From positions 1,070 through 65,069 of the IMG/VR virus record IMGVR_UViG_3300020049_003954: a DNA stretch of 64,000 bases; one strand, written 5' to 3'. The position numbers and the translations under genes were made by a program. The notes beneath the pieces were generated by a model that worked only from the letters and a program-made list of their open reading frames with translations, ran no database searches and was not told the DNA's origin. Shown here in pieces: positions 1 to 64,000 of the stretch (the first letter of the stretch is position 1; each line of letters starts with the position of its first letter). The DNA comes from a virus (Duplodnaviria > Caudoviricetes).

Positions 1-1
1 G

Positions 2-2236
2 GCTGAGCTTATCGGCCTTCATTCTTGGTTCGCTTCCAGAAGCGGTAATGTTACCGTTGTGGGTAACCCCGCCATCTCAGTTAATGACCAAGTAAGACTT
101 GTCGAGAGAAACACATCTGAAACATTCATTCATTTAGTCAACTCTATTGACTCTAATCTAGATAATGATACTGGTGTTTATACTATGAGCATTGGAACTC
201 ACTGGATGGGTAGTGCTGATAACTGGGTTATCAAGACAGAGGATGAACCATCTGAATATGTTTACACTGTGATTTCAGATAACCTTAACTCTTGGCAAGC
301 CAAAACTAACAGAGGTCTGACAGGTGGTGGTGGTCAGGATGAGTCTTTGATAACTGCATCTGGTTCATTCGATAATAGCGTGACTGAAATCACTGCCATA
401 CCAGAGATGATTGTTCTCGGTGACTCGCTATCATATCTTGACTCTACTCTGAATGGTTTAACTGGGGATAGATGGCCTAACCTTCTTGAAGATTCTGGAA
501 CTGTTGTTACGGTTAAGAACGGTGCCATGTCTGGTTACACAACGCAAGACCTTGTAGATGATCCAATTGTAGATCCAGAATCTACAGACGCACTTGTAAT
601 CTTCATTGGCGCTAATGACCAGAATACATCTTTGTCTGGCGTATCTGTAAATGACTTCTCACAGAATCTTTTGACCTTGTTAGACTCTTACCCTGCCGGT
701 AGACAGCTTATTGTATTCCCTTGGCCGTGGACTGGCTATCCTTCGGGAGAGACTGACCCCGCTCCAACAGAAATCGAATATGATTCCTATGCTCAGGCTG
801 CGAAAGAAGCGGCTGCATCACGGAACATTAGATTCTTACATATGGGAGATGTTGTTGATACTCTTATGAGTAATACAGATGCAACAAACTTCGATGATTA
901 CATTGTCGATGAGATCCATCCATCTGCTTTGGGTCACCAACTCCTAGCTGATTATATTGCTAGTTCATTACACATCTCTTATGGAGATGTTTCTAACTGG
1001 TCATTCAGTGGCACCTTCAGAACTGTTGGAATTATCAACAATACTAGAATCAAGGTAGATGTTATGTCTAATCTTGGTGAGAATGTATTCATAGAAATCT
1101 TCTCTGGCTCTGATGTTATTTTTGCTGAACAGCTTAACGCTCATGGTCAAGTTTTGACAATCGGAACTCTAGGAAACGCTGGTATGGAAGAATATACATA
1201 TACCATTACAGGCACTCCAACTAATAGAGGAATGGGTAGATTAAGATTAGCTTTCGTTGGCGACGGAACAGTTGTCTCAACTGTTGACGATACGATAGTC
1301 TTCCTTGATGTTGATCTTGCGGAGCCAGAAGAGGTAACCACAATTCCAGAGCCTAGCGATCCTGATTTTGAGATTGTCCCAGGCGCAGACGTGCTGTTCG
1401 GTTGGTCAGCTAGCTCAACTAATCTTATCTCTCAGCGAATCGCAAATGGTTATTCCGAACCAGAGATTTGGAGACACTTCATTGGTGACATTCCACAAGT
1501 AAGTACAATGGCTGTAGGTGGTGGCCCCTGGGCACCGGAACTACCAGTGCATCTAAGTTTCAAGCCAAATATTTCTGGTTCAGTTTCTCTGTGGTCTACC
1601 GCTTTGGAAAACTATCTTCGTAAAGGTAAGGTAGCTGGTCAGGTTACATATGTGACTGTATGGCACGAACCGGAAAATGATCTTGATGAATCTTGGATGG
1701 CTTCTGCCTCTAACTTCCGTCGAGCTTTAAACGAGGTTACTAGAATCTGTAGAAAGCTTACAGCGGAAGGTGTAGGTAAGTTCTATAGCGCTCCTGTTAT
1801 GATGACATATACATTGAATCCTAGCAGTGGTAGAGATATTGAAGATTGGCTAGACTTAAGTTTGGTCGATTACGATATCATCGCTTGGGACCCCTACCCT
1901 AATGATCATGGATATATCCACGCTATCAATGCTACTGTCGATATGGACGCAACAACTCATGCCGACAACATTGTTGCCGCTATGGAATACTCCGACTCTG
2001 TTGGTAAACCTTGGTCAATTGCCGAGATGGGTACTGCACGTTTCCATTCAGAGATGGGTTCACTAGGAGTTTCATCTTACACTTCAACTGACCGTGCAAA
2101 TTACATGGTGGAATTCGCTAACTTCGTAAGCGGTCTAAGTAGCCCACCAGTTTATGTATGCTTGTTTACATTCGGTGAATGTAACATAGACGAAGACCCA
2201 GAGAAAACTGCTATGAACGCTATAATCGCAGGATAG
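2..2236 (+). CDS. Tail-associated protein, 5'-partial: SGNH/GDSL esterase domain plus C-terminal GH26-like glycoside hydrolase domain
   Basis: Frame open from nt 2. SGNH motifs GDSLS, GAND, DEIHPS. C-terminal clan-A-like motifs WHEPEN, AWDPYP, IAEMG. Confidence 0.7.
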   Translation, partial: AELIGLHSWFASRSGNVTVVGNPAISVNDQVRLVERNTSETFIHLVNSIDSNLDNDTGVYTMSIGTHWMGSADNWVIKTEDEPSEYVYTVISDNLNSWQAKTNRGLTGGGGQDESLITASGSFDNSVTEITAIPEMIVLGDSLSYLDSTLNGLTGDRWPNLLEDSGTVVTVKNGAMSGYTTQDLVDDPIVDPESTDALVIFIGANDQNTSLSGVSVNDFSQNLLTLLDSYPAGRQLIVFPWPWTGYPSGETDPAPTEIEYDSYAQAAKEAAASRNIRFLHMGDVVDTLMSNTDATNFDDYIVDEIHPSALGHQLLADYIASSLHISYGDVSNWSFSGTFRTVGIINNTRIKVDVMSNLGENVFIEIFSGSDVIFAEQLNAHGQVLTIGTLGNAGMEEYTYTITGTPTNRGMGRLRLAFVGDGTVVSTVDDTIVFLDVDLAEPEEVTTIPEPSDPDFEIVPGADVLFGWSASSTNLISQRIANGYSEPEIWRHFIGDIPQVSTMAVGGGPWAPELPVHLSFKPNISGSVSLWSTALENYLRKGKVAGQVTYVTVWHEPENDLDESWMASASNFRRALNEVTRICRKLTAEGVGKFYSAPVMMTYTLNPSSGRDIEDWLDLSLVDYDIIAWDPYPNDHGYIHAINATVDMDATTHADNIVAAMEYSDSVGKPWSIAEMGTARFHSEMGSLGVSSYTSTDRANYMVEFANFVSGLSSPPVYVCLFTFGECNIDEDPEKTAMNAIIAG

Positions 2237-2244
2237 GAGGAAGT

Positions 2245-2640
2245 ATGAGAAGTATAGAAGAATTTCGTAGACTAAACAGATCACTAGAGATTCGTAGAAA
2301 TGATCTACAGTCTACTGCTGCTGATGTCACCGTATGTACCACTAGAATTAAGATCAATAACGCTGGTGAAGCCTACGCTGACTTCATGTTTCCATGTAGA
2401 TATGCTCAACTACCCAGTATTAACTTCGGTTTTGAGATGCAATCTACACCTGCGACTGGTAAGATGCCAGTGTTTGCTGGTTCAGTTGATGAATGGTATG
2501 CATCAGAAAGACTCCCAAGTTCAAGACTCTACAAAGGAGCGAGACTTCTTATCTCTTCTGAGTCAACAGAGACTATCAGCTTTATTGTTGTTGCTACTGC
2601 TACCGGCATAGCCTTCAGCGGCCCAATGGAAAGAGACTAA
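2245..2640 (+). CDS. Hypothetical protein, likely minor tail/structural
   Basis: 131 aa, RBS GGAGG, tightly coupled to neighbours. Confidence 0.65.
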   Translation: MRSIEEFRRLNRSLEIRRNDLQSTAADVTVCTTRIKINNAGEAYADFMFPCRYAQLPSINFGFEMQSTPATGKMPVFAGSVDEWYASERLPSSRLYKGARLLISSESTETISFIVVATATGIAFSGPMERD

Positions 2641-2641
2641 A

Positions 2642-3040
2642 ATGACAAGATATATAGCTACAGAAGTAGAGAACCCTATTCAGTCAAATAAAAGAGATCC
2701 TAGAGCGGCTGTTATTCCTCCATTTTCTTTCGTTGGAGAGTTAGAGATTGGTGTTTCTGGTTACTGGTATCCCACTTCTACAATGGAGCTTCAGAGAGCT
2801 TCTATCTCTGCTAGCGGCGCTGGAACTGCAACTGCTGTTATTAGTATTCTCAAACAGGAACCTCTTGTACCCGACCCATTTGTGTTAGGTACGATTAGTC
2901 TAGCGGCTACTCAAACTAAAAGAGTTTTCTGGATGAATAATGTTGTGGTTACTCCATATGATAAAATATTTATCATGAGTGCCGTTGATTCTGGACACAC
3001 AGGTTTCGTTGTTCAGCTAACTGGTGTATTAATGTCTTGA
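2642..3040 (+). CDS. Hypothetical protein, likely minor tail/structural
   Basis: 132 aa beta-rich ORF, coupled to the upstream gene. Confidence 0.65.
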   Translation: MTRYIATEVENPIQSNKRDPRAAVIPPFSFVGELEIGVSGYWYPTSTMELQRASISASGAGTATAVISILKQEPLVPDPFVLGTISLAATQTKRVFWMNNVVVTPYDKIFIMSAVDSGHTGFVVQLTGVLMS

Positions 3041-3065
3041 TTTTGTGACAGGGTTGTGCTATAAT
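3037..3065 (+). promoter_or_regulatory. Sigma70/SigA-type promoter
   Basis: TTGATT-17-TATAAT with TGTGC extended -10; ATG 6 nt after the -10 (near-leaderless). Confidence 0.75.
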
Positions 3066-3071
3066 AGACGT

Positions 3072-3518
3072 ATGGAGATAAAACAAAAGCTTGCCAAAAG
3101 ATTAAAGAATGCAACAGAGGCAGATATTGATCTGATTGTGAACATCATCAACAAGTATGATCTTGATGTTTCAGTTAGGAATTTTGATAATCATGGTCTG
3201 TTTTTCCTTGACGGTTCTAGCACTGTGAGGGTCATGAACGGTCAGTTGAGAGACAGATCTGTTCACATCAAGCATCCTTACTCGGATATAGTTATAGTTT
3301 ACTCTGATGGCCTTTTGGCAGGGTGGACTACTCGTGACAAGTTAGACGATCTAGAAGATAGAGTCTCTATTGATATTAAAAGCTTAAACCCCATGCCCGA
3401 TTCTTTCTCATTCAAACAAACATGCGCTCACTTATCTGAGCATGGTGGTTTTTATGATGGAGAGTTTTGGGAGTGTGCGGGTTGTCAACAAAGATTGGTA
3501 TTTAATGATAAGGTGTAA
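3072..3518 (+). CDS. Hypothetical protein with C-terminal Cys/His cluster
   Basis: ORF 3045..3518; start moved to ATG 3072 downstream of the promoter. Confidence 0.7.
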   Translation: MEIKQKLAKRLKNATEADIDLIVNIINKYDLDVSVRNFDNHGLFFLDGSSTVRVMNGQLRDRSVHIKHPYSDIVIVYSDGLLAGWTTRDKLDDLEDRVSIDIKSLNPMPDSFSFKQTCAHLSEHGGFYDGEFWECAGCQQRLVFNDKV

Positions 3519-3521
3519 AGA

Positions 3522-3755
3522 GTGAAAGAGTTCCCAATATTGATGAAGTTCTTAAGAGAAAGATCTGATGTATCTGCACGTCATCTATCCTCTGCTTCTG
3601 ACCTATCTCTATCATATATCTCCAAGATGGAGAAGGGGCAGGTAATGCCCACAGTAGAAGTCTTTGCTAAGATCGTAAGAAATTTAGATATTAGTGACGC
3701 AGAAATAATATACTTAATTAAAAATCTAGCAGAGGGAGAAGCTGATCAAGTTTAG
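3522..3755 (+). CDS. XRE-family helix-turn-helix protein
   Basis: LS..YISKMEKG..MPT motif. Confidence 0.8.
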   Translation: MKEFPILMKFLRERSDVSARHLSSASDLSLSYISKMEKGQVMPTVEVFAKIVRNLDISDAEIIYLIKNLAEGEADQV

Positions 3756-3777
3756 TAGTAGTCAACTTAAGACGTGG

Positions 3778-5553
3778 ATGGATTGTAGCTTACAAGCGAA
3801 GTTCGGTTACATAGATAAAATACCTCAGTCATCTGGTTCCGCAGCAGTGTATGGTTCAGCGGTTCATGAGGCTATTGACTCCTATCATAAGGGTAAAAGC
3901 TTAGATGAGGCAGTAGAAGTATTCAGAAACTATATGAATAACAATGAGCCAGACTACTGGAATAGAATGACTTCATTCACTAGCTACATGGACCAGGGAC
4001 CAAAGATGATAGCTGACTATATTGATCAGCGTAAGTGGTCCACTACAGATGTTGTAGCCTCTGAATTTAGATTCATGGTTCCCTTCGGAGAGCATCAGAT
4101 TTCTGGTATTGTGGACATTCTAGAGCTGAGTCACGATCATTCCCTTATGAAGATCGTAGACTTAAAGACTGGTAAGCGTCCTATCATGGATGCCTTACAT
4201 TTGAATATCCAGTTCTGTGTTGATCCTAGTACGGAAATTTTAACTAGAAGAGGTTGGAAAACTTACAATGAATTAACTATAGGCGAAGAAGTTTTAACTA
4301 TTAATCATGAGACGGGTGAAGGAGAATGGCAACCGTTAATAGATGTACATACATTTGATGCAGTAAACCAAGAATTAGTTTCTTTTGAGGGTTATGGACA
4401 TTCTTCTCTTACAACTAAAAACCATCGTTGGCCCGTAATTCACACTATCTCAAGTAAAAAAGGTTGGCGTAAGGAAAAGAGGTTTAAAGAGTCTGATGAA
4501 TTGTATTGTGATGATAGGATTATTGGTTCTGCTTTAGTAAAAAATTTGCCCTTTGACTCACTCTACTCGGATGAGCTTGTGGAACTTCTGGCATGGATTT
4601 GGACAGAAGGAAATCTACGTCAAGATGGAACATTCTGTTTCTCTCAATCTGAGACTGTCAATCTAGAGAATGTATTAAGGATAAGACAATTACTAGAAAA
4701 GATTTATGGTCCAGAATCTGAATCATTGAGAGGTAAAATTTATTCTACATGGAGAGAATCCAAAGATTCTGATTGTAGTCGATTTTATCTTAATAAGTCA
4801 GCTTCAGAAGATTTATATAAATACTTTTACAATATGAAATTAAAAATTATTGATTATAATTTTATAAACTCCTTAACCTTTAAACAGTTGCATTTATTTA
4901 TTGATACATCAATATTAGCAGATGGAAGTGAGCAGAATTATAGAGTTATAACTCAAAAAGAAAAGGCTAGACTAGATGTACTTCAAATGGCTTGTTCACT
5001 TGTTGGTATTAGAACATCTTTAACTAAGGAGAATATTAAAAGTAATGGAGATTATAATGGATGGGAATTTTGGAGACTTTCTTTAAAGGAAAAAGATAAC
5101 TTATATGTTCCTTCTAAAAAGAAAAAACAGTATGTGAATTATACTGGCATTGTTTGGTGCCCAAGGACTCAGAATCAGACTTGGTATGCCAGAAGAAATG
5201 GCCAAGTTTATTTTACTGGCAATACTATTTATGAGTGGGCTTCACATCAGAAGGAATTCTGGTGCGGACACCCAGACGAACCAGGGAAATACGCTGGCTT
5301 TGAGAATGGTGAAGAATTATATGAACACTACAAAAGCATTGAGCGTAAAGCTTATTGGTATGACCTGAAGAAGCAGGAAGAAATCTATGTTGGTCCTCGT
5401 TCTATGAAGGACTATGCTAGGTTATATAGAGTCTGTGAGCAGGTTGCTCGTGCGGTTGAGCATGAGGTATTCGTGCCAGCAATCAATGAGAACACTTGTG
5501 TATGGTGCCCCTATCAGGATATCTGTCCTATGTATTTTGAAGCTGATGAGTAG
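3778..5553 (+). CDS. Cas4/RecB-like PD-(D/E)xK exonuclease containing an intein
   Basis: GSAVHEAI, GIVD, IVDLKTG motifs; C-terminal CVWCPYQDIC Fe-S-type cysteines. Confidence 0.85.
   Translation: MDCSLQAKFGYIDKIPQSSGSAAVYGSAVHEAIDSYHKGKSLDEAVEVFRNYMNNNEPDYWNRMTSFTSYMDQGPKMIADYIDQRKWSTTDVVASEFRFMVPFGEHQISGIVDILELSHDHSLMKIVDLKTGKRPIMDALHLNIQFCVDPSTEILTRRGWKTYNELTIGEEVLTINHETGEGEWQPLIDVHTFDAVNQELVSFEGYGHSSLTTKNHRWPVIHTISSKKGWRKEKRFKESDELYCDDRIIGSALVKNLPFDSLYSDELVELLAWIWTEGNLRQDGTFCFSQSETVNLENVLRIRQLLEKIYGPESESLRGKIYSTWRESKDSDCSRFYLNKSASEDLYKYFYNMKLKIIDYNFINSLTFKQLHLFIDTSILADGSEQNYRVITQKEKARLDVLQMACSLVGIRTSLTKENIKSNGDYNGWEFWRLSLKEKDNLYVPSKKKKQYVNYTGIVWCPRTQNQTWYARRNGQVYFTGNTIYEWASHQKEFWCGHPDEPGKYAGFENGEELYEHYKSIERKAYWYDLKKQEEIYVGPRSMKDYARLYRVCEQVARAVEHEVFVPAINENTCVWCPYQDICPMYFEADE
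4216..5223 (+). mobile_element. Intein (336 aa) with LAGLIDADG-type endonuclease
   Basis: Begins CVDPSTEILT, ends YFTGN, +1 Thr. LAGLIDADG-like blocks LLAWIWTEG and FIDTSILADG. AT-richer than the exteins. Confidence 0.9.
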
Positions 5554-5737
5554 AAAACAGATCAACATACAACTGAATATGCGTCCTAAGAACATTCACG
5601 TTTCAAATGGAAATTACGAAGTGAATATATTTTTGGAAGAAGAACTTGCAATTACTCTTCCGGTGTGCTATAATAGTTATGTAGAGGCGGAACTTGCCGC
5701 CAGAGAATTTGTATTGGAGAAACTTAGAAGTGAGTGA
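5546..5737 (+). CDS. Hypothetical protein (63 aa)
   Basis: ATG overlaps the upstream stop; in frame with ORF 5414..5737. Confidence 0.55.
   Translation: MSRKQINIQLNMRPKNIHVSNGNYEVNIFLEEELAITLPVCYNSYVEAELAAREFVLEKLRSE
5646..5674 (+). promoter_or_regulatory. Sigma70/SigA-type promoter
   Basis: TTGCAA-17-TATAAT with TGTGC extension, same as the promoter at 3037. Confidence 0.65.
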
Positions 5738-6560
5738 AATAGTAATCAAAAAAGCAGGAGCCGATCAATTCAGTCCTTACATTAGAGCACTGATTGTCGG
5801 AGATACAGGAAGTGGTAAAACATCTTACGCAACCACATTCCCAAACCCAACCTTTATTACTACAGGTAAAAACCTAACGACCCTAGCTAGAAATGAATCA
5901 AGCTATATCCAGATCGCAAATGAGAATGATCTGTTTAATGTGAAGGTTGCTCTAGACAAGGGCGAATTTACAACTGACACTCTAGTCATTGATATGGTTG
6001 AAGACCTACAAGATATTCTTTTCAAGCAGAGATTTGCTGCTGAGAAACGTGATCCCTGGAACGTCAAAAACGAAGACTGGAACTGGCTTGGCGCTAAGAT
6101 GAATGGAATATTTGAGTCACTTAGCGAGTTACCTGTCCACATCCTTTATCTATCCAGAACCAAAGACGTGGGTGGATATGATGGAGAGCAGTTAGTTGTT
6201 AAGCCTAGTGTCATCGGTAGCTTTGCTAACCAGATTTATAACTATGTAGACTACGCTCTGTTCCTAGAACGTCGTGGTCCAGTAGAACCAGAGAGTGAGT
6301 TCGAAGAGAAAACATTCCTCAGAACACGTCCATCAGTTAAGTACCCTTGGGTAAATGACAAGACAGATTCGCTACCTAATTTCTCTGAGTTCTATTTCTC
6401 AGAGTTCTTAAAGTCAAGAGAAATCTCCATCCAGAAATCGGATGAAAAAGTTCTGGAAGTTGATCTTCTAGAACCTGTAACAGATGCACCAAATAAGGAT
6501 ACGGAAGTACCCGGTATGTCTAAGCAGGACAAGATAGCAAAAATGCTAAAACAACAATGA
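5730..6560 (+). CDS. AAA-family ATPase (AAA_24/Sak4-like recombination protein)
   Basis: Walker A GDTGSGKT, Walker B-like LVIDM; sits between the nuclease and the SSB-like gene. Confidence 0.8.
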   Translation: MSEIVIKKAGADQFSPYIRALIVGDTGSGKTSYATTFPNPTFITTGKNLTTLARNESSYIQIANENDLFNVKVALDKGEFTTDTLVIDMVEDLQDILFKQRFAAEKRDPWNVKNEDWNWLGAKMNGIFESLSELPVHILYLSRTKDVGGYDGEQLVVKPSVIGSFANQIYNYVDYALFLERRGPVEPESEFEEKTFLRTRPSVKYPWVNDKTDSLPNFSEFYFSEFLKSREISIQKSDEKVLEVDLLEPVTDAPNKDTEVPGMSKQDKIAKMLKQQ

Positions 6561-6598
6561 GTCCACTGAGACTTTAAACAAACACAATAAGGAGAATA

Positions 6599-7108
6599 AT
6601 GCCAGCATTAACAGTAAATAACACAGAGCCAACAGATTCCGCTACAGGATTCAAACAGAAGTCAAGTAATGACTTCCCCGCAATTCAGGAAGGTGTTTAC
6701 GAGGCAGAGGTTGCTCGTATGCAGTACCGTAGTAAGGCAGAATTTGAGGCAGAGGGTAAAACTTGGCCTGCCTGGAAAAAGCACGATGCCGAAATCAACA
6801 TTGGTTTTAGATTGATTGATCAGTCTATCACTAAGGGTTGGTTCTGGTTAGAAGCACCTTTCGCTGAACTCAACAGCCAGGAAGGAACAAAGCTTCGTAT
6901 CGTTCTACAGGAACTAACTGGTTTCGACAAACTACCAGAGACATTTGTATTCGATACAGATGAGCTAGAAGAGTTTGTTGGTTTTGATTGCCGCCTACGC
7001 ATCAATTACTACTTCCATAGCAAGACAGGTGAAGCCAAGAACAGCGTGAGAGAGGTTCTTCGCTCACTCAACGCTACAGGCTATACTGACGCATCAGATA
7101 TCTTCTGA
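6599..7108 (+). CDS. Putative ssDNA-binding protein (DUF669-like)
   Basis: EGVYEAEV motif, OB-like strands, acidic C-terminus ending in DIF, gene context. Confidence 0.65.
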   Translation: MPALTVNNTEPTDSATGFKQKSSNDFPAIQEGVYEAEVARMQYRSKAEFEAEGKTWPAWKKHDAEINIGFRLIDQSITKGWFWLEAPFAELNSQEGTKLRIVLQELTGFDKLPETFVFDTDELEEFVGFDCRLRINYYFHSKTGEAKNSVREVLRSLNATGYTDASDIF

Positions 7109-7141
7109 TCCTTCTTTACCCATTGTTAGCTGTATTGTAAT

Positions 7142-7171
7142 GATGGGATGCTGCTTCGGTGGCATCCCATC
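7142..7171 (+). terminator. Hairpin (terminator or RNA-stability element)
   Basis: GATGGGATGCTGC-TTCG-GTGGCATCCCATC; weak U tail. Confidence 0.55.
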
Positions 7172-7192
7172 TAACATTTAGGAAGGATTACG

Positions 7193-9853
7193 TTGGATAT
7201 CAGAGAGTATCTGGAAGAAAAAGAATGTAAAATAAGAGAAAGAGGCAGTGATCACATTTCCACACATTGTTTCTTTTGTGACGAAGACACAAACAAAGCG
7301 GGAAGACTATACATAAACGTAGATGAATCTAATGAAGAAAAGTATGGCGTCTTCTTCTGTTTCTTGTGCCAAGCTAAAGGTGGAATCAATACTATTAGAG
7401 AGCATTTCGGTGATGCTCCAATCAAGAACGACTATGTATTTACCTCCAATCCAATTGTTGAGGTAGCCGCTAGATACTATCAGGACAAATTACTAGAGAA
7501 CCCAGAAGCATATAAGTATCTCACAGAGAAGCGTGGATTGTTTGATGAAACAATTACTCAGGCTAGAGTGGGTTGGGCTGATGGAGGGCTAGTACATCAT
7601 CTACTCCAAAAAGGATTCACGGCTGAAGATATTCAGTCTACTCGCCTTGTCAATAAATATGGTGAAGATCATTTCAAGAACGAGATTATCTTCCCCTACT
7701 TAGAGCATGGCGTAGCTATCTCCTTAAGAGGTAAAAAGATAGGTGGAATCACTCGCAGCACTCCCGGTCCACTTCCAATCCCCTATGGTATTGATACCTT
7801 GATAGGTGAGGAAACCGTTACTGCTGCTGAGGGTGAGATAGACCAGCTAACACTATGGCAAATGGGCTACCCAGCTATAGGACTCCCAGGGGTTATGACC
7901 TTCAAGGATGAATGGGAAGAGTATCTAGACGAAGCGAAGAGAATTTATATCCTGTTTGATCAGGATAAAGCTGGCAAGGCTGGTGCTGAGAAGTTAGCTT
8001 CACGTCTTGGTCCACGCACTAGAGTTGTTGAGCTTCCTAAAAAGGGAATTGATGTCAACGATTACTACGTTAAGTACGGCAAGGAAAGAGATGACTTTGA
8101 ATACCTTATGCGTAAGTCTAAGGGCGGTCTTCTTGTATCTGTGGAAGAGGCTTATGAACGCTGGTTAGAGGTGGAAGGTAACCCTGATCTTAAGGGACTA
8201 CAGTTAAACATTCCACGTCTAGATGAGGCTATGAGTTTTGGTCTACTCCCAGGTCAGGTTCTTACAATGCTTGCGAGAACTAACTGTCTAGCTGGCGATA
8301 CTGATCTTATAGTTAATCGTGCTGGTAAGAGTTTTCATATAACAATTGAAGAATTAGTATATAAAATTCATGGTGGAAAGTCAAAACTAGGCAAGGTTTG
8401 GGATAAAAATATTCCAACTAAAATTCAGCGTCGAGCAGACGATGGAAGCGTCAGGCTGGTTGAGATTAGTGACGCTTGGTGTTCTGGGGTTAAGGAAGTT
8501 TATAGACTCTCAACAGTATCAGGGAGGGAAATTAAAGCCACTAATCAACATCCCTTCTTAACTGATATTGGATATGTAAAACTATATGATCTTAGCCCAG
8601 GTGATATGGTTTATGTAAATGTTGGCAAAGGTAAGTCTAACGCTTCTGAACGTAAGTATAAAGCTAAATCTGGTTTACATCACCATCCTTATAGAACAAA
8701 AAGAAAGGTTTATCCTGGCAATTTGGCCGAAAAGAGTACGGTTCAATTGCATAGATTAATCGCTGAAGCAGAATTTAATGGTTTAGAATTAGAAGATTTT
8801 CTAGAATATTGCCGTAGCGGTCCTGTTGATAATTTGACTTTTATAAACCCAGCTACTCATGTAGTCCATCATATTGATGAAGATCACACAAATAATGAGT
8901 TATCAAATTTAAGTGTTTTAACTCATGAAGAGCATAATATTATACATGATTATTTTACTAATAATGTATTAGATAGAACTGAACTTGATGAAATTGCTAG
9001 TATTGAATATTTAGGAGAGGAAGTTACTTACGACATTGAGGTTATAGATGATCCACATAATTTTATTGCTAATGAATTTGTGGTCCATAATTCTGGTAAG
9101 ACGGTTATGAGTATTAACTACTTTGAGCGTATGCGTATGCTATATCCAGACATCAAGATTCTTTACATGTCTCTAGAGCAGACTAGAAATGAGTGGTTCG
9201 AAAGAGCCTATCGTATTCATAATTTCTATCACCCAGGCTCTAGTGTTATGGATACTATTAATTTCTGGGGAAACAACTTCCACATCGTAGACAAGAACAG
9301 AATCAACGAGAGTCAGTTAGTTGACTCTATTGAGCAGTTCAGTTACGAGACTGATGGTGTCCCAGACCTTATCTGTATTGATTACCTTGGCTACTATGCC
9401 AAAGGTTTCGGTGGTACTGAGTATGATCAGGTAACAAATGCTATCATGGGTATCAAAGCTATCGCTAAGGAATTCCAGACAGTGATCTATGTTCCTCATC
9501 AGGCGAATCGTTCAGGTGACTTTGGTAAGGAACCCAAGATGGATGAGGGTCGTGGTGGTGGCACAGTTGAAGAGACTTCAGATGTATTCATTACTCTATG
9601 GAATCCAGATCAGGCTAACCAAGATGGTGAAGAGCAGGTAAATCGTGGCGAGGTATTCCAGAGAATTAGAAAGTCACGCCAGGGTGGAGTAGGTGCTTCA
9701 GCTAGATACCAGTTCGCTCCATTAACACTTGCAATGTGCCCCATAGATGATGTATTATATGAGCGGGCACTAGATGAGCGCCAGTACGCAATGGCTGGTG
9801 ACAGTTGGAAGGAAGCCGTATTGAGACATAAGAACAAAGTTACGGAGATATAA
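7193..9853 (+). CDS. Primase-helicase fusion (Zn finger + TOPRIM + DnaB-like) containing an intein
   Basis: CFFC/CFLC Zn finger; TOPRIM EGEID and LFDQD; spliced Walker A ARTN|SGKT; CIDYL; HQANR. Confidence 0.9.
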   Translation: MDIREYLEEKECKIRERGSDHISTHCFFCDEDTNKAGRLYINVDESNEEKYGVFFCFLCQAKGGINTIREHFGDAPIKNDYVFTSNPIVEVAARYYQDKLLENPEAYKYLTEKRGLFDETITQARVGWADGGLVHHLLQKGFTAEDIQSTRLVNKYGEDHFKNEIIFPYLEHGVAISLRGKKIGGITRSTPGPLPIPYGIDTLIGEETVTAAEGEIDQLTLWQMGYPAIGLPGVMTFKDEWEEYLDEAKRIYILFDQDKAGKAGAEKLASRLGPRTRVVELPKKGIDVNDYYVKYGKERDDFEYLMRKSKGGLLVSVEEAYERWLEVEGNPDLKGLQLNIPRLDEAMSFGLLPGQVLTMLARTNCLAGDTDLIVNRAGKSFHITIEELVYKIHGGKSKLGKVWDKNIPTKIQRRADDGSVRLVEISDAWCSGVKEVYRLSTVSGREIKATNQHPFLTDIGYVKLYDLSPGDMVYVNVGKGKSNASERKYKAKSGLHHHPYRTKRKVYPGNLAEKSTVQLHRLIAEAEFNGLELEDFLEYCRSGPVDNLTFINPATHVVHHIDEDHTNNELSNLSVLTHEEHNIIHDYFTNNVLDRTELDEIASIEYLGEEVTYDIEVIDDPHNFIANEFVVHNSGKTVMSINYFERMRMLYPDIKILYMSLEQTRNEWFERAYRIHNFYHPGSSVMDTINFWGNNFHIVDKNRINESQLVDSIEQFSYETDGVPDLICIDYLGYYAKGFGGTEYDQVTNAIMGIKAIAKEFQTVIYVPHQANRSGDFGKEPKMDEGRGGGTVEETSDVFITLWNPDQANQDGEEQVNRGEVFQRIRKSRQGGVGASARYQFAPLTLAMCPIDDVLYERALDERQYAMAGDSWKEAVLRHKNKVTEI
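8285..9091 (+). mobile_element. Intein (269 aa) carrying an HNH endonuclease
   Basis: Begins CLAGDT, ends FVVHN, +1 Ser; HNH core VHHIDEDHTNNELSNL..H. Confidence 0.9.
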
Positions 9854-19326: not shown

Positions 19327-19611
19327 TTAGCCATCGTTTCGTCTTTCTAGTAGCTCGTCGTCTAATATTTTCATTAGCTTCAGCAAATTCATTCCATCGT
19401 AAGGAGGCTTTAGCTGTATATCATTGAGTTTTCTGAGGGGTTTACAGGTCCCATCAGGCAATCCATCATCGTAATGGCGCTCGTGTCGGAAGACTATGTG
19501 TTTAAATTCTACAGCAGGGCCACGGAAGTCTTCACCTGTCCATACCCCAACATTAAAGTGTCGTCCGTCAACTTCATAGACACTTCCTACTTCTAGTTCT
19601 TCTTTATTCAT
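19327..19611 (-). CDS. Hypothetical protein
   Basis: 94 aa with RBS. Confidence 0.65.
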   Translation of the reverse strand: MNKEELEVGSVYEVDGRHFNVGVWTGEDFRGPAVEFKHIVFRHERHYDDGLPDGTCKPLRKLNDIQLKPPYDGMNLLKLMKILDDELLERRNDG

Positions 19612-19689
19612 TTATTGAACACCTTTCATTAATAAAATTACCGATATATTCCATAGACGAGGAAGTCTAGGCGAGAAAGGGGCTATTGG

Positions 19690-20043
19690 ATGATGTATTT
19701 GATTCATTTCCTATCAAACGATAATCTAACTCTCTTCGAGAACTTCGTTATATGGATCAATTTTTTTGGAGCTTGCTTTGCATTCTATTTTAACCGTAAA
19801 GCGCATAAGAGTGGCATCCCAAGGTTTAGGAAAACAAGTTTCTTAATTGCCGGGCTTGCTTTTATCTACTGTGTTAGTTATCTTATTCTTCTACTGCTAG
19901 ATCCAACATTCCTAATTTGGTCATCTGCCATGAGAGGCGTTTCTATTATAGTTTGGCCAATTGTATGGGTTCTTCCTGCCGTGACTTCTGTAAGACTATG
20001 GACAGAGTTGGAAGCTAAAGTATTGGAAGAGGTAGATGAATAA
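19690..20043 (+). CDS. Membrane protein (about 3 TM), holin-like
   Basis: Three hydrophobic segments; coupled to the next gene. Confidence 0.6.
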   Translation: MMYLIHFLSNDNLTLFENFVIWINFFGACFAFYFNRKAHKSGIPRFRKTSFLIAGLAFIYCVSYLILLLLDPTFLIWSSAMRGVSIIVWPIVWVLPAVTSVRLWTELEAKVLEEVDE

Positions 20044-20477
20044 TGTACTACATGTTAGCACAGCAAGCTGCCGCCAGTCAACCTTACTGGCTGGTATTAG
20101 TTTTGGCACTCTTTGCCTCTGGTTCTATAACGGCTCTACTTAACTATTGGTTTAATAAACGAAAGACCCATGCCGAAGTTGAGAAAGTAGATGCTGATGC
20201 TGCTGACATTATTCAACATGCCGCAGGAGAGCTTATTGAGAAGGTTCGTGTCCAGTCTGCTCTGTCAGATAAAAGATATCAAGAACAAAACCAAACGCTT
20301 ATTGAGCAGAACGCTAAAATGGCTCTGCAATTAGACGACCTACAGGTACAAGTAGCTAAGATACCACATCTAGAAGCAAGCATTGCTGACCTTCGTATTG
20401 GTATCCAGATGCTAACGGACCAGTTGAAGGATAATGGAATTCATCCCGTCTATCCTCCTGGTCCTCCACCCTTCTGA
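20043..20477 (+). CDS. Membrane-anchored coiled-coil protein, holin/lysis-associated-like
   Basis: N-terminal TM, basic stop-transfer, heptad region, Pro-rich tail. Confidence 0.6.
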   Translation: MYYMLAQQAAASQPYWLVLVLALFASGSITALLNYWFNKRKTHAEVEKVDADAADIIQHAAGELIEKVRVQSALSDKRYQEQNQTLIEQNAKMALQLDDLQVQVAKIPHLEASIADLRIGIQMLTDQLKDNGIHPVYPPGPPPF

Positions 20478-21253
20478 AGTAGAGAGACTTTCTTGTTAGC
20501 TCTGTAGAGTTCTAACTGATCTACAAGACATTCCTGTGGGGTTTTATCAAATCTTAATTTTGGTTTGACTGGTTGATACAACCTATCACCCTTGGTGACA
20601 TATAAGATGTCTACTTGAACAACGTCACCAATCTTTACATTGGGTCCGTCACCAGTAAGAGCTGAACACTTTCCAACCTCTTGGAATCCGACTCCATCAA
20701 ACAATCCTAATAGGAAGTTGTCCTTGTTGTCAATACCTTTGTCGAGGATAACACAATCAACTTGGCTGATGAACTTGAACTTCAAGAAGTTGGAAGTCTC
20801 TTTGTTGATGTAGGGCGCAGAGAGTAGTTTGAATACCACTCCCTCATTACGGCCATCCTTAAACTCATGAAACTTTTCTTCCTTGTTCTCTGTGATAAGA
20901 GGAACAAGTTCTATAGGGCCATTGAACTTGGAAGATATCATCTCCAACATCTCATACCTACGGGACAGCGGCCATGACTGGACGTTACCTGTAGGTACTT
21001 CTAATAGGTCGAAGATATAATATACATCATTCAGTAGCTCACCATCAAATGTCCAGCTTGTAGTGAACTCCTTAAAGTAATCCACAATATTTTCTGGACA
21101 TTCTAGAGGGTCACCCTTACGATTGAATGTCTCAACCTTTTCACCGCAGGATAGAAGCATTCTCCATCCATCAATTTTCTGCTGCATACCCCACTTATCT
21201 GATTTCAGATATTGCTGTGGGGTATTTGTATTTTTAGGTAACTGTGCCCTCAT
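20450..21253 (-). CDS. ATP-dependent DNA ligase
   Basis: QKIDG, FDGE, FDLL, EGVVFK, KFK; OB fold ending P..LRFDK. Confidence 0.85.
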   Translation of the reverse strand: MRAQLPKNTNTPQQYLKSDKWGMQQKIDGWRMLLSCGEKVETFNRKGDPLECPENIVDYFKEFTTSWTFDGELLNDVYYIFDLLEVPTGNVQSWPLSRRYEMLEMISSKFNGPIELVPLITENKEEKFHEFKDGRNEGVVFKLLSAPYINKETSNFLKFKFISQVDCVILDKGIDNKDNFLLGLFDGVGFQEVGKCSALTGDGPNVKIGDVVQVDILYVTKGDRLYQPVKPKLRFDKTPQECLVDQLELYRANKKVSLLQKGGGPGG

Positions 21254-21608
21254 CTTTAAACCCTTTGATTATTTGTTGGAAGTCGGTGTCTACTTTCACT
21301 TCATCAGGTGTCATGATGGCCTCAGGTAGAATTCTAATTCGTAGACTTAGTGTGTCATTATGTTCTTCATCTAGATTGACGCTTACCGTTTCTAGTTCAA
21401 GATTGATAGAACTTAACGCCCGTCTAATTTTCTCTTCTAGAATTCTTGCTCTATCTAGTGGGTCATCAGGTATCATGTTTCCATCCTTTGTCTTTCCTGT
21501 CGTAATCCTTTTTAGATTTAAACGTCTGAGCACGCTGCTTACGACCCTCAGCAAGAGCTTGTTTCCTCTCACGTCTTTCTCGTAGTCTTGCAGCCAGTAT
21601 GGTTTCAT
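21234..21608 (-). CDS. Hypothetical protein
   Basis: 124 aa, coupled. Confidence 0.65.
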   Translation of the reverse strand: MKPYWLQDYEKDVRGNKLLLRVVSSVLRRLNLKRITTGKTKDGNMIPDDPLDRARILEEKIRRALSSINLELETVSVNLDEEHNDTLSLRIRILPEAIMTPDEVKVDTDFQQIIKGFKDEGTVT

Positions 21609-21811
21609 GCAATCTTTGTTCCTGTAAGTCTCGTTTCTTCTTCATAAGCATCGTAGCTTTCTACATAGTAATCATCACTGAACCACTGGAATCTATCACC
21701 AGCGTCATCATCATATTCTTCGTCATCAGCGTAGAGGGTATCATATTCGATACCCTCTACTAATGACTGGTCCAGTAACTGCTGTTCAATTATTGCATCA
21801 TGATTCAACAT
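21605..21811 (-). CDS. Acidic hypothetical protein
   Basis: 68 aa. Confidence 0.55.
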   Translation of the reverse strand: MLNHDAIIEQQLLDQSLVEGIEYDTLYADDEEYDDDAGDRFQWFSDDYYVESYDAYEEETRLTGTKIA

Positions 21812-22016
21812 CTAGTTCTCCTGGTTTGAAGGCCCATGCTGGACCACCGGGTTGGAATCTATCTAACTTAACACTACCTAGAGTCTCGCCATTACTATCC
21901 ACAATAGGAATGTCTCCTAAAGAGATAGCGGTCTGCTCTACTGGAATCTTTTTCAGAGACTTAATAAAGTCTAGGATTTCTTTCAATTCGTTTTCGAAAA
22001 TCACATTCGTACTCAT
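21798..22016 (-). CDS. Hypothetical protein
   Basis: 72 aa. Confidence 0.55.
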   Translation of the reverse strand: MSTNVIFENELKEILDFIKSLKKIPVEQTAISLGDIPIVDSNGETLGSVKLDRFQPGGPAWAFKPGELDVES

Positions 22017-22174
22017 GCAAAGTGTCCTTTAGCGTTGTCAATTGTTTCGTCTAGTATATCTTCGGGGACTCCGACGCTTAAGAAAAGCGTCTTGAAGTCC
22101 TTGTCAAACTGATCCTGAATTGCCATGCGTTCTGCCATGGAGGCATCAGCTTTCTTTTTCTGTTCTGGTGTCAT
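22013..22174 (-). CDS. Hypothetical protein (53 aa)
   Basis: Translated by hand; fills the gap with coupled ends. Confidence 0.55.
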   Translation of the reverse strand: MTPEQKKKADASMAERMAIQDQFDKDFKTLFLSVGVPEDILDETIDNAKGHFA

Positions 22175-22175
22175 A

Positions 22176-22970
22176 TCAAACTCCGAAACTGTCTAGTGCG
22201 GCTAACATATCAATCTCCTGGGCAACAGGAGCGACGGGGAGAGCATTTACAACACCCTCTGAGTCTGGCTTAAGAGCCAGTAGACGCTGAGTAACCATGT
22301 TGACGTACTCGTCACGCTGGAAACCAACTGCGGCTTTCTGAGAGACAGATACAGCCTTCTCACGGACAGCTTCACCTAGAGATGGTTCATACACATCAAA
22401 CTGGTTGAGTTCTTCTGGGTAAAGTTGTTTCTGAACAGTGATCCAACCCTGGTATAGACCTAGACGGAATAGACCTTCGTGGTTCTGTAGATTACAAAGA
22501 CCAAGTAGACCTAGATCAGAGTCACGGAGAATGGTGTTGATGAAATCATACCACTGTACGTTGACAGGATCTTTAATCTCTTTACCCTTGGTGTTTTTAA
22601 TCATAGGACGGAAGATGTATGCCTGATTGGTTGAGGGGAATACATAACGCTCTACATCTGAACGAGGATGAGCGGTAAGGTTCATGATGTTCTTAGGCAG
22701 GTGAGACTCTTTAGCCTGCTGAACTGCCTCATCAGGAACGATCTTACGCTCAGGGTCACTCTTCTCGTAACGCTGTAGGACATCTTTCTCCCAGATCTTA
22801 CCATCATAATCACGGTAGACCTGCTCCACAGGCTTACCATCAGGACTGATAAGTTTATACTCTGGACGGGTTGCTACTGCACGAACTGGCACAAGTGAAC
22901 CAGTTACGGTAGCAGAACCAAAGTGCATGGTTAGCTGTGATACGTATGCTTTAATTTTCTTTTCCATCAC
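22176..22970 (-). CDS. ku: Ku-like DNA end-binding protein
   Basis: Pattern follows prokaryotic Ku (MHFGSATV; YIFRP; WYDFI..L; LYPEEL); aligned by eye. Confidence 0.7.
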   Translation of the reverse strand: MMEKKIKAYVSQLTMHFGSATVTGSLVPVRAVATRPEYKLISPDGKPVEQVYRDYDGKIWEKDVLQRYEKSDPERKIVPDEAVQQAKESHLPKNIMNLTAHPRSDVERYVFPSTNQAYIFRPMIKNTKGKEIKDPVNVQWYDFINTILRDSDLGLLGLCNLQNHEGLFRLGLYQGWITVQKQLYPEELNQFDVYEPSLGEAVREKAVSVSQKAAVGFQRDEYVNMVTQRLLALKPDSEGVVNALPVAPVAQEIDMLAALDSFGV

Positions 22971-23113
22971 AATCTCCTTAAAGATTATTCATTGCATCTA
23001 CGACTGATTTCCAGCCTCTTAATTTTGCCTCTTGGTCTAGAAGGGCTACTGTATGTAAAGCCTCTTCAAACTTCTCATCACTGAGTTTGGTTCAATTGCC
23101 GATCTATCACCCA

Positions 23114-24031
23114 TTACGCATTCTCCTTAAGAGTCTGTAGACCGCTATAAAGCAGCACTCTACCACCTGATGTTAACTCTACCATCTCTTTGTCGATGAG
23201 TAGTTTCTCTAGCTTCTCTACGATGTCACGAGGACGACCAGAGAGGTTGGTAATATTCTTGACACCAACAGGTCTGCCATTACGACCAAGCTGTTCCAAA
23301 GCTCTAAGATAAGCTAGGTGATCTTCTGTTAGGCCATCGGCAGTGATGCCACAGGTTTCTAGAATCTCATCTACTTTTTCTAGTGAGCCAAGATCCTGTG
23401 CAGCAAAGACTAAACGTCTAGCCTGTCGAGGAATACCAGCACTGGCTCTACCAAGAGCTAGACATGATTCTTTAGTCACACCTAGTCCAAGCATTAAAGC
23501 CATACGCTCAACAATCTGAGCCATCTCTACCTCATTGTAAGCCTCTAGTGTATGACGTAGAGGGAATCTATCATACAGTGGAGTAATAAGCTTATCCTGT
23601 TCTGTGGTAGCGGCGATGAATGTAATTGGAACAGTAAGGTATTCAACCTTGCCACTGTCATATGTCATCTTACGTTTCTCTAGCACGTCGAGAAGATAGT
23701 GCTGGCTCTTGCTATTGAGACAGTGAATCTCATCTAGGAAGATGACACCACCATCGAAGTTCTTGATCTTCGCATAAAGAGAACCCATCTTAAAGTTAGG
23801 AGTCATGGTAAGAGCCATGAGTTCCATGTTCATTTCCTGGGCTACTAGTTCAGCAAGTGAAGTTTTACCAGTACCAGCAGGACCGAGTATGAGCGTATGC
23901 TTTAGTGGTTCAAAGCGATCTAACGCACCTTGAATAGATAGCTGTAGGCGTTCCTTAACTTTGGCCTGTCCAATATAAGTGTCCCAAGTCCTGGGAGCTA
24001 GTGAATGATCTTGATGTTCTTCTACTACCAT
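23114..24031 (-). CDS. ruvB: RuvB-like Holliday junction branch-migration ATPase
   Basis: LAPRTWDTYIGQ, GPAGTGKT, FLDEIH, IAATT, PLYDRF, GIPRQA, winged-helix PVG region. Start at ATG 24031 behind an AAGGA RBS. Confidence 0.85.
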   Translation of the reverse strand: MVVEEHQDHSLAPRTWDTYIGQAKVKERLQLSIQGALDRFEPLKHTLILGPAGTGKTSLAELVAQEMNMELMALTMTPNFKMGSLYAKIKNFDGGVIFLDEIHCLNSKSQHYLLDVLEKRKMTYDSGKVEYLTVPITFIAATTEQDKLITPLYDRFPLRHTLEAYNEVEMAQIVERMALMLGLGVTKESCLALGRASAGIPRQARRLVFAAQDLGSLEKVDEILETCGITADGLTEDHLAYLRALEQLGRNGRPVGVKNITNLSGRPRDIVEKLEKLLIDKEMVELTSGGRVLLYSGLQTLKENA

Positions 24032-24041
24032 TGCAAATTCC

Positions 24042-24239
24042 TTATTCGTTGTGGGGCCAGTTTTCTGGCATGTCGTCTTCTTCAAAGGGCCAAATCTCTT
24101 TTACGAGATAATGCCTGCGGGCGATTGCGTCAGTGTAAACCTCGCTAGAGGCAACACTAGTCCACCCGCACTTGCATGTCAACCCCCAAGTCTCATCGTC
24201 CCTGAGAGCGGTCATAACTTCATGTTCAGATTCTGCCAT
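24042..24239 (-). CDS. Small CxC/H protein
   Basis: 65 aa, CKCGW..H. Confidence 0.6.
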   Translation of the reverse strand: MAESEHEVMTALRDDETWGLTCKCGWTSVASSEVYTDAIARRHYLVKEIWPFEEDDMPENWPHNE

Positions 24240-25260
24240 CAGTAACCTCTACTACTTGTACGAATTGTTTCTTGGTTGCTTCAAGTTTCTCTGAGTCAAT
24301 CACCTTATCCGATGGGGGATTCTGGAAGGTAACTCCGTTGTAAAACTTATCACCAGTGATTGTCACAACAACAGCTTTGATATTGTCGTGTGTATTGAAA
24401 CCACTTACTAGCCTCACTACTCTCTCTTGATAATCACCGGAGGATGAGCTATCACCGTGGATGATCACCAGAGTTCTGTTGGACTTGATTACATTTTCTA
24501 ATTCTATATTTTCATTCAGCTTAAGTAGGTTCATATAGTTTTCTATTGGGTCGTTAGTTGGATGATACGATGTATTGATATTGTTGTTGTTTATAGTGGC
24601 CAACGCTGCATCGAAGAAGGAGACTTGCTTAGTGTCTTGCTTAACTTGTAACTCGTCCGTTAAAAGACTCTTAAAAGACTTTGCTATCATTTCCTGATCC
24701 AGAATAATTTTATCACCCAAATTAGGGTAAGTATATGGGTGAGGCCCATCAGCAGTGATAACTAAATCATATAGCGAATCAATTACCCACAACTTGTCAT
24801 CATACAGAGTTACCTTACGATCAATCGGTGGAGGCAGGATAACGCCTGCCTGCTTATACCCAAAAGATAATGTATACTCTTCTGCGTTATGCGTTGGCCA
24901 GCAAACCGTTCCATTAGATTCTTTAAACTCTTCCGAGTCAGGAGAAATTGCAAGCCCGTTTAAGATAACCTTTCCATCAAGAGCAATGATTGTATCGTAT
25001 GCATGAGTCATCCAGAAAGGTTCTACTTCTACAAAACCACTTGGACCAATGATAATCTCCGAAGATGGTGTAAGAGCATGAGCAAGTTCCCCATATAGCT
25101 GTGCATTAGTTTCTAAACCATTGACAAAGTATACGGCGCTTCCACTTTTGGCTAAGCTATAATCAACAAGGAAGACTGGATTCATTGCTAGATACTGTTC
25201 ATTGAAATCCCAATTAGAATAGCATAGAACTTGTTTACTTTCCGCTTTTTTACTTTCCAT
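24226..25260 (-). CDS. Hypothetical protein with a possible degenerate vWA-like C-terminus
   Basis: 344 aa; LVIIHGDSSSSG strand-loop resembles a MIDAS site; weak. Confidence 0.55.
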   Translation of the reverse strand: MESKKAESKQVLCYSNWDFNEQYLAMNPVFLVDYSLAKSGSAVYFVNGLETNAQLYGELAHALTPSSEIIIGPSGFVEVEPFWMTHAYDTIIALDGKVILNGLAISPDSEEFKESNGTVCWPTHNAEEYTLSFGYKQAGVILPPPIDRKVTLYDDKLWVIDSLYDLVITADGPHPYTYPNLGDKIILDQEMIAKSFKSLLTDELQVKQDTKQVSFFDAALATINNNNINTSYHPTNDPIENYMNLLKLNENIELENVIKSNRTLVIIHGDSSSSGDYQERVVRLVSGFNTHDNIKAVVVTITGDKFYNGVTFQNPPSDKVIDSEKLEATKKQFVQVVEVTDGRI

Positions 25261-26140
25261 ATTTTTCCTTTAAAGAGTTTGTATAAGTTTCATATGATAT
25301 TGTTGCCATGTATGACTGTTCCACAACAATAACCATATCGAGTAGAGAAGAAGCACGACACTCTAGATATTTCATTCCCTTGATCAATGTTTCAAGGTTG
25401 GAAATTTGTGGTGACGTAGGTTGTTTGTCCGAAGCTTTAAGAGAAGCTAATAATTCATCGAACTCGCTGAGTTTCTTGTTAATCTCAATCTGAAAAGCTT
25501 TGGCAACTAAATCCTGTTGATCCAAAGTATTTACTAGAGGAATAATTCTTAGATCAGATTGACCAAGAACAATACATACATCCTCTAAGTCTTTAGCGAG
25601 AGGGAGATCTTCCTTCTCAATAAAGTAAGTTCCTGAACGAAGCCAGAGAGCATTGAGTTGATCTTCTAAGAAGGTTCTCACAATATTTCTCATAGCTAGA
25701 TGATCAATAAGATTATTGCTATTTAATTCTCCGTCGATGATTGCCATGACTCTCACAAAATCTTCTGTAAGTTCCTCATCGGAATATTCATAGGTCCCTG
25801 TTCTTTTATCGAAGGTAAGAGTTCCAATATCTTCTTCTATATTAAGTCCAGAGCTTTTATTGACCCTGTGTCTAGCAATTTTACGTTCGATAAACTCATT
25901 CGTTTCCTTGGAGGGACGAACATATACCTTACGTTTAGTGACACTAACTTTAGCATGTTCTTCATCATATTTAAAGGTAGCATTTTTACAACCACGCTTA
26001 AATAGATTTGCTTTGGTGGGCGTGCTCGGAACCTGTAGAGGAATATTCTCTTCCTCCACAAGTTCCGTGAGTACGTTTAGATCAAACTGAGCATCGGATG
26101 GTAGACTATGCCAGACAATGTAACCTAGATAATCATTCAT
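25250..26140 (-). CDS. DUF6744-like protein
   Basis: LGYIVWHS..P...LFKRG N-terminus; 296 aa. Confidence 0.55.
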   Translation of the reverse strand: MNDYLGYIVWHSLPSDAQFDLNVLTELVEEENIPLQVPSTPTKANLFKRGCKNATFKYDEEHAKVSVTKRKVYVRPSKETNEFIERKIARHRVNKSSGLNIEEDIGTLTFDKRTGTYEYSDEELTEDFVRVMAIIDGELNSNNLIDHLAMRNIVRTFLEDQLNALWLRSGTYFIEKEDLPLAKDLEDVCIVLGQSDLRIIPLVNTLDQQDLVAKAFQIEINKKLSEFDELLASLKASDKQPTSPQISNLETLIKGMKYLECRASSLLDMVIVVEQSYMATISYETYTNSLKEKYGK

Positions 26141-27617
26141 CTAATACCTCCCATTCTCCTGTTTTGTGGAATGTGTTTTCCTGGTTTGGGTCAGCCCAGA
26201 TATTGCCTGCGTGACCGTGTAGATTCTTGTCAGCATATAACTCATTAAGAAAGTCTTCTACGGCTGACGCTGGCATTGGGTCTTCGGATATATGGAATTC
26301 CTGATGAAGAGTTGGCTCTATCACTTTCTCTTTATAAGAGTCAATGATAGATTGTTTTTTCTTAGCGTTTTCTTCTGTCAGATTCTTAACCTCATCTGAC
26401 CAATCAAGAACGCTAGTGGGACCATCACTCTTCGAAGCCTGAGCTAGAGAGATTCCAACACTGGAAACTCTTTCTTTCTTCTCTGCTTTGTGAACGGTGC
26501 CCTGCCAAATACCAGACACCTCAATGCCATTCTCAATTGCAATGTCAAGATATTCTTTGACCATGTTCTGAACTGGTTCAGAAGCGTGACCGAATAGCAT
26601 ATCAATATCTACAGGGTTGGCAGCGTGAGCGTTGAGAACATAGTCCTTCATTGTGTGGAAGGAGTAACAGTAATCATCATCACGCTCTGCTCTAAAGTTA
26701 GCCCACTCTAGTTTGTTGAGGAAACAGCCACCGTTATGCTCTAGCGTGAACACACGGTCAACGAACAGTTGCTTGTTAATAAATTCTGTGGGGCCGAGTT
26801 CGCCTACCTCACGCTGGTAAAGGATTTTAGCGGCGTTTGCCCAACGCTCGCCACCGTAAGAACTGCCAGGAGTAAATTCCATGAACAGATCAACCATCTG
26901 TAGCAGGGCATCTACACCATGCTGTTCAAAGATGTAGTACCATCTTGTCCATGCACCTTTACGGTAACCTTTGAGGGTTTTGCCGAACGCTTTGTGGTGT
27001 CGTAGTTCTCCACCACAAGCAAGGTGAACGTACTCACGGAATGATTTATCTAACTCATCTACCAGAATATGCATAGCTGTGTCAGCTTTTTCCGAAAGCT
27101 TGGTGAGTTTAGATCTAGGATCTTTCTCAATGAGATTGAGATTGATAGCCTGACGTTCCTTAATCTCTTTCTTGGTTTTCTTTAACTTGATTCCTGCACG
27201 CTCTAACTCTTCGAATGAAGGAAGAGTTAGAGGCTCAAACTGAATGAAGGAATTGTTAATCAAACCGAAGAGAAGGTAGTAGTCCGCAGCAGACTGTGCA
27301 GGGTCAACCTCATCAGGCTTTACATTAGTCCAAAGACTATGCCAAACATAATCTTTGTACGATTCGATAGAAGTACCCTTCTCAACCTCCAAAGCTTTCT
27401 CGATATGAGAAGGGACATTGAATACCCAAGGAGATTCAGATGTAGAATGCTCAGAGAAATCTGAATCTTCTAGTTCGTCATCATCATAATGACCTATATC
27501 ATCATCTTCGTCATCATCAAGATCATATGGATAATCGTCTTCATCATCATCCATATCTTCTTCAAACCATGATATAATTTCATCTAGTGGGATTTCTTCG
27601 TCATCCATTGCTGTCAT
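26133..27617 (-). CDS. Hypothetical protein (494 aa), acidic N-terminus, with ELRH / YGGERW / HNGG motifs
   Basis: Long ORF coupled to the phosphatase gene. Confidence 0.8.
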   Translation of the reverse strand: MTAMDDEEIPLDEIISWFEEDMDDDEDDYPYDLDDDEDDDIGHYDDDELEDSDFSEHSTSESPWVFNVPSHIEKALEVEKGTSIESYKDYVWHSLWTNVKPDEVDPAQSAADYYLLFGLINNSFIQFEPLTLPSFEELERAGIKLKKTKKEIKERQAINLNLIEKDPRSKLTKLSEKADTAMHILVDELDKSFREYVHLACGGELRHHKAFGKTLKGYRKGAWTRWYYIFEQHGVDALLQMVDLFMEFTPGSSYGGERWANAAKILYQREVGELGPTEFINKQLFVDRVFTLEHNGGCFLNKLEWANFRAERDDDYCYSFHTMKDYVLNAHAANPVDIDMLFGHASEPVQNMVKEYLDIAIENGIEVSGIWQGTVHKAEKKERVSSVGISLAQASKSDGPTSVLDWSDEVKNLTEENAKKKQSIIDSYKEKVIEPTLHQEFHISEDPMPASAVEDFLNELYADKNLHGHAGNIWADPNQENTFHKTGEWEVLDE

Positions 27618-28980
27618 CTTCCTTGATTAAATCTTCTGCTTTGGGATAGAATTCTAGATAGAATTTAACACGGTCTGCTTCGTCGTGCCAATCCTTTAAA
27701 GTAATTTGATTGATAGTTGACTTGTTAATGTATTCACTAAAGTCAGAGTCCCACCATTTACATTCGTCCCCTAAACGAAGGCACTCATCGTGCCCGTTGA
27801 GGATCATAGCATAGTGGTCGATAGGTTTGCAAGGGGAATCTTCGGGGTCTGTGACGAGTCTCAGCCCTCCATACATATAGTCATACTTGGCTAAGATATC
27901 TAGACTATTTGATTTTACCCATACCTCTGGTTGAGGGTGTGTAAAGGTACTTAGATCCTGTTTCCAGAAGCTACATGATGTACCCTTGTCTGAACAAATG
28001 GGCCAACCACGGATCATCATTGCATAATGATCGAAGACCTGACAAGCTTTAGTTGTCTTGCCAGTGGAACCATAAGTTTTGGGAACATACACTGGTTCTT
28101 CTGGAACCTCTGTACCATACCAATAACCGGAAGCGTACTCAATGAACCATTCTTGAATGTCTGATTCAATCGCATGAACGCAGTATGAATTCTTTACAAA
28201 GTGGTACGCCTCATTAGGAGTAACTGAACCCTCCTGGCCTAAAAGATATAGACAGGCTAGGATCGTACCAGTTCTACCGTGCCCACCGATACAGCCAATC
28301 TCTACCATCTCGCCATTAAGGATACGTTCGTATGCATCAACGATCTGAGTCAGTGCAATCTCTTTATCCTTGGGCATGTTGTAGTCAGGCCAGTTGATAA
28401 ATTCATTTCGCCACGTCGGACGCCAGGAGTAATCAGCATACAAACCAAAGTCTGGATTGTCAGCCTCTTCGATGACATAGTTAACTGATGAACAGTAGAC
28501 AAAGTAACCATCAGCAATTTCGATTTCGTCGTGCTTGTGGCTACACTTTTTGACAGGCTTGTACGTCTTGGCATCTGGCTGTGTCACTGTTAACTTGCCA
28601 GCAGAATCATAACCCATTTTACCAAGTCCACCACCATAGCCACCGTAGTAACTGTCAGTGTCATCATCGAATAATGATTTGGTACTATATTGCACTTGAC
28701 TTTCCTCCACGCCGTGGTCTTCGTCTACCGTAAAGGTGACATTACAAGCGAAGCAATGATAAATCTTTTCACTTGAATCAGAAGGACAGGTGCATAGGTC
28801 AATGTATTCTCCACACTCAGAGTGAACTATATTATAGTTTCTCTTACACTGTGGACACTGTGCGTGAACGTGTTTAGTATCAAATTCGTAGTCGTCCATC
28901 CATTCGTCATCATCTCCGTAATCATACTGTAGTTCCATAAAATCAATCGCCTCTTTCGGTATCAGTGGTGCAGCCATCAT
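27601..28980 (-). CDS. CX5R protein-tyrosine/dual-specificity-type phosphatase with Zn ribbons and a duplicated Cys/His module
   Basis: EIGCIGGHGRTGT; WPD loop; N-terminal CxxC pairs; two DHYAM..C..C repeats. Confidence 0.8.
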   Translation of the reverse strand: MMAAPLIPKEAIDFMELQYDYGDDDEWMDDYEFDTKHVHAQCPQCKRNYNIVHSECGEYIDLCTCPSDSSEKIYHCFACNVTFTVDEDHGVEESQVQYSTKSLFDDDTDSYYGGYGGGLGKMGYDSAGKLTVTQPDAKTYKPVKKCSHKHDEIEIADGYFVYCSSVNYVIEEADNPDFGLYADYSWRPTWRNEFINWPDYNMPKDKEIALTQIVDAYERILNGEMVEIGCIGGHGRTGTILACLYLLGQEGSVTPNEAYHFVKNSYCVHAIESDIQEWFIEYASGYWYGTEVPEEPVYVPKTYGSTGKTTKACQVFDHYAMMIRGWPICSDKGTSCSFWKQDLSTFTHPQPEVWVKSNSLDILAKYDYMYGGLRLVTDPEDSPCKPIDHYAMILNGHDECLRLGDECKWWDSDFSEYINKSTINQITLKDWHDEADRVKFYLEFYPKAEDLIKEDDSNG

Positions 28981-30479
28981 GCCCACACCTCACCGGATGA
29001 GCCGTTAATCTTAATCCATGCACCTGCGGCGTAAGAAATGTCTTTGTAAGTAAACTCTGTAGCATCCTGGCTAATAACAAGACCCTCTAGTGAGACTACA
29101 CAAGACTTGTCCCAACCTCTAGCTACAACAGCAGCGTGAGAAAGCTTACCACCTAAAGCAGTAAGGATACCAACAGAGTTTTTCATCTGTGTAATATCTT
29201 CTGGGTTAGTCTCCATTGCTACATAGATGAAAGGTGTACCCTCTTCGGCTAGTTCATCAGCCTGCTCGTGAGACAGAGCAATCTGACCAACAACAGTGCC
29301 ATCAGTTGCACCGATACCACTGCCAATGTATTTCAGATTACCTGGGTCACTTGATCCAGCTTCCATCTTGGGTAGGAGAGATAAGAATTTCTCCGTAGCA
29401 GCAACGCTGGAAATAACACCTTCACGAGACATGTCGATGATGCTTCTCACGTTGGCCCGCTGTGATCTTTTAGCTACACGATACTGTAGGAGATATAGTT
29501 TACCTCTCTCAATGGTGAACTCAATATCTAGAATGTCACGCTCGTTCTGAAAGAGTTTACTCATCGCAGCCTGTAACTCTCTAGCTGGCTTAAGTAGTTC
29601 CTCATCCTCAAACATTTTAGCGATAGGAAATACCTTATGAGTACCAGCCACAACGTCTTCACCCTGTGCTTTCTTAAGGTAGTCACCGTAAATACCTTTC
29701 TCACCAGTGTTAGGGTTGTGAGTGAACACAACACCAGTAGCTGATGAGTCAAGGTTGCCAAAAACCATTTGCTGAACAGTCACAGCAGTACCCATCTTAG
29801 GATTGATCTTCTCAATCTTACGATAGGATACAGCCTTCTCGGAGAACCAAGAAGAATACACAGCATTACAGGCTTCTAAAAGCTGGATATTTGGATCGTC
29901 GGGAAACTCTTCGCCAACTTCCTGGCGGTAGATTTCCTCAAAGAAGTTGACAAGAATCTCGTAGACTTCCTCATCGAACTCACCGTAATAGATTTTAGCT
30001 GCGTCATAAATCTCATTGAACAGCTTAGGGTCAACACCCTTGACAGTCACACCGAACATCTGGATAAGACGACGGTAACAATCAAGACCGAACTCTCTTG
30101 TTGCTCCAAGAGACTCAACAAATCTGTTGATATTAGTTTTGGTCAGTCCGATGTTGAGGATCGTATCCATCATACCGGGCATGGAAATAGGGGCACCAGA
30201 ACGAACGGAAACCACTAAAGGTTTACCTTCGTCTAATGTCCATGTAGTGTCAGTGTTGTCAGCTAGGAAACGAATGTTGGACATGAGAGAATGGTGAAAA
30301 TAATCACCGGCTTCGAACTTCTCCCCACGATCAAACTTTTTCTCGAAACAATGGTTAGTAGTACAAACAAAACCTGTTGGTACGTTGAGTCCCATGTTTA
30401 ACATTCTGGAAATGTTGGCAGCCTTGCCGCCAACTAAGTCTTTAGATAGATCTGGTTGTTGTAAAGAAAGTAGTGTCAA
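28977..30479 (-). CDS. PPDK-like dikinase: ATP-grasp and phospho-His domains only, no pyruvate-binding barrel
   Basis: GGKA, VSVRSGA..SMPGMMDT, QQMVFGN, AQGEDVVAG, DIEFTIE, SHAAVVARG; stops at INGSSGEVW (500 aa). Confidence 0.9.
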   Translation of the reverse strand: MTLLSLQQPDLSKDLVGGKAANISRMLNMGLNVPTGFVCTTNHCFEKKFDRGEKFEAGDYFHHSLMSNIRFLADNTDTTWTLDEGKPLVVSVRSGAPISMPGMMDTILNIGLTKTNINRFVESLGATREFGLDCYRRLIQMFGVTVKGVDPKLFNEIYDAAKIYYGEFDEEVYEILVNFFEEIYRQEVGEEFPDDPNIQLLEACNAVYSSWFSEKAVSYRKIEKINPKMGTAVTVQQMVFGNLDSSATGVVFTHNPNTGEKGIYGDYLKKAQGEDVVAGTHKVFPIAKMFEDEELLKPARELQAAMSKLFQNERDILDIEFTIERGKLYLLQYRVAKRSQRANVRSIIDMSREGVISSVAATEKFLSLLPKMEAGSSDPGNLKYIGSGIGATDGTVVGQIALSHEQADELAEEGTPFIYVAMETNPEDITQMKNSVGILTALGGKLSHAAVVARGWDKSCVVSLEGLVISQDATEFTYKDISYAAGAWIKINGSSGEVWA

Positions 30480-30742
30480 CCTTCTTCTCCTTCGTCATCA
30501 TTTGCTATTGATAAGCTAAAGCCTAATGCCATTTCTGACCATGCTTCTTTGTGGTCAGCGCCATTCATCTGAGATAAGAATGCGAACTGTGTAAGTAACT
30601 GACGCATAGCCCAACGGATCACACGTTTTAAATCATCCTCTGTCATGCCAGCATATACAGCTTCTCTGGCATCTTTGTCATCTTCGTACATGGCAGTACC
30701 TAAAGCGAGGACTGTCTGTCGTGCTTCATTTTCTGAAATCAT
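30476..30742 (-). CDS. Hypothetical protein
   Basis: 88 aa, stop overlaps the dikinase start. Confidence 0.65.
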   Translation of the reverse strand: MISENEARQTVLALGTAMYEDDKDAREAVYAGMTEDDLKRVIRWAMRQLLTQFAFLSQMNGADHKEAWSEMALGFSLSIANDDEGEEG

Positions 30743-31053
30743 TTTGTTGCTCTTCTCTCTCTAGATTCTCTTACTGCTTTGGCCCATACATCAAATGGGT
30801 CTGGTTCGATCTTCTTAAATCTTTGATACTCTTCATCTGCAATGGAACAGATGACATTGACTTCGGAATTGTATCTCATATCCCACTCTACAATATTCCA
30901 CCAGTCTTTATTAATGACAGCATTGATTGCGTCGATAACTTCCTCTTTCGAAGAATAATCTTCTGGCTGTAGGCCGAAGTCACAAAGTTCCTCTTCCCAA
31001 TCCGTTCCAAATTCAACCTCAACTGTCATCAACATCTGTCCCACCAATTTCAT
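30739..31053 (-). CDS. Hypothetical protein
   Basis: 104 aa. Confidence 0.6.
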   Translation of the reverse strand: MKLVGQMLMTVEVEFGTDWEEELCDFGLQPEDYSSKEEVIDAINAVINKDWWNIVEWDMRYNSEVNVICSIADEEYQRFKKIEPDPFDVWAKAVRESRERRATK

Positions 31054-31357
31054 TTAGAACGTCGAGCAATAGGTCTTGTACCTCGCTGGTAGGAACTATA
31101 GTGCGGCCCGACAGCTTTGTCAAATGCTCCCTTAACAGGCTCTCAGCAGTGGCCTTGCCCTCATGTGCAGGCTTTTTATTTTTAACAGGAACCTCTACAC
31201 CAAACTTAGCATAGATTTCTGTTGGTCCTAGATCACGGAACTCAGCGATCCAATATTCTTTCTCGTTGGATCGACGTGTAAGTCGAGCGGTCCATGTATC
31301 ATCAATAACATTGATGAGTTTCAGATTTGTTGGAAAGTTTACTTCGATGTCTGCCAT
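31019..31357 (-). CDS. Hypothetical protein
   Basis: 112 aa. Confidence 0.6.
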   Translation of the reverse strand: MADIEVNFPTNLKLINVIDDTWTARLTRRSNEKEYWIAEFRDLGPTEIYAKFGVEVPVKNKKPAHEGKATAESLLREHLTKLSGRTIVPTSEVQDLLLDVLNEIGGTDVDDS

Positions 31358-31367
31358 TTAATTTTCC

Positions 31368-31679
31368 TTAAACTTCGATGAATTTCTCTTTGAATGGAGG
31401 CCAATCAAAGAATGAATTTGGTAACTGTACTTTCATTTTGAAATCAGGGTCGTATCTTTTTCTGATGACTCTAGCGGCTAATTTATAGATCTCTAATTTA
31501 TCGTGATAGCTAGAGGATTCGCATTGAAATTGATTCTTATGAGAATAGCTAGTAAACTCATCTTTATAGCCCCAATAATTAGTTGGGGTTTCAAGAAACT
31601 TACCATCTTTTCTAATCTTGAATCCTTTATATTTATCCTTGCTATCGTTAGGTATGATAAGTACTATCTCATACAACAT
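31368..31679 (-). CDS. Hypothetical protein
   Basis: 103 aa, coupled to the RNA ligase. Confidence 0.6.
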   Translation of the reverse strand: MLYEIVLIIPNDSKDKYKGFKIRKDGKFLETPTNYWGYKDEFTSYSHKNQFQCESSSYHDKLEIYKLAARVIRKRYDPDFKMKVQLPNSFFDWPPFKEKFIEV

Positions 31680-32743
31680 TACTCACTCCTAGGCTTGATC
31701 ATCTTCCAGATGATATCATCGAAGTCCTTGTTATCATACATCCTGAACAGAATCGACTTAAAAGGATTGGACTTAATAGCTAAAGCAAAGTCTTTCTTTG
31801 AGGTCAGGTGTTTTACTTTACCGAACTCTACAATAACCTCATGTTCAATCTCGGAGAATGAGTCATTTAGATCGCCCACGGTCTGCTTCACCACCTGATA
31901 GAACTCATCAGGCACCTCAGCTAATAGCTCTAGGAAATCTTCACCGCTAGATAAAGATTCCCAAACCTTTTTGACGGAGAAGCTATGGATGATACCATGT
32001 AGCCGTACATACTCTGGGTGTTTTACTTTTAGTCTAAAGGATGGCTCGCCATACTTGAACCAAGTGCAAACTACACCTTCACGACCTTCGTATTCATTTG
32101 ATGTAGCGAATCTATATGCATCATCAATAGTATCAAAGCCAGTGTACTCATCAATACGAGTACCGTGCCAGTAGTCCAATGCTTGTAGCGGAATGTCTGC
32201 GCCATTATTATTATCAATAGCTGCGATCAAAACTAGTTCAGCTTTATCACCGTAGTCTACGCAGATTCGATTGTCAGGGTAGATGATTTCTACTAGAGTC
32301 GTTACACCCTCTGGCTGACTATACGCCCAACGATCAGAATAAAGAGCAGGATATTCTTCTTGTAGCCAGTTGGTTGCCCAAATAGCTTGATCTGATTCAA
32401 AAGAACCTCTTGTAGCTACACTCCAATCATTACCATCATGATAAATAATACCAAGTGAACCATCAGCTTTATCGGATACGTTTGGTACACGATCATAAAT
32501 TACTGGATCAGGAATAATCTCTGTATAGTTAAAGATCTTAGGGAATGGTCGAGCAACAATATTGTAGTCCTCATCAAGCACAAGACCCCTGCAAGTTTTG
32601 GTTACAGGGGTCCAGTTACGAGAGTATTGAACTAATGGTGAGTAGTTATAGATGGACAACTTACCATTTACATGTGGCCTCTTCGTTACTAGTCCATCTG
32701 CTACTGCCGCATCTAACTCTTCAATTGTAAATGGTAAGCTCAT
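31679..32743 (-). CDS. T4 Rnl1-like RNA ligase
   Basis: CRGLV, RPFPKIFN, KADGS, TRGSF, EII, EGVV, KVK. Confidence 0.9.
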   Translation of the reverse strand: MSLPFTIEELDAAVADGLVTKRPHVNGKLSIYNYSPLVQYSRNWTPVTKTCRGLVLDEDYNIVARPFPKIFNYTEIIPDPVIYDRVPNVSDKADGSLGIIYHDGNDWSVATRGSFESDQAIWATNWLQEEYPALYSDRWAYSQPEGVTTLVEIIYPDNRICVDYGDKAELVLIAAIDNNNGADIPLQALDYWHGTRIDEYTGFDTIDDAYRFATSNEYEGREGVVCTWFKYGEPSFRLKVKHPEYVRLHGIIHSFSVKKVWESLSSGEDFLELLAEVPDEFYQVVKQTVGDLNDSFSEIEHEVIVEFGKVKHLTSKKDFALAIKSNPFKSILFRMYDNKDFDDIIWKMIKPRSE

Positions 32744-32744
32744 A

Positions 32745-32981
32745 CTAAAGTCTTTCGTTAGTGTCTACATCTTCTGTTACTACTGTTGCATTCCAAGCAT
32801 CAATGATAGAGCGAGGATGGCCCGCTTCATCATAATATGTTGGGGTGTTCTCGTCCCAGATATCTTCGACATCAAATTTATCATTGACCAGGGCAAAACT
32901 CTCAATGAGAGTACCGTCCCAATCTTCTTCACCAGTCTTGATAATTTTGAAAGGGATTAGAATTTCAATTACTTCACTCAT
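32745..32981 (-). CDS. Hypothetical protein
   Basis: 78 aa. Confidence 0.55.
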   Translation of the reverse strand: MSEVIEILIPFKIIKTGEEDWDGTLIESFALVNDKFDVEDIWDENTPTYYDEAGHPRSIIDAWNATVVTEDVDTNERL

Positions 32982-33226
32982 ACTGCCTCACTTTTATAGG
33001 TTTTATACATTGCATACATTTGGAATAGGACCCACGAGATTGTCATTAGATACGCTAGTATCATTTTGTCTGTCCAAGGATCACCCACGATAATAAGAAT
33101 AAGATAGGCTATTGTAGTCAGTACCTGTGCCCAAGGCCAGAGTTCAAAGGTGAATGTATCCTTTAGGTTCTGTTTTAATAGCGCTCTAACCTCTGCACGT
33201 CTGGCTTTTAGTTCTGCGTCAGCCAT
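32978..33226 (-). CDS. Small membrane protein (2 TM)
   Basis: 82 aa with hydrophobic segments. Confidence 0.6.
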   Translation of the reverse strand: MADAELKARRAEVRALLKQNLKDTFTFELWPWAQVLTTIAYLILIIVGDPWTDKMILAYLMTISWVLFQMYAMYKTYKSEAV

Positions 33227-33227
33227 A

Positions 33228-33419
33228 TCAGTTCCCCGTAATTCCTAGTATATTTCTTAAGGCTACGATTTGTTCAGCAGCTTCAAGGAAAATAGATTTA
33301 CCAGTTAGCTCGCCCTTAATCATAGCTTCTATACTCTTGCGATGCTCTTGATCAGCATGAATGAGTCTATCTACGATGTCCTCAGGCTCATCAAACGTAG
33401 TTGTAATTGTGTTCGACAT
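33228..33419 (-). CDS. Hypothetical protein
   Basis: 63 aa. Confidence 0.55.
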   Translation of the reverse strand: MSNTITTTFDEPEDIVDRLIHADQEHRKSIEAMIKGELTGKSIFLEAAEQIVALRNILGITGN

Positions 33420-33420
33420 A

Positions 33421-33591
33421 TCAATCTCCTTTTCTCAGTGTGCTCATCATTCTCATTAGACGATGCCAACACTTCTTACAGATGTGCATCTTATAAACAC
33501 AATCATCTGAATCAGGAGGATCTAATATGATAGCACCGGGTTCGTTAAGTTCTTCCTCGCAGATGTAGCAGTCTATATGGAGGAGTGCCAT
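33421..33591 (-). CDS. Small Zn-ribbon protein (56 aa)
   Basis: CYIC...CKKC; translated by hand. Confidence 0.55.
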   Translation of the reverse strand: MALLHIDCYICEEELNEPGAIILDPPDSDDCVYKMHICKKCWHRLMRMMSTLRKGD

Positions 33592-33769
33592 TACTGTCCA
33601 TTCCTTAAGTGATCTTCTATACCTTGTGCATAACCTTTTTGGTATGCTATTTCCAGTGCATCACGCAAACCCAATACGCTCACTTCTGGAAAGTCATAAC
33701 GATCTACTCCCACTGGTTCTAGGTCATCTAGACCTAATACTCTTAACACTTCTGGATCTTCTGTAATTT

Positions 33770-34042
33770 TCATACTGCCACCCATTCATAAGTTACTAAC
33801 GTTTTCTTCTCTACCTCTTCAATAGGAGTAGGTTCAAAGTCAATGTCTGCATCTCCCACACCTTCGTAGTAACTAAAGCGATAGAATTTATTTGCTAGGT
33901 CAGAGTTCTCCGTGAACACTACCCACTGATCGAAACCCCAGCGACGTTCTTCACCTATGTAAACATCTTCTCTTCTCCATGAAGTAGAATCTCCACGAGC
34001 AATCTTTAATAGTTCTATAATATCTATGTCTGGCACCATCAT
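33770..34042 (-). CDS. Hypothetical protein
   Basis: 90 aa. Confidence 0.6.
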   Translation of the reverse strand: MMVPDIDIIELLKIARGDSTSWRREDVYIGEERRWGFDQWVVFTENSDLANKFYRFSYYEGVGDADIDFEPTPIEEVEKKTLVTYEWVAV

Positions 34043-34554
34043 AACTCCTGCACGTAATTAATATCTGCCTGGGGTGCCTCCCCTAGCTGGTCTGTAAACT
34101 TGCTGACTTTGGCCCCGTAGAGGTCAACGTAGCGGTCTGGGTCGAAGGCTTCTGAGAGGGTCCAGAAGCGGTCAAAAGCCTCCTGGGGGACCGGCCACGC
34201 TCGCTCCCGGTTGCGCCGCTCTACGAGGCTTCTGGGTGCGTCTGAGACAAGGATGGTCAGGGGGTGTCCCCACTGCCCACAATAAAGTTCTAGATCCTTG
34301 TCTCTGAATTTCTTATTCAGATTAGTGCCGTCCATGTAGACATCTAGACCCCTCTTTAACCGCGCTCTGATAATAGTATTACATAGATCAAAAGCATCTG
34401 GTGTAGCTGCCATATCTTGACGATTATCTGAAACTACTTCACGATAGTAGTCAGAAGAAACCACAGCCCAAGGCGTGATAATGCCGGCCTTAACCATTTC
34501 CTCAGCTACATATGATTTACCCGAACCTGGGCAAGCAACTGGCATGTATATCAT
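34039..34554 (-). CDS. Polynucleotide kinase-like P-loop kinase (AAA_33)
   Basis: CPGSGKS, SSD..R, DGTNL, RN..R. Confidence 0.85.
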   Translation of the reverse strand: MIYMPVACPGSGKSYVAEEMVKAGIITPWAVVSSDYYREVVSDNRQDMAATPDAFDLCNTIIRARLKRGLDVYMDGTNLNKKFRDKDLELYCGQWGHPLTILVSDAPRSLVERRNRERAWPVPQEAFDRFWTLSEAFDPDRYVDLYGAKVSKFTDQLGEAPQADINYVQEL

Positions 34555-34772
34555 TAGTATTCCTTCTCATACTTTGCTGCAAATGGGTCCATGTTTCTTA
34601 GAACATCCATCACTGCATGACCAACAAGTTCATCAAAATCTTTATCTAATATAACTCTGTAGCTTTCACGGTCTAAGTCCTCTACAATTTGTAGAGGATG
34701 CTTATGACCGCTCCGCTTTAAAGCTAGACAGATATTGTCTAGATACTCTTTGTCATATTTATTTTGATCCAT
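34554..34772 (-). CDS. Hypothetical protein
   Basis: 72 aa. Confidence 0.55.
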   Translation of the reverse strand: MDQNKYDKEYLDNICLALKRSGHKHPLQIVEDLDRESYRVILDKDFDELVGHAVMDVLRNMDPFAAKYEKEY

Positions 34773-34989
34773 TTTCCTTGTCCAATTTCACGGTGTAGTC
34801 CATGATAGCAAACCATGCTGGCTGAGAGATACTATACTCATGGTCAACAATAGTTTTCTTGCCAGTGACCGCACAGGTTCCGTACTTTGCAGAAGCCTGA
34901 GCATTGTATGTTACTTCGTTCAGTTCCTTACTGGCCGCACGGATTTCACGACGGAGTTTCTTATTGGCTGGTTTATTTTTTGCGCTCAT
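34759..34989 (-). CDS. Hypothetical protein
   Basis: 76 aa. Confidence 0.55.
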   Translation of the reverse strand: MSAKNKPANKKLRREIRAASKELNEVTYNAQASAKYGTCAVTGKKTIVDHEYSISQPAWFAIMDYTVKLDKENGSK

Positions 34990-35189
34990 ACTACCTCAAC
35001 CCATTTTGTGCATGTTTGTAATAGATGATCGTAATCACCAGACATAGCTTCTTCCATAAAGTCATTCACGAGAAGCTTTGCCTCTGGATCACGTTTCATT
35101 TCTCTAGCAACTGCTCCCATAACCGAGATCGCATTACCATCAGTTCCTGTTAGCTGTACCTCAATGTGAGGAAATTTTGGCTCATTCAT
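34986..35189 (-). CDS. Small phage protein (DGNA motif)
   Basis: LTGTDGNA..SGDYDHLL. Confidence 0.7.
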   Translation of the reverse strand: MNEPKFPHIEVQLTGTDGNAISVMGAVAREMKRDPEAKLLVNDFMEEAMSGDYDHLLQTCTKWVEVV

Positions 35190-35246
35190 TGCTTTTCTCC
35201 TATAAAAGTTCGAAATCTGAAATATTTTCCGGGGAAATTTGAAACA

Positions 35247-35894
35247 TTAGGGCATAATTGGACTATGTTCTAATAGTACTTGGTGGATTACGTCGATTGG
35301 AATTGGATGGTATCTTTCAACACCATATGCGGTATAATCCGCATCAAGGCCAACGTGAATCTGACGTTCTCCCCAAATAATTTCCTCTGCGTGAATATGG
35401 CCGTGTAGAAGGAATAAACCCTCATCCTTGGGTCTGAACATGTCAATCTTTTTGGCATTATAGCGAGTTTCGCTATGATCGCCATTATACGGGAAATGAT
35501 TGATTACTACATCAATTCCGTTAATATTCATTTCCATCTGAGGAACGATTTTATCGAAATATGTTGCATATACGTCATACCACTGATTTCGCTTATCAAT
35601 GCTATACATGGGATGAATATGATCATGGTTTCCCACAACAAGAGTCTTATGACCGGGAATTGTCCCGAACCACTTTAAGTTCTCATTGCGATTTCCCATA
35701 ACAGCGTCACCAACAACAATTAGCTCATCATCTGGATTTAAGGTCGAACAGAAATTCTCTCGTAGACCTTCTGCCATCGCTGCAACATTTTCCCAGGGAC
35801 GGCCAGTGTAAGGGATGATTCCCTTTAACTGGCCCGTCTCCTGATCAGTATGTTCGTGCCCAATATGGGTATCACTTGTTATGTATGTTGTCAT
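35247..35894 (-). CDS. Calcineurin-like phosphoesterase
   Basis: SDTH.GH, GD, GNHD, HFP, HGHIH. Confidence 0.9.
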   Translation of the reverse strand: MTTYITSDTHIGHEHTDQETGQLKGIIPYTGRPWENVAAMAEGLRENFCSTLNPDDELIVVGDAVMGNRNENLKWFGTIPGHKTLVVGNHDHIHPMYSIDKRNQWYDVYATYFDKIVPQMEMNINGIDVVINHFPYNGDHSETRYNAKKIDMFRPKDEGLFLLHGHIHAEEIIWGERQIHVGLDADYTAYGVERYHPIPIDVIHQVLLEHSPIMP

Positions 35895-35921
35895 AAGCTC
35901 GCATTCTCTCTTACTTGGAAT

Positions 35922-36167
35922 CTAGTAATAATCTCCACCGAAGTAGTAATCATCCATCGCCCGCTGTTCCGCTTTCTCTGCGGCCCAATCTTCTAGTGCC
36001 GCATCCTCGTATGCTCCGTATTCGATTTCGGATTCAAGTTCATCTGGATCTAACTCTTGATTCTCACACCATGCTACATAATGTTCGTATTGTTCTTCTT
36101 TAGATGAGCGTTCTCGCTCTAATCTTGAATCAAAAGCTTCTATTTGTTTATCCAAATCGTAAATCAT
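35922..36167 (-). CDS. Acidic hypothetical protein
   Basis: 81 aa. Confidence 0.55.
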   Translation of the reverse strand: MIYDLDKQIEAFDSRLERERSSKEEQYEHYVAWCENQELDPDELESEIEYGAYEDAALEDWAAEKAEQRAMDDYYFGGDYY

Positions 36168-36346
36168 TTTTCGAAATCTTTCATTAGTGTTGAGGATTTT
36201 TCTGGATTATTCCTCATCCATTTAACAAATGCAATTTGTCCTTCTAGTCTATCTCCATAGTAAAGAAAGCCATTACATGCACTTGCAGCTTCTCTAAAGG
36301 TTTCATTGAATTCTTCTACGTCTGGAAATTCTTGTAATTCACCCAT
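36164..36346 (-). CDS. Hypothetical protein
   Basis: 60 aa. Confidence 0.5.
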   Translation of the reverse strand: MGELQEFPDVEEFNETFREAASACNGFLYYGDRLEGQIAFVKWMRNNPEKSSTLMKDFEK

Positions 36347-36444
36347 ATATATCCACCTCTTAATAATTATTTAGGCCGCTACCTAACGATTAACGATGCC
36401 GTGTTTAAAGGGACCAAAGACCCTCACCTAAACTATTATTTATT

Positions 36445-36627
36445 TCAGACTAGCTCACGCTGGGCACGAATACGCTCTCCCCATTTTCTAAATGTTCCTG
36501 GGAGCACTCCCAATTCGCGGGCCGCAGCAGACTGATTACCGCCATGAGCCTTAACTAGCTTATTGAACTGAGTATAGGTTAGACGACCTAGACGCTCAGT
36601 GTTAATCGCTACAGTTTTACTTGCCAT
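36445..36627 (-). CDS. Small HTH DNA-binding protein
   Basis: GNQSAAARELGV..GTF. Confidence 0.75.
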   Translation of the reverse strand: MASKTVAINTERLGRLTYTQFNKLVKAHGGNQSAAARELGVLPGTFRKWGERIRAQRELV

Positions 36628-36667
36628 TTATTTCTCCTTTTTCCTTTTTCTTTTCTCTTAATGAGAT

Positions 36668-36856
36668 TTAATCTGTTAGTGAGACTTCTACACTAACGCC
36701 GGATTCTACATTCTCTTCGTCAATAGTGAAAAGTCTTAAAGCTTCAACAACAAGACCCATGCCACCCTCCGAAGCTGCAACTGCATTATCCGCATCTACC
36801 TTGGTGTCGAACATCTGGACATCACCATCGTCTAGAATCGCTAGAAAATTACTCAT
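36668..36856 (-). CDS. Hypothetical protein
   Basis: 62 aa. Confidence 0.55.
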   Translation of the reverse strand: MSNFLAILDDGDVQMFDTKVDADNAVAASEGGMGLVVEALRLFTIDEENVESGVSVEVSLTD

Positions 36857-37359
36857 GCTGGTAAATCCTCTCTGATCTGATGGGCCTTTTTACGAGCCTT
36901 TTTCTTTTTACCTGAGTTCACCGCATCACGAAGAACTGAGCCAGTCGTCTGAAAACGAGTATCTGGCACAGTGTCATCTGCTACTGCCGCAGACTTTTCT
37001 GCAAGCTTTAAGTTGATGAGTTCAGCAAATTCGCACTGGAATTTGTAGCTGTGTGCTCTCTTACGTTCCACAAGCTCCTGTGTGGCCCGTAGACGGCGCT
37101 CACGCTCACGATCACGCTCATGGACAACAGCGTATGCCTCACGCTCTAACTCTTCTCCTGCGGCCTGTAGGGCACGTCCTAGGGCAAGTTTGTCACCTAC
37201 CACAAAGTCTAGGTCATCTTCTCCCATGCAGCGTGAAGAACCTGTTTCTACTAGCGAGATGATTTCTAAATTATCTTCGACACCAGCTACGCCATCAATT
37301 TCTAGGGTGCAAATTGTTACACCTGCTTTTTCGTCTGTTATCATTGTTGCACTAATCAT
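36853..37359 (-). CDS. dsRBD-fold (DUF1876-like) protein
   Basis: GSSRC..ED.....GDKLALGRAL. Confidence 0.6.
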   Translation of the reverse strand: MISATMITDEKAGVTICTLEIDGVAGVEDNLEIISLVETGSSRCMGEDDLDFVVGDKLALGRALQAAGEELEREAYAVVHERDRERERRLRATQELVERKRAHSYKFQCEFAELINLKLAEKSAAVADDTVPDTRFQTTGSVLRDAVNSGKKKKARKKAHQIREDLPA

Positions 37360-37423
37360 TATTTTTCCTTTATCGTTCTAGGACTCATCGTTAGAGTCAT
37401 CATATCATCTTGGGACGGTCAAC

Positions 37424-37687
37424 TCAAGAGGGAATTTCCTCTTCCTGAGGAAGCTCTCCGTAAACATTAACATAGTTTGTACTAGCTAATGCTGCTAGCA
37501 AATCACGAATATCTACAGCTACAGAAGCTAATGTTTCATACGAAACTGTTTCACTTGTTTCTTCTGTTTGAGTAACAATAGACAAATAAACAACATTTCC
37601 AACACCGCTAACTTCTAATAGAGGTGAAGCTGGTGGAGCATATTCTTCTGTTACATCTTCAATATAAACTGAGTGAATAGTCATCAT
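37424..37687 (-). CDS. Hypothetical protein
   Basis: 87 aa. Confidence 0.55.
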   Translation of the reverse strand: MMTIHSVYIEDVTEEYAPPASPLLEVSGVGNVVYLSIVTQTEETSETVSYETLASVAVDIRDLLAALASTNYVNVYGELPQEEEIPS

Positions 37688-37959
37688 ACATTTTTTCTAG
37701 GATTAGTTACTTCTTTAAATAGATACTCTTGGGCTTTGTAAACTTTGCCGAGTAAGCCCTTAAATGTTTTATTGTAGATAAAGCTTCCTACAGCCATAGG
37801 GACCATTAATGGCCACATACACATGACAAAATATTGGAATCCTTCATCAGCGTTAGTCCACTTACGTTTTTGAACATAATAGATTTTGACAAAGTTGCCG
37901 ATAACAAGACCAATTAAAAGATATACCAAAACTCCCAATATAATCAGGAAATAAGTCAT
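37684..37959 (-). CDS. 2-TM membrane protein, paralog 1
   Basis: YLLIG / MWPL / ends NPRKNV. Confidence 0.75.
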   Translation of the reverse strand: MTYFLIILGVLVYLLIGLVIGNFVKIYYVQKRKWTNADEGFQYFVMCMWPLMVPMAVGSFIYNKTFKGLLGKVYKAQEYLFKEVTNPRKNV

Positions 37960-37985
37960 TTCAGATACCTAAACCTTTCATCTGT

Positions 37986-38015
37986 ACTATACCACACACC
38001 GCGACACGATGTCAA
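37986..38015 (-). promoter_or_regulatory. Sigma70-type promoter
   Basis: TTGACA-18-TATAGT with TGTG extension. Confidence 0.6.
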
Positions 38016-38350
38016 GGTGTTTGTTCGTCTACTGAGCCTTTTCTCAGGGATCTTACGTTCTTCCTGGGAGCGAAAATCTTAAAGATTACCCACTTTAAAG
38101 GAACGGTAAGTGGCTTTGTAAGAATTGAATAATTAAGGTCCCATATGTAATCAAAGGCAGCTACTGCCACAACGCCAAGTTTGCCAATAAGCCACATAAG
38201 TATAGCAATAGGCCACACAAACACAGCTATCGTTTCAAAATCTTCCCAATATTCAATCTCATCAGGCTTTCTAGCTTCCAAATAATACTTGTGTCCATAA
38301 CCAACAAGAAACCCAATGAATAGATAAGCAATTATCAACACTATAGTCAT
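38012..38350 (-). CDS. 2-TM membrane protein, paralog 2
   Basis: YLFIG / VWPI / APRKNV followed by an extension. Confidence 0.75.
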   Translation of the reverse strand: MTIVLIIAYLFIGFLVGYGHKYYLEARKPDEIEYWEDFETIAVFVWPIAILMWLIGKLGVVAVAAFDYIWDLNYSILTKPLTVPLKWVIFKIFAPRKNVRSLRKGSVDEQTP

Positions 38351-38877
38351 AGGTCAACTCCTAGTCTCACCATCTGCTGATGCATAACATATCCCTTGAA
38401 GCCGTATACGAAGTCAAGTTCTCCGATACGTCGCTGCTTGTCAGGGTTATGGTGCTGAGCAATTAAGATATTAGCAGTCTTATTTCTCCACCAAGCGAGC
38501 TTCTTCAAGTAGACATAAACTACACCATCAATGAGTAGACCGTCACCACGAGAAAGCTCATTCGCTGAGTAGTACGACCAGCTATTTGGCTTAGACCATT
38601 TAGGCTCTTCGTAGATATCTAGCTCTGCACTCATCTTCTCATAGATAGCAAGAGCTTCCTGGCGGATCTTTTCCTTCTCCTCATCAGAGATTAGCTCAAT
38701 CTTGACAGGAGCTTTAGACGTGCCCGTTCTTTTCAGCGATGGATGAGGTGGTGCAATAAACGTATCATCTTCATCAAAGACAGTGTTGAATCTCGCCTTG
38801 TCCTTACTTGCTCTATCAAGTTCTTCCCGAAGAGACTTGATGATCTTTTCAGTTGAGTTAGTCTCAATATACGTCAT
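38347..38877 (-). CDS. Hypothetical protein
   Basis: 176 aa soluble ORF inside the membrane array. Confidence 0.65.
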   Translation of the reverse strand: MTYIETNSTEKIIKSLREELDRASKDKARFNTVFDEDDTFIAPPHPSLKRTGTSKAPVKIELISDEEKEKIRQEALAIYEKMSAELDIYEEPKWSKPNSWSYYSANELSRGDGLLIDGVVYVYLKKLAWWRNKTANILIAQHHNPDKQRRIGELDFVYGFKGYVMHQQMVRLGVDL

Positions 38878-39167
38878 ACGTTTTCCTTAGGTTTTTTAAT
38901 TTCCCATACGAGCCACTGAGCTAGTCGGAAGATAATCCAAGTTGGGACAGCTACGATTCCAAGTACAACAGCAAACGGAATCCACAGAGGCCAAAATAAT
39001 GCCAGTATACTAACTAGAAATCCGTATTGACTAGTCTCGATAGTGTCAGAAAATTCTTGAAGAGTAGTTGCCTTCTCTTGTGTATCGGCAGTAATAAAAG
39101 CTGCACCTATAGCGAAGATTAAAATTCCTACACAGCAGTAGATAAGTACTATATAAAGGAAAGTCAT
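38874..39167 (-). CDS. 2-TM membrane protein, paralog 3
   Basis: YCCVG / FWPL / ends KPKENV. Confidence 0.75.
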   Translation of the reverse strand: MTFLYIVLIYCCVGILIFAIGAAFITADTQEKATTLQEFSDTIETSQYGFLVSILALFWPLWIPFAVVLGIVAVPTWIIFRLAQWLVWEIKKPKENV

Positions 39168-39427
39168 TATACATTCTCCCTAGGAGCAAGTAGTTCATTG
39201 GAACACCAAGAGGCAGCTTTCACAACAAGACCTACAAGGTAAATCATAGCAAAGACAGGAACGGTTAGAATGAGAAGCGGCCAAAAGGCTCCAACTAAAA
39301 CGATTGCGAAGACGTTTCCGTACTCTTCGGTCCAATCTATTTTCCTTTTCTTTTCCTGATAGGTTGCAATGAAAGTTGCGATGAAAATCCCGATGATGAC
39401 ATATGGGATGATTAGTAATAGAATCAT
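39167..39427 (-). CDS. 2-TM membrane protein, paralog 4
   Basis: YVIIG / FWPL / ends APRENV. Confidence 0.75.
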   Translation of the reverse strand: MILLLIIPYVIIGIFIATFIATYQEKKRKIDWTEEYGNVFAIVLVGAFWPLLILTVPVFAMIYLVGLVVKAASWCSNELLAPRENV

Positions 39428-39771
39428 GGCTTATCCTCACAGTAGATTTGCTGAGTGTAACCAGCGGCATCAGTTTCTTCTAGGGACTGATCGCCGTCGC
39501 TATAGAGGCAGACTTGATCACCTTTGTCACCTTTGAAAAGGTAATTAAAGCCGACGTTCTCAACCTTCTCACGATTAGTGATCTGTTCAATCTCTTGAAG
39601 GTTGTTTACATGAGTGGTAACAACTGTACCAGCAGCGAGGCAAAGGAGGAGTCCAACGGCATTGAAGACAATGCCTGCATCATCTTTCCTAGCAAGCCAG
39701 AAGATTATTCCAGCTACGAATAGTAAACTTATAATTACCGTTGCAAGAATACATGCAGCTACCCAGATCAT
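39424..39771 (-). CDS. Membrane protein
   Basis: 115 aa, 2 TM plus a soluble tail. Confidence 0.65.
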   Translation of the reverse strand: MIWVAACILATVIISLLFVAGIIFWLARKDDAGIVFNAVGLLLCLAAGTVVTTHVNNLQEIEQITNREKVENVGFNYLFKGDKGDQVCLYSDGDQSLEETDAAGYTQQIYCEDKP

Positions 39772-40043
39772 ACATTCTCCTTTGGATTAGCAAGTTCCTT
39801 AGCTGCGTAGGTGATAAGGCCATCAGCCTTAAAACCAGCAAAAGCGAAACCCTTACCTACTAGAAGTAGTGGTGTTAGAGGCCATAGGATTGGTAAACAA
39901 ATAACCAGCAGCACGGTGAAGAAGTTATCAGACCATCCAAGTTCACTGCCAACGAGTTTATTCTTTTCGTTGAAGTATACTGCTGTAAATCTAGCAAGTG
40001 TTAAACCGATCAATAGATAAGCGACTATTCCTAGAGCAATCAT
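39768..40043 (-). CDS. 2-TM membrane protein, paralog 5
   Basis: YLLIG / LWPL / ends NPKENV. Confidence 0.75.
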   Translation of the reverse strand: MIALGIVAYLLIGLTLARFTAVYFNEKNKLVGSELGWSDNFFTVLLVICLPILWPLTPLLLVGKGFAFAGFKADGLITYAAKELANPKENV

Positions 40044-40186
40044 TCGACTTCCTCATCTTTGTTCGCTAAGAATGCTCCGGCTAGAAAGCCCACAACAAGA
40101 GCCACACCAAGAGCAACTGCTAATAGTGGATTGAAAACTAACAATACTAAAGCAACAACAATTACGATAATAATACCTAATAACAT
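40040..40186 (-). CDS. Small hydrophobic protein (48 aa)
   Basis: RBS AAGGAG then ATG 40186, in frame with track ORF 40040..40381. Confidence 0.6.
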   Translation of the reverse strand: MLLGIIIVIVVALVLLVFNPLLAVALGVALVVGFLAGAFLANKDEEVE

Positions 40187-40187
40187 A

Positions 40188-40520
40188 TCAATCTCCTTCA
40201 CATGAGATAATTTCGAATTTACCTTCGTCAATTTTTTCTGCGGTACAACGGGCTTCATGCCTGTTAAATCCAGTCCATAAAGGATGGCCTGCCCATGTTT
40301 CGCTACCTTTGATTTCTTTTCTAGCATCAAACTCGTCAAAGTTGATTGATGTCTCCACAATTCCGAGAATACAAAACACAAAAAAGAAACATGCAGTCAC
40401 GACGCTGGAGAATAGAAACCAAGTTGGCGGATATTCCGTATTCTTTCTATCTGCAATATAGTAGGAAATTAATACCACTCCTGCGATAAGAAAAGCAACT
40501 AATGCAATAATCCAAAACAT
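40188..40520 (-). CDS. Membrane protein
   Basis: 110 aa, 2 TM. Confidence 0.65.
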   Translation of the reverse strand: MFWIIALVAFLIAGVVLISYYIADRKNTEYPPTWFLFSSVVTACFFFVFCILGIVETSINFDEFDARKEIKGSETWAGHPLWTGFNRHEARCTAEKIDEGKFEIISCEGD

Positions 40521-40801
40521 TATTTAACTTCTCTCAGTTCGTACTTCTTTCCTTTGATTTCTACAATCTCACCCTCACAAGATGGTTCTGCTTCTTTTAA
40601 TCTTAGATCATTAACTTCAAATGGTTCATCTACAAGTGATAAGAACCAACTAATGTTGCCATACTGATAGCTGCTTAGATTAAGCTGTTTCCAGCCTAAA
40701 AGAGTTTTAATTTCAAGCGCTTGATTAATCTCAGTTGCCGAACCAAAATCAACTGATTCTTGTGTATATTTAATAAGGTTGTGTAAAGTTTTACTATCCA
40801 T
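40520..40801 (-). CDS. Hypothetical protein
   Basis: 93 aa. Confidence 0.6.
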   Translation of the reverse strand: MDSKTLHNLIKYTQESVDFGSATEINQALEIKTLLGWKQLNLSSYQYGNISWFLSLVDEPFEVNDLRLKEAEPSCEGEIVEIKGKKYELREVK

Positions 40802-40833
40802 TTTTTTTTATCCTTTGTTCGGCTAACTTACAG

Positions 40834-40876
40834 TAGGCCGGGGGAGATTTGAACTCACCTATCTCCCGCTTATAAG
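40834..40876 (-). pseudogene. 3' half of a tRNA-Ile(UAU)
   Basis: CT-TAT-AA loop, GCGGG, T arm GTTCAAAT, acceptor 3' strand; 5' half missing. Confidence 0.6.
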
Positions 40877-40878
40877 AG

Positions 40879-40961
40879 TCCCGCAGGGAGGATTTGAACC
40901 TCCGTGGCCCAGGCTACAGAATTATAATCCACCGCTTATAAGACGGCTCTGATACTGCGGG
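40879..40961 (-). ncRNA. D-armless tRNA-like RNA with UAU anticodon loop
   Basis: Acceptor CCCGCAG/CTGCGGG, arm GCCGT-CTTATAA-GCGGT, 27-nt variable region, T arm GGAGG-TTCAAAT-CCTCC. Confidence 0.7.
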
Positions 40962-40967
40962 TTGGGC

Positions 40968-40992
40968 GAACAGTTTTATATCATGTTCAGGA
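40968..40992 (-). repeat. Motif A hairpin, copy 1
   Basis: TCCT-GAACA-TGATATAAAAC-TGTTC. Confidence 0.7.
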
Positions 40993-41000
40993 TAACTCAC

Positions 41001-41174
41001 TTACTTAAGTAGGTCCTGCGTCCAAGTATCTGCCATCTCAATATCTGTACGGTAGGCTACCGCTTTAGCTCTAAGTGGCTTGTTTTCATAAACAAGATTA
41101 GCATCCATGATAGCACCAAACCACAGGACGATCAGCCCAAATAAGACCCATGCAATTCCTAAAATTAGCCACAT
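41001..41174 (-). CDS. Small membrane protein (57 aa)
   Basis: Translated by hand; N-terminal TM; overlaps the SpoU stop. Confidence 0.55.
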   Translation of the reverse strand: MWLILGIAWVLFGLIVLWFGAIMDANLVYENKPLRAKAVAYRTDIEMADTWTQDLLK

Positions 41175-41683
41175 TAGATACTCCTAGCTAACTCGTACAT
41201 TGCGATAGCTGCCGCTGTAGACACGTTCAGAGAGCGTACAGAACCTCTGCCCACAATCTCCACAGTCCCATAACAGCGCTCTAGAATCTCGTCTGAGAGG
41301 CCACTGTTCTCTTCACCTACAAGGATGCAGGGATTGTCGGGCCAGATAAACTTCTCTACCGGAGTAGTATAGCTGACATTGTTCTCCAATGCAACTAGGT
41401 TAAGACCACGTTCTGTAATCTCTCTCAGGAACTCTTCCTCTTCGGAGAAATAAGTTACTTCGGTGTAGTTGTAAGTACCAACAGCACCACGGCGATCCCA
41501 CTTACGGCGGCCGAAGTAAAGAACCTCTCTAAAGCCGAGAAAATTAGCTGTACGGATAATCGAACCAAGGTTCAAGTTACCATACACATTGTGCATAGCA
41601 ATAGTAGCTGGAATAGTCTGAGCCTGGACAATCTCCTTGATTTCTTCCACGGTTAAGTCCTTCATCTCGTCTAGTACGTTCAT
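41174..41683 (-). CDS. SpoU/TrmH-family RNA methyltransferase
   Basis: NLGSIIRTA, GEENSGL, RSLNVSTAAAI. Confidence 0.9.
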   Translation of the reverse strand: MNVLDEMKDLTVEEIKEIVQAQTIPATIAMHNVYGNLNLGSIIRTANFLGFREVLYFGRRKWDRRGAVGTYNYTEVTYFSEEEEFLREITERGLNLVALENNVSYTTPVEKFIWPDNPCILVGEENSGLSDEILERCYGTVEIVGRGSVRSLNVSTAAAIAMYELARSI

Positions 41684-41904
41684 CGTTCACCATTCTCCCA
41701 TACACAATCAACAGCAGGGGCAACCGCATCAAAGGTACTAATAACAACAACACAGGTTGCGAGGCCCTGATTTGTTACAATAGTATCTGTGGTCAGCTTC
41801 ATTTCTGTGCCATTACTATTGCTAACCTCATTTGGTTCGCCATAGTTACCGCAACCGGTCAGCAATGAAATACCAACCACTAGACCAATCAATACTTTCT
41901 TCAT
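41680..41904 (-). CDS. Small lipoprotein
   Basis: Signal peptide with LTGC lipobox. Confidence 0.7.
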   Translation of the reverse strand: MKKVLIGLVVGISLLTGCGNYGEPNEVSNSNGTEMKLTTDTIVTNQGLATCVVVISTFDAVAPAVDCVWENGER

Positions 41905-42161
41905 GCTACAACCTCCACATTGTCACGCCAACGGTAACCAACTTCCCGAACAGACTTCTTGTCGAAAAGTTCAGGAGTAGCGAGGTAAACTCGCACTGGA
42001 AGGTGAGGGAAGTTATCTTCCTTCACTTCACATCCAGCAACCTTGAAAGTATTCTGCTTTCCAGAGGTCTGGTTGGTCAGAACGATGGTGTCGTTCTTGG
42101 TGAGATGTGCAGCCTGCTTGGTCTTAGTGTTGATCTTCATAATTACCTTTCTGGTGGCCAT
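41901..42161 (-). CDS. Hypothetical protein
   Basis: 86 aa. Confidence 0.6.
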   Translation of the reverse strand: MATRKVIMKINTKTKQAAHLTKNDTIVLTNQTSGKQNTFKVAGCEVKEDNFPHLPVRVYLATPELFDKKSVREVGYRWRDNVEVVA

Positions 42162-42550
42162 GAGCCGTATTCGATTCCATTGATAGTGTAGATAACCTTT
42201 TTGATGCCAGAGTTAATCAAAGCATTCTGACAATGCGAACAAGGCTTAGCGAGTCCGACCTTACCGCTACGACCAATGCGAGCGATATAGATAGTGGCAC
42301 CCTTAGGGTTACCACAACGCTTTAAAGCGTCCATCTCAGCATGAAGAGAAACCCTCTCCCTGACTCCTGGCATATCAAAGTCACAGACAGCAGGATTGCT
42401 ACGGAGCTTTGAAAGCCCCACAGACTGCACTGAACCGCCCTTAGTAATAATAGCAGCTAGACGCCACTTAGGATATGTGTCATTTGCCTCAGCAGTCTTA
42501 ACTGCCAGATCAAGATGACGTGGAAAATTCCGCTCAGCGGACTCCTTTAA
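42143..42550 (-). CDS. Cytidine/dCMP deaminase-family protein; 5' end lacks an in-frame start codon
   Basis: HAEMDAL and KPCSHC; frame open upstream through RHLDLAVK without ATG/GTG/TTG. Confidence 0.7.
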   Translation of the reverse strand, partial: LKESAERNFPRHLDLAVKTAEANDTYPKWRLAAIITKGGSVQSVGLSKLRSNPAVCDFDMPGVRERVSLHAEMDALKRCGNPKGATIYIARIGRSGKVGLAKPCSHCQNALINSGIKKVIYTINGIEYGSWPPER

Positions 42551-42648
42551 ACATTATCTGTCACCTCCACAAATAAAACATCTCTCATCACGAGGATTAA
42601 TGTTATCACAATGACCACAATGGCGGCAGATGTGATAGATGTATTTAA

Positions 42649-42900
42649 TCATCTATAAACTTCCTCTGATAACAGGGCACCAGTTTCTCCGGTGTCAAGA
42701 TTCTCGTAGCTATACATTCCGTCAACACCATTCATCAACAGTTCTTCGATAGCCTGTCGAACAGCATCCTCAGGAGATTCTGCTGTGAACGTATTTGGAA
42801 ACAACTGAACATCATAGTTGTGTAAATTACTCATCGTAATAGTCTCCATCATCGTAGTAGTCGTCGTACTGTGCGGATTCCGCATCAAGACTCTGCTCAT
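42649..42900 (-). CDS. Hypothetical protein (true start probably downstream, MSNLHN)
   Basis: ORF track. Confidence 0.5.
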   Translation of the reverse strand: MSRVLMRNPHSTTTTTMMETITMSNLHNYDVQLFPNTFTAESPEDAVRQAIEELLMNGVDGMYSYENLDTGETGALLSEEVYR

Positions 42901-42969
42901 ATGCCCACTCAGCAGCAGTCATGTATGGCTCGCCAGCTTCATTAAAAGGTGAATCACTCATCTTAACTC

Positions 42970-43257
42970 CTAGTCTAGATACGGTTCAATAATAATTACC
43001 CGAGCATAACCCGGCTCAACTTCATCATAAGATTCGATGTAATCCTCATGCCACTCTAGTTCGGGATCGCCCTTGAACTTAGCAAAGCCCCCACCATTAG
43101 GTGAAGAGAATTGCTGTAGAGCAGTTTGACGTAAGAGCGTCCCGGTTTCTGGCCGACGAATATCATTCGTTACGTTAACCGCTCTAATGTAATAAGTAAG
43201 AGTCTTCCTGCCATAAGGAGGATTGTGAACATTTCTTTCAATCTCAATTGTTTTCAT
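42970..43257 (-). CDS. Hypothetical protein
   Basis: 95 aa. Confidence 0.6.
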   Translation of the reverse strand: MKTIEIERNVHNPPYGRKTLTYYIRAVNVTNDIRRPETGTLLRQTALQQFSSPNGGGFAKFKGDPELEWHEDYIESYDEVEPGYARVIIIEPYLD

Positions 43258-43882
43258 TCATCAACTTCCTTGCTTCGTCATCTGAAATCTTCTTAAAGTC
43301 TGTAACATCTCTACAGTCAAACCAACGATGACCGTTATAAACCACTCCAATTGCAACAAATTCTTGGCTCATAATTTCAATTGCTTCGGCTGCATGGATT
43401 CCACCATCACGCTCAATGAGAGTATGAAGTGTAGGATTCTCTGGGAACCTAACTACCCACAAATCAATTTCGGGATAGTATTCCAAGAAACACTTACCAA
43501 GCTTCTGTAGCTGAATCCAAAGTTCTCTATGTGAATCTGGAACAAAGTCTACAACACAAGGGATAACCTTACTTGCATTAAGCCAAATCTTACATCTGGC
43601 ACCATAGACATACTGATCAAGGTATCGAACAGATCCATCTTGTGACTTATAGGTTACATAAGCACCAGCATCACTCTTATCTGTAATAAAACGGTTAGAT
43701 TCAAACTCATAACCTTCTTCAAGATCAGCGACCTTACGTTCAATTGTGTATTGTCCTTGCATTACTCTTCGTCCTTTGCATACTGATAGAACATTAAAGC
43801 CAGAACTAGATTCATTGTAATTTGAGAATAATCTTCTCCTGTAATCATTAGGATTACAGCGATAATGCTGAATACAATCCAT
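43244..43882 (-). CDS. Hypothetical protein (true start probably MQGQY)
   Basis: ORF track. Confidence 0.6.
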   Translation of the reverse strand: MDCIQHYRCNPNDYRRRLFSNYNESSSGFNVLSVCKGRRVMQGQYTIERKVADLEEGYEFESNRFITDKSDAGAYVTYKSQDGSVRYLDQYVYGARCKIWLNASKVIPCVVDFVPDSHRELWIQLQKLGKCFLEYYPEIDLWVVRFPENPTLHTLIERDGGIHAAEAIEIMSQEFVAIGVVYNGHRWFDCRDVTDFKKISDDEARKLMNENN

Positions 43883-43906
43883 GCAATAGTATAAAGTGTT
43901 TTCATA

Positions 43907-44236
43907 TTATCCCTCAGCGTAAGCAGCTAAATAGTCGTGCTGATTCAGTGAAACTCTAAACGAGCTAAGATCGGTGTTATCTAACGGAGGCCCATAAGGA
44001 CGACGAGACAACACAGGATTCTTTGTTACCAAAGTCTCAGTACCACAAGCCTGCATTGCCAGAACCAGGGTCTGATCTAACGGGAATACCTGCCTACGTC
44101 CACAACTATCACACTGATAAGTGTACGTCCACTTCTGCGTATCCTGATTACAAACCAATGTAATCTCCGTATAAGGCACGGCCTTACGTTCACCATCATC
44201 ACAGGTATCACAGTTAACAAATGCGATCGTCGTCAT
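43907..44236 (-). CDS. Zn-ribbon protein
   Basis: CDTC...CDSC. Confidence 0.65.
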   Translation of the reverse strand: MTTIAFVNCDTCDDGERKAVPYTEITLVCNQDTQKWTYTYQCDSCGRRQVFPLDQTLVLAMQACGTETLVTKNPVLSRRPYGPPLDNTDLSSFRVSLNQHDYLAAYAEG

Positions 44237-44577
44237 GATTCTCCTTTAAGTTCATGTACGTCCATCGTTGACTTTGCATTCTTCATGAAGTAATCAAGGT
44301 CAACACAGTCATATCCTAAATCAACGCTAACATCGTGGAGAGCATTGTATGTTCTACCCAGGACGATCTGCATTGCATCTGCAATATTATCAGAATAAAT
44401 GTCCTGTCTCATACCAATCTTACCACGCTTCGAATCAGTCATTACGCTGATGTCGTGGCCCTTGTAATTCCTTACAAGCTTCAAAGCTAACTCTTTGGTA
44501 AAGATAACAAGTTCTTCTCTAGAAAGAGGTAGGAAGTCAAAGCTTGTAAAGATGTAATACTCTTTAGGTTCTTTCAT
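44233..44577 (-). CDS. Hypothetical protein
   Basis: 114 aa with RBS. Confidence 0.6.
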   Translation of the reverse strand: MKEPKEYYIFTSFDFLPLSREELVIFTKELALKLVRNYKGHDISVMTDSKRGKIGMRQDIYSDNIADAMQIVLGRTYNALHDVSVDLGYDCVDLDYFMKNAKSTMDVHELKGES

Positions 44578-44597
44578 TTTATCTCCTATTAAACGAG

Positions 44598-44622
44598 TGC
44601 GCCCGGTGGGATTCGAACCTGT
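44598..44622 (-). pseudogene. tRNA 3' remnant (T loop and acceptor strand)
   Basis: GGTTCGAATCCCACCGGGCGCA. Confidence 0.5.
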
Positions 44623-44686
44623 GTTTTCAACTCCAGCTACGGATAAGAAGTTTTCAGACGATACATACTATAGCTTGTTAATTGAG

Positions 44687-44756
44687 TACCCTGCCTAGGA
44701 GTCGAACCTAGCATGACTGGATTAGAAGTCCTGTCTGGGCATCCGGCCCGCAGGGT
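44687..44756 (-). tRNA. tRNA-Arg(UCU), atypical with a short D region
   Basis: ACCCTGC/GCAGGGT acceptor, CT-TCT-AA loop, CTAGG-TTCGACT-CCTAG T arm. Confidence 0.65.
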
Positions 44757-45002
44757 AGATTTTGCTTTACGGCGACGAGGGGTAGAAGCCCTGCCCGACT
44801 ACGAACGCATGATGGCATACTTACGGCTATGCCAGACCTATTTTTTCTTTCTTCCTTTTCTTACTTCTAATAAACAGAAGTATATAATACAGAAAAGGAT
44901 GATGACTGCTAACTCCAACGAGTCTTTCTATCCTTTAAAAGAGGATAGCGAGGCTCACGTTCCTGACGCTGACGCTCAAAGAACTCTTCTACTTCCTGTT
45001 CC

Positions 45003-45215
45003 CTAACCTTGCGTGCGTTCATCAACATACTCCCATCCTTCGCAGGCTTCTACAACCTGAGCCAATGTCGGCTGATCCATGAAACTGAACGAACTGATAT
45101 CTTCACCATCGTCACTGGTGACAATAACAGTCTTACTGCCGAACCACTCGAAATGATATTCAAGGTCTTCGGAAGCCTCAGTCTCAATTACAGTATATAC
45201 CCTTGTCTCGCTCAT
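45003..45215 (-). CDS. Hypothetical protein
   Basis: 70 aa. Confidence 0.55.
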   Translation of the reverse strand: MSETRVYTVIETEASEDLEYHFEWFGSKTVIVTSDDGEDISSFSFMDQPTLAQVVEACEGWEYVDERTQG

Positions 45216-45216
45216 G

Positions 45217-45645
45217 TCAACTCAATTCTGTCTCGTAAAATGAACGGATCTTCTTTGCTGCCTCACCCCAACTGAGTGGAGTCTTAGCTTCTGGATATGG
45301 CTTTGCATCAACAAGAGACTGGACACCATCAGCTAAATCGCCAAACCCATAGATCCACTCTTCGGGCAGACCTAGAGCAATAAAAGCATAATGGGCAGGG
45401 CAGGCAACTAAATCAAGTTCCTCAACTGGAAAATCATGGTTAACAAGCCAAAAACCAATAGCACAATGATCCGCAGAAAGTTCTGTTGCTTCTCGTGGTC
45501 TGTTATAGAAACAGACTGATCCCAACCATCCTGTTCGTACTGGATCAGGATACAGCCTCGTTGGGTTATGTAAATGAGGAGACTCATCCAAGATTGCTAG
45601 AATCTCTTCAATAAATTCCTTTTCTGTGGTGGGTAGATTAATCAT
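45217..45645 (-). CDS. Hypothetical protein
   Basis: 142 aa. Confidence 0.6.
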   Translation of the reverse strand: MINLPTTEKEFIEEILAILDESPHLHNPTRLYPDPVRTGWLGSVCFYNRPREATELSADHCAIGFWLVNHDFPVEELDLVACPAHYAFIALGLPEEWIYGFGDLADGVQSLVDAKPYPEAKTPLSWGEAAKKIRSFYETELS

Positions 45646-45781
45646 TCCGTAAAGGTTCCCTTCAATGGAAGTACCGTAGCAAACTTGCCGTACTGATGTT
45701 CATGTTTAAAGTCCTTTGCCTCTTGTTTTGTCTCAAAGGTCCGAGGCAGAACATTCACTCCTGTAAAGACTACTACAAAAT

Positions 45782-46009
45782 TCACCTATTCTCCTTAACT
45801 ACATAATCCCAATCCACACGGTCCAACTGCTCTGCGCTCAAACCACAGAAGTCTCCAAAGTCCTGGCAGATATCTCTGGCAAATTCTTGGAGTTGCTTTG
45901 CAGCACCTTCGTCATCGTTTGAATCAAGAACTTCATTCATGAAATGATACAGTGGCTCATCATTAGCAAACCACCTATCAACCTCTTCGGATTCCCAATT
46001 GACATCCAT
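45782..46009 (-). CDS. Hypothetical protein
   Basis: 75 aa. Confidence 0.6.
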   Translation of the reverse strand: MDVNWESEEVDRWFANDEPLYHFMNEVLDSNDDEGAAKQLQEFARDICQDFGDFCGLSAEQLDRVDWDYVVKENR

Positions 46010-46124
46010 TACTTCACCCTTTCGTAAAAAAGCTTACTTGCACTTTTATCAAAAAGATCCATCGCAGCGAACCGTGATCGTGCATCTCTCATGATAAAGT
46101 TTTCATCAGTGATATACACATAAT

Positions 46125-46382
46125 TCAAACCGCTGAACTAATCACACCAAGAACATAGTTGAATCTACGCTGCTTCACACAAAGCCATGTGCAAGCATAA
46201 GAGGTCAATACCGCAAAGACTTCCAAGTAATCAAGAGTCTCTACCCATCCGAAGATTGTAGCTACTAAATAAGAAATCGCAGTCAATACAACTGCGACAA
46301 ATGCACTTCCAATATAATCTACCGCTGCTGGACTCTTATGAATTCCAGTATGCGGCGTCGATGTAATTGCAATCTCACTCAT
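46125..46382 (-). pseudogene. Truncated PnuC-like nicotinamide riboside transporter
   Basis: LEVFAVLTSYACTWLCVKQRRFNYVLGVIS then a stop at 85 aa; PnuC is about 200 aa or more. Confidence 0.6.
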
Positions 46383-46451
46383 TACTTACTCCTATACTCT
46401 AAATGATGAACTGGATTACTTTCCTTAAGTGTAGTTCAGCTTCCCAAGCAG

Positions 46452-46535
46452 TGCGGGTAATGGGACTTGAACCCATACGTCCCAAAGGACACCAGATTTT
46501 GAGTCTGGCGCGGCTACCAATTACGCCATACCCGC
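46452..46535 (-). tRNA. tRNA-Leu(CAA)
   Basis: Complete class II cloverleaf, CCAGA-CTCAAAA-TCTGG. Confidence 0.9.
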
Positions 46536-46541
46536 TAAACA

Positions 46542-46856
46542 TTAATCATCAATATCGTGATATCCTTCATCCTCTTCAAAAGCAAACTGTGGAATTAAGG
46601 AAACATATCCAGCATTAGGATCTTCCTTGTTATAGGAAACAGCTTGAACAAACTTCAACCAACAACTCTGATCAAACCAGTATTTCAAAAGATCAAGATT
46701 AGGCTCGTAATACTCGTAACCATATTCTTCTTGGACCGTTGCCTGTTCATCATCCATAGCTAAATAGATTTTGTGACAACCATCCCAATACATACCTTTA
46801 GCATTATCGACCGCATCACTAACGGTATTCCATGCATCATCCATTAAAAGCTCCAA
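46542..46856 (-). CDS. Hypothetical protein
   Basis: 104 aa, WDGCHKIY. Confidence 0.6.
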   Translation of the reverse strand: MELLMDDAWNTVSDAVDNAKGMYWDGCHKIYLAMDDEQATVQEEYGYEYYEPNLDLLKYWFDQSCWLKFVQAVSYNKEDPNAGYVSLIPQFAFEEDEGYHDIDD

Positions 46857-47113
46857 TCAAAGCGCAAACGCTTCTTACAATTCTCGCATTCGATGTAGTG
46901 ATACATCGTCTTAGTCTCACCCTTACTGTTCTTGTAAGTCTTAGCTCTACGAACACTTACATGCTCAACACCTTGCTTACCCTTACAAAACTTCTTTGTA
47001 TTCTTCTTCTTACCCTGGTGTCGAGGAACCTCAGGTTCATCATGAGCATGACGGAAATCACGGCGCTTAATTCCACCGTAACGCCAGGAATCTTCATCCT
47101 TTTTTTTGCTCAA
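46844..47113 (-). CDS. Basic Cys-containing protein
   Basis: 89 aa. Confidence 0.55.
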   Translation of the reverse strand: MSKKKDEDSWRYGGIKRRDFRHAHDEPEVPRHQGKKKNTKKFCKGKQGVEHVSVRRAKTYKNSKGETKTMYHYIECENCKKRLRFDWSF

Positions 47114-47481
47114 CTAGCCCACTCCTTGATAGCCTTAACAAAAGCCTTACCCTCATCGGTGTACATATAGAATTCACCATTGAAATCTTTAGCGTTGATA
47201 TGCTGCACCATTTCAGTGCGAGTCATCCACTGAATTGAATTCCAAAGGTCATCACGCAAAGCAACAATTTGATCATAATCATTGTAAGCTGCTTCTAAAG
47301 CGTCACAACCACTGCATGAACCCCAACCGAAGATCAGCAAACCATACTGTCCGTCGTTCTCAAACAGGTAGTATGAGTCACCCTGATAATCGTGGTCCAT
47401 ACCCTCAACGAGAGTGGTGAGTTCCATTGAATTAATCAGATCATCATAACCGAGATAACCTTCTTTGGGTAATGCTTTCAT
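47110..47481 (-). CDS. Phage protein (GWGSCSGCD motif)
   Basis: DYQGD...FGWGSCSGCDAL. Confidence 0.7.
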   Translation of the reverse strand: MKALPKEGYLGYDDLINSMELTTLVEGMDHDYQGDSYYLFENDGQYGLLIFGWGSCSGCDALEAAYNDYDQIVALRDDLWNSIQWMTRTEMVQHINAKDFNGEFYMYTDEGKAFVKAIKEWAS

Positions 47482-47504
47482 TTAACTCTCCTTTTGTTTT
47501 CTAG

Positions 47505-47530
47505 TAGGCCCCCAGGGAATCGAACCCTGA
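47505..47530 (-). pseudogene. tRNA 3' remnant
   Basis: CAGGG-TTCGATT-CCCTG-GGGGCCT-A. Confidence 0.55.
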
Positions 47531-47551
47531 TCTACTTAGATAATGTTTAAG

Positions 47552-47638
47552 TGGGAGCACTGGGGTTCGAACCCAGGATGGGGCTTTCGCCACGGCGGAT
47601 TAAGAGTCCGCTAGAATCGTCCACTATCTCATACTCCC
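47552..47638 (-). tRNA. tRNA with Lys anticodon (CUU) and a long variable arm
   Basis: GGGAGTA/TGCTCCC acceptor, 3-bp D stem, GCGGA-CTCTTAA-TCCGC, 18-nt variable arm, canonical T arm. Confidence 0.85.
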
Positions 47639-47706
47639 TAGAATTACTTTTTAGATTGTTTCCATTCTTTCATATAAAGACTATATGCTGCTTTGCAGTC
47701 GCTACA

Positions 47707-48012
47707 TCATTTACATCCCTGCCAATAGCGACGCGTAGTTCCATGTTCATTTATAACTTTGTGATGATCTTTATGACATTCATCACAAAGAATTTCGCAT
47801 TTATTAAGTTCCGCTACTATCTTTACCCAAGAATGATGCCATCCTTTAGCTATTGTAAAGGACTTTGTTTTAGGATCTATATGGTGAATTTCAAGATCTT
47901 CTTGACCTTTGCAGTTAACACAAATGCCACCGAGATAATCCAGAGCCTTAAGTCTGCGCTTAGCAGAATACTCTCTCATATATTCTCTCATGTATTCATT
48001 TGAGTTAGCCAT
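47707..48012 (-). CDS. HNH endonuclease between two tRNAs
   Basis: CVNC..LEIHHIDP..CEILCDECH; C-terminal HGT..Y..GC. Confidence 0.85.
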   Translation of the reverse strand: MANSNEYMREYMREYSAKRRLKALDYLGGICVNCKGQEDLEIHHIDPKTKSFTIAKGWHHSWVKIVAELNKCEILCDECHKDHHKVINEHGTTRRYWQGCK

Positions 48013-48042
48013 ACCTTATCTTTCTATCTTTAATAGCTATAG

Positions 48043-48126
48043 TGGGCAGAGTTGGATTTGAACCAACGATGTATCTTACGTCACGGTTTTACAGACCGCT
48101 TGCTTCAGCCACTTGCATACCTACCC
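48043..48126 (-). tRNA. tRNA-Tyr(GUA)
   Basis: GCGGT-CTGTAAA-ACCGT, long variable arm, T arm. Confidence 0.9.
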
Positions 48127-48302
48127 TTGCACCCATTACTCTCGTCAGAGTAACTTACTGTTTCAATAACGATGAGAAAGTTTTATCCCGAAGGAACGCT
48201 ATCTAGCCTTACGTTACGAATCACTTTTTTATGACTAGTTAACTCATCTTTATCTTATCAGTCTCTTAGGGTTGTTGTCCACCGGGTCAGTGGAGATATA
48301 AA

Positions 48303-48527
48303 TTACTTACCAGGCTCAAATCCATATGCACTCACGATTGCGCCATCAGGAACCAAGGATGCAGATAAAGCAGCGAATGATTCCTGTGCTGCCTTCTCCG
48401 TATAGAACTTAGCTTCATTAGCATCAATCTCTGGATTGCCTGGGAAACTATACGATACCTTAAACGGTGCTTCCATTACTAACCCTTTCTTCAATCTCTG
48501 CTTCCCAGAGTTCATCAAGGATAGCAT
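48303..48527 (-). CDS. Hypothetical protein (likely start MEAPF)
   Basis: ORF track. Confidence 0.45.
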   Translation of the reverse strand: MLSLMNSGKQRLKKGLVMEAPFKVSYSFPGNPEIDANEAKFYTEKAAQESFAALSASLVPDGAIVSAYGFEPGK

Positions 48528-48921
48528 ACTCCTTAGCGGCTGTCAAGCCAGGGAGAGGAAACTCATAATAGTACCGATTCGACAGGTCAAATCCATACTC
48601 AGTCCCATCAAAGTCCCCATCAACCTCATACTGAATGATTCCGACAGCATCATTATAACTGCCGAATTCATCAACGCTCAACTTCTCCTTCGGCAGTCGT
48701 TCACCATCTTCTGAAAGATAGTTGTCAAGCTGACAAAGAACGCAGCCCGTACCGTTAGTGGGCGTGCCCGCAGAAAGATTCAACTTACGAACATTAATAG
48801 CGCCAGCCCACCCAGGCCAATGCTCATCAAGAAACTCTGCACCCTTCTTCACGTTTACCTTCAACACATCGTTGGTAAACTTCCTAATTGCCGGTGTCAC
48901 TTCATCTACAGTCATGTTCAT
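48460..48921 (-). CDS. Hypothetical protein
   Basis: 153 aa, CVLCQL. Confidence 0.6.
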   Translation of the reverse strand: MNMTVDEVTPAIRKFTNDVLKVNVKKGAEFLDEHWPGWAGAINVRKLNLSAGTPTNGTGCVLCQLDNYLSEDGERLPKEKLSVDEFGSYNDAVGIIQYEVDGDFDGTEYGFDLSNRYYYEFPLPGLTAAKEYAILDELWEAEIEERVSNGSTV

Positions 48922-48965
48922 CCTTACTAAATATAACGGACTATTTGTTTTTTATGGAAAAACGA

Positions 48966-49250
48966 TTAGATCGTCGTCCACTTGCCATCAGAAAGAAACT
49001 TAATCTCGGTACAACCAGCATTTGGCATACCGTAATCATCCAAAGGCTCAAAGCCATCGTATTCCCCAACGATACGACCAGTGTAATACCACTCACCATC
49101 GTCATCATACATGCGGAACTGTTCACCAGAACCATTGTCAAGAAGGGCTTCCAAAGAATCCAGAATATCTCGTGGACCCTTGGTTCCAGTCTCAACATCT
49201 AAACCGATGTCGGGACTACCCTCTGTAATTAACCATCCGTAATCACTCAT
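48966..49250 (-). CDS. Phage protein (FRMYDDDGE..Y.G...PLD.YG..GC)
   Basis: 94 aa. Confidence 0.7.
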   Translation of the reverse strand: MSDYGWLITEGSPDIGLDVETGTKGPRDILDSLEALLDNGSGEQFRMYDDDGEWYYTGRIVGEYDGFEPLDDYGMPNAGCTEIKFLSDGKWTTI

Positions 49251-49301
49251 TACCAGTTACCCTTTCGACAAGCCTTCTTAGAGGCGTCCTTACGCTTATC
49301 C

Positions 49302-49640
49302 TTAAAGGTGTGAGCGGTCTGATTGATCCGCCACATCTTCTCTGGACTCCGAGACTTCATGATTATTCCTTCTGTTAAGAATCTGAGTGTACCACCAGAT
49401 ATCACCACCAGCGAAATACAATGAATCAAGACCAAGGTACTCAGCCGTCATCCAAACTTCACCGAAAAGCTGCATGAGAATACAATTCTCACTGTCAATC
49501 ATGTCCATTCGATCAAGGTCAATTTCGTTGAACCAATTAGGATAAACATAATCAAGCTTCTTTGCTTGGTCATCAATATCATCCCAATAAGATCTATAGT
49601 GACTTTCCCAATCATCCCACACGCCCAATGTAAAATTCAT
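49302..49640 (-). CDS. Hypothetical protein
   Basis: 112 aa; CILMQL resembles the motif in 48460..48921. Confidence 0.6.
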   Translation of the reverse strand: MNFTLGVWDDWESHYRSYWDDIDDQAKKLDYVYPNWFNEIDLDRMDMIDSENCILMQLFGEVWMTAEYLGLDSLYFAGGDIWWYTQILNRRNNHEVSESREDVADQSDRSHL

Positions 49641-49648
49641 GAATCTCC

Positions 49649-51202
49649 TTAAATCATCATTTCGAATACTTCATCAACAAAGGACTCAGTGTAGTCAGGA
49701 CCATTATCAACACCGGCATTAATACCTTCGGTGACAACAGCCTTCTTACTGAGAACTTCCATAACATGCTCTTCCACAGTATTAGCTGCGTAAAGCGTAT
49801 GAATCGTACAGTTACGAGTCTGCGTAACACGGTAGATTCTATCAGAAGCCTGCTCAAACTCAGCAGGACTCCAAGGAAGCTGAATGAAAACAAGATTAGC
49901 CGAGTTCTCTAGGTTCAGTCCAGTACCAGCAGAACTGATATTACCAATCAGGACAGGAACCTCACCACTCTTAAAGCGGTCAATGTTCGTAGCCTTCTGA
50001 CTAGGTGAATCAGAACCAGTAAAGGTCACTGAGCGAATCTTCAACTTACCAAGTTCAGCCTTAAACGCTGCAACAACGCTCTTATGGTGAGCCATCACAA
50101 CAATCTGCTCATCCTGCTCCACCATATTTGCAACGTATTCTGCGGAGGATTCGATCTTAGCAAGTGCGGCATACTCCACCAACTTACCAAGCTGAACAAG
50201 CTTCTCAGAACCACTCACACGCTCCACTGCGGCGCTTCCACCGTTCACCAGAAGCCACTCAGTGAAGTTGTTCAGAATGTTGCCGTACTCCTTAAGACCG
50301 GGCTTAGACGGCATCATAGCGTGTTCCACGAACAGCTTATCAGGCATATCGAGAACATCTTCACGCTCAATACGAATGTATCCGGTAGAACGCAAAGCCT
50401 CATGCAGTCCAACAGGATCTTTACAACCGTTAGGAACACGAATCCAAACAGACTTCTTAGACTTCTTGCCGTCCTTATCCTTAACGTGCTTCTCAACCAT
50501 CATATCTTCCATGAAGCACCAGCGGTTACACCACTTATTGTACGAGGAAGAACCGACGATAGAAGTAGCAATGCCAGCAATTTGTGAAGGCATCCAAACT
50601 TCTTCGGCATCATTGGTAGCAAGAGTACCAGTCATAAGAATAACAACACCGCTGTTCTTGCGAACAACTTCTGCAATCTCAGAGGTAGCCTCTGCACGCT
50701 TAGCAGACTTATTCTTATGACGCTGAGCCTCATCAACAACCAAAGTCGTAGGATTCCACTTAGCAATCTCACCCTTCCAGTAATTCACAACGGAATCACC
50801 GATCACAACAACATCAAGATTGTTGTCAATAACAGAAGGAGTTTGACCACGCAGAACTTCATAACGAAGATGAGGGAAAAGCTTCTTGATTTCCTTTTCC
50901 CAAGGATCGTAGGTCAGAGAAGGAGGAATCACAATAACCGTCTTACCGTCAAGATTCGCAATTGCAGTGAGAGCAGTAGGAGTCTTTCCCATGCCAGGAG
51001 CAAAGCCAAGAATACCACGCTTAAACTTCACGATAGTCTCGACTGCCGCAATCTGGTATCCACGCAGAGTAATCTGCTGAGGAAGCAATTCCGGCACCCA
51101 ATCAGTTTCTGCACGAGATGAGAACTCAATAAAGCCATCATCAAGAATCTTTGGTTCAGCCTCCTTAGAGATATCACCAAGGAGATTCAATAGATCGTTC
51201 AC
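49649..51202 (-). CDS. SNF2/HARP-like helicase
   Basis: LRGYQ, PGMGKT, VDEAQ, MTGT, GTGLNL, QASDRIYR. Confidence 0.9.
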   Translation of the reverse strand: MNDLLNLLGDISKEAEPKILDDGFIEFSSRAETDWVPELLPQQITLRGYQIAAVETIVKFKRGILGFAPGMGKTPTALTAIANLDGKTVIVIPPSLTYDPWEKEIKKLFPHLRYEVLRGQTPSVIDNNLDVVVIGDSVVNYWKGEIAKWNPTTLVVDEAQRHKNKSAKRAEATSEIAEVVRKNSGVVILMTGTLATNDAEEVWMPSQIAGIATSIVGSSSYNKWCNRWCFMEDMMVEKHVKDKDGKKSKKSVWIRVPNGCKDPVGLHEALRSTGYIRIEREDVLDMPDKLFVEHAMMPSKPGLKEYGNILNNFTEWLLVNGGSAAVERVSGSEKLVQLGKLVEYAALAKIESSAEYVANMVEQDEQIVVMAHHKSVVAAFKAELGKLKIRSVTFTGSDSPSQKATNIDRFKSGEVPVLIGNISSAGTGLNLENSANLVFIQLPWSPAEFEQASDRIYRVTQTRNCTIHTLYAANTVEEHVMEVLSKKAVVTEGINAGVDNGPDYTESFVDEVFEMMI

Positions 51203-51224
51203 TTATTCACCACTTTCCAGCACA

Positions 51225-51620
51225 CTAGAGTTTAGCTGCTTTTAGTTTTGCATTATACTTTTTCTTTGCAGCTTTCCGACAAGTTCTACAATGTCTCTCA
51301 ACATACCCTTCTTTAGTTGTAAAGACATAGGTATTTTCTTCTGAATACTCATGATTTTGAGGACAGTGAGTTTTATCCTTCTGACCCCAATCACCATTAA
51401 TAAAACCATGCTCTTTCATGTGTTGTGATTGAGTCATAGGTTCTAGGTGGTCTAAATTAACACACCATGAATTTTCACACTTATGGTGCAGCATTAAGTC
51501 ACTGTCTAGTGGACCATATTCCAGTTCCCAAAGATATCTATAAGCATATTGCTTATCATCAGTTACTGGCCTACCATCAGATTGTCTATGTTTTCCGTTC
51601 CATTTAATACATTCGTCCAT
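51225..51620 (-). CDS. HNH homing endonuclease
   Basis: CIKW, LHHKCENSWCVNLDHLEP, KTHCPQNH, CRTC; own promoter. Confidence 0.88.
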   Translation of the reverse strand: MDECIKWNGKHRQSDGRPVTDDKQYAYRYLWELEYGPLDSDLMLHHKCENSWCVNLDHLEPMTQSQHMKEHGFINGDWGQKDKTHCPQNHEYSEENTYVFTTKEGYVERHCRTCRKAAKKKYNAKLKAAKL

Positions 51621-51626
51621 GTGTTT

Positions 51627-51655
51627 ATTATAGCACAAAAACTATATTAAATCAA
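51627..51655 (-). promoter_or_regulatory. Sigma70/SigA-type promoter
   Basis: TTGATT-17-TATAAT with TGTGC; ATG 6 nt after the -10. Confidence 0.75.
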
Positions 51656-52347
51656 CCTAATCCCCACTTGGAAGCGCACGTTGGTCCAATGCCGGCCTCA
51701 ATAGAAACAGGGTCAGTAAGGAGAGCTCCACAAGCAATACAAACGCCAGTCTTGCGACCGAATGCCTTAGCCTCTTCCAAAGAAAGCTTCTCACCAAGAC
51801 CAGCCAAACCAGCCTTGCCGATATAATTACGCTTTCCATCACGAGTAATCTCACGAGCAACAAGAAAACCATTCTTAGTGAAGTAGGCTTCAATAATCTT
51901 ATCACCCTTATGGTAGAAACCAGGGGTGACATTAGAAACATCTTCCTTAAAGGGAAGAGCAAGGGTCTTATTACCATCAGTAGAAAGGATCTTCCCAATC
52001 TTGACAGTCTGGGTTCCCTTCTTAGAAGTAACCTCAACCTCAGCACCCTCAATAATCACAGAGGCATCACCAGAGATTGCCCAATCATTACCAACCTTCT
52101 TCCAACGAATCTCGGTGGCATTGGCAGGCTTAATCTTATCCTTTACAGAGATAAGAATCGGGATAACCTTCTTAGCGTCAGCAAAGGAGATATCCTCATC
52201 TCCAAGAGCCTTAACCAGAATGTCCTTAACATCAACAATCTCAGCAGAAACCTGTTGTGCAGTTTCTGCATCAGTCTCTGCTGCAAATTTGGTAATGTCA
52301 GCGTATAGGTTCTTGATAAAGTTAACCTGCTTCTCAGAAGCACTCAT
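51652..52347 (-). CDS. Protein with C-terminal DUF6011-like Zn motif
   Basis: CIACGALLTDPVSIEAGIGPTC. Confidence 0.75.
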   Translation of the reverse strand: MSASEKQVNFIKNLYADITKFAAETDAETAQQVSAEIVDVKDILVKALGDEDISFADAKKVIPILISVKDKIKPANATEIRWKKVGNDWAISGDASVIIEGAEVEVTSKKGTQTVKIGKILSTDGNKTLALPFKEDVSNVTPGFYHKGDKIIEAYFTKNGFLVAREITRDGKRNYIGKAGLAGLGEKLSLEEAKAFGRKTGVCIACGALLTDPVSIEAGIGPTCASKWGLG

Positions 52348-52401
52348 TTATTTCCTCCGTTGGTGCGGCTCCCACCCTGGGGCCAGAAACCTGCTGAGTT
52401 C

Positions 52402-52899
52402 CTACCTGAGGATTCTCTCAGGAAAGGAACGGAACATCTTCCTAATAATATTGACATACCTACGACGGCCACAAGTCAGGCATTCATCATGATCAGAATT
52501 AATCCACTGCCAATTATGATCAGAACACCGTAAAGGCTTAACCCAACCACCATCAATATCCAAACTGATAGCATCAGGATAGCGAAGAAAGAACTCTGCA
52601 CGAATAGGCAGATCGGTATTGACAATCTCGTATGCCTCTTGAAGAGACTTAGCAGAGATATTCACATTGTCGTAAATCTCTCCACCGTCAATAGTCCTCA
52701 TAAAGACACGAACCGTATAACCATGACCAGAAACTGTACGCAACTTAGGCATTAGCATTTTCCTTCCATAGCATGTCCTGGGCTTCCTGCATAGAGAAAT
52801 CAATTCCCACATGGAAACCATAATCTTCATCTTCAGGATTCGGGATAACAACAGTATGAACCATGTTACGAATATCATAGACTTCATACTTGCGGCCAT
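52402..52899 (-). CDS. Hypothetical protein (likely start MPKLR near 52752)
   Basis: The 5' part overlaps the next ORF in another frame. Confidence 0.5.
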   Translation of the reverse strand: MAASMKSMIFVTWFILLLSRILKMKIMVSMWELISLCRKPRTCYGRKMLMPKLRTVSGHGYTVRVFMRTIDGGEIYDNVNISAKSLQEAYEIVNTDLPIRAEFFLRYPDAISLDIDGGWVKPLRCSDHNWQWINSDHDECLTCGRRRYVNIIRKMFRSFPERILR

Positions 52900-52948
52900 T
52901 ATCGTCAGTAAGGATTGTACCCTTCTTGACTAACCTGTACGACATCAT
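52745..52948 (-). CDS. Hypothetical protein
   Basis: 67 aa with RBS. Confidence 0.55.
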   Translation of the reverse strand: MMSYRLVKKGTILTDDNGRKYEVYDIRNMVHTVVIPNPEDEDYGFHVGIDFSMQEAQDMLWKENANA

Positions 52949-52954
52949 TTACTC

Positions 52955-53140
52955 CTAGTAGTCAGCGATAAAATCAGTGGGCTTATGATAGTGGTCATCC
53001 CAATGATAAGATTGAATCTTACCATTCAGAAACTTAACGAACATTGCTCCACGAGGAACGTAACAGGGATTCCACCTAGGACATTTCGTCGGTGTCCCAT
53101 TCCAATCGACCTTTTTGCCATTCGAAATAGCGTGCATCAT
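52955..53140 (-). CDS. Hypothetical protein (61 aa)
   Basis: RBS AAGGAG; the track's 5' extension is the tRNA. Confidence 0.55.
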   Translation of the reverse strand: MMHAISNGKKVDWNGTPTKCPRWNPCYVPRGAMFVKFLNGKIQSYHWDDHYHKPTDFIADY

Positions 53141-53151
53141 ATCTCCTTTAG

Positions 53152-53234
53152 TGGGGGTAACGGGATTCGAACCCGTACGGATTTCTCCACTTGATTTTGA
53201 GTCAAGCGCGGCTGCCAAATTACGCCATACCCCC
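53152..53234 (-). tRNA. tRNA-Leu(CAA), second copy
   Basis: CTTGA-CTCAAAA-TCAAG, class II cloverleaf. Confidence 0.9.
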
Positions 53235-53280
53235 AGAAACCATTAAGTTTGCTCTACAACTCTCACGGTTGTAAAAGAAT

Positions 53281-53664
53281 TCACATCATTCCTGAGATAG
53301 TTAATTGCACCACTGCACGAGCAATGGGATTAGTTCGGATCTGAAGATAGTAATCATCGTTAGAAAGCTTCCCATCCTTGCTAAGCAATTCAACGGCTGT
53401 CCGAACATAGTTTGCACAACCATCTCTTAGATCAGCCAAATCTTCTGCCGCAAAAAGGGCACCTTCAATGTCCCAAGCAGTTACATCTGTATCCTCAACC
53501 ACATCATGCAGCCAAGCAGTTGCATACTTAAGAGGTTCGGTAATGGGATTGAAATTGGATGCTACACGGTGAACATGAAGGATATACAGTTCTCCATCAT
53601 GTTTATTAACTTCACCACCGTGAGCCTCCAAAGCAATACGAATTGCAATGTCGGTGAACTTCAT
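53281..53664 (-). CDS. HD-domain protein, RelA/SpoT hydrolase (SAH/Mesh1)-like, possibly C-terminally truncated
   Basis: AH.G...K..G..YI.H; LHDVVEDT; lacks the usual K.AD..N ending. Confidence 0.7.
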   Translation of the reverse strand: MKFTDIAIRIALEAHGGEVNKHDGELYILHVHRVASNFNPITEPLKYATAWLHDVVEDTDVTAWDIEGALFAAEDLADLRDGCANYVRTAVELLSKDGKLSNDDYYLQIRTNPIARAVVQLTISGMM

Positions 53665-53679
53665 TGTTCTCCCTCTCGA

Positions 53680-54045
53680 TCAATAAGAACAGCAGATGCG
53701 CTTACAACCCTGCTTCTCATTTACAGCGGTAATCAATCGCTTAAGAAGCTCCTGGTCCGCATCGCTTCGATTTGCGAAACAACCATGAAGATTGTTGACA
53801 AGATCACCAACGAACGTGTCATATTCATAGTTAGTGGATTCGTTACGAACCCTGGCCTTCCAAGCACCATGCAGAGAACTATCTGCATTATCGTAGGTGT
53901 AGAATCCAAGGAGCCTCAGCGTAGTAACGCCAGCGGGATTACCCTTCCAAGAATTGATGACAGAAAACTCTTCATCAATCTTAAAAGTAGTAAGAAACTC
54001 ACCGACATCATGAATTGGCTTTACGGTCACTTTATTTCCCTTCAT
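53680..54045 (-). CDS. Hypothetical protein
   Basis: 121 aa. Confidence 0.55.
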   Translation of the reverse strand: MKGNKVTVKPIHDVGEFLTTFKIDEEFSVINSWKGNPAGVTTLRLLGFYTYDNADSSLHGAWKARVRNESTNYEYDTFVGDLVNNLHGCFANRSDADQELLKRLITAVNEKQGCKRICCSY

Positions 54046-54257
54046 CGAACTACTACCCTTGTGCAGTAGTTATTGAAATTGTAGAAAATCTTCACGAACC
54101 TGAACAGTTCTCTTTCATCAGGATAGCACACTTTTACTAAAAGTATACCTTTACCTACTCCGCAGACCAGATATTCTGGGGAAATTTTATCCCAGCCTTC
54201 TGGAATGTAGAGTTCATAAATGTCACCTTCTTTGAGACTATCCATTGGAACTATCAT
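54042..54257 (-). CDS. Hypothetical protein
   Basis: ATG immediately downstream of tRNA-Glu. Confidence 0.45.
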   Translation of the reverse strand: MIVPMDSLKEGDIYELYIPEGWDKISPEYLVCGVGKGILLVKVCYPDERELFRFVKIFYNFNNYCTRVVVR

Positions 54258-54259
54258 AG

Positions 54260-54331
54260 TACCCCGTAGGAGAATCGAACTCCTATTACAAGGATGAAAA
54301 CCTTGCGTCTTAGCCATTAGACGAACGGGGC
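54260..54331 (-). tRNA. tRNA-Glu(UUC)
   Basis: GCCCCGT/ACGGGGT, CAAGG-TTTTCAT-CCTTG, 72 nt. Confidence 0.9.
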
Positions 54332-54371
54332 ATGTAGCACACTATTTATTACCCGGTGTGCCAGCGGTTGT

Positions 54372-54569
54372 TTACTTAAACAATCCCTCTACAACTACCG
54401 TTGACTTGATAGCTTGCAGAGCCATATCTGAAATAGGTTCTGCAAGCCATCCCTCATCACGCATTCTGGTGACAGTATGTTCTTCGGATTCTGGGGTACC
54501 GAAAGAAGCATACTTAAACAGATACTCAGCTTCCACTGTCTTGCGGAATAGATAATTAGTCCAATACAT
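54372..54569 (-). CDS. Hypothetical protein
   Basis: 65 aa. Confidence 0.5.
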   Translation of the reverse strand: MYWTNYLFRKTVEAEYLFKYASFGTPESEEHTVTRMRDEGWLAEPISDMALQAIKSTVVVEGLFK

Positions 54570-54865
54570 CAGACTTCGACCTTCTGGATCATATTAGCCT
54601 TCACGCCAACAGAAGCATTGGACCACTTCTTATTGTTAAGGATAGGAAGCCTCACCTGAATCTTGTCACCGGCAACGTACTCAATCGTAGCACGCTTACC
54701 AATGAGAAGCTTAGGAGAGCAATCCTTAATCACCACGGTATCACCGGGCGACAAAGTATTCACCATCGCACGAGCAATGGTATCCTTACGGAACTTCACA
54801 GAACGAATAATCTCATCAAGATCATCGTCGTAGAGTCCACCTGCAATGTCAGTTGATAGAGTCAT
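54569..54865 (-). CDS. SH3/KOW-like small protein
   Basis: 98 aa, PGDTV.I..GKRATI. Confidence 0.6.
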   Translation of the reverse strand: MTLSTDIAGGLYDDDLDEIIRSVKFRKDTIARAMVNTLSPGDTVVIKDCSPKLLIGKRATIEYVAGDKIQVRLPILNNKKWSNASVGVKANMIQKVEV

Positions 54866-54874
54866 TTACTCTCC

Positions 54875-55207
54875 TTAGTTTCCGAACCACTCGTTCATCA
54901 GAGTTGTATCTGCACAGAGAGCGAAATGCTCATCTTCTTGAACAGCATAACCAACAGGAATGCCATCAATATACCAGACATCTTCCCGATAGTCAATAGT
55001 ATGACCAGCAGAAAGCATATCTGTCAAAGAATCATTCTCTGGTTGGATATTCAGACACTGAGTCGAGGAACCCAATTGGGCATCCTGAATCTTCACAGTG
55101 GTCAATGAGCCACTATCCTCTACAACCTCATTAAGACTGTAGAGTAGACCACCAAGCACCCCTAGAATAACAACAAGAGTACCAATCATGAATTTCGTCA
55201 TTACCAA
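54875..55207 (-). CDS. Membrane-anchored protein
   Basis: N-terminal TM. Confidence 0.6.
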   Translation of the reverse strand: MVMTKFMIGTLVVILGVLGGLLYSLNEVVEDSGSLTTVKIQDAQLGSSTQCLNIQPENDSLTDMLSAGHTIDYREDVWYIDGIPVGYAVQEDEHFALCADTTLMNEWFGN

Positions 55208-55920
55208 CCTTCCTTCAAGCTAGGCTTCAAACGAATGCCGGTAGCACTGAAAAGAAACTCCGTCATCTCACGAGGAACCTGATGACAGAGAAGATCAAGA
55301 GTCATGAGAGTATCACAACTAAACATCTTTGTCACCTCATCCACGATTCGCTCAACAGAAATATCCTGCAACATTTCAAGAGCGAGGGGAGACATCAAAG
55401 CCTTCCGAGTCTGTGCCTCAAAGAAGAAACTCTTTGTGATAAAGAAACGGAAACCACGGAGAGTTCTCAATCCATCTTCACGGATTCGATCCTCAGGATT
55501 ACCAACGAAACGGAGAATTCCGATCTCAAGATCATCAATTCCACAATGGGGATCAATAATCTCACCAGTGATTGCATTGCGAGCAATAGCATTCACAGTA
55601 AAGTCACGACGTGCAAGGTCGTCCAAAATGGTTCCAGGCTCCACGAAATCAGGTCTACGACCATCGGAACTAGGACCATCCTTACGACACATCACAAAGT
55701 CTGCGACCCTTGTACGGTTCTCCAAAGGGTTACCCTTAGGAACCTTTGCACGGATAGTAAAGAACTCAGGGCGCTCTTCAAAGATTTCGAAACCATCTTC
55801 GATAAGCTCATCTCGCATATCTTCAAAGCTAGGAGCTTCTACTGCGAAATCAACATCCTTAGAAGGAATGCCCTTAAATTCATCTCGGAGGCAACCTCCT
55901 ACTTCAAACTTCTGGAACAT
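55201..55920 (-). CDS. cca: Class II tRNA nucleotidyltransferase (CCA-adding), short form
   Basis: VGGCLRD, DVDF, RKD..SDGRRP loop, DLARRDFTVNA, EDGLRTLRGFRF, ERI..E. Confidence 0.9.
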   Translation of the reverse strand: MFQKFEVGGCLRDEFKGIPSKDVDFAVEAPSFEDMRDELIEDGFEIFEERPEFFTIRAKVPKGNPLENRTRVADFVMCRKDGPSSDGRRPDFVEPGTILDDLARRDFTVNAIARNAITGEIIDPHCGIDDLEIGILRFVGNPEDRIREDGLRTLRGFRFFITKSFFFEAQTRKALMSPLALEMLQDISVERIVDEVTKMFSCDTLMTLDLLCHQVPREMTEFLFSATGIRLKPSLKEGW

Positions 55921-56030
55921 TATCCCATTCCTTTACCGCTTCACGGCATTGATTAATTAGCTCATGGAACTGACGATTACTCGCCACCTTCTCGACACAA
56001 GCTAAACGGCGAATTTGTGCATCTGTATGC

Positions 56031-56396
56031 TTATTGAGCAGGCTGGAGAGCGCCATTTTCAGCACGCACCCTTCCTACATTAGTAGCATAGAATTCCCGT
56101 GCCTTGTTAAGATCATCGAATGTTTCCCAGATACGGGCTTCGGGCCAGTCACGAGAATCATCGAAGATAATAACATGGGTAGCCCCATGCTCAGAGTAGA
56201 GCCTAAAGGAAGTCTTGTAAACTTCCAAATACTCCTGGTATCCACACATCAGCGTGTATTCATTCAACCATCCATCAGGAGTGTATCCAATAGCGTTGAT
56301 ATGATCTGGAACATCTAAAAGATGATATTCCTGTTCTCTCGCATTACAACCGTGCGGGGCTTTCATGTTAGTCATAATCGTACACACTCCATCCAT
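56031..56396 (-). CDS. Hypothetical protein
   Basis: 121 aa. Confidence 0.55.
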   Translation of the reverse strand: MDGVCTIMTNMKAPHGCNAREQEYHLLDVPDHINAIGYTPDGWLNEYTLMCGYQEYLEVYKTSFRLYSEHGATHVIIFDDSRDWPEARIWETFDDLNKAREFYATNVGRVRAENGALQPAQ

Positions 56397-63413: not shown

Positions 63414-64000
63414 CTAGAGCGTCGCCTTCTTGCTGGCACCTCGCTTGCTGTTGCTGTGCGGCGTGAGCTTGAAGTGCCAGGGGATCCGGCCATCGTTGTC
63501 TGCCAACTTCACGGCGATGACGGCATCGTGCTGCCCCTGGTGCCCCTCGACGGTGCGGGTCGCCAGTCGCTCGGAGGCCGAGCCGCTCCCGCTGGGGACG
63601 GTCGGCAGGCTGCTGCCGGTGAAGAGTGCGAGGTCGCTGCCGTCGACGACCATCACGCCGGTGACGGTGTCACGACTGTCGATCACAGCGCCGGTGCCGA
63701 CGTTGCCGGTGGCAGTGCCGTTGCGGGAGAAGGGGCCACCGATTCGGCAGACGGCGCCTGCGGCAACGCTGGTTGCGCCCGCGTACCGCTCGACGCTGCC
63801 CGGCGTGACGTTGAAGGTGTAGACTCCAGAGGAGCGAAGGTCGGCTTGGATCGAGATGCTGGAGGAATCCTCGAACTGGCCTGCGATTCCGTCGAAGGTG
63901 CGTACTGCGATCCCAGTGTTTCCAGAATTGGCATCGGCGTCGATGTCCATGCCGATCTGGCTGGCGTTGGTCATGTTCACGTCGAGGCCGGTCGCGCTCG
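63414..64000 (-). CDS. High-GC protein, 5'-partial, beta-rich; composition unlike the rest of the window
   Basis: Frame runs off the window; near-exclusive G/C third positions. Confidence 0.7.
   Translation of the reverse strand, partial: SATGLDVNMTNASQIGMDIDADANSGNTGIAVRTFDGIAGQFEDSSSISIQADLRSSGVYTFNVTPGSVERYAGATSVAAGAVCRIGGPFSRNGTATGNVGTGAVIDSRDTVTGVMVVDGSDLALFTGSSLPTVPSGSGSASERLATRTVEGHQGQHDAVIAVKLADNDGRIPWHFKLTPHSNSKRGASKKATL

Follow-up and report, generated by a model that had tools for sequence, protein, structure and literature searches.

A predicted phosphotransfer module of tailed phages: a barrel-less PPDK-type dikinase encoded with a cysteine phosphatase and a protein of a large unnamed family

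Introduction

What does a phage do with a dikinase of the pyruvate phosphate dikinase (PPDK) type that has no domain for pyruvate? The question is raised by a 64,000-nucleotide stretch of a virus of the Caudoviricetes (the window; positions 1,070 to 65,069 of IMG/VR record IMGVR_UViG_3300020049_003954). In rifampin phosphotransferase, glucan water dikinase and PEP synthase, an ATP-grasp domain and a swivelling His domain pass the β-phosphate of ATP to a substrate held on a family-specific domain. The original prediction was that three coupled genes of the window encode a new phosphotransfer system, in which a dikinase without a barrel is paired with a CX5R phosphatase, and a protein of 494 amino acids, here called P3, binds the substrate in trans.

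Results

Layout of the locus

The genes of the block lie on the minus strand and overlap at every junction (Table 1). In block order, the overlaps are TTGA (stop of the 88-aa gene and start of the dikinase gene), ATGA (dikinase and phosphatase genes, read directly in the sequence), 8 or 17 nt (phosphatase and P3 genes), 8 nt (P3 stop and DUF6744 start) and 11 nt (DUF6744 stop and start of the 344-aa gene). The overlapping junctions bear out the translational coupling proposed for dikinase, phosphatase and P3. The coupled block had been placed at 26133-30742; the overlaps are present there, but the block extends further, into the DUF6744 gene and the 344-aa gene.

Table 1. Overlapping genes of the block in the window
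Product	Length (aa)	Coordinates	Strand	Basis	Remarks
Acidic protein	88	30476..30742	-	ORF and translation	Accessory gene specific to clade
Barrel-less PPDK-type dikinase	500	28977..30479	-	Pfam, PHROG, PPDK alignment	
DSP/PTP-fold cysteine phosphatase	461 (459 from ATG)	27601..28986	-	Pfam, structure model, invariant D/C/R	
P3	494	26133..27617	-	AlphaFold model, conserved columns, fusions	No Pfam match
DUF6744 protein	296	25250..26140	-	Pfam DUF6744, E 2.9e-12	Accessory gene specific to clade
Protein	344	24226..25260	-		Partly conserved within clade

Neither the 88-aa nor the 344-aa protein matched an entry in Pfam or PHROG, and the protein atlas returned only DUF6744 clusters for the DUF6744 protein. 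Homologues of the 88-aa protein are found at the equivalent position in loci L005, L008, L029 and L030, and the DUF6744 gene in the same four loci and L007; partial homologues of the 344-aa protein are found in L005, L008, L009 and L030.

The dikinase ends with its His domain

The dikinase matched the Pfam families PPDK_N (ATP-grasp; E 7.7e-37) and PEP-utilizers mobile domain (E 2.9e-15), and PHROG phrog_18609 'kinase' (E 5e-111). Matches to PEP synthase and rifampin phosphotransferase were weak (E 1e-11 to 1e-4). PPDK itself (EC 2.7.9.1; C. symbiosum 1KBL/1DIK, Flaveria 5JVN) has the same ATP-grasp and swivelling phospho-His domains, and residues 13-498 of the phage protein aligned end to end with residues 20-507 of chain 5jvn, which has 875 residues (E 3e-98). 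Since the alignment reaches PPDK residue 507, the dikinase ends where the His domain ends, exactly as had been described for a 500-aa protein stopping where the barrel would begin. The ATP-site motifs GGK, VRSGA, DIEF and LQxR are kept, and the swivel domain contains the predicted catalytic His448 in GGKLSHAAVVARG. The His loop reads GGKLSH. The reported replacement of Thr by Leu is therefore present, but it is specific to the clade, relatives carrying T, L or V at this position. The accompanying suggestion of immunity to host regulation is not supported: siphophages and the small-phage clade retain the Thr at the regulatory position.

PPDK has a PEP/pyruvate TIM barrel, whereas Pfam detected none in the phage protein, whose partners are P3 and the cysteine phosphatase. 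A separate barrel subunit restoring ordinary PPDK activity had been named as a result that would speak against the original prediction; no barrel gene (PF02896, PEP-utilizers_C) was found in the window's record, in G001, in the 100% complete G002, or in phages DLP3 and MS03. As no phage record searched contains a barrel, the protein is almost certainly not a PPDK; the ATP-driven system is more likely a split dikinase.

The phosphatase has the fold and catalytic residues of small dual-specificity enzymes

The phosphatase matched Pfam PTP-SAK (E 1e-6). Its core (residues 149-293) is flanked by a Cys-rich N-terminal part and by a duplicated Cys/His motif at the C-terminal side. The P-loop, CIGGHGR, contains Cys232 and Arg238; the general acid, expected about 30 residues upstream of the Cys, is Asp201 of a WPD motif and is kept in every aligned phosphatase core. 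All loci and 41 homologues share the Asp, the Cys and the Arg without exception. The structure model (m6de8acbf99ab) superposed on VHZ/DUSP23 (4erc_B) with a VIA Z of 16.9 and an rmsd of 2.1 over 133 residues, and on 5z5b_A with a Z of 16.3; Foldseek gave E 8e-6. From its catalytic residues and fold, the protein is predicted to be an active cysteine phosphatase. The CIGGHGR loop and the ATGA overlap confirm the CX5R phosphatase whose start had been placed over the dikinase stop. The annotated 'thymidylate synthase' of phage DLP3 is likewise a CX5R phosphatase.

The small atypical DSPs (VHZ/DUSP23, Tk-PTP, KAP, and the baculovirus and PIR1 RNA 5′-phosphatases) share this fold and the Asp, Cys and Arg residues. 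The phage phosphatase differs from them in a motif of its own family, VR..YC..AIE..Q, after the P-loop, in its Cys-rich N- and C-terminal additions and in having P3 as a neighbour.

P3 belongs to a large family with invariant polar residues

P3 contains the ELRH, YGGERW and HNGG motifs first noticed in it, and its gene overlaps the phosphatase gene as described; the family columns at these motifs are invariant or nearly so. The family motifs GGE(L)R(H/Y), YGG..W and FVDR..LEHNGG..NK are all present in P3 (alignments A1 and A2), and the invariant residues are Y196, G203, E204, R206, R219, G256, W259, H294, N295 and K302. The AlphaFold model has a mean pLDDT of 80, and 298 of its residues score at least 90; it consists of a confidently predicted all-helical core, approximately residues 55-370, and acidic disordered tails. 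No Pfam domain was matched in P3, in 46 relatives (E up to 0.1) or in ten long relatives, and comparison of the model with known structures gave no match: the lowest Foldseek E was 0.78, and the highest VIA Z, over 48,161 chains, was 4.5. The fold is thus without a known relative, so we infer a catalytic role for P3 from conservation alone. Its invariant polar residues resemble a phosphotransfer site. P3 is taken here as the founding member of a large unnamed family, which comprises 3,654 representative clusters at 50% identity.

Co-occurrence and fusion of the three genes

Carriers of the module include isolated phages of Vibrio, Stenotrophomonas, Rhizobium and Rhodobacter, and many uncultured phages. 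The P3 and phosphatase genes are adjacent in 32 of 37 related loci, usually overlapping, and 22 of the 37 have a phage-type dikinase. The co-occurrence of the three genes, suggested as a check of the system, is therefore far beyond chance. The dikinase may be whole, split into a stand-alone His-domain gene (103-146 aa) and a PPDK_N gene (about 250-285 aa), or fused with P3. Fusions take the order ATP-grasp-His-P3, as in the 865-aa PPDK_N-His-P3 protein of locus L012, or have the His domain beside or inserted in P3, as in P0185, where an N-terminal segment of P3 precedes it and the P3 core follows. No PEP-utilizers (His) domain is encoded in G004, G005 and G006, three phage genomes, complete or nearly so, that have P3 and the phosphatase; the dikinase is therefore not obligatory, and P3 can work without a phage dikinase. 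The proposal that P3 binds the substrate in trans gains from the fusions, in which P3 immediately follows or encloses the swivel-His domain, but an obligatory link to the dikinase does not hold. P3 seems to stand in for the missing pyruvate-binding domain.

In actinomycetes, a P3-like domain is fused to a cyclophilin in a RiPP-like cluster. The P3-like protein adjoins a protein made up of a His domain and a PEP barrel, which is PEP-driven; P3 therefore travels with two kinds of swivel-His donor. This branch has no conserved phosphatase partner, one weak DSP being found nearby in one of four loci, and it has lost the Tyr196 of phage P3.

Discussion

Proposed mechanism

On balance, we lean towards a split dikinase, with P3 binding the acceptor and the phosphatase working on the same substrate. 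In the first step, the ATP-grasp domain would charge His448 on the swivel domain, as PPDK does in its opening partial reactions; the intact ATP-grasp and His motifs are the reason for proposing it. In the second, which the fusions and the order of the genes suggest, the phospho-His domain would dock on P3 in place of the PEP/pyruvate barrel, and the phosphoryl group would pass to an acceptor in a pocket formed by the invariant Glu, Arg, Arg, Asp, His, Asn and Lys of P3. In the third, the DSP-type phosphatase, almost always encoded beside P3, would hydrolyse a phosphate ester on the same substrate, perhaps resetting a mark, removing an activating phosphate or acting on a second phosphate carried by that molecule; the fold and active-site residues are those shown above, and the role is our inference. 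As acceptors, side chains of proteins or peptides and hydroxyls of nucleic acids or nucleotides each receive roughly one third of the probability, the rest going to small molecules or signals.

A dikinase and phosphatase acting as a 'writer/eraser' pair is one possible reading of the two enzymes. A kinase and a phosphatase working on one site would form a futile cycle unless they were separated in time or specificity.

Other systems offer partial parallels. The acceptor domains of rifampin phosphotransferase, glucan water dikinase and PEP synthase follow the same principle, but are in-chain; neither Pfam nor the search of 48,161 structure chains linked P3 to them, though they may be distantly related to it. 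In the plant starch cycle, glucan water dikinase and SEX4/LSF2 set a PPDK-type dikinase and a DSP-fold phosphatase on one substrate. The pairing is alike, whereas the phage genes are coupled and lie in replication blocks, and searches of the phage components turned up no carbohydrate-binding module.

Alternative readings

The P3-phosphatase pair could be the real unit, with the dikinase as an optional donor. The pair might be a two-subunit phosphatase, a phospho-Cys phosphotransferase (His to Cys to acceptor), or an enzyme acting on a substrate phosphorylated by other means. The second form has an analogue in the sugar phosphotransferase system, whose Enzyme I has this mobile His domain and whose EIIB is phosphorylated on Cys; the analogy is functional only, as the folds differ and the three phage genes include no HPr, EIIA or EIIC. 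Adjacency of P3 and phosphatase is tighter than the link to the dikinase, their genes usually overlap, three phages keep the pair without a His domain, and paralogues have arisen in the pair (two phosphatases in L001, L002 and L006; two P3 genes in L024) and not in the dikinase. Both fusions found, however, join the His domain to P3 and not to the phosphatase. In hydrolytic PTPs the WPD-type Asp serves as general acid, and its conservation here also speaks against this reading, as does the actinomycete branch with no conserved phosphatase partner. We consider the pair as the real unit unlikely, though worth keeping in view.

Somewhat less likely again is a module acting on nucleic acid, either in end-healing of broken RNA or DNA like T4 Pnkp (5′-OH kinase and 3′-phosphate phosphatase) or in a DNA modification step against restriction. 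Wherever it occurs, the module lies among genes for replication, recombination or repair. In the window these encode a RuvB-like protein, a ligase, an Rnl1-type RNA ligase and a PNK-like kinase; in other loci DNA pol I, RecT, PD-(D/E)XK, helicase-primase and Mom are found. End-healing would naturally account for a kinase and a phosphatase together. T4 Pnkp works with both activities on two ends of one molecule, but is again a functional analogy, the folds being different and the three phage genes encoding no P-loop kinase or HAD phosphatase. Also consistent with action on nucleic acid are at least four CxxC motifs in half of the collected proteins, mostly P3 relatives, and the Cys/His clusters that are invariant in the phosphatase of the window's clade. 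The DNA of two carrier phages is resistant to restriction, to 15 of 15 enzymes for DLP3 (PMC7326821) and to 32 of 36 for DLP5 (PMC5834331), and neither genome has a ThyA-like or TGT gene. This resistance could, however, stem from their glycosyltransferase genes. Five carrier records, three of them complete isolate genomes and one a complete contig, lack the ThyA-like hydroxymethylase (PF00303). In this respect the carriers differ from the thymidine hypermodification pathway (hydroxymethylase, 5-hmdU DNA kinase, aGPT-Pplase), and there is no hydroxymethylase to supply a base hydroxyl. As for the aGPT-Pplase of that pathway, neither P3 nor the 46 relatives matched a Pfam family of this or another kind (E up to 0.1). 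Further points against are the acidic cores of P3 and the phosphatase (median pI 5.4 and 4.7), the absence of a recognised nucleic-acid-binding domain from ten long relatives, and the P-loop PNK-like kinase that the window phage already has.

P3 could also be a phospho-acceptor switch protein and not an enzyme, the dikinase adding and the phosphatase removing a phosphate, with the two forms differing in their effect on host or phage processes. Bacterial partner-switching systems normally have kinase, phosphatase and target in one operon, as here; Tyr196 and His294 are invariant in phage P3, and the fold class of the phosphatase is mainly protein-directed. This is nevertheless improbable: the Glu, Arg, Asp, His, Asn and Lys residues invariant over the 3,654 clusters look like an active site, fusions would tether a substrate to its own kinase, Tyr196 is lost in actinomycetes, and P3 occurs without any phage dikinase.

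That the protein is an ordinary PPDK, an auxiliary metabolic gene boosting host glycolysis, as annotated in several phage genome papers and as its approximately 40% identity to genuine PPDK over 490 residues might suggest, can hardly be maintained when the barrel is missing from the protein and from the phage records searched, the C-terminal extensions (about 190 aa) of long dikinase forms have no Pfam match or detectable mutual similarity, and the genes conserved beside it encode a phosphatase and P3 instead of glycolytic enzymes.

Implications

The PPDK reported in phage papers as a glycolytic auxiliary metabolic gene is almost certainly misassigned; the dikinase is part of a conserved, predicted multi-protein phosphotransfer system common to isolated and uncultured phages. 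The P3 family, with thousands of clusters, has no name, Pfam model or structural relative, and identifying the acceptor would define a new enzyme family and also give a function to a conserved actinomycete biosynthetic cluster. The module could be the reason why the DNA of Delepquintavirus phages is heavily modified, or it could point to a new mechanism of host takeover or repair. As a tentative extension of the split-dikinase reading, the P3 family may be a new-fold, general acceptor module for phospho-His domains. Its phage branch would be ATP-fed and would phosphorylate a macromolecule central to infection (for example the DNA of the phage, the ends of broken nucleic acids, or a protein of either host or phage), and its actinomycete branch would be PEP-fed, fused to cyclophilin and tailoring a ribosomal peptide. 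If true, P3 as a general acceptor module would represent a new route of biological phosphorylation, parallel to the P-loop and protein-kinase-fold kinases.

Gene organization

The IMG/VR virus record that holds the window is 65 kb long and about 55% complete; close relatives of the window phage are contigs of 148–149 kb. Six genes on the minus strand of the window form an overlapping run, which includes a homologue of pyruvate phosphate dikinase (PPDK), a CX5R phosphatase and the protein P3, here together called the module. Both junctions within the module were read directly: ATGA combines the stop of the dikinase gene with the start of the phosphatase gene, and the phosphatase stop and P3 start overlap by 8 or 17 nt according to which ATG is chosen. 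The overlap pattern was reproduced by independent gene calls on an identical metagenome contig. A nucleotide search of the module region against 50,697 phage records gave zero matches, and a protein atlas search with the DUF6744 protein returned DUF6744 clusters and nothing else.

Positions of the module genes and of other features in the window and in related loci
Feature	Record	Position	Strand	Remark
88-aa acidic protein	window	30476-30742	minus	overlapping run
Dikinase, 500-aa PPDK homologue	window	28977-30479	minus	overlapping run; module
Phosphatase, 461 aa	window	27601-28986	minus	overlapping run; module
P3, 494-aa protein	window	26133-27617	minus	overlapping run; module
DUF6744 protein	window	25250-26140	minus	overlapping run
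344-aa protein without assigned family	window	24226-25260	minus	overlapping run
Rnl1-type RNA ligase	window	31679-32743	minus	just upstream of module, shared strand
AAA_33/PNK-like kinase	window	34039-34554	minus	
tRNA nucleotidyltransferase	window	55201-55920	minus	
Metallophosphoesterase	window	18430-19182	minus	
Primase-helicase, 886 aa	window	7193-9853	plus	
Long-form 'PPDK'	L003	3351-5426		Vibrio phage class
MoxR-type AAA ATPase and VWA protein	L007	12881-15652		downstream of module
gp141, annotated 'thymidylate synthase'	L001 (DLP3)	12590-13366		CX5R phosphatase

Three further features of these genomes were observed. Two close kin of the window phage, L029 (CAZUVD010000006.1, 149 kb) and L030 (73 kb), sit in Coxiellaceae and Saccharibacteria genome bins; as their gene content is phage-like, they are probably phage contigs that were mis-binned or co-binned with a host. 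The window primase-helicase carries an HNH-endonuclease-like stretch (residues about 512–596) between its primase and DnaB-like parts, which could be an inserted homing element. Downstream of the module, one related contig encodes a VWA protein together with an AAA ATPase of the MoxR type.

The dikinase is the front half of PPDK

The dikinase matched the PPDK ATP-grasp domain (PPDK_N) and the mobile His domain (PEP-utilizers) in Pfam, and no others. The nearest solved structures were genuine PPDK: at E 3e-98, residues 13–498 of the query align with residues 20–507 of the Flaveria enzyme, which has 875 residues. The matches to PEP synthase and rifampin phosphotransferase were weak. Alignment to PPDK showed that the ATP-site motifs are retained, as is the His loop that contains His448. 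The C-terminus of the protein coincides with the end of the His domain. The PEP/pyruvate-binding barrel (PEP-utilizers_C, PF02896), whether fused or as a separate subunit of the kind that would have told against the original prediction, is not encoded in the window's record, in two related viral contigs (one 100% complete) or in the isolated carriers Stenotrophomonas phage DLP3 and Vibrio phage MS03. The third domain, which defines PPDK, is missing, and by its lack of the barrel the dikinase falls outside PPDK. We therefore reject the published label 'PPDK, glycolysis AMG' for the phage protein.

For ORF98 of Vibrio phage J26, a published model places a TIM barrel that binds PEP in a 190-aa C-terminal extension and reports docking of PEP there (PMC12038007). 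The class to which that model applies, the Vibrio phage long-form 'PPDK', is represented in our collection by L003 and its relatives. PEP-utilizers_C was not matched in relatives, and no similarity could be detected when the extensions from three phages were compared with one another. The C-terminal extensions of long dikinases from isolated phages (~190 aa) had zero Pfam matches, and no similarity was detectable among them or to P3 or the phosphatase additions.

The Thr two residues ahead of the catalytic His is replaced by Leu or Val only in the window's clade, and is kept in the siphophage and small-phage clades. The immunity to host regulation that had been proposed from this substitution is therefore not a general property.

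P3 and the phosphatase form the conserved core

We collected 37 loci from isolated phages, IMG/VR contigs, metagenome contigs and genome bins, a few near-duplicates included. The three genes had been expected to recur as neighbours, and the P3 and phosphatase genes lie side by side in 32 of the 37; of the others, two loci are cut directly after P3, one is a contig of 3 kb and two are cellular. In 22 loci there are parts of a phage-type dikinase, in three layouts. The first is a whole barrel-less dikinase, as in the window. In the second, stand-alone genes encode the His domain (103–146 aa) and PPDK_N (roughly 250–285 aa). The third consists of fusions: locus L012 encodes an 865-aa PPDK_N-His-P3 protein, and the collected protein P0185 has an N-terminal P3 segment, a His domain and the P3 core, and the phosphatase gene follows it. 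In fusions of these types P3 occupies the place of the PPDK barrel; of all the results, this one speaks most strongly for the earlier proposal that P3 supplies the acceptor site. Three complete or near-complete phages that carry P3 and the phosphatase have no PEP-utilizers domain anywhere in the genome. What is conserved as the core is the pair of P3 and phosphatase; some lineages can dispense with the dikinase.

Pfam searches of P3, 46 relatives and 10 long relatives returned zero families, and a PHROG search gave a weak match without a stated function and nothing else. The AlphaFold model has a confident, all-helical core (pLDDT >=90 at 298 residues). The best match to this model was E 0.78 against the PDB (Foldseek) and Z 4.5 against 48,161 chains (VIA-align), and no PDB structure matched the predicted helical core. 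Matches in BFVD were confined to unnamed viral proteins, and those in the protein atlas to unnamed clusters. With an E-value limit of 1e-3, a profile search placed 3,654 representative clusters in the family; 2,364 of them scored 1e-10 or better. Y196, G203, E204, R206, R219, G256, W259, H294, N295 and K302 are constant across distant members, a set that looks like a phosphate-handling active site.

The phosphatase core (residues 149–293) has a dual-specificity-type PTP fold. In structure comparison the modelled core matched VHZ/DUSP23 with Z 16.9 (rmsd 2.1, 133 residues), and Z was about 16 for both Tk-PTP and KAP; these matches concern the core, the searches having barely probed the N- and C-terminal parts. 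Asp201 (WPD), Cys232 and Arg238 do not vary, either among 41 homologues or at any related locus, and a VR..YC..AIE..Q motif after the P-loop is specific to the family. Invariant Cys and His residues in the N-terminal part and in a duplicated C-terminal motif are probably zinc sites. What is annotated as 'thymidylate synthase' in DLP3 (gp141), in the carrier phage DLP5 and in phrog_17568 is an additional CX5R phosphatase belonging to the module, the second of its kind there; ThyA homology was rejected for all three. Accessory regions of long P3 and phosphatase relatives contained no Pfam domains hinting at a substrate.

Candidate acceptors

Nucleic acid and protein or peptide are both candidate substrates, and we do not choose between them. 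Consistent with nucleic acid, replication, recombination and repair genes always surround the module, and in the window's clade it lies 1.2 kb downstream of the RNA ligase with the PNK-like kinase nearby. Many P3 relatives have repeated CxxC motifs, to which the Cys/His clusters of the phosphatase may be added, and the DNA of DLP3 and DLP5 is heavily restriction-resistant in phages without a ThyA-like or TGT gene. A protein or peptide is favoured by the fold class of the phosphatase, by the acidic cores of P3 and the phosphatase (median pI 5.4 and 4.7) and by the actinomycete cyclophilin fusion and peptide cluster described below. A starch-type cycle is unlikely, because no carbohydrate-binding module was seen in the module components.

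The window also holds an RNA-repair-like set of ligase, kinase, nucleotidyltransferase and phosphoesterase genes. Hydroxymethyl-pyrimidine and 7-deazaguanine routes were rejected, as ThyA-like and TGT genes are missing from five carrier records. A report of glycosylated 5-hydroxycytosine (PMC13326640) was set aside, since its 'DLP3' has other gene numbering and accessions than vB_SmaS_DLP_3.

P3-like domains in actinomycetes

Proteins of ~730 aa in Streptomyces, Micromonospora and other actinomycetes combine an uncharacterised N-terminal region with a domain similar to P3 (E 1e-36) and a prolyl isomerase of the cyclophilin type. The cluster around their gene is conserved at four loci (L034, L035, L038 and L039), from Actinomycetota, Streptomyces decoyicus and Micromonospora zamorensis. 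Gene calls at two of these, L038 and L039, revealed an ORF of 46–53 aa, a mobile His domain and PEP-binding barrel in one protein, an ABC exporter and a B12-type radical SAM enzyme. The conserved cluster further contains a 350-aa protein without assigned family and the 730-aa P3-like/cyclophilin protein. The gene set resembles a cluster for the tailoring of a ribosomal peptide (RiPP), and a peptide is the likely substrate in actinomycetes; the literature searched contained neither a description of the cluster nor a PEP-utilising RiPP enzyme. Because the phage dikinase is of the ATP type and the actinomycete neighbour of the PEP type, swivel-His donors beside P3-like domains are of ATP-charged or PEP-charged kinds. 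The two Arg invariant in phage P3 are missing from the actinomycete branch, and the phage substrate may therefore differ from the actinomycete one.

Relation to known dikinases

No characterised phage dikinase-phosphatase system was found in the literature searched, and the polyvalent-protein paper does not mention the module domains. The module would work in the manner of the dikinases with alternative acceptor domains, namely rifampin phosphotransferase, glucan water dikinase and PEP synthase. Three features set it apart from these: it is split over separate genes, its putative acceptor domain is new, and a DSP phosphatase is its near-constant companion.
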